From positions 160,001 to 224,000 of the forward strand of contig BK006934.2 in assembly GCA_000146045.2 (NCBI GenBank): a stretch of 64,000 nucleotides of DNA, read 5' to 3'. Positions 1-64,000 of this stretch are shown here, piece after piece. The stretch is from TPA_inf: Saccharomyces. Taxonomy: Eukaryota. Below the pieces are notes generated by a model. That model was given only the letters and a program-made list of their open reading frames with translations. It was not told where the DNA came from and made no database searches. Made by a program: the position numbers and the translations under genes. Numbering within the stretch: the first letter of the stretch is position 1; each line of letters opens with the position of its first letter.

Positions 1-1
1 T

Positions 2-511
2 GAAGATACCGGTCTGGTTCCCCCATTACCTCCCACCGATATCGGTAGACATGTCAAATACCAATGGAACCCCGCCATTAAATGTATTGCGATCATCCCA
101 CAGTTCGAGTTGTCCACCGCCGACTCCAGAGGCGTTCTTCCAAAAGCCTACCCAACCCAGGACTTGGTTTTCAATCTACAAAGATTGGCCGTCTTGACCA
201 CAGCTTTGACCATGGACCCACCTAATGCCGACTTAATCTACCCTGCTATGCAAGATCGTGTCCACCAACCTTATAGAAAGACATTGATCCCAGGTCTCAC
301 GGAAATCTTATCATGTGTCACCCCATCCACATACCCTGGCCTATTGGGTATCTGCTTGTCAGGTGCAGGCCCAACTATCTTGGCTTTGGCCACTGAGAAT
401 TTCGAAGAAATCTCTCAAGAAATTATCAACAGGTTCGCCAAAAACGGCATCAAGTGCTCCTGGAAACTACTGGAGCCTGCCTACGATGGTGCTAGCGTCG
501 AACAGCAATGA
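2..511 (+). CDS. THR1: Homoserine kinase, C-terminal part (gene begins upstream of the window)
   Basis: The frame is open from the window edge to the stop at 509-511. The translation ...GLLGICLSGAGPTILALATENFEEISQEIINRFAKNGIKCSWKLLEPAYDGASVEQQ matches the GHMP-kinase C-terminus of yeast Thr1. The track's M at 110 is a TTG, not a real start. Confidence 0.85.
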   Translation, partial: EDTGLVPPLPPTDIGRHVKYQWNPAIKCIAIIPQFELSTADSRGVLPKAYPTQDLVFNLQRLAVLTTALTMDPPNADLIYPAMQDRVHQPYRKTLIPGLTEILSCVTPSTYPGLLGICLSGAGPTILALATENFEEISQEIINRFAKNGIKCSWKLLEPAYDGASVEQQ

Positions 512-843
512 AATGTCCTTTACCCCTAGTATACTGTGTTAAATACTATTGTAGACCATATACATACTGTAATTGACCGTTAACGGTTATTATGCTGAGT
601 CTTCTTCCGTTACCCGTCTTTTCTATCTATTTCGAAAATAAAAAATAAGTGAAAAGAACGAAATTTCACAACCATTAACAATACAGATAATGAATCGAAG
701 TTGTTTTCAGTCTCAATTCAAAAGACTCATAGCCAAGGCCAGTTGATTGATTTAGCCACAAGTATCATTCAACGTAATATCCACAGGTGTTTTTTTTCTC
801 ACCGGAAGGCGAATAAAATACAGGAGCTAGAGCGTGTAAGATA

Positions 844-1485
844 ATGAACAAGGAATCTAAAGATGATGATATGTCCTTGGGGAAGTTTTCCTTCTCCCAC
901 TTCCTATATTACTTGGTGCTAATAGTAGTAATAGTGTACGGTTTGTACAAGCTTTTCACTGGACATGGATCCGACATTAATTTCGGGAAGTTCTTGTTAA
1001 GGACATCCCCTTATATGTGGGCCAATCTTGGTATTGCCCTTTGTGTAGGCTTAAGTGTCGTGGGGGCAGCATGGGGTATTTTCATTACTGGTTCATCCAT
1101 GATTGGTGCCGGTGTGCGTGCTCCAAGGATTACCACCAAGAATTTAATTTCCATTATTTTCTGTGAAGTGGTTGCCATTTACGGTCTGATTATTGCCATT
1201 GTCTTTTCTTCGAAATTGACTGTGGCTACTGCTGAGAACATGTACTCGAAATCAAACCTGTACACTGGTTATTCTCTTTTCTGGGCAGGTATCACTGTCG
1301 GTGCTTCCAATTTGATTTGTGGTATCGCTGTCGGTATCACCGGTGCGACTGCTGCCATTTCCGATGCTGCTGATTCCGCATTGTTTGTTAAAATTTTGGT
1401 CATTGAAATTTTCGGGTCCATTTTAGGTTTATTAGGTTTGATTGTTGGTTTATTGATGGCCGGTAAAGCTTCTGAATTTCAGTAA
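844..1485 (+). CDS. PPA1: V-ATPase V0 proteolipid subunit c'' (213 aa)
   Basis: 213-aa ORF with an ATG start. It has four to five hydrophobic helices and a proteolipid signature ([12 protein letters not shown]...). The length matches Vma16/Ppa1. Confidence 0.9.
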
Positions 1486-1729
1486 GCGCTCAAACCAGGC
1501 TTTTCTTTTCCGTTTTTACGAGCTAGATAAGCGCATCCATATTTACTAATAGATATAATGAGATATCTGAGATACATGTGTATGTATATATGCACGTTTT
1601 CTTTTATTATCTAAAAATCATATTATATTAAGTAAGAGAAAAAAATGTACAACTATATAAATATATATTTATTTAAAATGGTTTTGAATTTTTCCTATTC
1701 TGGTTGATATTGCCCAAAAGCTATTCAGT

Positions 1730-4711
1730 TTACTCCTCTTCACGATAGTCAGGGTTCTTCTTTAAAATTACTACGCCCTCAATATGGCTTGTGTAACTAA
1801 TATATTCATCAGTTTCTAGTTCTGCTCTTTCGCCATGATTTAGTAAAACAGGAGTGGATTGCGTAATCCAGCCAGTAATCTTTTTTGGTCTGCCTGCTTG
1901 GCCGACAGTTTCCACTGCTTGACCAACGCGCACATTAACCTTTATTGGCTCTCCCTCATCGTTTAATGCTAGAATAAACTTTGGCCTTATACCGGCATTC
2001 AACATGTAGAACAATTGATGATGCTTCAACATGAAACTTGGCGATACTAAACCAACTGCGGTAGTTAATATTGATGCTAATGTCACCTTATTCAAAACAT
2101 GTGCATCATTGAACACATCCATTGTCATAGTACCTTTACCAAGATGCAATAACCCTTGTGCTAATCTGGTGATAAACAAAGCGTCTTGTTCACGTGAATA
2201 ATAACTTGCCAACTGTCTTAATAGTTGAGCTAACCTTGCATTGTTAGTACCAGCACCACATAGACCCATAGCGAAAATTGAATTCATTGAAACTTCTAAA
2301 TCGGCGTCATGTGAAAAACGAGTTAAGGTATCGAACACCTTCATTTGTGGATCAGAAACGGAAACAATACCCATCGCTAAAGGAACCATACGACGGATGT
2401 GTTCATTACCATAATGCATTAAATGACCAAAATGACGTAAAGACATTTCCTTGCCAATATCTTCACCAAGGGCAATCAAAGCAATACCCAAAACTGCATA
2501 AGCAAGTTCATCGACTATGCCTGCTTCTTTTTCTTCCTCCTCATCATCATTTTTCCCGTCCGTAGTAGCATCCTTATCGGAAGATTTTCCCTTCTTTTCT
2601 TCGGATTTTATCTCTTCACCTTCTAAACTCTCACCATTCTTCTTCTCTGTTATTTCTGCTTTAACTTCAACTTCCTCTCCTTCGGCATCAACCTCCATTT
2701 CGTCCACTTCGATCTCAGCTTCCTCGTTCTTGGTAGGTTCATTCACTTGCTCACCCAAAAAGTCACTTATGCTATTAGTCTGTCCTTCGGCAGTTTCTTC
2801 TTCATCTGCATCTTCTTCACCTTTTACGTTTTTAGGGGTCAAACGATGTAACAAATCTTGAATTAACAAAACATCACCCGTACCAGTATAAGCACATGAA
2901 CCAACTAATACTTCAATAGCTGATGTCATTGGATGTTCAATAGCACTAATAGTTTCTAAAACATCATCCACCTGTTCACCTTGGCCCATGTATAGAATAC
3001 CTAAAGCAAGTGCCAAAAACCTTACCCAGTCGGTCTTCAACTCGATGGCTGTACGCTCTAAAAAGTTGTCCATGATAGAAGTTGTAATGTCACCATTACA
3101 AGTACCAACGAAAACATGAGCCAAAGCTAAGGAAGCCATAGCTGCAGTTTCAATAGGCAAGTCAGTGGATGCGGCAATTGGTAATAACAAACCCAACACT
3201 TCGTCATTCTTGCTACCAGCAAATGCAATACCCAGGCCAAGAATAGCTGCTGAACTAATTTTAGTGTCTGGGTTAGTAACATAATCTTGCAAAAGTAACA
3301 AAGCTGGTTCAACTTCACCATCATGCACACCGGAAGCGGAAATACCAATACCTAATAATGCACCAGCTTTAACTTCTGGCTCATCAACGTAGAGATACTT
3401 ATCCAGTTGTTGCAAACCATCGAGATTCCACTGGTATATAGATCCAATACTAGCTACCGCGGAAGTCATACCGTCACCTTTGGTTTTATATACCCAATTA
3501 TCATTATCCACAATTAATTTATCGTTACAATAACCTAAGTTTAAGAACCCGTTGACAAATGACGAAGCTAGATTTTGTTGAGCAGAATCTAGGCCGGCGC
3601 TTGAGAACACAGATTTAGAGTTATCCAAATGGCTCTTATAAATGTCTTCTGGGACTTTTGGCCCAGTTAGATTCAATTCTTTAGCAAGATATAAAAAGTG
3701 TTCAGACAATTTACCATTTCCAATTATATCCTGAACACCTTCATACTCAAACGATGTCTTTTGTGCGGCTAAAATATATGCTAATTGTTTATGCATCACT
3801 GGATCGCTAGTAGCATCGAAAACGGATCTGATCATATCCTCTTCCCCTAGTCTAACTGCCAAAGCAATTGCATCTGTAAGTTCGTTCTGAGATAGATAAA
3901 TAGAATATGCGGTTTTTAAAAAGGCAACGTCTTCAGGAGGTGGCAAAAGTGGAACACATGCAACCATATATTGACAAACTCTTTGGAAGGTATTCTCATC
4001 GACAAATTGAGGTAGCTTGTCAATAGATTCAATTTCCAAAAGCAAATCTACCGCGTCTTCTTCACCGTTGTGTTTCAAAAAGTATGGGACAATGTCTAAA
4101 CATAGACGAAGAGTATCTTCCTTGGAAAATTCGAACCCGGAAGTAGCCGCAGATCCATCGCTTTTAGATCCATCAGATGATGTTTCATCTTCAGCATCTT
4201 TTTCCACTTGATCATTATATACTTCACCGATCTCCAAAGCTAAATGACGGATGTACTCATGTCCCCACCCTTCAAAATCAGAAACGTCGGAGAGTAATCT
4301 ATATCTCAATGAATCGTGTTTACCATTTTCAGAGTATGTCATGGCTAAAATGGACAAGACATCCGCTAAAGAGGATTTCAAGTTTGGATCTGTCCATTTG
4401 TCGTAGATAGAACATAGGTCTGGATATGTCGGACGAAGGAATTTCAAAGGTTTGGGAACGGCGGTCATAGAACTCGTAGAATTTTTGATCGATTCCTTTA
4501 AGGCATTCAAAGACGCTTCATATAAAGATGAATCGTCTTCTTTCAGCCTTTCAACCAATAGCTCTAAATCTGTTTTAAGCTTTGCATCTTCTTCGGATAG
4601 CTGCTCCTCTTCCTCCTTTTTTTTATCCTTCTTATTTGGTGTCTGCTTTTCAGGACTTATCTGCGATTGTTCATCAATAGTCTGTTGTTTCTTATCACTT
4701 TCGTCTACCAT
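1730..4711 (-). CDS. RPN1: 26S proteasome regulatory particle non-ATPase subunit Rpn1 (993 aa)
   Basis: Long ORF with PC repeats. Starting at the ATG at 4711 ([10 protein letters not shown]) gives 993 aa. The track start at 4732 is 7 codons upstream. There is an acidic/Lys-rich low-complexity insert around 2520-2860. Confidence 0.9.
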
Positions 4712-4977
4712 TTTCTTGCAATTGTCTTCCAAATTTATACGAATCGCACCTTATGTAGACCAATGGGCAAGTTTGTTAGTGAAGAATTATAGATTTGACC
4801 AAATTTGCTTAATTACTTATACCCTTTGCCAAATTTCGTGCTCGCCTTTTGCCACCGTAAAACACATCATCTTCTACGAACATTAATCTGTTATATTACC
4901 AATTTTATATATACATAGTATGTAAATATGAAAATGTTTTATGAATGTCTCTATGAGATGAGCTGTAAATAGTCAAC

Positions 4978-7434
4978 TCATTTGACAAATTGCCCATCGA
5001 AAGCACGCTTTGCCCAATCCAATAGCTTGTCAAAAACGATTACATTCGCATTATGGTATCTTATACTATGATCTGAGTCAGGAAAGACGTGGACGTCATA
5101 ATTTTCCACACCATTTAGATCCAAAAGGTCCAGAAACTTTAGGGAATTTTGAAAGTGAACGTTATCATCTCCTGTTCCGTGCATCAACAAAAATCTATTT
5201 GCTTGTGCCAAAGCAGTGACATTATGAACGCTTGATTCTACGTATCCATCAAAGTTTTCTTGAGGAGTATGCATGTACCTCTCAGTATAAACAGAATCGT
5301 AAAATCTCCAGTCGGTTACTGGCGCAACTGACATCCCGTATTTGAAATGTCTTCCGCCATCTTTCTCCAAAGTTTTTAGTGTCAGGTACCCCCCGTATGA
5401 CCAACCAAATAAGGAAATCTTTTGCGGATCAACAAAAGTTAAAGAACCATATAAGGAAGCCGCAGATATTTGGTCGCGGGCCTCGTAATCACCGAGCCTA
5501 TCGCGAACAAGGGATCTAAAGTCTTGACCTTTGAAGCCAGTACCACGACCGTCAACAACAACTACAATTGCGTTTAATTGTGAAGCTACCACTTCATTAA
5601 ATCCTACGGAAAACGTTTTGACAACTTGTTGAGAATTCGGTCCCCCATATGCAAAGAAAAATACAGGATAGTGGTCACTTAACGTTTCATCGAAATCATT
5701 TGGTAGGATTTCATACGAGTTCACTAGTATATCCTTTCCAAATTCGTCCTTTCCTAGGTTCAATTCCCTGAATGATTTTCTGGGTACCGCATAATCTTCT
5801 AAAATTTTGGTAAGTACTTCGTTCTTTTCCAAATGGTATAGTGATTTGCCTAAAACATTACCTTTGTCGCATTTTTCTGCTTTACGAGAATGGAAGTCCA
5901 CAATTTTTTGATATGGAACTTTTGGTCCTTTATAGGTGAGTAAACCAAACCTTCTACCAGAAGAAAAGGACACATCATAGACACCATCCTCAGAAGTATC
6001 AGTAACTTCAATAATTTCATTTGGTGACCGTAAATCTATGTAGTAAACGTGGCGTTCGGTTGAACTCTTTCGTGTAGAAATGAAGTAAAGACGATTTTCC
6101 ATTGAATCAAAGGCAAGTGGGCCATTCACCACTTCCCATTTCCCCTCTGTCAATGTTTTATAGTGTGAACTATTACTATTTTCGAAATAAGCCAAATGAT
6201 TGTAACCACCAATCGGAAGAATATCAACATAACCATTATGAGGCCTATCAAATGTTTCATTTGCCGGAATAAACAGAGTATTATGAGTAATCTCCCACCA
6301 TCCTCCGTTAGAACTTTCGTTCCTTACCACGTTTGAAGTCTTTGCAATTGTATCTATCAAAAACACAGTCAATATGTCCGAGGATCGATCGGTAGTTTTA
6401 ACTAAAACGTTTCCATTTCCTACCCATGTAACTTCAGTAATTAACAGACTTCCATCTTTTTTATTTCCACTTATTCTTGGATGGAACGATGTTCCATCTT
6501 TCATACTGTAAACCCATAGCTCTGCATGAGGATTTGGCGTGCCACTTTTTGGATACTTGATACTGCGCATTTCGGGGTATATATCCTTTTCATCTTGGAC
6601 ATAATATGGAATGATAAACTCACCAACTTCTGATTCATCAATTTTCAAGAATGCCAGGTAATCACCAGTTGGTGACCACCACGCAGCCTTGTCGTCTTCA
6701 AAAACTTCTTCCTCGTAAACCCAATCTGGCTTACCGTTAAAAAGAAAGGAGCTTCCGTCGTTGGTCACAGCCCGTATGGTCTTTTTGGAAATAGCAGAAT
6801 AAATATATATATTGTTATCTTGGACGTATGCAATATCATTAGAATTAGGGGACCATATTGCTAGAGCCACCTCGTTTCCAATCTCCTCAAAGGACGAGCT
6901 ACTCTTATCGTAGACAAAATAAGAACCAAACGTTGAGTGTCTCCAATTTTGTACGCTATTTGTTCTAATTAATAACCGCTTCAGGTCGGGAGACGCAGTT
7001 ATTGACTCCACAGTGAGGTTTTGACCGTTATGAATGAAAGTTTTTCCCTCTAATAAAACGCTATTATATGAGTCATCGTAGACAGATTTAACAACGTAAC
7101 TATCGTTCATAAATGTAACATAAAGACCTAGATCGTTGCTTTCAATTTTATTGTCACTAATCCATTGCAGCTCGTGATATTTGGGTTGAAATGTATTGTT
7201 TCTTACAACAGAAAACGACACCTTTAATTTCCCATCATTGGTGTAATTAGAGTTGGGTTCTTGATAATCTGGTGTGTTTGAATGGTGAGGTATACTTTTT
7301 AGCAACAAAACAGTGCCCCATATCAGGAGTACAAGGATTATTCCGACCCTTATGAGCTTATCTAACAAATGCTTCTTTTTTGTATCGAAAAGTTCATCAG
7401 GAATGCGCTCAACTTCTTCTTCGCCACCTTCCAT
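4978..7434 (-). CDS. DAP2: Dipeptidyl aminopeptidase B, type II membrane serine peptidase (818 aa)
   Basis: 818 aa. N-terminal TM anchor (LIRVGIILVLLIWGTVLLL), DPP-IV beta-propeller, and a C-terminal GWSYGG catalytic serine motif. Confidence 0.9.
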   Translation of the reverse strand: MEGGEEEVERIPDELFDTKKKHLLDKLIRVGIILVLLIWGTVLLLKSIPHHSNTPDYQEPNSNYTNDGKLKVSFSVVRNNTFQPKYHELQWISDNKIESNDLGLYVTFMNDSYVVKSVYDDSYNSVLLEGKTFIHNGQNLTVESITASPDLKRLLIRTNSVQNWRHSTFGSYFVYDKSSSSFEEIGNEVALAIWSPNSNDIAYVQDNNIYIYSAISKKTIRAVTNDGSSFLFNGKPDWVYEEEVFEDDKAAWWSPTGDYLAFLKIDESEVGEFIIPYYVQDEKDIYPEMRSIKYPKSGTPNPHAELWVYSMKDGTSFHPRISGNKKDGSLLITEVTWVGNGNVLVKTTDRSSDILTVFLIDTIAKTSNVVRNESSNGGWWEITHNTLFIPANETFDRPHNGYVDILPIGGYNHLAYFENSNSSHYKTLTEGKWEVVNGPLAFDSMENRLYFISTRKSSTERHVYYIDLRSPNEIIEVTDTSEDGVYDVSFSSGRRFGLLTYKGPKVPYQKIVDFHSRKAEKCDKGNVLGKSLYHLEKNEVLTKILEDYAVPRKSFRELNLGKDEFGKDILVNSYEILPNDFDETLSDHYPVFFFAYGGPNSQQVVKTFSVGFNEVVASQLNAIVVVVDGRGTGFKGQDFRSLVRDRLGDYEARDQISAASLYGSLTFVDPQKISLFGWSYGGYLTLKTLEKDGGRHFKYGMSVAPVTDWRFYDSVYTERYMHTPQENFDGYVESSVHNVTALAQANRFLLMHGTGDDNVHFQNSLKFLDLLDLNGVENYDVHVFPDSDHSIRYHNANVIVFDKLLDWAKRAFDGQFVK

Positions 7435-7628
7435 GAGTAATTTGGCTTATTGGTATGTTGCAAAAATACTCTCTGAAAGAATACTTCGAATTTCGGCACT
7501 TCTTATGTACACTTTGATGGAAGCTTTCTTGATAAGGAATTCTCCGTCTATTTCCTTCAATACCGCCTCCGGCGGTATTGAAGGAGAAAAATTTGGGCGG
7601 GAGCATATTATTGTAATTAATATATACA

Positions 7629-7646
7629 TATATATATATATATATA
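7629..7646. repeat. (TA)9 dinucleotide microsatellite in the intergenic region between DAP2 and YHI9
   Basis: Read directly from the sequence. Confidence 0.9.
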
Positions 7647-7676
7647 CATCAACCTTACAACTATGCGTTTAGAATC

Positions 7677-8561
7677 CTAAACTTTGATCTTACCATCAAT
7701 AACGGTAGTGGCATGACCTGCTATATAGTAGGAAGTGCTATTATCAGCTTCTTTCTTAATTGAAGCTAACATTAGGCCATTTCTTTTTAACCTTCCACCC
7801 TCAGAAATGGTAATATCCGTGGTTTTCTCAAACTTATAAACTTCTTGCAAATATCTTGCAAGGGCTACAGAACCACTACCACAAACAGGATCTTCATAAA
7901 CGTTTATCACCGGAGCAAACGCCCTCATTTCGTAGGAGTTTTTGATGGCGGCTTCCTTTTTAGGGCCCGCTAGGATAATTCCCACATGGTCATTCTGTTT
8001 TGTCTGGTGTGCAAGCATAGCAAAATTTGGGTTTGCATTGAAGCAAGTTTCTGCATCTTCTACTAGCGCCACGATCCACTCTGGCCCAGTATGTAAAAGA
8101 GCAGGAGGCTTTATGAATTTCAAACCAATCGCTTTTTCATAATCAGCAATCATCTCACTCGATATACTTTCGTAATCAGCCATCGGAGCTTTGAAGCTAA
8201 TTAGTCCCTCATTAATTGTTATTGGAACAGCGCCTATTTTACATTCCTGGACGAGAGAAGTCGCAGTGGTGTTTTTGGTGAACTCAAGGAAAGCCTTACA
8301 TGAACCAATGGTTGGGTGACCAGCAAATGGCAATTCACTTCTTGGAGTAAAGATCCTCAACTTGTAATCATACTTTTTATCAGATGGTTTAAATAAAAAC
8401 GTTGTTTCTGATAAGTTTGTCCAGTTGGCAATTGCCTGCAATTCTTCTTGACTGACTTCATTTTCATCAATTTCCAAGAAGTTTATTACTGCTACTGGAT
8501 TTCCCATAAAGGGCTTCTCAGTGAATACATCAACTTGTTTGAAAGGTACCATTAAAGTCAT
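7677..8561 (-). CDS. YHI9: PhzF-family (phenazine biosynthesis-like) isomerase-fold protein (294 aa)
   Basis: 294-aa ORF with PhzF/DapF-like fold motifs. Its position between DAP2 and SLT2 matches YHR029C. Confidence 0.85.
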
Positions 8562-8713
8562 ATTCTAAGCGCTTGGTTTTTTTTATCTTATCTTCCTTGT
8601 GTCATATTTAGACATTTAGTTTAGTATTCTAGGTGCTTAAATAATGAATATTGTCTATAGATGACTAATCATAAATGAACGAAAAGAAAGAATTCAAGAG
8701 GCGATAACAAACT

Positions 8714-8721
8714 TCCGCGGA
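8714..8721. promoter_or_regulatory. Perfect PDRE palindrome TCCGCGGA (Pdr1/Pdr3 consensus), about 150 bp upstream of the YHI9 ATG
   Basis: Exact TCCGCGGA read at 8714-8721, in the intergenic region between the SLT2 3' end and the YHI9 5' end. Confidence 0.4.
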
Positions 8722-8889
8722 GTACGATTAAGATAAGCGTCGGAGGAGGAATTTGATATACGAGCTACAACAAGAGCACGTATATATATATATATTTGTA
8801 TACGTTCATATACATCATATATACACATTGTCTGTAAGCTTACATCTATGGTGATTCTATACTTCCCCGGTTACTTATAGTTTTTTGTC

Positions 8890-9170
8890 CTAAAAATATT
8901 TTCTATCTAATCCAAACTCCAGCTCTTTTTCAAGGTCTAGAAGCGTGCCGTTATCATTCTGAGGCGGAATATCTGCGGTATTTCCAGTGGCAGGTCTCAT
9001 CTCCATCATACTCTCTTGAGGTCGAGGTGGGAAATCTGCATCATGCCTTGGCAAATTTTGGGAGTGAATACCAAATGATTCTTGTTGTGGCGCAACAGAA
9101 TTAGACGTGGCCATCTGTTTTGGATAATTTTCTTCACTCGCTGCGGCGTTGCCATTATCCACATCTGAAG

Positions 9171-9219
<49 letters not shown>

Positions 9220-10344
9220 TAATTGTAATTGCCTTTGCTCTTCTAATAGCGGTTGTCTCACAAACAGCCTGAAATCTTGCACTTCTTGTATAACCATTTG
9301 TTTTAAGTCCTCCATATCATTAACCGATTCAAAACTAAATTCGAATTTTTCACTACACACAGGTTCGTCAGCTGGATCATGCCATATAGACAAGTAAGGA
9401 TGCTCCAGGGCCTCATCCACGGTAATTCTCTTTTGAGGGTCAAACGCGAGCATTTGCTCCAATAAGTCTAATGCTTGTGAATTGGCATTTGGGTATAAAT
9501 TGACAAAAGGTACTTTTGGAATGAAACCTAATTGATGTATGTAGTCCTGAACATTTTTAGAACCAATCCTTCTTAAAGTTTCGTCTGGGGGTGTCCCTAA
9601 AACTTGTAATATTTGATTCAATTGATTAACGTAATCCTTTCCTTTGAAGATTGGCTTTCCACCAAGAAACTCCGCTAAAATACAGCCAGCTGACCATACG
9701 TCAATCGCCTTGGTATATCCTTGGTAACTCAACATTATTTCCGGAGCTCTATACCATCTAGTGGCCACGTACTCCGTCAAAAATTGACTGTTTTCGACAG
9801 GATTCTCCGAATAACCTCTAGCTAACCCAAAATCACAGATTTTCAATTGACAATCTGCATTGACAAGCAAATTGCCGGGCTTCAAATCACGATGCAAGAC
9901 ATCTGCAGAATGAATATACTTTAAACCACATAATATTTGGTATGTGAAACTTTGATAGTGAGCATCCGTCAAAGGTTGACCGGATTTGATGATTTGGTGC
10001 ATATCACATTCCATAAGTTCCTCATAAAGATATAGTCCATTGATAGACCCGTCTGGATAAAAAACAATATCCATATCATAAAGACATGTAATATTTTTGT
10101 GGCCTCTGAAATGTCTCAAAAGCTTTAGCTCACGTAGGGATCTTTTACATAGTAAGGTCTTCGAAAAAACGTTTGTCACTTTCTTGATGGCAACTGTGGT
10201 ATCTTCGGCAGCTTCTGCAAACCGCGCTGAACACACTATGCCGTATGCTCCATGCCCTATTTCTTTGATAAGTTGAAACCTCTTATCTACACTGAAATCT
10301 TGATTGAAGACCTTGAAAGTATGCCTCTCTATCTTATCAGCCAT
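8890..10344 (-). CDS. SLT2: Cell-wall-integrity MAP kinase Slt2/Mpk1 (484 aa)
   Basis: Ser/Thr kinase domain with a TEY activation loop ([14 protein letters not shown]), and a C-terminal poly-Q tract of 16 Q. 484 aa. Confidence 0.92.
9170..9220 (-). repeat. Imperfect CAG/CAA trinucleotide repeat encoding the Slt2 poly-Q tract
   Basis: The plus strand reads (CTG/TTG)n. The minus strand encodes [16 protein letters not shown]. Confidence 0.9.
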
Positions 10345-10798
10345 CTCCCAGAATTGTTATACACGCCCTTCAATTATTTCTACTATTTTGATAGCTTCAA
10401 TAAGAAAATCTGTGGCCTAGATTTGCTGACTGAATGCACAGTTCGTCTAATATATATATATATCTGGCAGACCAGGGTCTTCAATTAAATCTAAATATTT
10501 GTGTAGGATCTGATTTCCCTCACTTTTTTTTTCGATATATTCCTGGCTAGATCTCCTTTTTCAGTTTCTATTTTTAACACTGAAACTTTCCATTCTGCCA
10601 ACATTTCGCAGTCTTCTATAAAAAAAAAAAAAGATAATATAAAAATCGCCGCATACGTAGGCTTAGCTAAATAGATGGCTTCTAGATGAATATTTCGGGA
10701 TTCTGTTAAATTATACAGATAGGCTCACAAGTATTCGAACCTGTATAGAACAAGAAAAGAAAACTTCAACTAGAGTATATGCATTTATTCGTTGCAAG

Positions 10799-12970
10799 TC
10801 ATTTCAAAGTTTCTAAACGTTTATAGAAATCTTTTACTCTTTCATTGGTGCGAATCTTTCCTGGATCAAAGTTTAGGACCTGTAAGGTGTCCATAGTTAC
10901 CGCTCTTGACAGTGCAACATAAACTTGGCCGGCTTCGAAAATTCTCCTCAAGTCGACCTTTAGTCTTTGAATAGTTTGACCCTGTGCCTTATGAATGGAC
11001 AGTGCCCAGCATAGCATTAATGGAATCTGAGTTCTTTCTAACCCGACATTTTCTCTGGGAATATCAATGGGAAAGCGCTCTGGGACCATGAGCTCATGTA
11101 TGTACTTGTTTTTACCCACTGTCCACCTCACATAGGGGAATTTTTCCTTATGCGGAGAGATCTTAACTGCATAGTTTATCAAGATTTTCAAACGTTCCAA
11201 TCTAGCTAATGGCCTGGCATTCAAATCTTGACGAAACTCCTTTGATTCCTTTAACAAGGGATTACCAATGACCCGACTCACTAATCTCATGTCCATGACA
11301 ACTTCGTCATCCACAATCTTGTAAATTTCCTTCATTTTCACCACCAGCGATTCTGTAACAAAAAACAAAACTTTTCCCAATGATCCATTAACTAATTCTA
11401 CATCAGGCTTATTTTTCAACATCATTACCTGTGCATCTTCCTTCAATGCGACAACTTTTTCCACCATTAATGAAGAATCTAGTATCGCTTGGTATCTCTC
11501 GGGCGCGTTATCTACAGCTTTAAACTCATATAAATCACCAGGTAGAGACTGTAATTTCTTTACGTTGGATAGTTCAACTTCTCTTCTTGTGGCATACAGT
11601 TCTGTAGGAGCAATTCCATCGGCATAGTCTATATCCCTATTTAGGTTCCTTATTGTTTTAGCAATGTCGACAGTCAGCTCTCCGTATCTTATGGCATTTA
11701 GAATATCAATTAGTTTGTTATCCTGTTGTCTGAAAACCTTTGTCAGTAAAATCGTTTTTTGAATGCACCGTTTCCACATTTCACTTTCAAAACAAAATTT
11801 CACAACGTTATGCTCGTCCTTCTTAGCAACTGGTGGTAGTTGAAAAAAATCGCCTGTCAGGACCAATTGAATACCACCAAAGGGATCGTCGTTCTTCCGA
11901 ATTCTCCTTGCGATTTGCTCTAATTTATCCAACAGATTACCATCGACCATAGAAATTTCATCAATTATCAAAACTTTTGTATACCTCCATGCGGCCAATA
12001 AGTCCTTTTGTGATTGTATTTTTTTCACCAATTGGTCGATAGTTTTGTTCCCGATTCCTATACCAGACCACTTATGCAATGTGGAACCACCAATAGTCAC
12101 TGCCGCTAGCCCAGTTGAGGCGGTAATTGCAATTGATTCTTTCCCATACAAAGAGCTCAATTGTCTTATGATCGTTTGCAAAATGACCGACTTACCTGTA
12201 CCCGCACTACCGGTGTAAAAGACATTTGTTCTTTTTTTGACGATTAAATTAACCACTCTCTCTTGCTCCATTGTAAGTACCACTGGCGAAGACGCACTTC
12301 GGTGGTTCATTGAGTCCATATTTGATACTGTCTTTCTTAGCAGTGGTTTTATTTTCTTTGGTACTGTGAGCTTTAAACCTTGAAACTCCATAGAAGGTTT
12401 AGACCTCTTGGCTGGTCTTTCTGAATCAGTAGAAAGTTTCATGCTAGAATCTTCAATATTAATTGTACTAGTGAACGATAATTGTCTAGAATTGGATTTC
12501 ACGCTAGTAACCTCTCGCAAAGTCTCATCCTCATCAAAATGGTATGTTTTCTGAGTCGTGGACGCAGAGGCAGTCTTATGAAGAGAGCTGGTCATCGACA
12601 GCGATCTGCTAGACTTTTTATAGCTATTGAGTCTCGGCACATCTACCAATTTTTTGAATTCTGCGTCGGGATCATCATCTCCAAACGAACCTTGACTCTG
12701 CGAGAATAAGGAAGACGAATTATTCCGTATTAATCTTGGCCTAGGAGGTGCTGTTATATTACGGTTACCTTCGTCACCGCTTTCCAAATCAATTATTGTC
12801 GTGCTGTTTTTTGAAGCAGCAGCAGATTTTTTGCCGCAACCCATAAAGAACGAAGACAACGTTTGTTGCCTGTATGCGTGAGAGCCAGATGCCGAAGCAG
12901 CAGGTGTGCTACCATTTGAGGATCTTTTAGACCATTGCTTCTTGTTACCGGAGGCATGCGACCTGAACAT
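10799..12970 (-). CDS. RRM3: Pif1-family 5'-3' DNA helicase Rrm3 (723 aa)
   Basis: 723 aa. Walker A GSAGTGKS and Pif1-family helicase motifs, with a Ser-rich disordered N-terminus. Confidence 0.9.
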   Translation of the reverse strand: MFRSHASGNKKQWSKRSSNGSTPAASASGSHAYRQQTLSSFFMGCGKKSAAASKNSTTIIDLESGDEGNRNITAPPRPRLIRNNSSSLFSQSQGSFGDDDPDAEFKKLVDVPRLNSYKKSSRSLSMTSSLHKTASASTTQKTYHFDEDETLREVTSVKSNSRQLSFTSTINIEDSSMKLSTDSERPAKRSKPSMEFQGLKLTVPKKIKPLLRKTVSNMDSMNHRSASSPVVLTMEQERVVNLIVKKRTNVFYTGSAGTGKSVILQTIIRQLSSLYGKESIAITASTGLAAVTIGGSTLHKWSGIGIGNKTIDQLVKKIQSQKDLLAAWRYTKVLIIDEISMVDGNLLDKLEQIARRIRKNDDPFGGIQLVLTGDFFQLPPVAKKDEHNVVKFCFESEMWKRCIQKTILLTKVFRQQDNKLIDILNAIRYGELTVDIAKTIRNLNRDIDYADGIAPTELYATRREVELSNVKKLQSLPGDLYEFKAVDNAPERYQAILDSSLMVEKVVALKEDAQVMMLKNKPDVELVNGSLGKVLFFVTESLVVKMKEIYKIVDDEVVMDMRLVSRVIGNPLLKESKEFRQDLNARPLARLERLKILINYAVKISPHKEKFPYVRWTVGKNKYIHELMVPERFPIDIPRENVGLERTQIPLMLCWALSIHKAQGQTIQRLKVDLRRIFEAGQVYVALSRAVTMDTLQVLNFDPGKIRTNERVKDFYKRLETLK

Positions 12971-13343
12971 CGGGATGTCTTATAAGAACAAATCTCTCGA
13001 CTTTTGAGCTTGTTCTCCTCTGCTTATTGTTCGAGATGATGTTTATTTACATATTCTTTGACGTAATAATATCGGAATAATGCATGCGCATTCGGGTTAG
13101 CCCCGTTATAGGGAAAATGAAAAAAAAAAAAATAATAAAAAAAAAAAAGACTAAAAAAATAGAAGAGCACGGCAACTTAAAAAGAAAAAAAAAATTTATG
13201 ATAACTACAAAATAGTAAAGAACCCTGGCAAAAGAAATAAATCCGGTAAGGGAAGATAGACCGGCTTAAAAAGTACTTTTTCAGATTTGTCAAGGGTCTG
13301 TGTTAGCGGTGAAGAAGATAGAAGAAGAAGACGAAAGAAGACT

Positions 13344-15089
13344 ATGTCTAAACAATTTAGTCATACCACCAACGACAGAAGATCATCGATTATCTACTCC
13401 ACCAGTGTCGGGAAGGCAGGGCTTTTCACGCCTGCAGACTACATCCCACAGGAGTCAGAAGAAAACTTAATTGAGGGCGAAGAGCAAGAGGGTAGTGAAG
13501 AAGAACCTTCCTATACCGGCAATGACGATGAGACGGAGAGGGAAGGTGAATACCATTCGTTGTTAGATGCCAACAATTCGCGGACATTGCAACAAGAAGC
13601 GTGGCAACAAGGTTATGACTCTCACGACCGTAAGCGGTTGCTTGACGAAGAACGGGACCTGCTAATAGACAACAAACTGCTCTCTCAACACGGCAACGGT
13701 GGGGGAGATATAGAAAGTCACGGACATGGCCAAGCAATTGGACCGGACGAGGAAGAAAGACCAGCTGAGATTGCAAATACGTGGGAGAGCGCGATCGAGA
13801 GTGGTCAGAAAATCAGCACAACTTTTAAGAGAGAAACGCAAGTGATCACGATGAATGCGTTGCCGCTAATCTTCACCTTTATCTTGCAAAATTCGTTGTC
13901 ACTAGCATCTATTTTCTCCGTCTCACATTTAGGGACGAAAGAGCTAGGTGGTGTTACACTCGGTTCTATGACTGCTAACATCACGGGTCTTGCTGCTATT
14001 CAAGGTCTGTGTACATGTCTGGACACACTGTGTGCGCAGGCATACGGTGCCAAAAACTACCACTTGGTGGGTGTGCTAGTGCAGAGATGTGCTGTGATCA
14101 CCATCTTGGCGTTCTTGCCAATGATGTATGTTTGGTTTGTTTGGTCGGAAAAGATCCTAGCACTAATGATTCCGGAGAGAGAACTATGCGCGCTAGCGGC
14201 TAACTATCTACGTGTAACCGCATTCGGTGTGCCAGGATTCATCCTTTTTGAATGTGGTAAGAGGTTCCTACAATGTCAAGGTATATTCCATGCATCCACA
14301 ATCGTGCTCTTTGTGTGCGCACCCTTGAACGCATTGATGAACTACTTACTTGTTTGGAATGACAAGATTGGGATTGGGTACCTTGGTGCGCCATTATCGG
14401 TTGTGATCAACTACTGGTTGATGACGCTCGGATTACTAATATACGCAATGACCACCAAGCACAAGGAGAGACCACTCAAATGCTGGAATGGTATCATCCC
14501 TAAGGAACAAGCATTTAAGAACTGGCGTAAGATGATTAACCTAGCTATTCCCGGCGTGGTGATGGTGGAGGCAGAGTTCCTCGGCTTTGAAGTGTTGACA
14601 ATTTTCGCTTCCCATCTGGGCACCGATGCCTTGGGCGCTCAGTCGATTGTGGCTACGATTGCGTCTCTTGCATACCAAGTGCCTTTCTCTATCTCCGTTT
14701 CTACCAGTACACGTGTAGCCAATTTTATCGGCGCGTCGCTATACGACAGCTGCATGATCACGTGCCGCGTGTCCTTATTGTTGTCCTTTGTGTGCTCCTC
14801 AATGAACATGTTCGTTATCTGCCGTTATAAGGAACAAATCGCAAGTCTATTTTCTACTGAGAGCGCTGTAGTGAAGATGGTCGTGGACACACTACCTCTT
14901 CTTGCGTTCATGCAATTATTCGATGCCTTTAATGCGTCCACCGCCGGATGCCTACGTGGTCAAGGGAGACAAAAAAATAGGTGGGTACATCAACCTAGTC
15001 GCATTCTACTGCCTAGGTGTGCCCATGGCATATGTGTTAGCATTCCTGTATCATCTGGGTGTAGGCGGCTTATGGTTGGGTATAACTAG
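13344..15089 (+). CDS. ERC1: MATE-family transporter Erc1, a 581-aa frameshift-truncated allele
   Basis: MatE TM repeats follow a hydrophilic N-terminus. The first ATG at 13344 gives 581 aa. The last ~37 residues ([18 protein letters not shown]...) look like out-of-frame text after the A7 run at 14971-14977. Confidence 0.85.
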
Positions 15090-15198
15090 CGCGTTGGTAA
15101 TGATGAGTGTGTGTCAAGGATACGCCGTTTTTCATGGTGATAGACGCCGTATTCTCGGAGCGGCACGCAAGCGCAATGCTGAGACCCATACATCATGA
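14978..15198 (+). other. Out-of-frame (+1) continuation of the ERC1 MATE C-terminus (last TM segments), separated from the ERC1 frame by an A7 homopolymer
   Basis: The +1 frame after the A-run reads [55 protein letters not shown], a typical MATE TM12 and C-tail. The track shows it as part of a 98-aa TTG-started ORF, 14902-15198. Confidence 0.7.
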
Positions 15199-15547
15199 AA
15201 CTCCTTCAGGGTCGAATGACGTATAGGGGAGATGCACACCCCCACCCCCGCATCACACCCAGTCTTCTAGCCAATTATGTTGGTAATTTTAAGGGTTTCG
15301 CCATGTGGCATGCCACCGGCAAAATAATACACGTGCCCGTACGGCACCAAACGGGCATGCATTTTTGCATTTGAAAAAGTTTGCTGCCCTTCATGTGCTT
15401 TTATGTATGCATACACATACACATTCGTGCATACATTCATTTATATATATATAGAGTGTGCATCGTGCATATGATTATTCATTACCACTTTTTTTGTTTT
15501 TGATTTTGTTCGTCAAAAGGAAGAGAAAAGGCATATCGAAGGGTGTA

Positions 15548-16819
15548 ATGACAAAAGCTTATACTATCGTTATCAAGCTGGGCAGTTCGTCGCTCGTCGA
15601 CGAGAGCACAAAAGAGCCAAAGTTGTCCATCATGACGTTAATCGTCGAGACCGTGACGAATCTTAAGCGCATGGGCCACAAAGTGATCATCGTATCCAGC
15701 GGCGGCATTGCCGTTGGTTTGGACGCTCTCAACATTCCGCACAAGCCTAAGCAGTTGTCTGAAGTGCAAGCGATTGCCGCTGTCGGACAAGGCCGTCTCA
15801 TCGCGCGCTGGAACATGCTGTTTTCCCAGTATGGCGAGCAAACAGCGCAGATCCTGCTCACGCGTAACGATATACTGCGTTGGAACCAGTACAATAACGC
15901 ACGCAATACAATCAACGAACTGCTGGCCATGGGTGTCATCCCTATAGTCAACGAAAACGATACGCTATCCATTAGCGAGATCGAGTTCGGCGATAACGAC
16001 ACGCTTTCTGCCATTACCGCTGCTCTTGTAGGGGCGGATTTCCTGTTCTTGCTCACAGATGTGGACTGCCTATATACAGACAATCCGCGCACTAATCCGG
16101 ATGCTCGTCCTATTGTTCTCGTGCCAGAGCTATCAGAGGGCCTTCCGGGCGTCAACACTTCCAGTGGTTCAGGCTCCGAGGTTGGCACGGGCGGAATGCG
16201 CACCAAACTCATAGCCGCCGACCTCGCCTCTAATGCCGGTATCGAGACTATTGTGATGAAGAGCGACCGTCCAGAGTACGTCCCGAAGATCGTTGACTAC
16301 ATTCAGCATCACTTCCGCCCTCCGCGCCATATCGGAAACGGCACACAGCAGCAGTTTCTCGATCTTCAGGATACGGAGCTCGAACAGTTGCGTCGCTACG
16401 ATGTTCCCATGCACACCAAGTTCTTAGCTAATGACAACAAACACAAGCTTAAGAACAGGGAATTTTGGATTCTGCACGGGCTCATTACCAAGGGCGCCAT
16501 TATCATCGACGAGAACAGCTATGATAAACTTTTGTCAAAGGATATGGCTAGTCTGACTCCAAACGCCGTGATCGAAGTCCGAGACAACTTCCACGAACTT
16601 GAATGCGTTGATCTCAAAATAGGCCAGCGGTTACCCAATGGCGAATTGGATATCTCGAAGCCGATTCAGTCTGTTGGATGCGTCCGCTCCAATTATACGA
16701 GTCTGGAGCTTGCGAAGATCAAGGGCTTACCCAGTGAGAAGATTCACGATGTTTTGGGCTACAGTGTGAGTGAATACGTAGCACATAGAGAAAACATCGC
16801 TTTCCCTCCGCAATTTTGA
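15548..16819 (+). CDS. YHR033W: Glutamate 5-kinase-like protein, a Pro1 paralog (423 aa)
   Basis: Amino-acid kinase domain ([19 protein letters not shown]) plus a PUA-like C-terminus. The start is placed at [10 protein letters not shown], 30 codons downstream of the track start. Confidence 0.85.
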
Positions 16820-16843
16820 GAATATTCCCTTTTTTTTACCGGA

Positions 16844-16861
16844 TTAAAAAAAAAAAAAAAA
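16844..16861. repeat. Poly(dA) homopolymer of 18 A in the convergent 3' region between YHR033W and PIH1
   Basis: Read directly from the sequence. Confidence 0.9.
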
Positions 16862-16964
16862 ATTCTGTTATAGATGCACATCATATCTCTCTCCTTTTTC
16901 CCGCTTTTATATATTCGTTCGTATTAGTCACAACAAAAACCAAAAGAATACTCGAAATGTTAGT

Positions 16965-17999
16965 TTATATATATATATATAGTGTGCGTTCTTTGCGGAT
17001 ATGGAAAATCTTGATATCTGCTGCATTCACGACTATGTCGCGCGGCAAAGGTATGCTCAGCTTACCGTTAATGTATAAAATATTCTCTGCGAAGTTGTAG
17101 CTCGGAGAGAACCGGTCCGGCTTCGAGTTCGGAGCTTTGTTCTCAATAAGAATTCGCAGCTTGTAGGCGGCCCCTTTGAACCTCTTCATCTTTACCTCGT
17201 ATTCCGGCACGTCCTCCTGCTGCTCGTGCGGTGCAGGTGCAGGTGCAGGTGCCTGTTTCAGGTTTCTGTGAGCAATCTCGTTCTTATCAATCTCCTCTAT
17301 CTTGGCTCCGGAGATTTTGTTCTCGATAGGGAACAATGGTGGTAGTGTTCCATCGTCGGGATCATTATTATCATCGCCATCGTCATTCCTTCCTCTCAAT
17401 ATACTCATCGGGTCTCCGGCCTCCTCTTCTATGATTTTATGCATTTTTGCCTTGTAATCTTGATGTAACTCATCATTCAATACCTCTAGTGCAGGAAGCT
17501 CAGCGCCCTTCTTCTTCATCTTGGGGAATGCAATGCGATCTCTGCACAATACCACCGAATCTCGGATCTCACATGACTCCAAGCACCATTCGACCAGTAT
17601 CTCTCGCAGTTGGATATCATCGCATATCCAGCGCGAGCAATCGCTATTTATGCAGCAATCCCACACATAGCACTCCTGCCCCTTCTTGTCATGGTCCATG
17701 CGGTAGCAGGATGTAATAATAGGAATCTCCCATTCGTTTTGGATGATGAGCGGGAACACTATCCTTGCATTAAAATCGACCTCAGGTTTGGGCACTAACG
17801 GAGAGTGACAAACATTGATGAACACCTTCCTGCCATCTTGCAGTTTTTCCGGCCCATTAGCGGATAATAGTTTTGTCTTAATTACAAAATCTGCGATGGG
17901 CTCAATTTTAGACACCGATCCGTCTGCAGCGTCCACCGACACGTACTTGTCCTCGTTTCTATGACGTTGCTTAATTGGTCTCAATAAGAAATCGGCCAT
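16965..17999 (-). CDS. PIH1: R2TP co-chaperone component Pih1 (344 aa)
   Basis: 344 aa. Pih1 N-terminal domain, plus an internal (PA)5 repeat encoded by (GGTGCA)n at 17228-17256. Confidence 0.88.
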   Translation of the reverse strand: MADFLLRPIKQRHRNEDKYVSVDAADGSVSKIEPIADFVIKTKLLSANGPEKLQDGRKVFINVCHSPLVPKPEVDFNARIVFPLIIQNEWEIPIITSCYRMDHDKKGQECYVWDCCINSDCSRWICDDIQLREILVEWCLESCEIRDSVVLCRDRIAFPKMKKKGAELPALEVLNDELHQDYKAKMHKIIEEEAGDPMSILRGRNDDGDDNNDPDDGTLPPLFPIENKISGAKIEEIDKNEIAHRNLKQAPAPAPAPHEQQEDVPEYEVKMKRFKGAAYKLRILIENKAPNSKPDRFSPSYNFAENILYINGKLSIPLPRDIVVNAADIKIFHIRKERTLYIYI

Positions 18000-18218
18000 C
18001 GGTTAAGGTCTGTTTGTTCGCTTTGAAAAGTCTGTTCCCTGTATTCCTTTTTCTTCCATGCATATGAATTCAAGAATTCCTAGTTTTTTTCTATCATTAT
18101 TGTCTTCTGATTTTTTTTAAGGAAAAAAAATATCAAGAGTAAAAATAGTGATCAGGTACTGAATCCTGTATTTGTACAATACTGCAATCTAGCACCAAAT
18201 TTGGCCAAGGAAGTGCCT

Positions 18219-20111
18219 ATGTGTTCTCCAACTAATTTCTTATATGAGCCCTTTTCCAGCGATGCTGTGACGCAGAACTATGACCAAAATCTAAAATGCA
18301 CCAAATGTGGCGCCTATTATTCGATGGCTTGTTCCCTACGAGAACAGAATGTTTGGACTTGTCTATTCTGCAACCAATCAAACTCAAATGCTGAATTGCC
18401 ACTGGTACCTTCCAACACCTATACATTGACTTCTGCAAAGAAAGAAATACTTTCAAGACGGACCATTATGATTATAGACGCTATTTGCGATCCTCATGAG
18501 CTAAATTATTTAGTTTCCATTCTATGTAATAATTACATCACAAGACAACAAGAGCCACTATCAATAATTACTATTCAGCAATCAGGTCATGTGATTTTAC
18601 ACAATGCTGTGAATCACAGACGTGATGCTGTATTTTCAATAAATGAATTTATGACCAAATATAATCTTGATAAATTAAATGCCAGTTACTTCGAGAAAAA
18701 AATTTCAGAAATCAATCAAGAATCATACTGGTTTGATAAATCTACTCAGGGTTCTTTAAGAAAATTGCTACGGGAAATATGCAAGATTGCAAACAAAGTG
18801 AATATCAGTTCTAAAAGGGACAAGCGTTGCACCGGATTAGCGCTGTTCGTTTCATCCGTACTGGCGTCTCAGTGCAGTTTGTCAGCCTACTGTCATATAG
18901 TTTCATTCCTGAATGGTCCATGTACTAAGGGTGGCGGCAAAGTTATGTCAAGAGAACGTGGTGAAAGCATGAGACAAAACCACCATTTTGAATCCAAAAG
19001 TTCACAATTGCAACTATCAAAAAGTCCGACAAAATTTTACAAGAAAATGCTTGAAAAATTTGCAAACCAATCGTTAATCTATGAATTCTTTATAGCTTCA
19101 TTGGATCAAATCGGTATACTCGAAATGAGTCCATTAATAACTTCGTCAATGGCAGTTTCTCAGTTTGATTCATTCAATGATGAGAGATTCGCAATGTCTT
19201 TTCAAAAGTACCTGAACTTGCGTGACCATAATGCCATTTACAATTGTCATTCAAAGATAATGACCGCAAAGAACGCTATTGTCGTTAAGGACTTCCCAAA
19301 ATATAGCTTAAACCCTAAAAACCTTTCTCTACCATTAGAAATCTCACTAGGTCACAATTCAGCTGAAGCTCCTATACAGTTTCAAACCACTTTTGAAAAT
19401 CAAACGGAAAAATACATAAGAATTGAAACCCTCTTATTGCCAAAAGCCAATAGATCATTTGGGGCACAAAATGAAATTGTGTTTTCAATGAAAAAGATAG
19501 CCTCACGAATTATCGATAGCTTTGCTTACTCATCCAAGCACACTAAAGAATTGATGAAGCAATTGTTTCTATTACCAAATCAAATCCGGGGAAAAGACGT
19601 AGATATGGTCAATCTGATACAGTGGTGTTATCATATATATAGGTCTCCAATTCTATCGGTTCGGAATACTTCACCTGATGAAAGGTACCTTTTTCTTCAC
19701 CGAATAATAAACGCTTCTAAAGACACATGCCTTTCATTATGCAAACCCTTCATCTGGAGTTACAGTGATTTGAAACACGACTGGATCGTGTTGGATGTCC
19801 CATTAACAAGAGCCCAGATACTTCAAGATGATAAAACCACCATTTGTGTAGATGGTGGCTCGTACTTAGTTTTAAGAAGGGGAAAACTTTTGGAAAAAGA
19901 AGGTCGCGAGCTCTGTTGCAAGCTTTTAAATGACTTGCAAAGGTTTCCGCAGCCATTATATGTTGAAACTAAAACCGGTGGCAGTCAGGACCGTTTCTTG
20001 AAAAGCAAAATTATTCCCTTGGACATCACTGACAAGGAAACTCTTGGTACAGAGGATATGACATTCAATGAATATTTCAACTTGTTCACCGATCTAAGTG
20101 GAAGCAAATAA
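18219..20111 (+). CDS. NEL1: Sec23-like GTPase-activating protein for Sar1 (630 aa)
   Basis: N-terminal zinc finger (CTKCGAYY...CLFCNQ) and Sec23/24 trunk-like regions. The first ATG is at 18219; the track start at 18201 is a TTG. Confidence 0.85.
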   Translation: MCSPTNFLYEPFSSDAVTQNYDQNLKCTKCGAYYSMACSLREQNVWTCLFCNQSNSNAELPLVPSNTYTLTSAKKEILSRRTIMIIDAICDPHELNYLVSILCNNYITRQQEPLSIITIQQSGHVILHNAVNHRRDAVFSINEFMTKYNLDKLNASYFEKKISEINQESYWFDKSTQGSLRKLLREICKIANKVNISSKRDKRCTGLALFVSSVLASQCSLSAYCHIVSFLNGPCTKGGGKVMSRERGESMRQNHHFESKSSQLQLSKSPTKFYKKMLEKFANQSLIYEFFIASLDQIGILEMSPLITSSMAVSQFDSFNDERFAMSFQKYLNLRDHNAIYNCHSKIMTAKNAIVVKDFPKYSLNPKNLSLPLEISLGHNSAEAPIQFQTTFENQTEKYIRIETLLLPKANRSFGAQNEIVFSMKKIASRIIDSFAYSSKHTKELMKQLFLLPNQIRGKDVDMVNLIQWCYHIYRSPILSVRNTSPDERYLFLHRIINASKDTCLSLCKPFIWSYSDLKHDWIVLDVPLTRAQILQDDKTTICVDGGSYLVLRRGKLLEKEGRELCCKLLNDLQRFPQPLYVETKTGGSQDRFLKSKIIPLDITDKETLGTEDMTFNEYFNLFTDLSGSK

Positions 20112-20344
20112 CTCGCTAAATATTCTTGCTGCACTTTGCGACGCCTGTATTGGCGAAAACAAAAAGTAAAGAAAAAAAAACTTTAGATGAAATAGAGCAA
20201 AATTCCCTAAGACAATAGAAGATACAAAAGCAAGTTGGGCCCTTAATTTCATCAAAGGTATAGCATCTCATCAAATAGTCGCTTGTTTATCGCAATACTT
20301 GCTTATTGAGTAGTTGTATTATAACGTTATATAGGATCTTCCAT

Positions 20345-21760
20345 ATGGAAAGTTTTGAAAATTTGAGCATAAGAGACAGTTTCACTAGCGGAATGGAACA
20401 CGTTGACGAGGAGTTAGGAGGCCTCTCCGACCTAAGTATATCTAAGCAGGGGCCAACTTTGTCACCACAGCTTATCAACCGATTTATGCCCCATTTTCCC
20501 TCGAGCCCATCACCTCTGCGAAATACATTGGATTTTAGTGCTGCTAAAGCTGATGAGGAAGAAGATGACCGAATGGAAATAGATGAGGTTGATGATACAA
20601 GTTTTGAAGAAGAATATAATAACGAGCCAATCGAAACTCATACTGAAGCGACTGAGAATGCCGTGGTGGAAGAAATCGAGGCTACCCCAGAAGAAAGACA
20701 AAAGCAAGAGAAGAATGAAAGCCAAGACCAAAGTGTAGAAGAGGTCGAGAACATTGTTTCACCGCATCGTTCAACTGTCATAAAGGCATTATTATCACCG
20801 ACCGATTTAGGTGTGGCCGCAGCTACTAAAGTTGAAGGTGTTGTGCCATTACCACCATCGGCCAATCAAGATGACAATGAAAGTTCGAATAACAACGCAG
20901 AGGGTGAAGACATAATCAGAAATGAAGAAGTCGAAGATGAGATCAAATCATCACTTGGCAACCACAAGTCAAGCCAGTACGCAAATGCGTTCGATTCGGA
21001 AATAATCAAGAGGGAATTAAGATCAAGATCAAAATATCAACCAATTCAGGTTTCATTCAATACACACAACTACTTCTATTCAGATAAGGACGGCATTAAA
21101 ACTTATTCTCTTACTAAACCAAATCACAATAAAATAGATGAATTTTACGACCAAAATGAAGCTTTCAAGTTGCCTAAACCATGGTCACCCAATTCACATC
21201 CGGCATCAAGAGCGTCATATGCCCTAATGTCATATTTACAGTTATTTCTCAATGCGATCACTACAGTAGTGATTTTTAGTTTTATACTCTCATTTATCAT
21301 AGCGCTTCAAAAGGACTTGAAATCCACATGGGAACAAAGAAAACATGAACTGCAGTACGAATCCAGAATTTGTCAAGAGCAGTACCTCACAAATCGTTGT
21401 AACCAGACGCCTGGCTTGCCGGCTCTGGGCGAACAATGTGCTATATGGAAACAGTGTATGGACAGAAATAACGATATCTTTTTCCGTGCAAGATCAACGT
21501 TGAGCGCAAAATTGTTCGGAGACATTATCAACTCATTCATAGATCCATTAAACTGGAAAACACTATTTGTTATTTTTTGTGGTGTGATAACTTGGTGTTT
21601 CAGTTCGAATTTCTTACTGGGTTTTGTAAGAGCCAAGAGCTACTATGGCAATGGCATCAAAACATATCCCTTGCCATCTTCACCGAAATCGCCGACATCA
21701 GAAGAAACACACTCATCTATGACAGCATCTGGAGAGGACTCACACCTACTTAAGCAATAG
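20345..21760 (+). CDS. BRL1: Nuclear envelope integral membrane protein Brl1 (471 aa)
   Basis: Acidic N-terminus, a Cys-rich luminal segment (CQEQYLTNRCNQ...CAIWKQC) and TM segments. The first ATG is at 20345. Confidence 0.85.
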   Translation: MESFENLSIRDSFTSGMEHVDEELGGLSDLSISKQGPTLSPQLINRFMPHFPSSPSPLRNTLDFSAAKADEEEDDRMEIDEVDDTSFEEEYNNEPIETHTEATENAVVEEIEATPEERQKQEKNESQDQSVEEVENIVSPHRSTVIKALLSPTDLGVAAATKVEGVVPLPPSANQDDNESSNNNAEGEDIIRNEEVEDEIKSSLGNHKSSQYANAFDSEIIKRELRSRSKYQPIQVSFNTHNYFYSDKDGIKTYSLTKPNHNKIDEFYDQNEAFKLPKPWSPNSHPASRASYALMSYLQLFLNAITTVVIFSFILSFIIALQKDLKSTWEQRKHELQYESRICQEQYLTNRCNQTPGLPALGEQCAIWKQCMDRNNDIFFRARSTLSAKLFGDIINSFIDPLNWKTLFVIFCGVITWCFSSNFLLGFVRAKSYYGNGIKTYPLPSSPKSPTSEETHSSMTASGEDSHLLKQ

Positions 21761-21810
21761 ATTGTGCTATCTGGGACAGTAACAATGCTTATCTACGCCA
21801 TCGGACATCT

Positions 21811-21826
21811 CGGGAAGCCAACTCCG
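21811..21826. promoter_or_regulatory. Put3-type Zn2Cys6 site, CGG-N10-CCG (CGGGAAGCCAACTCCG), about 150 bp upstream of PUT2
   Basis: The motif is read directly. It fits the proline-utilisation UAS consensus CGGNANGCNANNNCCGA described for PUT1 and PUT2. Confidence 0.6.
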
Positions 21827-21931
21827 AAGCCGACAAAAATTGGATAGGCCTACTATATAAGGGTGACAGGACAGCTGACTTTACTCCAGAAGTATATCCA
21901 TGGAAAATATGTAATAATACAAACAAGTTAA

Positions 21932-23704
<1,773 letters not shown>

Positions 23705-24065
23705 AAAAATTTTTGTGGAATAGAACCGCGAATGCAGTCACTTCATCCATCAACTCATGTAAATGTTAGATTATCGAAAAAAGGGTTTTGATTACTTCAT
23801 TAGGTTTTTTTAGTTTTACAATTTTAATTTATCTAGGTAAATAGTTTAAAAATATTCATTGAACCAACCGTCCAAATTCCCGTTCTATATTCTGTCATGA
23901 CTTACTTATTCACGTTGCTATTTATTCGCCGCATATTCATTCTGTTTTTGGCATAAGGACCCGTCCGGAAACAGAACATCAATTTATTAAATACGTCCAT
24001 TCGTAAGCTTAAAGATGGAAACTTTGGCGAGCAGTCCCTGACAAGAAAAATAACAGCAAGAAATA

Positions 24066-24758
24066 ATGATTTTAACCACAGCTAGATTAAATTGTAGACC
24101 AGTCACCGTTCCTCGTCTATTTAATCGTTCTTTTAGTCAATCTTTCATAATTTTGAAGAAAAAAAGTTCTACCCCTACTGAGAAAGTCGAAGAAGATGAA
24201 ATTGACGTGAATGAACTGCTGAAAAAGGCAGAAACTCAATTCAAAAAAACTTTAGAAATTCAAAAACAGAAAATGAATGAGATAAAACAGGGAAATTTTA
24301 ATCCTAAGGTATTCAATAGTTTAGTGTTCAAAAATAACAGAAAGTTTACAGATATTGCTACCACATCCTTGAAAGGTAAAAATGCACTTTTAATAACAGT
24401 TTTCGACCCCAAAGATGTGAAAACTGTGATCAGTGGGGTGCTTGCTGCGAACCTGAATTTAACTCCTGAAAGGGTCCCAAATAACGATTTGCAATTGAAA
24501 GTTTCGTTACCACCACCAACTACAGAATCCCGGTTAAAAGTAGCTAAAGACTTAAAGAGAGTATTTGAAGAATATAAGCAGTCATCGCTAAAAGACTCAT
24601 TAGGAACTATCAGAGGCAGTATTCTAAAGGAATTCAAAAGTTTCAAAAAGGATGATGCCGTTCGAAAAGCTGAGAGGGATTTGGAAAAACTGCATAAGGA
24701 TTACGTGAACAAGCTTCATGACCAATTCCAGAAAGTTGAAAAAAGCATTGTAAAATGA
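24066..24758 (+). CDS. RRF1: Mitochondrial ribosome recycling factor (230 aa)
   Basis: RRF domain (GKNALLITVFDP...LTPERV) with an N-terminal targeting sequence. Confidence 0.85.
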   Translation: MILTTARLNCRPVTVPRLFNRSFSQSFIILKKKSSTPTEKVEEDEIDVNELLKKAETQFKKTLEIQKQKMNEIKQGNFNPKVFNSLVFKNNRKFTDIATTSLKGKNALLITVFDPKDVKTVISGVLAANLNLTPERVPNNDLQLKVSLPPPTTESRLKVAKDLKRVFEEYKQSSLKDSLGTIRGSILKEFKSFKKDDAVRKAERDLEKLHKDYVNKLHDQFQKVEKSIVK

Positions 24759-24874
24759 GGAATTTCGTAACGTGTATAGAATCAAAAAATCATAAATCTT
24801 GTACATAAAAAGTTCATTTTATATAATAATAAATACCAAATTATTGATAAGTTTGTTGCTTCCTCTAAAGTAAA

Positions 24875-26809
24875 CTAGCTGGCTTCTTTAGCTAAAGAGA
24901 ACAGTGACTTTATTCTTTGCCATGTGGAATTTGTATAAGCTCCTACGATGAAACTCTTTACAAAATTCCAAGCCTTAGCATTGTTACGAATAGGGTAGTC
25001 TAATGGTTTTGGAATTTGAGTGGAGACAAAAGGCAAAGTATCAAAACAGACACTTTTGGCATTGCACAAACCCAAAAGACCTTCTTCACCACCAAATTTA
25101 CCGTAACCTGAACCATTGATACCACCAAATGGTAATTGACAAACATAGAATGTAGCAAAATCATTAATGGCTACATTACCAGTTTGTAGGCTATTTGCGA
25201 CGTAATTGCATTCCTTGATATCCGCACCAAACACAGAACCACCTAGACCAAATGGCGCAGAGTTGGCTAGTTGTACACAATGGTCAGTATTCTTAGCTTT
25301 CATCATGACTAAAATTGGGCCAAACACTTCGTTTTGTGCTATTTTCATTTCTGGAGTGACATCCACCAAAAGAGTTGGTTGGAAATAATGACCTTGTGGA
25401 TACTTTGGATGTTTGAAGCGGGAACCACCTTGAAGTAAACGAGCTCCCTTTGCAACAGCATCTTTAACCAAAGCTTCTAGTTCATCGAATCTGTTGTCAG
25501 ATATCATTGCCCCCATATCAACATTTTCTAAATGATCAATATCAGACCCTTGGCGTAGTGGATTTGCAGTCATACGGTCATTCAAAATCTTGACTAAATC
25601 ATCATAATTTTCCTTACTGACAATAACCCTCTCAATACCAATACAATTTTGACCGGATGATTGGAAAGTACCCCTCATGATGATAGAAGATAAAGCATCT
25701 AAATTCTTAGCTGAGTCTAGGACAATAAACGCATCCTTACCACCAAGCTCCACAACTACGGGTGTCAATGATTTGGCAGCGCATTTTAGAATATAGTGCG
25801 CTACGGGCTGACTGCCAATAAAAGTGATATGTTTGAAACCAGGATGAGAGGTGAAATAATTTGCGGAATCATCATTTTCAGTTGGAGGTAAACAATAGCA
25901 CAACTGAACCAAATCTGGATCTTCATCACAAGCTTCCAAACATTTGCGGATCAGCTCGACGAAAAATTCCGAAGACCAGACAACTTGTTCTGAACATTTT
26001 ACTACAATGGCATTCCCTGTGAACAATGCTGCAATAATTGGACCCAATAAGTTATGGAATGGATAGTTCCAGGAAACGATAGAACTGATCACACCCAGTG
26101 GTTCATAACGGATTTCTGCACCTTTATACCACTTCATGAAAAAATTAGTGGGGCCCGGACGTCTCGAAGGTTGCAACGCTCTTTGGCCGTGCTTTATAGT
26201 CCATTGAATTTTTTCTAAAGTAACCAAGATTTCACCCATCGATGCGTCTAACATTGTCTTTCCTGAATCCCTGCACGCTACTCTCGCAATAAGATCTTGA
26301 TTATTTAGAATATAATCATGCAAAGAAGCCAAAACTCTCAATCTTCTTGAGAAATCAGAATTGCCCCAAGTAGATTGAGCTTTGCCTGCCTTAGAAACCA
26401 TTTCATCTATGTCAGCTTCCGTTTTCGATGGAAAAGAACCTAGATATTGACCTGTGGCGGGACAATGACATTGAATAAAGTTTGGTTCTTCAGGATTCCA
26501 TATGTTAGTGGAAACAGACCTCTTGCCCTTCCAATTATTTTGAGCGGCCTCTGGTGCAGGAAGGGAGAATTTGACTGGCTTATAGGACGAGGAACACTTT
26601 GCTGGGGTGGAGATTATCTTGACCAAAACATACAGAGTGAAAATTGAGGCAACTAGCGTTGTAATGCCTATCAGTTTTTGGTTATCTTGAATAATTTGGG
26701 GTTGAGAACGCATTATTGCGTTTTGCTTCTCCAACCATAAGTTAAAGTAAGCTTGAACTGTGGAGTTCAAATGGTTAATCATGTCTGAATTCAGATAGAC
26801 CTTGGACAT
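24875..26809 (-). CDS. MSC7: Aldehyde dehydrogenase family protein Msc7 (644 aa)
   Basis: ALDH fold (GIERV, ELGGKDA, EEGLLGLCN) with an N-terminal TM segment. The start is placed at MSKVYLNSDM to give 644 aa. Confidence 0.85.
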   Translation of the reverse strand: MSKVYLNSDMINHLNSTVQAYFNLWLEKQNAIMRSQPQIIQDNQKLIGITTLVASIFTLYVLVKIISTPAKCSSSYKPVKFSLPAPEAAQNNWKGKRSVSTNIWNPEEPNFIQCHCPATGQYLGSFPSKTEADIDEMVSKAGKAQSTWGNSDFSRRLRVLASLHDYILNNQDLIARVACRDSGKTMLDASMGEILVTLEKIQWTIKHGQRALQPSRRPGPTNFFMKWYKGAEIRYEPLGVISSIVSWNYPFHNLLGPIIAALFTGNAIVVKCSEQVVWSSEFFVELIRKCLEACDEDPDLVQLCYCLPPTENDDSANYFTSHPGFKHITFIGSQPVAHYILKCAAKSLTPVVVELGGKDAFIVLDSAKNLDALSSIIMRGTFQSSGQNCIGIERVIVSKENYDDLVKILNDRMTANPLRQGSDIDHLENVDMGAMISDNRFDELEALVKDAVAKGARLLQGGSRFKHPKYPQGHYFQPTLLVDVTPEMKIAQNEVFGPILVMMKAKNTDHCVQLANSAPFGLGGSVFGADIKECNYVANSLQTGNVAINDFATFYVCQLPFGGINGSGYGKFGGEEGLLGLCNAKSVCFDTLPFVSTQIPKPLDYPIRNNAKAWNFVKSFIVGAYTNSTWQRIKSLFSLAKEAS

Positions 26810-27029
26810 GATGAATAAACGTTCGATAAAACAGAGGAGAAACTGAACGTGAACTGTGAAAAGAATTCTACTATTCTGCAAATACTATTATAATTATATA
26901 GTAATCCCCATCGGCGTTTAGTATTTTTCGTTAATAAAATAAAAATAGAGAGACCATACTTTCTCCTTTACAACCGATATACTAAATAACACATTTTTGA
27001 TTATACTACTACTCGTTTAGCAGATAGAG

Positions 27030-27051
27030 AAAAAAAAAAAAAAAAAAAAAA
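27030..27051. repeat. Poly(dA) homopolymer of about 22 A, between the MSC7 promoter and the VMA10 3' end
   Basis: Read directly from the sequence. Confidence 0.9.
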
Positions 27052-27172
27052 GGCTGAATGGATAAAGCGAGAGTCGTAAAGACCGAATGCAATGTCAGTT
27101 TATACATTTTTATTCTATTGGTATTATATTATAAAAAGATATATGATTAGAAAACTAGAATGTAATGCAATA

Positions 27173-27679
27173 TTACAAGGCATTGATATGGACTTCAGCA
27201 GAAGGCTTGATGACAGTCTCGATCAAAATTTTGACAACGTCATCCTTTTTCTTCTCTGCAATTTTCTTAATCTCAGCTAATTCACCTTGCACACCAGCCT
27301 CTGCTTTCTTTTCCAATTCACCAACACCACCGGCATTCTTTTGTTCAAACTCCTTCAATTCCTTGTCTTTTTGAATTTTGTATGAGTCGATTTCCTTGGC
27401 TGCATCAGTCTTGGCTTGCTTCAACTTATCTTGTCTGTACTTTCTAGCCTTTGATACTATTTCGTGGGCTTCCTTTTCAGCTTGTAGTAGGGTGGCAATT
27501 CCGTTTTTTTGGGACTAAAGAGAATATTACATAGTTCTGAGCAACAATGAAAAAACCAATACCTTTGTCACGAGGTACCAGTCCAACAAGAGAGCACAGT
27601 TTTAAAAAAGTTTTTCATGTTAGTAAGAACGCTTGTTAGAGACAGAAGTGTTGACACGTAATGTAATGGCACATACCAT
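27173..27679 (-). CDS. VMA10: V-ATPase V1 subunit G (114 aa), spliced: exon 1 is the ATG alone (27677-27679) and exon 2 is 27173-27514
   Basis: The minus strand reads ATG|GTATGT, then a TACTAAC branch site (plus 27619-27626), then TTTAG|TCCCAAAAAAACGG. The spliced product is MSQKNGIATLLQAEKEAHEIV...HINAL, 114 aa. The intron is 162 nt. Confidence 0.85.
27515..27676 (-). other. VMA10: VMA10 spliceosomal intron, 162 nt, with GTATGT 5' splice site, TACTAAC branch site and TAG 3' splice site
   Basis: All three canonical yeast intron signals are read directly. Splicing restores the frame. Confidence 0.85.
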
Positions 27680-27923
27680 TCTGCTTTGTATACCTTGCAC
27701 ACTTTGGAGATTGCAGGAAAAAAAAAAATGTATTGTTTAAGGTGTGATTGCTTTATCTATCACGCTCCCTTTTAGAGATGAAATTTTTGATACCCAAGGC
27801 AGGGTAACAAATTGAAAAAAAAAAAAATTCGCGGTAATAATAGTGGATGTCAAAGTTCATATTCGATGAGATGAGCTGGAATAGGAGTCCAGTTAATAGG
27901 GAAGGGTGTGGCAATTTGCAAGT

Positions 27924-29024
27924 ATGGCGGTGTTGTGTGGTGTATGCGGAATAAAAGAGTTCAAATACAAGTGTCCAAGATGTTTGGTGCAAACTTGCTC
28001 TTTGGAGTGTTCCAAGAAGCACAAGACAAGGGACAATTGCTCAGGTCAAACACATGATCCTAAGGAGTATATATCGAGTGAGGCGTTGAAACAGGCGGAC
28101 GACGACAAGCACGAACGAAATGCTTATGTCCAGAGGGACTACAACTATCTGACGCAGTTGAAGCGAATGGTGCATGTACAAAAGATGGATGCTAGAATGA
28201 AGAACAAGCGGGTTCTGGGGCCTGTGGGCGGCCACAACTCTAATTTCAAGAAGAGAAGATACGATATAGATGAGGATGATCGTGATAGCACGGAGTGTCA
28301 GAGGATAATTAGGAGGGGGGTGAACTGTTTGATGCTACCCAAGGGGATGCAGCGATCATCGCAAAACAGGAGCAAGTGGGACAAAACGATGGACCTATTT
28401 GTATGGAGCGTGGAGTGGATTCTATGTCCTATGCAGGAAAAGGGTGAGAAAAAGGAGCTTTTCAAACATGTCAGCCACCGTATCAAAGAGACAGACTTTT
28501 TGGTGCAAGGGATGGGCAAGAACGTTTTCCAAAAATGCTGTGAATTCTATCGCTTGGCTGGAACAAGCTCTTGCATAGAGGGCGAAGACGGTTCGGAGAC
28601 CAAAGAGGAAAGAACACAGATCCTACAGAAGAGTGGGCTCAAATTCTACACGAAAACGTTCCCTTACAACACCACGCATATAATGGATTCAAAAAAACTG
28701 GTGGAGTTGGCTATACATGAGAAATGCATCGGAGAATTGTTGAAGAACACCACAGTGATCGAGTTTCCCACGATATTCGTTGCCATGACAGAGGCTGACC
28801 TACCAGAGGGCTACGAGGTGCTACACCAGGAACCCCGCCCACTTGAGCATACGAGTACACTGAACAAGTTTATTGACAATGCAAGGGAGGAGGAAGACGC
28901 TGAAGAGGACTCTCAACCGACAGAAGAACCTGTACAGAAGGAAACACAGGACGCCAGCGACAGCGACAGCGACAGCGACGATGACTACAATCCGGGCTTA
29001 TCCATGGATTTCCTCACTGCATGA
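27924..29024 (+). CDS. BCD1: zf-HIT box C/D snoRNP assembly factor Bcd1 (366 aa)
   Basis: N-terminal HIT zinc finger (CGVCGIKEFKYKCPRCLVQTCSLECSKKH). The first ATG is at 27924. The C-terminus is a (DS)n tract from (GACAGC)n at 28956-28985. Confidence 0.88.
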   Translation: MAVLCGVCGIKEFKYKCPRCLVQTCSLECSKKHKTRDNCSGQTHDPKEYISSEALKQADDDKHERNAYVQRDYNYLTQLKRMVHVQKMDARMKNKRVLGPVGGHNSNFKKRRYDIDEDDRDSTECQRIIRRGVNCLMLPKGMQRSSQNRSKWDKTMDLFVWSVEWILCPMQEKGEKKELFKHVSHRIKETDFLVQGMGKNVFQKCCEFYRLAGTSSCIEGEDGSETKEERTQILQKSGLKFYTKTFPYNTTHIMDSKKLVELAIHEKCIGELLKNTTVIEFPTIFVAMTEADLPEGYEVLHQEPRPLEHTSTLNKFIDNAREEEDAEEDSQPTEEPVQKETQDASDSDSDSDDDYNPGLSMDFLTA

Positions 29025-29130
29025 GCCGAGATACATAAGGTTGAAGATTACTATTTAGACTATCTATCTATACGTATACACCGCAATATACAAACAGAAA
29101 AAAAAAAAAAGAAAAAGCATTCGTAAGAAC

Positions 29131-29854
29131 TCACAGCTCCAGAGCACGAACATACTGGTACGCCAAATCACATATTTCGTTGCTGGTGTCCGGCCCCAAC
29201 GAGTCGGATGAGGTTTTGTACTCCTTGGCCCGGATTTCAGCTAGGTGTCCTTCGATGCCTGCAATCTTGGTCTCAAACTCGCCCGCTTCGTCCGCCTGCA
29301 GTTCTATCAGGAGACCCTTGAACCCAGTGGAGGAGAAGAGGTTGACGAGTCGCACGGTGAGCCCGTCCAAGATCAACGTCTCACCGGCATCACCCTTGAT
29401 GAGCTGCCTCTGCATCCAGATGTTGGACAGCTTGGACGACAAAATAGTGTCTATGGACTCAGGAACGCCCGTAGATGAGCCATTGAACACCAGCGCCGGA
29501 GGGATATCCGCCGCTGCGGCAGTCGTCACCATCGCTGAGTTGTCCTTGATTAGCACGGTCTGCCGGCCATGGTGGTGGAACGTTATCGAGTACATGAGCT
29601 TGGAGACATCCGCGGGTAGGTTCTTGATAGAGCACCGGTACGTCCGAAAGTCTATCGACCAAGGGTCTCGCACGGACAGGATACTATTCGAGAGAGCATC
29701 CTTCAGTTCCGTTAGTGTAGCGGGAGTGGCTCTTTCCACGAATATAACGCTATATACATAAAAGAGAGAAAAAAAAAACTGTTGTTAGCAACAGGTAGTT
29801 CAATTGAAGAAATTCCGATGCGCCACGAAGGACGCTCCAGCTTTACATACGCTG
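29131..29854 (-). CDS. SRB2: Mediator subunit Srb2/Med20 (210 aa), spliced: exon 1 is 29841-29854 (14 nt) and exon 2 is 29131-29749
   Basis: The minus strand reads ATGGGAAAATCAGC|GTATGT...TGCTAAC...TATAG|CGTTATATTCGTGGAAAGAGCC, giving MGKSAVIFVERATPATL... The track's 202-aa ORF is the unspliced exon 2 started at a GTG. Confidence 0.85.
29750..29840 (-). other. SRB2: SRB2 intron, 91 nt, with a GTATGT 5' splice site and a TGCTAAC-type branch site
   Basis: Splice signals are read directly, and the spliced frame is 211 codons. Confidence 0.8.
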
Positions 29855-30298
29855 ATTTTCCCATGATGGATTGCTACTGTGCTTTCGAGCGCCGACTTAC
29901 AAGATTTGCTCTTCCAGTAAAATTTCACTTTGGGAATCACACCGCGAAACTGGCATACTAACGCATAAGAAAACACAAGAAGAGAAACAACGATAAAATC
30001 ACGCGGCGACATCTACAGTCCACCTGCCCCTTCCTTCGCTCAATTGCACTTTCCCATGCGCACTACCCATCTATATAGCTATGTATTCTATATCCACGCC
30101 TGCAAACGCACACTGTTCGTCCTCAGCCTCTATGCGTACGAGCCAGACCCTTGCTCCCAGTAGATAACGCACGCAAAACTCAAAAGATGGCACACCGGGG
30201 GAACAAAGGAGAGTAGAGTCTACCGAACGTCACCGCTGGTACCATGCAGCCATCACTACATACTAGCATCATACTACCACGATCACAGTTCACGACAC

Positions 30299-30306
30299 AT
30301 CACGTG
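30299..30306. promoter_or_regulatory. E-box ATCACGTG (Cbf1/Pho4-type), about 240 bp upstream of NCP1
   Basis: The motif is read directly. A TATA-like element (TATATATAG) lies at about 30431. Confidence 0.3.
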
Positions 30307-30542
30307 TGTGCTCGTTTAGCGGTCAACCCGCTATTGTTCTCCAGCCAGCTTTTATCGTTTTGCATTTTTTTTTCGGGCTGCTTTTCGTTCTTCGAGGACA
30401 AACGCACCTGTAAAGCTCAGCGCGAGGTTATATATATAGTATAATATGGTGAACAATGTAGCTTAAGTTTGCGTTCCTGTAGTGGTCACCGCTACGCTAG
30501 ACAACGACCGCGGTTTTCAAGTGATCTACTGTCGCACATATC

Positions 30543-32618
30543 ATGCCGTTTGGAATAGACAACACCGACTTCACTGTCCTGGCGGGGCTAGTGCTTGCCG
30601 TGCTACTGTACGTAAAGAGAAACTCCATCAAGGAACTGCTGATGTCCGATGACGGAGATATCACAGCTGTCAGCTCGGGCAACAGAGACATTGCTCAGGT
30701 GGTGACCGAAAACAACAAGAACTACTTGGTGTTGTATGCGTCGCAGACTGGGACTGCCGAGGATTACGCCAAAAAGTTTTCCAAGGAGCTGGTGGCCAAG
30801 TTCAACCTAAACGTGATGTGCGCAGATGTTGAGAACTACGACTTTGAGTCGCTAAACGATGTGCCCGTCATAGTCTCGATTTTTATCTCTACATATGGTG
30901 AAGGAGACTTCCCCGACGGGGCGGTCAACTTTGAAGACTTTATTTGTAATGCGGAAGCGGGTGCACTATCGAACCTGAGGTATAATATGTTTGGTCTGGG
31001 AAATTCTACTTATGAATTCTTTAATGGTGCCGCCAAGAAGGCCGAGAAGCATCTCTCCGCCGCGGGCGCTATCAGACTAGGCAAGCTCGGTGAAGCTGAT
31101 GATGGTGCAGGAACTACAGACGAAGATTACATGGCCTGGAAGGACTCCATCCTGGAGGTTTTGAAAGACGAACTGCATTTGGACGAACAGGAAGCCAAGT
31201 TCACCTCTCAATTCCAGTACACTGTGTTGAACGAAATCACTGACTCCATGTCGCTTGGTGAACCCTCTGCTCACTATTTGCCCTCGCATCAGTTGAACCG
31301 CAACGCAGACGGCATCCAATTGGGTCCCTTCGATTTGTCTCAACCGTATATTGCACCCATCGTGAAATCTCGCGAACTGTTCTCTTCCAATGACCGTAAT
31401 TGCATCCACTCTGAATTTGACTTGTCCGGCTCTAACATCAAGTACTCCACTGGTGACCATCTTGCTGTTTGGCCTTCCAACCCATTGGAAAAGGTCGAAC
31501 AGTTCTTATCCATATTCAACCTGGACCCTGAAACCATTTTTGACTTGAAGCCCCTGGATCCCACCGTCAAAGTGCCCTTCCCAACGCCAACTACTATTGG
31601 CGCTGCTATTAAACACTATTTGGAAATTACAGGACCTGTCTCCAGACAATTGTTTTCATCTTTGATTCAGTTCGCCCCCAACGCTGACGTCAAGGAAAAA
31701 TTGACTCTGCTTTCGAAAGACAAGGACCAATTCGCCGTCGAGATAACCTCCAAATATTTCAACATCGCAGATGCTCTGAAATATTTGTCTGATGGCGCCA
31801 AATGGGACACCGTACCCATGCAATTCTTGGTCGAATCAGTTCCCCAAATGACTCCTCGTTACTACTCTATCTCTTCCTCTTCTCTGTCTGAAAAGCAAAC
31901 CGTCCATGTCACCTCCATTGTGGAAAACTTTCCTAACCCAGAATTGCCTGATGCTCCTCCAGTTGTTGGTGTTACGACTAACTTGTTAAGAAACATTCAA
32001 TTGGCTCAAAACAATGTTAACATTGCCGAAACTAACCTACCTGTTCACTACGATTTAAATGGCCCACGTAAACTTTTCGCCAATTACAAATTGCCCGTCC
32101 ACGTTCGTCGTTCTAACTTCAGATTGCCTTCCAACCCTTCCACCCCAGTTATCATGATCGGTCCAGGTACCGGTGTTGCCCCATTCCGTGGGTTTATCAG
32201 AGAGCGTGTCGCGTTCCTCGAATCACAAAAGAAGGGCGGTAACAACGTTTCGCTAGGTAAGCATATACTGTTTTATGGATCCCGTAACACTGATGATTTC
32301 TTGTACCAGGACGAATGGCCAGAATACGCCAAAAAATTGGATGGTTCGTTCGAAATGGTCGTGGCCCATTCCAGGTTGCCAAACACCAAAAAAGTTTATG
32401 TTCAAGATAAATTAAAGGATTACGAAGACCAAGTATTTGAAATGATTAACAACGGTGCATTTATCTACGTCTGTGGTGATGCAAAGGGTATGGCCAAGGG
32501 TGTGTCAACCGCATTGGTTGGCATCTTATCCCGTGGTAAATCCATTACCACTGATGAAGCAACAGAGCTAATCAAGATGCTCAAGACTTCAGGTAGATAC
32601 CAAGAAGATGTCTGGTAA
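30543..32618 (+). CDS. NCP1: NADPH-cytochrome P450 reductase (691 aa)
   Basis: N-terminal membrane anchor, flavodoxin-like FMN domain, and FAD/NADPH domains (GPGTGVAPFRGF, YVCGDAKGMAKGV). 691 aa. Confidence 0.92.
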   Translation: MPFGIDNTDFTVLAGLVLAVLLYVKRNSIKELLMSDDGDITAVSSGNRDIAQVVTENNKNYLVLYASQTGTAEDYAKKFSKELVAKFNLNVMCADVENYDFESLNDVPVIVSIFISTYGEGDFPDGAVNFEDFICNAEAGALSNLRYNMFGLGNSTYEFFNGAAKKAEKHLSAAGAIRLGKLGEADDGAGTTDEDYMAWKDSILEVLKDELHLDEQEAKFTSQFQYTVLNEITDSMSLGEPSAHYLPSHQLNRNADGIQLGPFDLSQPYIAPIVKSRELFSSNDRNCIHSEFDLSGSNIKYSTGDHLAVWPSNPLEKVEQFLSIFNLDPETIFDLKPLDPTVKVPFPTPTTIGAAIKHYLEITGPVSRQLFSSLIQFAPNADVKEKLTLLSKDKDQFAVEITSKYFNIADALKYLSDGAKWDTVPMQFLVESVPQMTPRYYSISSSSLSEKQTVHVTSIVENFPNPELPDAPPVVGVTTNLLRNIQLAQNNVNIAETNLPVHYDLNGPRKLFANYKLPVHVRRSNFRLPSNPSTPVIMIGPGTGVAPFRGFIRERVAFLESQKKGGNNVSLGKHILFYGSRNTDDFLYQDEWPEYAKKLDGSFEMVVAHSRLPNTKKVYVQDKLKDYEDQVFEMINNGAFIYVCGDAKGMAKGVSTALVGILSRGKSITTDEATELIKMLKTSGRYQEDVW

Positions 32619-32804
32619 TCAGCCCACTGATCAAGCCTTCGGCGCGGTTGTTCAACCACACGATCTGTATCAAAGAAAAATAAGTTAGATAACCAAAAAA
32701 AAAAAAAATTTCATACTCACTATAAGAAATCATACGCAGTTCAACTTTTGCTTTTACATACAATTTTATCTATATATTCGTGCTTCTGCGATGTCCTTAT
32801 TTAT

Positions 32805-33545
32805 TTAATCTCTCGTCAAAGGGTTGTTTACCTGGATAACGATACCGTTCTCATTGTTCTTAACCACGGAAACCTGTGTCAAATCACAGACCACATAATC
32901 TGCACCTGCGTCAAATAAAACGCTCTTATCATACGAGGATGTTATACCCACAGTAATTGCGCCCATTGCTTTGCCGGCCTTTATGCCCACGGGTGCATCT
33001 TCAAAGACAACATACTTCAGATCCTGTTTACCAGTTAATTGCAAATCTTGACGCAATAAATCACGAGCTCTTGAGTAACCCTCGGGATCAGGCTTACCGT
33101 TCTTCACGTCAAATCCAGTAATGAAAACTTTGGGCTTTCCAACATTTTTCAATATTGTCTCGAACCATGAAAATGCCAAATATGGAGAACCAGAGGTAAC
33201 GATAGCCCATTTCCTTTCAGGTAACTTTTTTTGAGTCTCAGTATCTACATCTAACGATAACAATAAATTCTCTGCACCAGGGATAAGGCTTACTGTGTCC
33301 AAATAATTATCTGCCATATCCTTTTCTAACGCAAGAACACCTTTATTATCGGTATTGTCCAATTTTGGAAAAAATTTCTTCATCATTTCTTGTGATCTTG
33401 CACCATGGGAATGCTTGAATAACTCAACAGGATCAACCCCATGCTGACGGCATAATTTTTTCCAGGCACTTTCCGCTGCAGTTGTTGTGCTGACAATAGT
33501 CCCATCTAGGTCAAAAAGACAAAGATCTACTGAAAATTGTGGCAT
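32805..33545 (-). CDS. DOG2: 2-deoxyglucose-6-phosphate phosphatase, HAD superfamily (246 aa)
   Basis: HAD motif I DLDGT. It is the downstream copy of a tandem pair. Confidence 0.88.
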   Translation of the reverse strand: MPQFSVDLCLFDLDGTIVSTTTAAESAWKKLCRQHGVDPVELFKHSHGARSQEMMKKFFPKLDNTDNKGVLALEKDMADNYLDTVSLIPGAENLLLSLDVDTETQKKLPERKWAIVTSGSPYLAFSWFETILKNVGKPKVFITGFDVKNGKPDPEGYSRARDLLRQDLQLTGKQDLKYVVFEDAPVGIKAGKAMGAITVGITSSYDKSVLFDAGADYVVCDLTQVSVVKNNENGIVIQVNNPLTRD

Positions 33546-34067
33546 TTTTTTTTTTTATTTTTTTGACGTAAATTTTTTATGTATATAGCAGTAAATGTAT
33601 CGATAACGTGTTGGCTAATACTATAGTGAATAACAAAAAGTACTCTTAGTCTCCTTTTAGCATTTGTTTTCACCAAAGAAGATGTTGCCAGCGCATTTTA
33701 AGTTTTTGAAAAATCCTCGAGAATTACCCCTTCCCCACATTTAAAAATAATGACGGAGCGTATTCAATCTACGGAACTATTCTCTACGAGAAATAATAAG
33801 ATCATTACGTAGTTCTTACATCCTGACGCAATTGTGATTAAAGATAATGATACAAAACTGAATACAAAGCATTCCAACGAAATACAGTTGATGGAAGTGT
33901 TTTGCGCTAAGGAAGATTAACATATAACCACACAACCATCTTCGAAGAAAAACTCAAAAAAAATCTTACCTCTTCAGTACCTAAAATGACATACATAATT
34001 CGACTTTTTGCTTGTCCATATGTTTTACATCTATATATATTCGTTCTTTTGTCACATTTTTGTTTAC

Positions 34068-34808
34068 TCAGGCCCTTGTCAAAGGGTTGTTTACCTGGAT
34101 GACAATACCGTTTTCATTGTTCTTAACCACGGAAACCTGTGTCAAATCACAGACTACATAATCTGCTCCTGCGTCAAATAAAACGCTCTTGTCATACGAG
34201 GATGTTATACCCACAGTAATGGCGCCCATTGCTTTGCCGGCCTTTATGCCCACGGGTGCATCTTCGAAGACAACATACTTCAGATCCTGTTTACCAGTTA
34301 ATTGCAAATCTTGACGCAATAAATCACGAGCTCTTGAATAACCCTCGGGATCAGGCTTACCGTTCTTCACGTCAAACCCAGTAATGAAAACTTTGGGCTT
34401 TCCAACATTTTTCAATATTGTCTCGAACCATGAAAATGCCAAATATGGAGAACCAGAGGTAACGATAGCCCATTTCCTTTCAGGTAACTTTTTTTGAGTC
34501 TCAGTATCTACATCTAACGATAACAGTAAGTTCTCTGCACCAGGAATAAGGCTTACTGTGTCCAAGTAACTATGGGCAATATCTTTTTCTAGAGCAAGAA
34601 CACCTTTATTGTCTGTATCATCCAATTTAGGGAAAAACCTTCTCAAAACCTCTTGTGTTCTTGCACCATGAGAATGCTTAAATAACTCGGAAGGATCAAC
34701 ACCGTATTCGTAACACAACTTGGTCCATGCTTTCTCTGCGGCCACTGTTGTACTCACTATGGTACCATCTAGGTCAAAAAGACATAGATCAGCTGAAAAT
34801 TCTGCCAT
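34068..34808 (-). CDS. DOG1: 2-deoxyglucose-6-phosphate phosphatase paralog, HAD superfamily (246 aa)
   Basis: Same length as DOG2. Residues from about 80 to 245 are identical to DOG2, and the N-terminal ~80 residues are diverged. Confidence 0.88.
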   Translation of the reverse strand: MAEFSADLCLFDLDGTIVSTTVAAEKAWTKLCYEYGVDPSELFKHSHGARTQEVLRRFFPKLDDTDNKGVLALEKDIAHSYLDTVSLIPGAENLLLSLDVDTETQKKLPERKWAIVTSGSPYLAFSWFETILKNVGKPKVFITGFDVKNGKPDPEGYSRARDLLRQDLQLTGKQDLKYVVFEDAPVGIKAGKAMGAITVGITSSYDKSVLFDAGADYVVCDLTQVSVVKNNENGIVIQVNNPLTRA

Positions 34809-35550
34809 TATCCTTTGAACTTCTTACGTGAGTGGCAACGTAACCAACAATCTCCATCAGAACGTTATTTCCAACAGAATAATCGCGATCATTAAAAATG
34901 AAAATAAAATTAAATAAAATACTTGCAATAAAAAAGTTCCATGAAATTTATATCATTAGATGGTACCAGAGCCTATAATCTCATAGATATACGCTTCCTT
35001 CTATAGCTGAACAACGGTTGTTTGAAATGTCGGGGTTAATGTCGGAATATATAGGAATACTCTGACGTGTCTGTATCACGGAACATAACCGTGATTGAAA
35101 ATTACAAGAAGCCAAGACTCTAAAGGATATGCGGTAGAAGGCGTGTGTAGAAGAGCCCAGTGTATATTTTTTCACCGATAAGATGAAGTAGATAAACGGA
35201 ATTTCTGGCAAGTTACTTGGCAAAAGGATACATAGCACGAATTACTTTATTATAAATATTGTAACTGATTGCCTTGAATTGATGTTAATGAGAATCCTAG
35301 GACCCTTGGTTTGGTCATTAGCTTTTCGTTTTTCTTTGCGCGTCGTTAAGAATGAAAAAGTTCTAATATGTATCGTATCATAAACGACAGCAACTTCGAG
35401 AAGTACATTGAATGGAAATCATTCTGCAACACCTTTATAGCTTCAACATAGGTTAAGTTTTAAGCATTTCAAGTGCTTTTCAATTAAGCTATAGAAAGTT
35501 CTTTCGTTAGAAAGAAAGACAGTTAAACAAGCGGCAAAAGTTGATGAGCA

Positions 35551-37233
35551 ATGAATTGGTCTTTTCTACTACAGCTGGTAATAACAATATTGTTAATTGT
35601 GCTGGGCGCCAACTGGTTGCTAAGCTCTTTTCTACTTGATTTTAAGAGAGATTTAACAGGGGTGGCTTTGTCACAGCAATCTAGCATATCCAGTGTTCGT
35701 AAAGAAAATGAAACAGCATATTATCGAAGCATTTTAGTGCCCACAGGATTCCCATTGACGACAGGATTAGGGCTATCTTTAAAATACAAAATAAGAAATG
35801 GCAATTTCGGTGATGTTTGGAATGCCATAATGGAAGTTTCCAAGGGAAAAAACATAATTAAATTTACAGGAAGAGAAAAAAGTTATTCGTTGAGTGAACT
35901 TAATGGTATGGCCAAGCGCATATTTCCGAAACTTTCCAATAAGAATTTCAAAAATATCGGTATAGCTAATTCTATTGCTACCGTAGAGGGTTTTACTCTC
36001 TCCTTGGCTTCCATGATGACCTCTATAAGAACAGGTTCAATACCTCATTTCTTGCCAGCTGTTCCTAGACAACGACTAGAAGATGTTGATGTCCTGATCA
36101 TCGACTCATGGAAGTCTTTTAAGATGCTAAACGGCAGCGAGGATTGGTACAAGCTTATTGTTGTTTGCGATGATCCTATCGAATCACTACAATTTGATGC
36201 GAACTGTGATGTTATCACTTGGAAAGAACTTATCGACGGTTTTACCAAGGATACAGAGTACCAATACACCCCGCCAGATGACAACTCTGATGATAAGAAA
36301 CTTTTTGCATACGTAACTTCACCATGGAATGGAACTAATAGTTTTAATCAAATCTGTCTGGTGAGTAATATAGCGGAATTCATCAAAGGGTTCCCCTTGG
36401 GAAATGAATTGAATAGTAATGAATACCTAACCATTTCGACAAAATTGGCAAATTCTAGTGCAAGCCTACAAATTTGGGGAAAGCTTTTTGCAGTTTTGCT
36501 GCATGGTGGGTCTGCATCTTTCATCAATCCTACAACGATAGATTGCGAGTCGTTGCAAGAAACTACGTTACTGTTTACCGAAACAAAGGATGTTGTCAAA
36601 TTAATTGATTCTAATTCTAGAAGTGGGCTGCTGAATAAAATCTACTTATCCTGGGCCACGAACTTACTGAGCGAGGGTATTTTTACGAAAATTGCCAGAA
36701 TCGAGCCACATTCTCTTGAAAAATTAAGATGTGTTTATTTGGCAGATAATGTGAAAGATGCTGAGGTTATTTCGACATTTCCTGAAAAAATTCCTCAGCT
36801 AAAAAAGACTAACCGAAGAATCACCCCAAGCACTGAACAATTGAATAAAATAAGAGCTCAATTAGGATCCCGTGTAGTCCTCGAGTTATATTGTCCCTAC
36901 GCTATCATGGGACCTGTGGCACATACCAATTTTTATGACTATAGGGTTTTTGGAAAATCTGTGGACGATAACGTTGTATGTTATGGAACACTAAGTACAA
37001 CATTAGAAGGAAAAATGGTAGAAACGGAAACAAACCCTCATTTGAACATAGAGAAGAAGCAGGGTATGTTATGTATTCGTGGTTTTAGCATAGGTAAACC
37101 AGTAGAGTCCGATCGTTTAGAGAAAGCTTTGCATTTAGCTGAAAGGTTTGGAGGAGGTGAAGGATGGATGCCTCTAGTTGGCGTTTTTGGACTATTTGGC
37201 CAAGACGGTTGCTTATACATCTATAATCAATGA
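35551..37233 (+). CDS. YHR045W: Uncharacterised membrane-associated protein (560 aa)
   Basis: ORF with an N-terminal TM helix (LLQLVITILLIVLGANWLL). No recognisable catalytic motif. Its position between DOG1 and INM1 matches YHR045W. Confidence 0.75.
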   Translation: MNWSFLLQLVITILLIVLGANWLLSSFLLDFKRDLTGVALSQQSSISSVRKENETAYYRSILVPTGFPLTTGLGLSLKYKIRNGNFGDVWNAIMEVSKGKNIIKFTGREKSYSLSELNGMAKRIFPKLSNKNFKNIGIANSIATVEGFTLSLASMMTSIRTGSIPHFLPAVPRQRLEDVDVLIIDSWKSFKMLNGSEDWYKLIVVCDDPIESLQFDANCDVITWKELIDGFTKDTEYQYTPPDDNSDDKKLFAYVTSPWNGTNSFNQICLVSNIAEFIKGFPLGNELNSNEYLTISTKLANSSASLQIWGKLFAVLLHGGSASFINPTTIDCESLQETTLLFTETKDVVKLIDSNSRSGLLNKIYLSWATNLLSEGIFTKIARIEPHSLEKLRCVYLADNVKDAEVISTFPEKIPQLKKTNRRITPSTEQLNKIRAQLGSRVVLELYCPYAIMGPVAHTNFYDYRVFGKSVDDNVVCYGTLSTTLEGKMVETETNPHLNIEKKQGMLCIRGFSIGKPVESDRLEKALHLAERFGGGEGWMPLVGVFGLFGQDGCLYIYNQ

Positions 37234-37247
37234 GCATTATCTATCGC

Positions 37248-37314
37248 TTTATTATTTATTATTTATTATTATCATTATTATTATTATCATTATTATTATT
37301 ACTACCAATACCTT
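37248..37314. repeat. AT-rich microsatellite, (TTA/TTATT/ATC)n, in the convergent 3' region between YHR045W and INM1
   Basis: Sequence tttattatttattatttattattatcattattattattatcattattattattac. Confidence 0.9.
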
Positions 37315-37397
37315 CTATATCCCTGTGATCAGCTAAAATGATTCAAATAACTGTCATTTTAATCGTACATTTTATATTAGGCCTAATGTGCTGACGA

Positions 37398-38285
37398 TCA
37401 GTCATATTTCAAATGGCCATCAACACAGTTCCAAAAGTCTGTGATATATTTTGTTTGTTCGTCACTTTCGTTATTAATTGTTCCCCTCACAGCCAAATAT
37501 GTCCTATTGTCGACATCAATACTCCATTCACCTGGATTGGCACCTACTACACGACCGCCCACTTCTTTCAAAATACACCATCCAGCACACACGTCCCACG
37601 AATAGCAACCACCATCCCAATAACTATCAAGGTACCCCATAGCAATATATGCCATTGTCATTGCAGATGATCCTAAATTTCTGAATCCATGAACAAAACC
37701 GTAATCACATGATAGTAATTTTTCATATGTGGCCATTTTTGTCTGAAAATTCTTTCCCTCTCTAGCGGAACCTGGCTGTAATGCCACTACGGATTTATTT
37801 AGTATTAGAGAACCCATAGATTCCAATTTTGATTTATAGTCATAGTCCTTGTTGTTAACTCTCATCCCATTTCCTTTAGAAGCGGATACCAGAAGATTAA
37901 TGTGAGGATTATATATAACGCCTACTACGGGCTCTTTGTTTACTGTGAGCCCAAGAGAGGTACAGCTAAATGGGAAATCATGAACAAAGTTTGTAGTCCC
38001 ATCAATTGGATCAATAATAAAGGTAGGATCATCAGTAATCACGGTCTCCCCTTTCACATAACTTTCCTCTCCAATAAACTTGAAAGTTGGATATTGGGTT
38101 TTTACCGATTCCCAAATTAACTTTTCGACCTGTTTATCGATAGCAGTTACAATATCAACGCTCCTGGAGCCAGTCTTCAAGTCATAATCCTTTTGAGTGC
38201 CGGACTTGGATTTGATGATTGGTCCTACTTTTTCAGTAGCCAGTTCACAGAGGAATTTCTCGATAGAAGCTAGATCAATGGTCAT
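37398..38285 (-). CDS. INM1: Inositol monophosphatase (295 aa)
   Basis: IMPase motifs (DPIDGT, WDxxAG). 295 aa. Confidence 0.9.
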   Translation of the reverse strand: MTIDLASIEKFLCELATEKVGPIIKSKSGTQKDYDLKTGSRSVDIVTAIDKQVEKLIWESVKTQYPTFKFIGEESYVKGETVITDDPTFIIDPIDGTTNFVHDFPFSCTSLGLTVNKEPVVGVIYNPHINLLVSASKGNGMRVNNKDYDYKSKLESMGSLILNKSVVALQPGSAREGKNFQTKMATYEKLLSCDYGFVHGFRNLGSSAMTMAYIAMGYLDSYWDGGCYSWDVCAGWCILKEVGGRVVGANPGEWSIDVDNRTYLAVRGTINNESDEQTKYITDFWNCVDGHLKYD

Positions 38286-38739
38286 GGTATATGTGTATAT
38301 GCGTGTACCAGCTGTTGATTTCCTTATTCATCCAAAAAAAAGAAAACACTGGGGTTATTTAACAAGCAGTTAAATGTGAAGTAAGAGATAAAAGACCTAT
38401 ATTAATACCATTTTTGGAAAAGCAACGTGCGCAACAATGAAAGTCACTCGATGCATCCATTATTCAAAAAAAAGTTTTTTTTTTTTTTCCATACATCATC
38501 AGATGAAAAAATCTCGCTATGACGCACGCCAGTCAATATTCACTCAGTTCTTCCGAAAGGAAGCAGAAGAAAGTTCTCTATACTTGGAAATGTGTCAATG
38601 AAGATGTTATCAGATTCATTTTCTGCTAGCTACTATATTTCTACATAAGCAAGTAGTAATCTCTTTATTAATTACACGTGGTTTTGACTCATTGGCATAT
38701 GTATATATTTGTGTTGTAGGTGCTCGTGAAAAAAAAAAG

Positions 38740-41310
38740 CTATTGATCATACTCATGCTCACGCAAGTAGGTAGCAACGATTTCACGATCTCTGCTCACC
38801 CATTGCGCCTTGGATCTAATAGTGTCTAAGGCTTGAGCCAGGGTTTGATCAAAACCTTTAGTGACCTTTCTACTATAGAACGCACTAATTTTTTCAAGGG
38901 CTTCAAAAGAGGTAAAATTAGTTAAACCCAATGTCAACACGCCACCCAACACAGGCGAGCCTGGCTGTAATCTCTTAGCAATTTCGTCCCAGTGTTCTTG
39001 CATCCAAGCCCATAACCTTTCAATACCCTTCTTATGAACTCTAATGCCTTGCATTGGGATGTAAAAATCTTGATTCAAAACTGTACCATCTAGCAGATAA
39101 GACAATGTCCTTTCTAAAAGTTCTTTGTCTTCAAATCTGCCCAAAGCTCTCAAAGCGATAATCTTTTCTTCTGACGAAACAGGGTTTTGATAGATGTTGA
39201 AAATCTTTTCGTAATTGTTTTCTCCGCCAAGTCTGGCAACGGTGTTGAAAACAACTGCCTTGAACAGTGCAGGTATGGCCTGTTTGTTCCCATTGGCGTA
39301 TTCCTCAAACATTTCTACCGCAATCGATTGCATTTTTTCATTGCCAGAAGTGCATGCGGCACTGAAAAGGGTCACTTTTAAACGTTGGATAGCAAAGGAG
39401 TCGTCTTCGCCAATATTCCACCCCAATTCAGAAAGTTTGTTAAGTACTAGATCCAAAGTAAATTTATCTAGAGCATTCAATATATCCTCTGGTTCGAAGA
39501 CCCAAGTAGATTTCAGAGCGGATAAACTATTAATGATTTGTTCCCAAACAACAAATGAATCCTCGTTTTTCCAATTAGAAATTAAATTCAAGAAGTTAGT
39601 AGTAGAGGTATAGCCAGATGCAGAAAGGGCTTTTGCATCTGCGACTAAGCCAACACGATCCTCTACGGATAATAAATTTGCCTGTTTGGATAGCTTAGCC
39701 CATCTTTCGTCAGAATAAGAGGTAATGAAAATACCAGATTGGTCACCATTAATCTTGAAGAACTCTTCATTCTTTAATTCGAAAGTAGCAGATTTTTCGT
39801 TCAATACCAATGTGTTATCGATACCTGTACTGTCTTTCAAAGCTAACAAAATGGGGTATATGGTTGTATCTTCCTCTTCTTTAACATCACCGGTACTTAA
39901 ATAACGGTGTTGAGTTAATGTGATTTTGTTCTTGTGTTCCTTGACAGATAACACTGGAAAACCAACACGTTTTGTCCAGATGTTCATCACCGAACAAACG
40001 TCCTTGCCAGAGGCATCTGCTAAGGCGTCCCACAAATCTCCGGTCTTTGCATTACCGTATTTGAATTTATTCAGGTATTGGGACACACCTTTAATAAAAG
40101 TCTCTTCACCCAACCATTTGGAAATCATCCTCAATAAAGAAGATCCTTTAGAATAAGAAATAGCATCAAAAATTTGATTGATTTCGTCCGCATTATTAAC
40201 GGGAACTTCAATTGGATGGGAAGATCTTAATGAATCTAAATTTAGAGCACGTTGTAAATTGTCAGTAACATATTGCTCCCAAACTTTCCATTCTGGTTGA
40301 AACTTGTTGCAAGAGTACCAAGACATCCAAGTGGCAAAACCTTCATTCAACCATAAGCCTTCCCACCAATCCATGGTGACCAAGTTGCCGAACCATTGGT
40401 GGGCTAGTTCATGCTGAATAACCTCAGCAACTCTTTGAATGCGATCTAAACTCGAATTTTCTATGTCTAATAACAAATCAATAACTCTATAAGTCACTAG
40501 CCCCCAGTTTTCCATAGCACCAGCAGAAAACTCATGAACTGCCACCATATCCATCTTTGGCAATGGATATTCTATGTTGAAGGTGTCCTCAAAGAATCTC
40601 AAGGTCCTAGCAGCTAAATTGGCTGCAAACTGACCAAATTTTTCGTCCCCTGGGGTAGAATAAACTCTTACTGGAATACGGAAATTATTGCTTTCCACGT
40701 ATCTCAGGTCAGCTACAATAAATGCTACTAAGTACGTAGACATCTTTGGAGTCGTGTTAAAAGTTGTATATTTCTTACCCTCTTTGATTGTTTCATTCCT
40801 GACATCCATGTTGGACAAATGAGTCAGAAACGATTCAGAGACCAAAGTTACTGCAAAAGTCGCCTTCAAATTTGGTTCGTCAAAACAAGGAAAGGCTCTT
40901 CTAGCATCTGTGGCTTCCATCTGAGTAGTAGCCATGTACTTCGTCTCCCCTGTGACTTTATCCGTATACTTAGCCCTGTAAAATCCCGCCATCTGATCAT
41001 TTAGAATACCGGAAAAGATAATTTCTAACTTCGCAGAAGGTCCTAGGTTTTCAAAAGTTCCATTAGGAAAGACAAGAGTAGCTTTTTGTTGGTTTTCGTT
41101 TTTGTTAACTTCAATGGCATTGACACCCTCAATACGTGCAGAATGGAAATCTATTTCTAAGTAATTTATTTGCACAGAGTTTATCGAATGATCATTAATC
41201 TGCAGGTCAATTTTTAATGACCCTTCAAACGTAAAAGCACGGAAATTAGGTTCTAGTGTAATGTCATAATGCAATGGGGTAACGTTGTTTGGCAGTACTT
41301 CACGGGACAT
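38740..41310 (-). CDS. AAP1: M1-family zinc aminopeptidase Aap1 (856 aa)
   Basis: GAMEN motif and HELAHQWFG(X18)E zinc-binding motif. The start is placed at MSREVLPNNV to give 856 aa. The track start at 41358 is 16 codons upstream. Confidence 0.88.
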   Translation of the reverse strand: MSREVLPNNVTPLHYDITLEPNFRAFTFEGSLKIDLQINDHSINSVQINYLEIDFHSARIEGVNAIEVNKNENQQKATLVFPNGTFENLGPSAKLEIIFSGILNDQMAGFYRAKYTDKVTGETKYMATTQMEATDARRAFPCFDEPNLKATFAVTLVSESFLTHLSNMDVRNETIKEGKKYTTFNTTPKMSTYLVAFIVADLRYVESNNFRIPVRVYSTPGDEKFGQFAANLAARTLRFFEDTFNIEYPLPKMDMVAVHEFSAGAMENWGLVTYRVIDLLLDIENSSLDRIQRVAEVIQHELAHQWFGNLVTMDWWEGLWLNEGFATWMSWYSCNKFQPEWKVWEQYVTDNLQRALNLDSLRSSHPIEVPVNNADEINQIFDAISYSKGSSLLRMISKWLGEETFIKGVSQYLNKFKYGNAKTGDLWDALADASGKDVCSVMNIWTKRVGFPVLSVKEHKNKITLTQHRYLSTGDVKEEEDTTIYPILLALKDSTGIDNTLVLNEKSATFELKNEEFFKINGDQSGIFITSYSDERWAKLSKQANLLSVEDRVGLVADAKALSASGYTSTTNFLNLISNWKNEDSFVVWEQIINSLSALKSTWVFEPEDILNALDKFTLDLVLNKLSELGWNIGEDDSFAIQRLKVTLFSAACTSGNEKMQSIAVEMFEEYANGNKQAIPALFKAVVFNTVARLGGENNYEKIFNIYQNPVSSEEKIIALRALGRFEDKELLERTLSYLLDGTVLNQDFYIPMQGIRVHKKGIERLWAWMQEHWDEIAKRLQPGSPVLGGVLTLGLTNFTSFEALEKISAFYSRKVTKGFDQTLAQALDTIRSKAQWVSRDREIVATYLREHEYDQ

Positions 41311-44300
41311 GGTATTAGCTGAGAGGGCAATTTGGCTTGCTTGAACAGGAACCCTCAAAGAAAAATCACGAATTGAATAAGCTTCCCTGAAGATAATTCT
41401 AAATGATTAGCTAAGATTACTCATAAAGTCAAAAGTTTGATCGCTAACAAAAGGGAAAAAAACGGAAAAAAAATAAAAAAATGTGTCAAACTCCCACAGC
41501 CAAGTCCAAGAGTACGAAAAAAAACTTTCACAACGAGTTCAAAAAATGTGGGATGAAGACTCCCGTTTTTCACCGCCTAGAAAACAGCGTTTGCTGAGAA
41601 AAAAAATAAATCATCGAGAAGAAGTATGTCATCATAGGATGTTCCCATTGTAAGGTGATGTGTAACATACTCGAACAAAGAATGTATAGAGCTGAATATT
41701 TCTCCTTTAAATTTCAAAGAAAATGAGAAGGAAAATCTCAAACAGAAACTTCGTTCTTTTTCTCAAGTAAGCAAAAGCTTATTGAGACAAAGCGGAATAA
41801 CTACGATATTAATAACGTTGATGAAGCTCGAACAAAGTTAGCGTCGGTTATGCTTGCCTATATAAAGATATATTTGCCTTACATTTTCGTTGAACGTAGA
41901 ATGATTTTTGCTTTTAATAAATTTTTTGTTGTTCTTTCAGTGCTTCTTCAACTTTGATACGAAAGCAAGTGCATTAGTACAACAAGAACTGGCCACAACT
42001 ATACTATACTCATTTTTTCTTGCCCGTGTTTTAAATGTTTTCATCCACAGCATTTGATGGGATGATTGGAAGTGAGACGTTCGAGAAAATCCATATTTTG
42101 AGTCAAGAATTCAGATAATATACTGAGATGATTAGGTATGGCTGGGTTCTACAAAAACACAAATATCCGGCTAGCAATGATCACTGAGCAAATTAAAGCG
42201 TTAACTCACTCATTATTGTAGCTTATGCGTTTCTCCTCCTCTCTTTTTTTCCTCGAACCGGAGTGGAAGATCCAATAACGTAATATTACTGATGTTGTTA
42301 TTAAAGCTGGCAAAAATAACATGAGGCGTAAAACCGCACTGCGGTAAGATGAGGGTATAAGGTGGAGATCAGGCGAACAAGCTGTTCTAAATCATACATA
42401 TGTACAATGAGAACGTGTAACGATCCAATGAGCGTTTCATGATGCCATTGTTTAATCAGAGTGATGAAAAAGAAATATTTGCGACCTTTTTTCGTTACAT
42501 TGATCGTGAAATTTTAATCAAAGATAATATAAGGACGTGAGATATTTATCTTTTTACTTGAAATTAACAATAGAATTGCGCTAAGCGGAATAAGAGCTTT
42601 CGTAAACCTTTCTATTTGCACCATTGCGTCAACGTATAAAATGGTATGACCTTTACACAAACGCATGCTTATAATCTTATGTTTTTCATAGGGTGTAATT
42701 TGGTTGATGACGTAGTCTAAATTTGATGCTATCTGCAATTGAGGTACATATAAGAGGTCAATTTCGGGACCAACCCTTTTAATCGAAAAAAACGTAATTC
42801 ACTAGGGCAAGGGAGAACTTAGCAGCTAATATCGTAAACCTTTCATACTAAAAAAATGCACTTACCATCAACAAAAAACTCAGGACCAATTTCCAAGCTT
42901 TTCTAGGTGATTGCCTATAACACAAAAAGATTCGCTCATACATGAGATTTTTACATGTAATAGCAATTTGTTCCGATCAGTTGAAGGTCATCAACGCACG
43001 GCAGGTACATCCACACCTATCACAAAGCCCTTCAATAATTCACCTACGTAAAGTTATACCGAAACATGCAAAATCCATGAAAAATTCTGTATGATAACGA
43101 TCATATCCTTTTGTATTGGTGGTACGATGCTCAAAGATAGTTATTGTTGCACCTGAGGCAAAAGCGGAAATGAAAAATCCAGATGGGGCCAAAAGCAGAA
43201 GTATTGTGTACAACAATTGCTTCAGCAGTTTACCAAACCGTTTCCCAGCAATCATCAAAAGTTGCTTTAGCCACATTTCCGCAAGATATCTTTGTGGCTC
43301 AACGAAGAGGGCTATTCCAAATGCAATACAATACTAGCCGCTAGTGATCCATGCTTATAGGCAATTTGATTGATAACTGGCCGTTCTATTAAGGAGTCAA
43401 TGCTAACCACATATAATGCATATAGGATTTGGCCTCTGCTGACCGTAATACTAGACAAGGAATATAAAACAACAACGTAACCCAGCATAAAAACGATATA
43501 AATAAAAAAAGAAACCAGATCATAAAGTTTGAGGGCACATCCCTCATGGTTTCAAAATCTCGTACATTGACTCAAACCTCGAGATCTTGTTTAAACGAAC
43601 ATAAGAACAGCGGTACCAAGTGACACATTGCGTACTGTGTAGTATGCGCCGTATATAACTTTTTTTTTCTGAAGGTACTTTGAATTACAATCTATTTTTT
43701 ACAGTTCCTATGGCAGGGGTTGAAGATATTTGGGTCTGAACCATAGCAGGATTAGTGTTATAGTAGGTATGTGAATAGAAGCTAACAAAATGAGATGAAC
43801 CTCATACAAAGTCGTAGAGAAAACTGCTAACAGAAGAGCTGCGCCTTGAAATCGTATCTCTAAGCTTATAATAAATTGAAAGGAAAAAATACGTGGTAAA
43901 TGCAAGCGACCAAAAGGCTACGGCCCAACGCTAACCCGCCGATAGGTGCATAATCTAATTTACCTCCACCAGCAGGAGCCCTTTTTCTAAGTAATAAGCA
44001 AACCAGATAACTTACATCTTGCTGTAGGAAACAAAAGCCGGAATAATGGTTCACTCATATTCTTCGTGTGAAACACAGAAGAAATCCAATATTTGCTTCA
44101 GTATTTATCTCTAAAAATTGGTCCTACATTGGAAACCATAAACCAATTATAACCGGTGTACGAATTGTAAGCTAGTTCTGGAAATGTCATGTTGCGCAGG
44201 TAAAAGTGGAGCTGAATTGTATATCTGTTTTGATCATTATTATCCCTCTGGGTGAGTGGAAATATCAATAAAATGCAATGGCACATTTAATATCCTTCTC

Positions 44301-44606
44301 TTAATTCCGTGATTTATAACATCTTGATGCCAGAAACACCTTTCGGATCCGGCAATAAAGCGGAGATTAGCACGCTTTTCGCCGGTCCTACGGATTTAGT
44401 GTTGGCTATTGTTGAGATTAGTAATACGCAGAGAATTTTTCTACCGGTGAAGCGACCATCTCAGATTATTAGGTCAAGCAATAACACTTGTTATTAGATG
44501 CGTTACGTTCACCTGGACCCTATATAAAGGCATATTTGCCTTACATTTGGTGTATGGTATCACCTTGTATACTAAGAACATATATATGCAGATATAACAA
44601 CAGGAT

Positions 44607-46151
44607 ATGGTTGCAGAATTTCAAATAGCGAGTGCACAGTCATCGGCATTGACATCTACTGAAGAAGAGCATTGTTCAATAAACTCAGACAAAGCCGCAA
44701 AACTGGATCTGGAATTGACCAGTGAACGAAAAAATGACGGCAAACAATCGCATGAAGTGACCTTCAACGAGGACATCGCGGACCCAGAAGATATAGCACG
44801 GCATATGAGCACCGCCCGCCGGTATTATATTTCCTCGTTAATTACATTCACATCGATGGTAATTACGATGATCTCGTCCAGCTGGACGCTTCCTTCAACG
44901 CACATAATCGAACACTTTCATATTTCGCACGAAGTCAGCACTCTGGGAATTACGCTTTATGTGTTTGGGCTCGGTATAGGACCTTTATTTCTGTCTCCAC
45001 TAAGTGAACTATATGGACGAAGGATCACATTTTTATACGCCCTTACGCTCAGTATCATATGGCAGTGTTTGACCATTTGGTCCAAGACCATTACGGGTGT
45101 CATGTTTGGCAGATTTCTATCCGGGTTTTTTGGTTCAGCCTTTCTAAGTGTGGCTGGCGGCGCCATTGCCGATATATTCGACAAAGACCAAATTGGTATT
45201 CCTATGGCAATATACACTACATCGGCCTTTTTGGGGCCCTCTTTAGGACCAATCATTGGTGGAGCCTTATACCATCAAAGTTATAAATGGACATTTATCA
45301 CACTTCTCATCACTTCTGGATGTTGTCTCGTTATGATCATCTTTACCATACCTGAAACCTACAAACCAATGCTGTTAATACGTAAAGCTAAGAGATTGAG
45401 GAAAGAGAAAAATGATCAACGGTATTATGCTGTCCTGGAAGTCACCCGCGAACAGACTTCCTTACTTTCCGCAATCTTTCTCTCAACCAAAAGACCCTTT
45501 GGCCTGTTACTTCGAGACCGAATGATGGGTGTGCTTTGCTTCTATACTGGATTGGAACTTGCCATAATATATTTATATTTCGTAGCGTTTCCTTATGTGT
45601 TCAAGAAACTTTACAACTTTGGGCCCATGGAGATTGCATGCTCCTATATCGGTATTATGGTCGGCATGATACTCTCGGCTCCTACTTGCTTGTTATTCCA
45701 AAAAACGTTTGAGTGGAGAGTCAAAAGAAATAATGGCGTCAAGACTCCCGAAATGAGATTCGAGCCTCTGTTCTACGGCGCCTTTTTGACCCCAGTTGGG
45801 CTCTTCATTTTTGCATTCACCTGCTACAAGCATGTCCATTGGATTGCACCAATTATAGGCAGTGCAATTTTCGGTTCAGGTGTTTATTTCGTCTTTACCG
45901 GTGTTTTTGCGTATACAGTGGATGCCTATAGAAGATATGCAGCTTCTGGAATGGCTTGTAACACATTTGTGAGATGCATAATGGCCGGTGTCTTCCCTCT
46001 TTTCGGACTCCAGATGTACAAGTCAATGGGAGTGAATTGGGCCGGCTTTCTCTTGGCAATGGTGACCGTAGCGATGATTCCTGTCCCATTTCTGTTTACC
46101 AAATACGGTGCCCGACTGAGAGCCAAGTCGCCGTATGCATGGGATGATTGA
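44607..46151 (+). CDS. YHK8: MFS DHA1-family putative drug:H+ antiporter (514 aa)
   Basis: 12-TM MFS topology, with an MFS motif region around GRFLSGFFGSAFLSVAGGAIADIF. Confidence 0.85.
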   Translation: MVAEFQIASAQSSALTSTEEEHCSINSDKAAKLDLELTSERKNDGKQSHEVTFNEDIADPEDIARHMSTARRYYISSLITFTSMVITMISSSWTLPSTHIIEHFHISHEVSTLGITLYVFGLGIGPLFLSPLSELYGRRITFLYALTLSIIWQCLTIWSKTITGVMFGRFLSGFFGSAFLSVAGGAIADIFDKDQIGIPMAIYTTSAFLGPSLGPIIGGALYHQSYKWTFITLLITSGCCLVMIIFTIPETYKPMLLIRKAKRLRKEKNDQRYYAVLEVTREQTSLLSAIFLSTKRPFGLLLRDRMMGVLCFYTGLELAIIYLYFVAFPYVFKKLYNFGPMEIACSYIGIMVGMILSAPTCLLFQKTFEWRVKRNNGVKTPEMRFEPLFYGAFLTPVGLFIFAFTCYKHVHWIAPIIGSAIFGSGVYFVFTGVFAYTVDAYRRYAASGMACNTFVRCIMAGVFPLFGLQMYKSMGVNWAGFLLAMVTVAMIPVPFLFTKYGARLRAKSPYAWDD

Positions 46152-46461
46152 TTTTTTTGCATATTTTTTCCTTTGGATGTTGCATAATCTTTTCCCGCTT
46201 ACGTCATTGGTGATAGATTGTTTCGGATCTTCAAAAGGCAACACGCATAGGCCAAAGAAAAAAGAAATTTTGCATTTTTTCATTTTTGCATATTCTCGCA
46301 TGTTTTCTTTCTTTTTCTCTAGTTTTCGAATGTTTTTGGCTGCAATGTATATTGTATATAAACCATAAAGGTGCAAAATGCCAGATGTACGCGGCCAATC
46401 TTAATTTTCTAGTAAAAGTAGCAGCTAAATCTGAAACTCTCTAGCTTGTAATAAACGAAGG

Positions 46462-47193
46462 ATGACTGTACAAATTCCAAAATTATTATTTTTACACGGC
46501 TTCTTGCAAAACGGTAAAGTTTTCTCCGAAAAATCATCTGGTATTAGAAAATTATTGAAGAAGGCTAATGTCCAATGTGACTATATTGATGCACCAGTCC
46601 TTTTAGAAAAGAAGGACTTGCCATTTGAAATGGATGATGAAAAATGGCAAGCCACCCTAGATGCGGATGTTAACAGAGCCTGGTTCTATCACAGCGAAAT
46701 CTCTCACGAATTGGATATCTCAGAAGGTTTGAAGTCTGTTGTTGATCACATCAAGGCCAATGGCCCATACGACGGCATTGTCGGTTTCTCTCAAGGTGCC
46801 GCATTGTCCTCTATCATCACCAACAAGATCTCAGAGTTAGTTCCAGACCATCCACAATTCAAGGTAAGTGTAGTCATTTCCGGCTATTCCTTCACCGAGC
46901 CAGACCCAGAACATCCTGGAGAATTGAGAATAACCGAAAAATTCAGAGACTCATTTGCGGTAAAACCAGACATGAAGACCAAGATGATCTTCATCTATGG
47001 TGCTTCTGACCAAGCCGTCCCATCCGTCAGATCCAAGTACCTGTACGATATTTATTTGAAGGCGCAAAATGGTAATAAGGAAAAGGTGTTGGCTTACGAA
47101 CACCCTGGTGGACATATGGTTCCAAACAAGAAGGACATTATCAGACCAATTGTTGAACAAATAACCTCTTCCTTACAAGAAGCTTCTGAATAA
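46462..47193 (+). CDS. FSH1: Family-of-serine-hydrolases protein, alpha/beta hydrolase (243 aa)
   Basis: GFSQG nucleophile elbow. 243 aa. Confidence 0.85.
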
Positions 47194-47653
47194 ATCGTAG
47201 GTTGTTGCTTACCTGCTTTCTAGCTTTTTACTATCACACGCAGGGTGTGTGGAGTGAAATGCTGATCGAGTATGTATATATACATATAAGTACTTTGTAT
47301 AGAATGAACCACAAGTTTGTAGCATCCTTTCTCTTCTCTTCCATCCTGCGTGCTGCTAACCCCGCCCGGCGCGAAAAATCCACCCGGGGTGCTTTAGCGT
47401 GGCTTACGAAGACCTTTTTAAACATACTTATACTCTTTCTCGAAGGAAGAAAATAATGCAGAAGAGAAACAGCAGAAAAAAAAGAAATCATATTAAATTT
47501 CAGAATCAGTCTCCTTTTGCTTCTAGTCATTTAACCATCAAACGCGTTTAACCGTTTAGAAAACCCTCTTCAACAACTATTTGTTTTGATACTAATATTA
47601 GCACATCTCTATTGCCATTTAACCACTAATTTTCCGTATAGCGTTTATGTTTG

Positions 47654-49303
47654 ATGACGTCCCAAGAATATGAACCTATTCAATGGAGCGATGAATCCCA
47701 AACAAATAATGATAGTGTCAACGATGCGTATGCCGACGTGAATACCACTCATGAGTCGCGTCGAAGAACAACTTTGCAGCCAAACTCAACATCCCAGAGC
47801 ATGATCGGAACATTGAGAAAATATGCTAGGTTCATCGGTCCTGGTTTGATGGTATCTGTATCGTACATGGATCCTGGTAACTATAGTACAGCTGTAGCAG
47901 CGGGTTCTGCTCATCGGTACAAGCTTTTATTTTCTGTCTTAGTTTCTAATTTCATGGCTGCTTTTTGGCAGTACCTCTGCGCCAGATTGGGTGCTGTCAC
48001 TGGCCTAGATCTGGCACAAAATTGTAAGAAACATTTGCCCTTTGGACTTAACATTACTCTTTATATTCTGGCGGAGATGGCAATTATTGCCACAGATCTG
48101 GCAGAAGTGGTAGGAACCGCTATTTCTTTGAATATCCTTTTCCATATACCTCTCGCCCTAGGTGTGATACTTACTGTGGTAGACGTTTTAATTGTTCTGC
48201 TAGCTTACAAACCTAACGGTTCCATGAAGGGTATCAGAATATTTGAAGCTTTTGTTTCTTTATTGGTGGTTCTTACCGTAGTTTGCTTTACTGTTGAACT
48301 GTTTTATGCCAAACTGGGACCTGCCAAAGAAATATTTTCTGGGTTCTTACCCAGTAAAGCCGTTTTTGAAGGTGATGGGTTATACTTAAGTCTGGCAATT
48401 CTGGGCGCCACGGTAATGCCTCATTCATTATATTTGGGGTCAGGTGTGGTTCAACCAAGATTAAGAGAGTATGATATCAAAAACGGACATTACTTGCCAG
48501 ACGCGAATGATATGGATAACAATCACGATAATTACAGGCCATCCTATGAGGCCATCAGTGAAACTCTGCACTTTACTATAACGGAATTACTGATCTCGCT
48601 GTTCACGGTGGCATTATTTGTCAATTGTGCCATTCTTATCGTGTCTGGCGCTACACTATACGGGTCCACTCAAAATGCTGAGGAAGCTGACTTATTTTCT
48701 ATTTACAACTTACTCTGTAGTACTCTTTCCAAGGGAGCGGGAACGGTATTCGTGCTGGCATTGTTGTTTTCAGGACAGAGTGCCGGTATCGTGTGTACGT
48801 TGAGTGGACAAATGGTTAGTGAAGGGTTCTTAAATTGGACTGTTTCTCCGGCATTGAGAAGATCCGCCACAAGAGCGGTAGCCATCACGCCTTGTTTGAT
48901 TTTAGTGCTTGTAGCTGGACGTAGCGGCCTCTCTGGTGCACTAAATGCTTCCCAAGTGGTACTTTCTCTCTTGCTGCCTTTTGTTTCTGCACCTTTACTT
49001 TACTTCACTTCAAGCAAGAAGATTATGCGTGTACAGCTTAACCGTACCAAAGAACTTTCAAGAACTACAGACAAAAAACCCGTGGCCGACCGAACCGAAG
49101 ATGATGAGACCATTGAGCTCGAAGAAATGGGCATAGGCAGCAGCTCACAGGAGCGCAGCTTAGTTTCTCCTGCTCCAGAATACAAAGACATGAGCAATGG
49201 AATGATCGTCACCGTGCTCGCAATCATAGTATGGTTGATTATCTCCGGACTGAACTTTTATATGTTACTGGGCTTTACTACGGGCAAAGAAGTACACCTC
49301 TAA
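47654..49303 (+). CDS. SMF2: Nramp-family divalent metal (Mn2+) transporter (549 aa)
   Basis: Nramp signature (DPGN, MPH..LYLGSG). The first ATG is at 47654, one codon after the TTG track start. Confidence 0.9.
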   Translation: MTSQEYEPIQWSDESQTNNDSVNDAYADVNTTHESRRRTTLQPNSTSQSMIGTLRKYARFIGPGLMVSVSYMDPGNYSTAVAAGSAHRYKLLFSVLVSNFMAAFWQYLCARLGAVTGLDLAQNCKKHLPFGLNITLYILAEMAIIATDLAEVVGTAISLNILFHIPLALGVILTVVDVLIVLLAYKPNGSMKGIRIFEAFVSLLVVLTVVCFTVELFYAKLGPAKEIFSGFLPSKAVFEGDGLYLSLAILGATVMPHSLYLGSGVVQPRLREYDIKNGHYLPDANDMDNNHDNYRPSYEAISETLHFTITELLISLFTVALFVNCAILIVSGATLYGSTQNAEEADLFSIYNLLCSTLSKGAGTVFVLALLFSGQSAGIVCTLSGQMVSEGFLNWTVSPALRRSATRAVAITPCLILVLVAGRSGLSGALNASQVVLSLLLPFVSAPLLYFTSSKKIMRVQLNRTKELSRTTDKKPVADRTEDDETIELEEMGIGSSSQERSLVSPAPEYKDMSNGMIVTVLAIIVWLIISGLNFYMLLGFTTGKEVHL

Positions 49304-49418
49304 TATAACAATTCTTTAGACTAGTATAAGTATACATTTTATCCAAGAATAATAACAGAAAATTCCAATCAAAAAGTTGGTGTTAGGCTATACTGATGGC
49401 CGTATCGCTCCATACGAG

Positions 49419-49425
49419 CCAATCA
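49419..49425. promoter_or_regulatory. CCAATCA box (Hap2/3/4/5 site), about 280 bp upstream of COX6
   Basis: The motif is read directly. COX6 is a known HAP-complex-regulated respiratory gene. Confidence 0.45.
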
Positions 49426-49704
49426 GGGCCCCGCGCGTTATTTCCGCCGCTTACAGCTTTCTTTGAATCTCCCTATGAAAAGGGACCTAATTGGTCCGGT
49501 CAAAGCATTAATAAAGATCAACAATTGCTCTTGCTTATCAAGGTGCCAGATCTCAAGGTTACCTCATTTCTTTACATTTCATCCACATTTTAGCACACTT
49601 ATTTATTATTACAATTTGAAAAATTGTATCACTTCTGAGACTTAGTAGCGGAGATAAACAGCCGAACAATTGTATTTGACACATAAACTAATAAATATAC
49701 AACA

Positions 49705-50151
49705 ATGTTATCAAGGGCCATATTCAGAAATCCAGTTATAAATAGAACTTTATTGAGAGCCAGACCTGGTGCTTATCATGCAACTAGATTGACTAAAAAT
49801 ACGTTTATTCAAAGTAGGAAGTATTCTGACGCACATGATGAAGAAACCTTTGAGGAATTCACCGCAAGATACGAAAAGGAGTTTGATGAAGCCTATGATT
49901 TGTTTGAAGTGCAAAGAGTGCTCAACAACTGTTTTTCCTATGATTTAGTTCCTGCTCCTGCTGTTATTGAAAAAGCTTTGAGGGCTGCCAGAAGAGTCAA
50001 TGACTTACCTACCGCAATTAGAGTATTTGAGGCTTTGAAATACAAGGTGGAGAATGAAGACCAATACAAGGCCTACTTGGATGAATTGAAGGATGTCAGA
50101 CAAGAATTGGGCGTTCCCTTAAAGGAAGAGCTATTTCCAAGCTCTTCTTAA
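49705..50151 (+). CDS. COX6: Cytochrome c oxidase subunit VI (148 aa precursor)
   Basis: 148 aa, with an N-terminal mitochondrial presequence followed by a Cox5a-like domain. Confidence 0.9.
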   Translation: MLSRAIFRNPVINRTLLRARPGAYHATRLTKNTFIQSRKYSDAHDEETFEEFTARYEKEFDEAYDLFEVQRVLNNCFSYDLVPAPAVIEKALRAARRVNDLPTAIRVFEALKYKVENEDQYKAYLDELKDVRQELGVPLKEELFPSSS

Positions 50152-50847
50152 TAATAAGGAAAAAGCTACCACACAACGTCTGTAATTTGTTGTCCTTTTT
50201 TTATTTGTGGAAAATTCCTCAATTTGAAATAAGATTCGTATTTATTTTGTAAAACGATTTTAGTTTTTATTTTTTTTTTTTCTTCCCTTTTACCTTATTA
50301 TTTGTTTTACCCTTTATGGATATTCATCCACTCAGAAACTAATATATCAAAATCAACGATAAGATCACAAGAGGTGAAATAAGAAAAGTAAAAGAAAAAT
50401 ATTTAAATTTAACCATTATGATTTCCACTTTGTTTTCTCTACTCTATTACTTGAACAAACTTTATTTTTGGTAATGAGGGCTGGTCACAGATTACCTTTA
50501 ATATCCTTTGTTAGTAGCTTTTTTGTGTTCTATTTCAGGAAAGAAGAATGGGAAAAATAATAAAACAATAAATAACTATATAAAAAACAAAAACCTAGAA
50601 TATACCATTAAAGAATTACTATTCTATTCTGTGCTTCACCGTTGCGTCAATAAATGTGAAGTTGATGTCACTTCATACTAAAAAAATTAAAGACAATTTC
50701 CTGAAAAAAATTTTTCCACTGGAGCTCATCGCAAATTTTGAAAAGTAACAAAAAGCGTTTGTATACTGCATAAAGAATAGTGTCTGTTTTATAAGAAATA
50801 TTAGACAGCAGGCAGATAAACCTACGTTCCAGACTATAAAGTATAAA

Positions 50848-51978
50848 ATGGCTAAAAAGAGTAACTCAAAGAAATCTACGCCTGTAAGTACACCAAGCAA
50901 AGAAAAGAAGAAGGTTATTGAAAAGAAATCTTCCACAGCCATTCCTAGGGAAAGAGTTATTAAAGCTGTCAACGAGCTTATAAAATTCACTTCCAAGCCA
51001 CAAGATGAAAATAATGAAGAAGGAAATAACGGTAAGAAAAACCTATTGGAAGATGATGAAGAAGAATTGAAGAAAGATCTGCAATTAATCGTAGTAAATA
51101 ATAAATCATTCACCGGTACTTCCAAATCATTCAAATTGAAATTACTAAATGTCAAACATTCGTTTTACAAGCCTTGGAAAGAAGCCAGTGCAACAGCGGT
51201 TAAGGATTTCAAAGTTTTATTAATTTTGAAGGATTCTGATATTAAGAAAGTTTCAGAAGATGATTTATTTGATCAATTAGATTCAGAAGGAATCAAGGTT
51301 GATGAAATCATTTGCGGGAAAGACTTAAAGACCGTTTACAAGGCATATGAGGCTAGAAACGCTTTTATATCTCAGTTTTCTTTGATTTTGGCTGACGACA
51401 GTATAGTTACATCTTTGCCAAAACTTATGGGAGGCAAAGCCTACAACAAAGTAGAAACTACTCCTATATCAATTAGAACACATGCAAATAAGGAATTTTC
51501 CTTGACCACTTTGACGAACAATATCAAAAAGGTTTACATGAATCAGTTGCCCGTTAAACTTCCAAGAGGTACCACGTTGAATGTCCATTTGGGTAATTTA
51601 GAATGGTTAAGGCCAGAAGAGTTTGTAGATAACGTTGAATTAATTTCTGAACAGTTAATCAAAGCATACCAAATCAGATCCATTTTTATCAAGACCAATA
51701 GGTCGCCCGTATTGCCATTATACTATAACCAGGACGTTCTTGATGAACTTGAAGCTAAAAAGGACAAAATCGAAGAAACCCACGAAGATGACATGGTCAC
51801 CATTGATGGTGTACAAGTTCATTTGTCTACCTTCAACAAGGGTTTGATGGAAATCGCCAATCCTTCCGAATTGGGTTCAATTTTCTCTAAACAAATTAAC
51901 AATGCAAAAAAGAGATCTTCTAGCGAGCTTGAAAAAGAATCTAGCGAGTCAGAAGCTGTCAAGAAGGCTAAAAGTTAA
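50848..51978 (+). CDS. CIC1: Ribosomal L1-domain nucleolar protein Cic1/Nsa3 (376 aa)
   Basis: Lys-rich N-terminus and an L1-like fold. 376 aa. Confidence 0.85.
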   Translation: MAKKSNSKKSTPVSTPSKEKKKVIEKKSSTAIPRERVIKAVNELIKFTSKPQDENNEEGNNGKKNLLEDDEEELKKDLQLIVVNNKSFTGTSKSFKLKLLNVKHSFYKPWKEASATAVKDFKVLLILKDSDIKKVSEDDLFDQLDSEGIKVDEIICGKDLKTVYKAYEARNAFISQFSLILADDSIVTSLPKLMGGKAYNKVETTPISIRTHANKEFSLTTLTNNIKKVYMNQLPVKLPRGTTLNVHLGNLEWLRPEEFVDNVELISEQLIKAYQIRSIFIKTNRSPVLPLYYNQDVLDELEAKKDKIEETHEDDMVTIDGVQVHLSTFNKGLMEIANPSELGSIFSKQINNAKKRSSSELEKESSESEAVKKAKS

Positions 51979-52534
51979 TTTGTTTCCTCCTTATCTATCT
52001 TTTCTCTCATTTTTTTCTTGTGAAGAAAAAAATTTGAATTTCATAGAGTGCGGTGCATATGTATATATCTATATATGTTTGAAGTGTATATTAAAAATAA
52101 AGTCATTATTTGAATATTGGTTTCTCGGTCTAAGAGCTTATACGTTTTAGACTGATCTGTTGTACTATCCGCTTCAAATAAATAGATCATTGAAAGTGAC
52201 GGGGATAACAGCATTTTACCTTTAAAAGACGTTCTCATAATACATTTTAGGATTAATACATATGCTTTTTTTTTATTCGAAATCTGGGGATTCTATACAG
52301 AGTTGTAAGTTAGGCAAACTAGAATTTGGTAATAATATTTTATTCTTGGGGCGACATATGGAGATACTTTATTTCCTTTTCTTAATTATTAACGTATACC
52401 TATAAATTAACAAAGTATCTAAACAAAATACATAAGTGTACTCAAACTGAGTAGAATCGTCGATTAAACTTCCTTCTCCTTTTAAAAATTAAAAACAGCA
52501 AATAGTTAGATGAATATATTAAAGACTATTCGTT

Positions 52535-52720
52535 TCATTTCCCAGAGCAGCATGACTTCTTGGTTTCTTCAGACTTGTTACCGCAGGGGCATTTGTCGTC
52601 GCTGTTACACCCCGTTGGGCAGCTACATGATTTTTGGCATTGTTCATTATTTTTGCAGCTACCACATTGGCATTGGCACTCATGACCTTCATTTTGGAAG
52701 TTAATTAATTCGCTGAACAT
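52535..52720 (-). CDS. CUP1-1: Copper metallothionein (61 aa)
   Basis: MFSELINFQNEGHECQCQCGSCKNNEQCQKSCSCPTGCNSDDKCPCGNKSEETKKSCCSGK, with 12 Cys in C-x-C and C-x-x-C arrays. Confidence 0.97.
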   Translation of the reverse strand: MFSELINFQNEGHECQCQCGSCKNNEQCQKSCSCPTGCNSDDKCPCGNKSEETKKSCCSGK

Positions 52721-52884
52721 TTTATGTGATGATTGATTGATTGATTGTACAGTTTGTTTTTCTTAATATCTATTTCGATGACTTCTATATGATATTGCAC
52801 TAACAAGAAGATATTATAATGCAATTGATACAAGACAAGGAGTTATTTGCTTCTCTTTTATATGATTCTGACAATCCATATTGC

Positions 52885-52995
52885 GTTGGTAGTCTTTTTT
52901 GCTGGAACGGTTCAGCGGAAAAGACGCATCGCTCTTTTTGCTTCTAGAAGAAATGCCAGCAAAAGAATCTCTTGACAGTGACTGACAGCAAAAAT
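52885..52995 (-). promoter_or_regulatory. CUP1 UAS: clustered T-rich GCTG/CAGC Ace1(Cup2) copper-responsive elements, plus an Hsf1-type HSE (TTCtaGAA at 52942-52949)
   Basis: Repeated TTTTTGCTG and CAGCAAAAG elements and cTTCTAGAAg are read directly upstream of CUP1-1. The same block recurs at +1998. Confidence 0.75.
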
Positions 52996-53184
52996 GTCTT
53001 TTTCTAACTAGTAACAAGGCTAAGATATCAGCCTGAAATAAAGGGTGGTGAAGTAATAATTAAATCATCCGTATAAACCTATACACATATATGAGGAAAA
53101 ATAATACAAAAGTGTTTTAAATACAGATACATACATGAACATATGCACGTATAGCGCCCAAATGTCGGTAATGGGATCGGCTTA

Positions 53185-54249
53185 CTAATTATAAAATGCA
53201 TCATAGAAATCGTTGAAGTTTGCCGTAGTAATACCCAGATTATCAGATTCCAAATCCTTGTCAATAATTATACTCCTTTGGACAACTTCTCTTTCCATTA
53301 AAAAATCTGAAATCTCCTTAAATTTTAAATAGATTCTGTTCAGTTCACTAACGGGGAATTTCAAGAGAACATTTTTGTTCTTCGCCGACTGACTATAATC
53401 TGTAACATTATTGTTATCAGAGTTTCTCGCAAAATTTTGTTTTTTCTTGCTAAATCTCAGCATATATTTAATCAGATTCAAAACCTTGTTGAAACCTTTA
53501 ATAGATTTGAAACTTCCGTTGCTATTCATTTCATCTCGTAAAAAGGATACGATAATTTCTATTTTTTTTAAAATTTCCAAAATCTTGTCATGAATCAATA
53601 GCAATTGAACATTAATCTCCTCATTTGAAAGATTTTTGTAAAATTCGTCATATAATATTACTTCACAACGTTGGAAAATAGCAAATGTGATTGCTATAAA
53701 ATTCTGTAAGATTTCAATAAAATGATTTGCGAATAAAAATTCTTTACCATTAGAATGAAAGCGATTATTGCCGCTTGAAAATGACTTTATCGACTTTATG
53801 GGGAAGATAAAATTAAATGTTATTGAGTAAAAAATGTGCATATTAGAAATAATTTTCATCAGATCCTTTGCACATCTTTCAGAGTTCGAGGTCTTATTGT
53901 TGTTAGAAGAATGTTGAACTGCCATGGACAAAGAGGATTCGTTTTGAACAAAAAGGAAAAAATTTGTATAAACAATGGTATTGATAAAATTTAAAGTGTC
54001 TTTCCATTCTTTTCTGACTTCGTTGTCATGAAAATATAAGTCTACTGTATTACTCACGCCCATAGTCAAGGTTTCTAACAGACTTTCAATTTTGGTTAAA
54101 TTTACTGGCAAGTAGAAAGGAACACCTTGCAGAATATTTATCAATTTTGCTTGCGTTTCCAGTAATTTTAAATCGTTAGCAATTAAAGGAATGTCGTTCG
54201 TATCAATAGAGGCAGGTATCGGAGATAGGTTTTCAGCAGCGGGTACCAT
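53185..54249 (-). CDS. YHR054C: 5'-truncated duplicate of the RSC30 C-terminus, created by the CUP1 amplicon junction (354 aa)
   Basis: The translation is identical to the last 354 aa of the full RSC30 ORF (MVPAAENLSPIP...DAFYN). The copy starts at an internal Met immediately after the repeat junction. Confidence 0.85.
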   Translation of the reverse strand: MVPAAENLSPIPASIDTNDIPLIANDLKLLETQAKLINILQGVPFYLPVNLTKIESLLETLTMGVSNTVDLYFHDNEVRKEWKDTLNFINTIVYTNFFLFVQNESSLSMAVQHSSNNNKTSNSERCAKDLMKIISNMHIFYSITFNFIFPIKSIKSFSSGNNRFHSNGKEFLFANHFIEILQNFIAITFAIFQRCEVILYDEFYKNLSNEEINVQLLLIHDKILEILKKIEIIVSFLRDEMNSNGSFKSIKGFNKVLNLIKYMLRFSKKKQNFARNSDNNNVTDYSQSAKNKNVLLKFPVSELNRIYLKFKEISDFLMEREVVQRSIIIDKDLESDNLGITTANFNDFYDAFYN

Positions 54250-54532
54250 GAATAGCTTTTTTTTTTTTTTTTATTCGAAATCTGGGGATTCTATACAGAG
54301 TTGTAAGTTAGGCAAACTAGAATTTGGTAATAATATTTTATTCTTGGGGCGACATATGGAGATACTTTATTTCCTTTTCTTAATTATTAACGTATACCTA
54401 TAAATTAACAAAGTATCTAAACAAAATACATAAGTGTACTCAAACTGAGTAGAATCGTCGATTAAACTTCCTTCTCCTTTTAAAAATTAAAAACAGCAAA
54501 TAGTTAGATGAATATATTAAAGACTATTCGTT

Positions 54533-54718
54533 TCATTTCCCAGAGCAGCATGACTTCTTGGTTTCTTCAGACTTGTTACCGCAGGGGCATTTGTCGTCGC
54601 TGTTACACCCCGTTGGGCAGCTACATGATTTTTGGCATTGTTCATTATTTTTGCAGCTACCACATTGGCATTGGCACTCATGACCTTCATTTTGGAAGTT
54701 AATTAATTCGCTGAACAT
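54533..54718 (-). CDS. CUP1-2: Copper metallothionein, second copy (61 aa)
   Basis: Identical 61-aa product to CUP1-1, at +1998 bp. Confidence 0.97.
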   Translation of the reverse strand: MFSELINFQNEGHECQCQCGSCKNNEQCQKSCSCPTGCNSDDKCPCGNKSEETKKSCCSGK

Positions 54719-54882
54719 TTTATGTGATGATTGATTGATTGATTGTACAGTTTGTTTTTCTTAATATCTATTTCGATGACTTCTATATGATATTGCACTA
54801 ACAAGAAGATATTATAATGCAATTGATACAAGACAAGGAGTTATTTGCTTCTCTTTTATATGATTCTGACAATCCATATTGC

Positions 54883-54993
54883 GTTGGTAGTCTTTTTTGC
54901 TGGAACGGTTCAGCGGAAAAGACGCATCGCTCTTTTTGCTTCTAGAAGAAATGCCAGCAAAAGAATCTCTTGACAGTGACTGACAGCAAAAAT
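54883..54993 (-). promoter_or_regulatory. CUP1 UAS, copy 2 (Ace1 sites and the HSE at 54940-54947)
   Basis: Sequence identical to the 52885-52995 block. Confidence 0.75.
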
Positions 54994-55182
54994 GTCTTTT
55001 TCTAACTAGTAACAAGGCTAAGATATCAGCCTGAAATAAAGGGTGGTGAAGTAATAATTAAATCATCCGTATAAACCTATACACATATATGAGGAAAAAT
55101 AATACAAAAGTGTTTTAAATACAGATACATACATGAACATATGCACGTATAGCGCCCAAATGTCGGTAATGGGATCGGCTTA

Positions 55183-64000: not shown

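Follow-up and report, generated by a model that had tools for sequence, protein, structure and literature searches.

Whether the yeast ERC1 gene truly ends where its open reading frame stops is the question raised by a run of seven adenines close to its 3' end. In the 64,000-nucleotide stretch of DNA analysed here (the window), ERC1 (YHR032W) is read on the forward strand from 13344 to 15089 as a 581-aa MATE transporter without TM11 and TM12, a description that draws on translation, Pfam and phmmer. An initial annotation had proposed that this reading frame is cut short by a frameshift in the A7 run at 14971-14977 and that the lost end persists out of frame. It is almost certain that the ERC1 allele in the window is the laboratory one of S. 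cerevisiae S288C/BY, a MATE-family gene truncated by an A6 to A7 insertion. The insertion itself, the homology of the restored frame and the ancestral state are shown here by sequence comparison, whereas what is said of phenotypes and of confinement to laboratory strains comes from the literature; the assignment of the allele to a strain rests on agreement with published descriptions.

Read in frame 0 from the ATG at 13344, the gene reaches a TAG stop at 15087-15089 and yields 581 aa. The run in question (AAAAAAA, 14971-14977, forward strand) sits in the context GGTCAAGGGAGAC-AAAAAAA-TAGGTGGG, and a scan for homopolymers of at least six bases in 13345-15198 turned up this one alone. Removal of one A lengthens the product by 36 residues to 617 aa and carries it to a TGA stop at 15196-15198, a translation that the initial annotation had given correctly. 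The frame departs from the native one after Lys544. As encoded, residues 545-581 are 37 missense codons (NRWV...VGYN) that together with the premature TAG occupy 14976-15089 on the forward strand, and this 37-aa tail has no Pfam match at E<=1. The displaced native C-terminus lies in the +1 frame of the same strand at 14977-15198, as 73 codons (IGGYINL...ETHTS) followed by the native TGA. Translation and hydropathy place within it, also on the forward strand, TM11 at about 14995-15051 and TM12 at about 15055-15132, the latter followed by a cytoplasmic tail. The Kyte-Doolittle profile of the restored tail has two hydrophobic segments, at residues 551-569 and from 571 to about 596 (the second peaking at 571-589), and both are absent from the frame-0 tail. 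The lost end had been described at the outset as a canonical final MATE TM helix and tail; that it is a MATE C-terminus stands, but the loss comprises two helices (TM11 and TM12), as Fehrmann et al. also state.

The surroundings of the gene are readily described. A 484-aa protein kinase (Pkinase) ORF on the reverse strand (8890-10344) has its coding start at 10344, 3 kb from the ERC1 start at 13344; a 723-aa PIF1-like helicase, likewise on the reverse strand (10799-12970), lies upstream of ERC1 between the two, and a 423-aa protein with amino-acid-kinase and PUA domains (AA_kinase+PUA) lies downstream. We take this order to be SLT2-RRM3-ERC1-YHR033W of S. cerevisiae chromosome VIII. Breunig et al. 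(2014, PMC3945093) placed ERC1 3 kb from SLT2, in agreement with the window. The divergent spacer between the helicase gene and ERC1 holds poly(dA) tracts of 13, 12, 7 and 10 A's at 13117-13200, which are typical of a nucleosome-depleted yeast promoter. At the other end of the gene, a 59-aa ATG ORF on the forward strand (15195-15374) begins within the native ERC1 stop, the two overlapping as ATGA at 15195-15198; it has no match in Pfam and is itself overlapped by a 57-aa antisense ORF on the reverse strand (15267-15440). Both are presumably dubious ORFs of the ERC1-YHR033W intergenic region. A tRNA scan found no tRNA genes in the window.

The +1-frame stretch is real coding sequence, and three independent tests agree on this, namely Pfam profiles, solved structures and an HMMER database search. 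ERC1 contains two tandem repeats of the MatE family (Pfam PF01554, MOP superfamily; gathering cut-off 24.9 bits), scoring 224.6 bits in the encoded protein and 238.5 bits in the restored one. In the encoded protein the match of the second repeat spans positions 3-142 of the 161 in the profile and breaks off at residue 544, exactly the point of the frameshift; in the restored protein it covers positions 3-161, the tail supplying positions 143-161. The C-terminal half scores 103.1 bits against MatE when restored and 89.9 bits when truncated. The initial annotation had proposed a MatE profile check of this kind and had held that a +1-frame peptide without a MatE match would speak against its reading. 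The restored protein does gain score and complete repeat 2, but the 73-aa tail searched by itself against Pfam has no MatE match at E<=1, which is literally the adverse outcome. This is a weak test of the reading, as the tail accounts for only about 20 positions of the profile and TM12 lies outside the Pfam model.

Comparison with solved MATE structures gives a similar picture. In phmmer searches, residues 139-591 of the restored protein align with human MATE1 (9r10) at 199.6 bits, and its residues 161-608 with Arabidopsis DTX14 (5y50) at 160.5 bits, compared with 161.7 and 111.7 bits, respectively, for the truncated protein. Alignments of the truncated protein end at residues 539-545 in nine of nine solved MATE structures (at 545 in MATE1 9r10), whereas those of the restored protein reach residues 585-610. 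Together with the lack of a Pfam match, this bears out the earlier statement that the 37 residues after the shift are devoid of MATE character. The junction is aligned at high posterior probability (structure-side example GRQDIGAYVNLAAYYLFGIPTAILLAF).

Sequence databases carry the comparison to a much larger set of proteins. A query consisting of the 58 residues before the junction and the 73 after it (P0001), searched with HMMER against 1.84 billion representatives, gave 4941 matches at E<=0.001. Of the top 150, all but one cross the junction and extend to query residue 96 or beyond. The exception, P0004, is the S288C-type truncated protein, and its alignment ends at query residue 58. Chance does not explain such a pattern, given that the +1-frame peptide is identical to P0001 and has thousands of MATE homologues that span the junction. 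A 12-TM architecture with a complete second MatE repeat (the C-lobe, TM7-TM12) is lacking in the protein as encoded and present in the restored frame. ERC1 in the window is a truncated member of the MATE family by descent.

Other alleles of the gene indicate which form is the older. A word-indexed protein search with a 122-aa restored junction peptide returned four proteins (P0001-P0004), none of which was a named Saccharomyces sensu stricto orthologue. P0001 (131 aa) is 100% identical to the restored translation and is encoded on 10 contigs, 9 of which were retrieved (L001-L009); P0002 is 75% and P0003 66% identical, and P0004 is the truncated form. The nine retrieved sequences, independent ENA metagenome contigs that are 99.1-99.6% identical to the window over 14800-15260 (461 bases), all carry A6 (GAC-AAAAAA-TAGG), all align to the window with a single-base gap at the run, and encode the exact restored tail. 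Both of the more distant yeast homologues, L011 (A6) and L010 (CAGAAAAT), are in frame as well, with tails 66-75% identical. These two ERC1 homologues, from ENA ERZ12302807 (L011) and Logan SRR28345895 (L010), have about 70% DNA identity, and in L010 the downstream neighbour lies on the opposite strand relative to the window, so that local synteny differs.

Three SNPs occur among the A6 contigs (15012, 15046 and 15141), and all of them are synonymous in the restored frame; read in frame 0, the same changes are P>S, P>L and stop>Q. Such a pattern is the mark of selection on the restored frame. Between the +1-frame tail of the window and the A6 alleles there are zero amino-acid differences. Given that the native C-terminus is thus undamaged in the +1 frame, the insertion is recent. 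As judged from these alleles, the in-frame A6 run is the ancestral state and the A7 frameshift the derived one. Two proposals of the initial annotation are upheld by these comparisons: that the ERC1 frame, 581 aa as written, is truncated by a frameshift at the A7 run, since A6 is found in nine of nine near-identical contigs; and that a longer ancestral gene preceded it, since the A6 alleles and the two distant homologues are in frame and the exact restored tail is encoded in nine contigs.

A single further copy with A7 was found. This sequence, taken from a Logan assembly (L012), shows no difference from the window across 14414-15503 (1090 bases) and is the same laboratory-type allele. The count of A's in other alleles, which had been suggested as a check, stands at A6 in the nine contigs and in L011 and at A7 in this window-identical copy, L010 having CAGAAAAT. 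L012 (1-1112) matches the window exactly to 15503 and then continues with 23 A's that are absent from the genome, as would be expected of an ERC1 transcript with a poly(A) tail. Such a transcript would end (15503) about 45 nt upstream of the ATG of the next gene (15548), and the implied ERC1 3'UTR would extend about 414 nt past the premature stop or about 305 nt past the native stop. Close to the run on the forward strand is an AvrII site (CCTAGG, 15012-15017), the first base of which, C15012, is linked to A7; in nine of nine A6 contigs this base is T and the site is lost. Fehrmann et al. (2013, PMC3817403) genotyped the BY and RM alleles of ERC1 by an AvrII RFLP and mention two SNPs directly downstream of the frameshift. 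We infer that their RFLP is the site at 15012-15017.

The ERC1 frameshift allele is already published and well characterised, and is not new. Fehrmann et al. (Mol Syst Biol 9:695, PMC3817403) mapped a locus for expression noise of Pmet17-GFP to ERC1 and described a BY-specific frameshift by which the final two helices of the 12 are cut off. In their survey the carriers are the laboratory strains BY4741/2, S288c, W303 and FL100 and the related CLIB324 (their Fig. 4D), and 20 other S. cerevisiae strains as well as S. bayanus lack the frameshift; a comparison of S. paradoxus and S. bayanus is also reported, as are Ka/Ks values of 0.05 and 0.025. Causality was proven by reciprocal allele replacement, the swaps altering Pmet17-GFP noise. 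Breunig et al. (PMC3945093) found that the indel alters 37 residues and that the BY slt2/erc1 haplotype leads to lower SAM and SAH. They give the RM peptide as 43 aa longer, compared with 36 aa (581 to 617) here, a discrepancy that could reflect a difference in counting or an RM-specific variant. Albert et al. (2018, PMC6072440) list the ERC1 frameshift as the known causal variant of a 645-gene eQTL hotspot, which is tied to down-regulation of the MET regulon. The link between ERC1 alleles and SAM that the initial annotation had drawn is correct in substance (PMC3945093, PMC6072440). As cited in PMC11978678, Kanai et al. (2017, 2020) found that the sake-yeast allele of ERC1 contributes to high SAM and folate. 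Further accounts describe BY4741 erc1-delta as sensitive to 5-oxoproline and ERC1 overexpression as conferring ethionine resistance, SAM accumulation and 5-oxoproline resistance. In PMC3870980 and PMC13228021 ERC1 is named just in passing.

In principle, the extra A could be no mutation at all. Homopolymers are error-prone and the frame downstream of the run is fully intact, both of which would fit a miscount in sequencing or assembly with an actual gene that is whole. This explanation is nevertheless exceedingly improbable, for the same A7 occurs in the independent Logan assembly, identical over 1090 bases. The A7 run is moreover linked to C15012 and its AvrII site, absent from nine of nine A6 contigs, and therefore belongs to a distinct haplotype and is no miscount; in addition, the frameshift has been manipulated experimentally in BY and RM, and phenotypes were seen (PMC3817403, PMC3945093, PMC6072440). 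An equally minute chance attaches to the idea that the 98-aa ORF on the forward strand at 14902-15198 encodes an independent small membrane protein, which might even complement the transporter in trans as a split MATE. It offers an open frame, two hydrophobic helices and internal ATG codons. Against this, its start is a bacterial-type TTG that was picked mechanically, its first 25 residues correspond to ERC1 sequence in the wrong frame and lack homologues, all other alleles have the stretch as the in-frame end of ERC1, and the phenotypes of the BY allele show any supply of TM11-12 to be ineffective (PMC3817403, PMC3945093, PMC6072440). The ORF is the displaced ERC1 C-terminus and not an independent gene, just as the initial annotation had read it: it covers the same +1-frame stretch, whose tail peptide is identical in P0001.

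Programmed recoding would be a subtler way for the gene to escape its frameshift, whether by +1 ribosomal frameshifting or by transcriptional slippage on the A7 run; full-length Erc1 would be restored, and the shift would leave the gene functionally intact or serve to regulate it. Polymerases can slip on A-runs at a low level, the native tail is undamaged in the +1 frame and BY erc1-delta still has a phenotype, all of which lends this idea some appeal. It is very unlikely all the same. Conservation of the site and of a two-frame organisation among orthologues is the hallmark of programmed frameshifting, whereas here the shift is unconserved: the other S. cerevisiae-like alleles (nine of nine) are single-frame, as are the two distant homologues. 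Programmed -1 frameshifting was rejected: a -1 slip on A_AAA_AAT meets a TAG at once (frame 2), and therefore only the rarer +1 event would restore the frame. The consensus of the transcript-like L012 is itself A7. Finally, converting the frameshift and two adjacent SNPs alone changes the phenotype (PMC3817403), and any restoration is therefore far from complete.

A laboratory allele truncated by a one-base insertion, the preferred reading, accords with the published S288C/BY erc1 allele on every substantive point. Both have the 484-aa kinase 3 kb upstream, 37 altered residues, 12 predicted helices of which the final two are missing, and an adjoining AvrII polymorphism, with non-laboratory strains in frame; nothing substantive differs, the extension being 36 aa here and 43 aa in Breunig et al. 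The A6 to A7 homopolymer nature of the indel is without mention in the literature consulted on the allele and is documented here. Wild, wine and sake strains of S. cerevisiae (RM11-1a and Kyokai 7 are examples) carry intact ERC1 alleles, which are at least 99% identical to the window in DNA over 461 bases and identical in the protein sequence of the tail once the extra A is removed. These alleles differ in having A6, 12 TM helices and 617 aa in the alleles seen, in contrast to A7 and 581 aa in the window, and they are associated with higher SAM and folate accumulation (Kanai et al. 2017, J Biosci Bioeng 123:8, cited in PMC11978678). More broadly, the solved eukaryotic MATEs (human MATE1/SLC47A1 9r10, Arabidopsis DTX14 5y50, Camelina 5xjj/5yck) resemble Erc1 in having two MatE repeats, and restored Erc1 aligns with them from TM1 to TM12, whereas the encoded S288C protein lacks TM11-12. 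Erc1 differs from them in an acidic N-terminal extension of about 160 aa that is without MATE similarity. Several other loss-of-function or hypomorphic alleles of the S288C lineage act as QTL or eQTL hotspots, among them the HAP1 Ty insertion, MKT1, AMN1 and FLO8. Part of these are listed in PMC6072440. Like erc1 they are laboratory-derived defects whose trans effects in crosses of BY with RM are pleiotropic; they consist of Ty insertions, missense and nonsense changes, whereas erc1 is a homopolymer +1 insertion.

The events at this locus are best pictured as follows. A single A was gained in the ancestral A6 run to give the A7 run at 14971-14977, most likely through replication slippage. With the frame shifted after Lys544, native residues 545-617, comprising TM11, TM12 and the C-terminal tail, are lost; in their place the protein has 37 unrelated residues before it ends prematurely. 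The encoded product is left with 10 TM helices and a C-lobe that is incomplete and may be destabilised or partly active. Allele replacements in the literature show reduced function, namely lower SAM and SAH, lower expression of the MET regulon and lower MET17 expression noise. The allele is probably a hypomorph, not a null, because BY4741 erc1-delta is reported to be 5-oxoproline sensitive and ERC1 overexpression to be protective. Whether the A7 run might also act as a reversible switch in laboratory strains is a more speculative matter, and the idea is unlikely to be correct. Reversion of A7 to A6, or slippage at a low level during transcription, would bring back 12-TM Erc1 and might explain some of the ethionine-resistant or SAM-accumulating ERC1 alleles from S288C-related backgrounds, the putative 10-TM product being a hypomorph with residual export.

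The implications extend to how this gene is annotated and studied. The yeast reference annotation of ERC1, at 581 aa, is that of a defective laboratory allele, and annotation pipelines would best treat 14902-15198 as the displaced C-terminus of ERC1 and not as a separate ORF. Work on the structure and substrate of Erc1, on SAM and folate or on the MET regulon that is carried out in S288C or BY makes use of a transporter without TM11-12. In BY x RM crosses, the same allele is the documented cause of the 645-gene eQTL hotspot and of differences in SAM/SAH and in expression noise.
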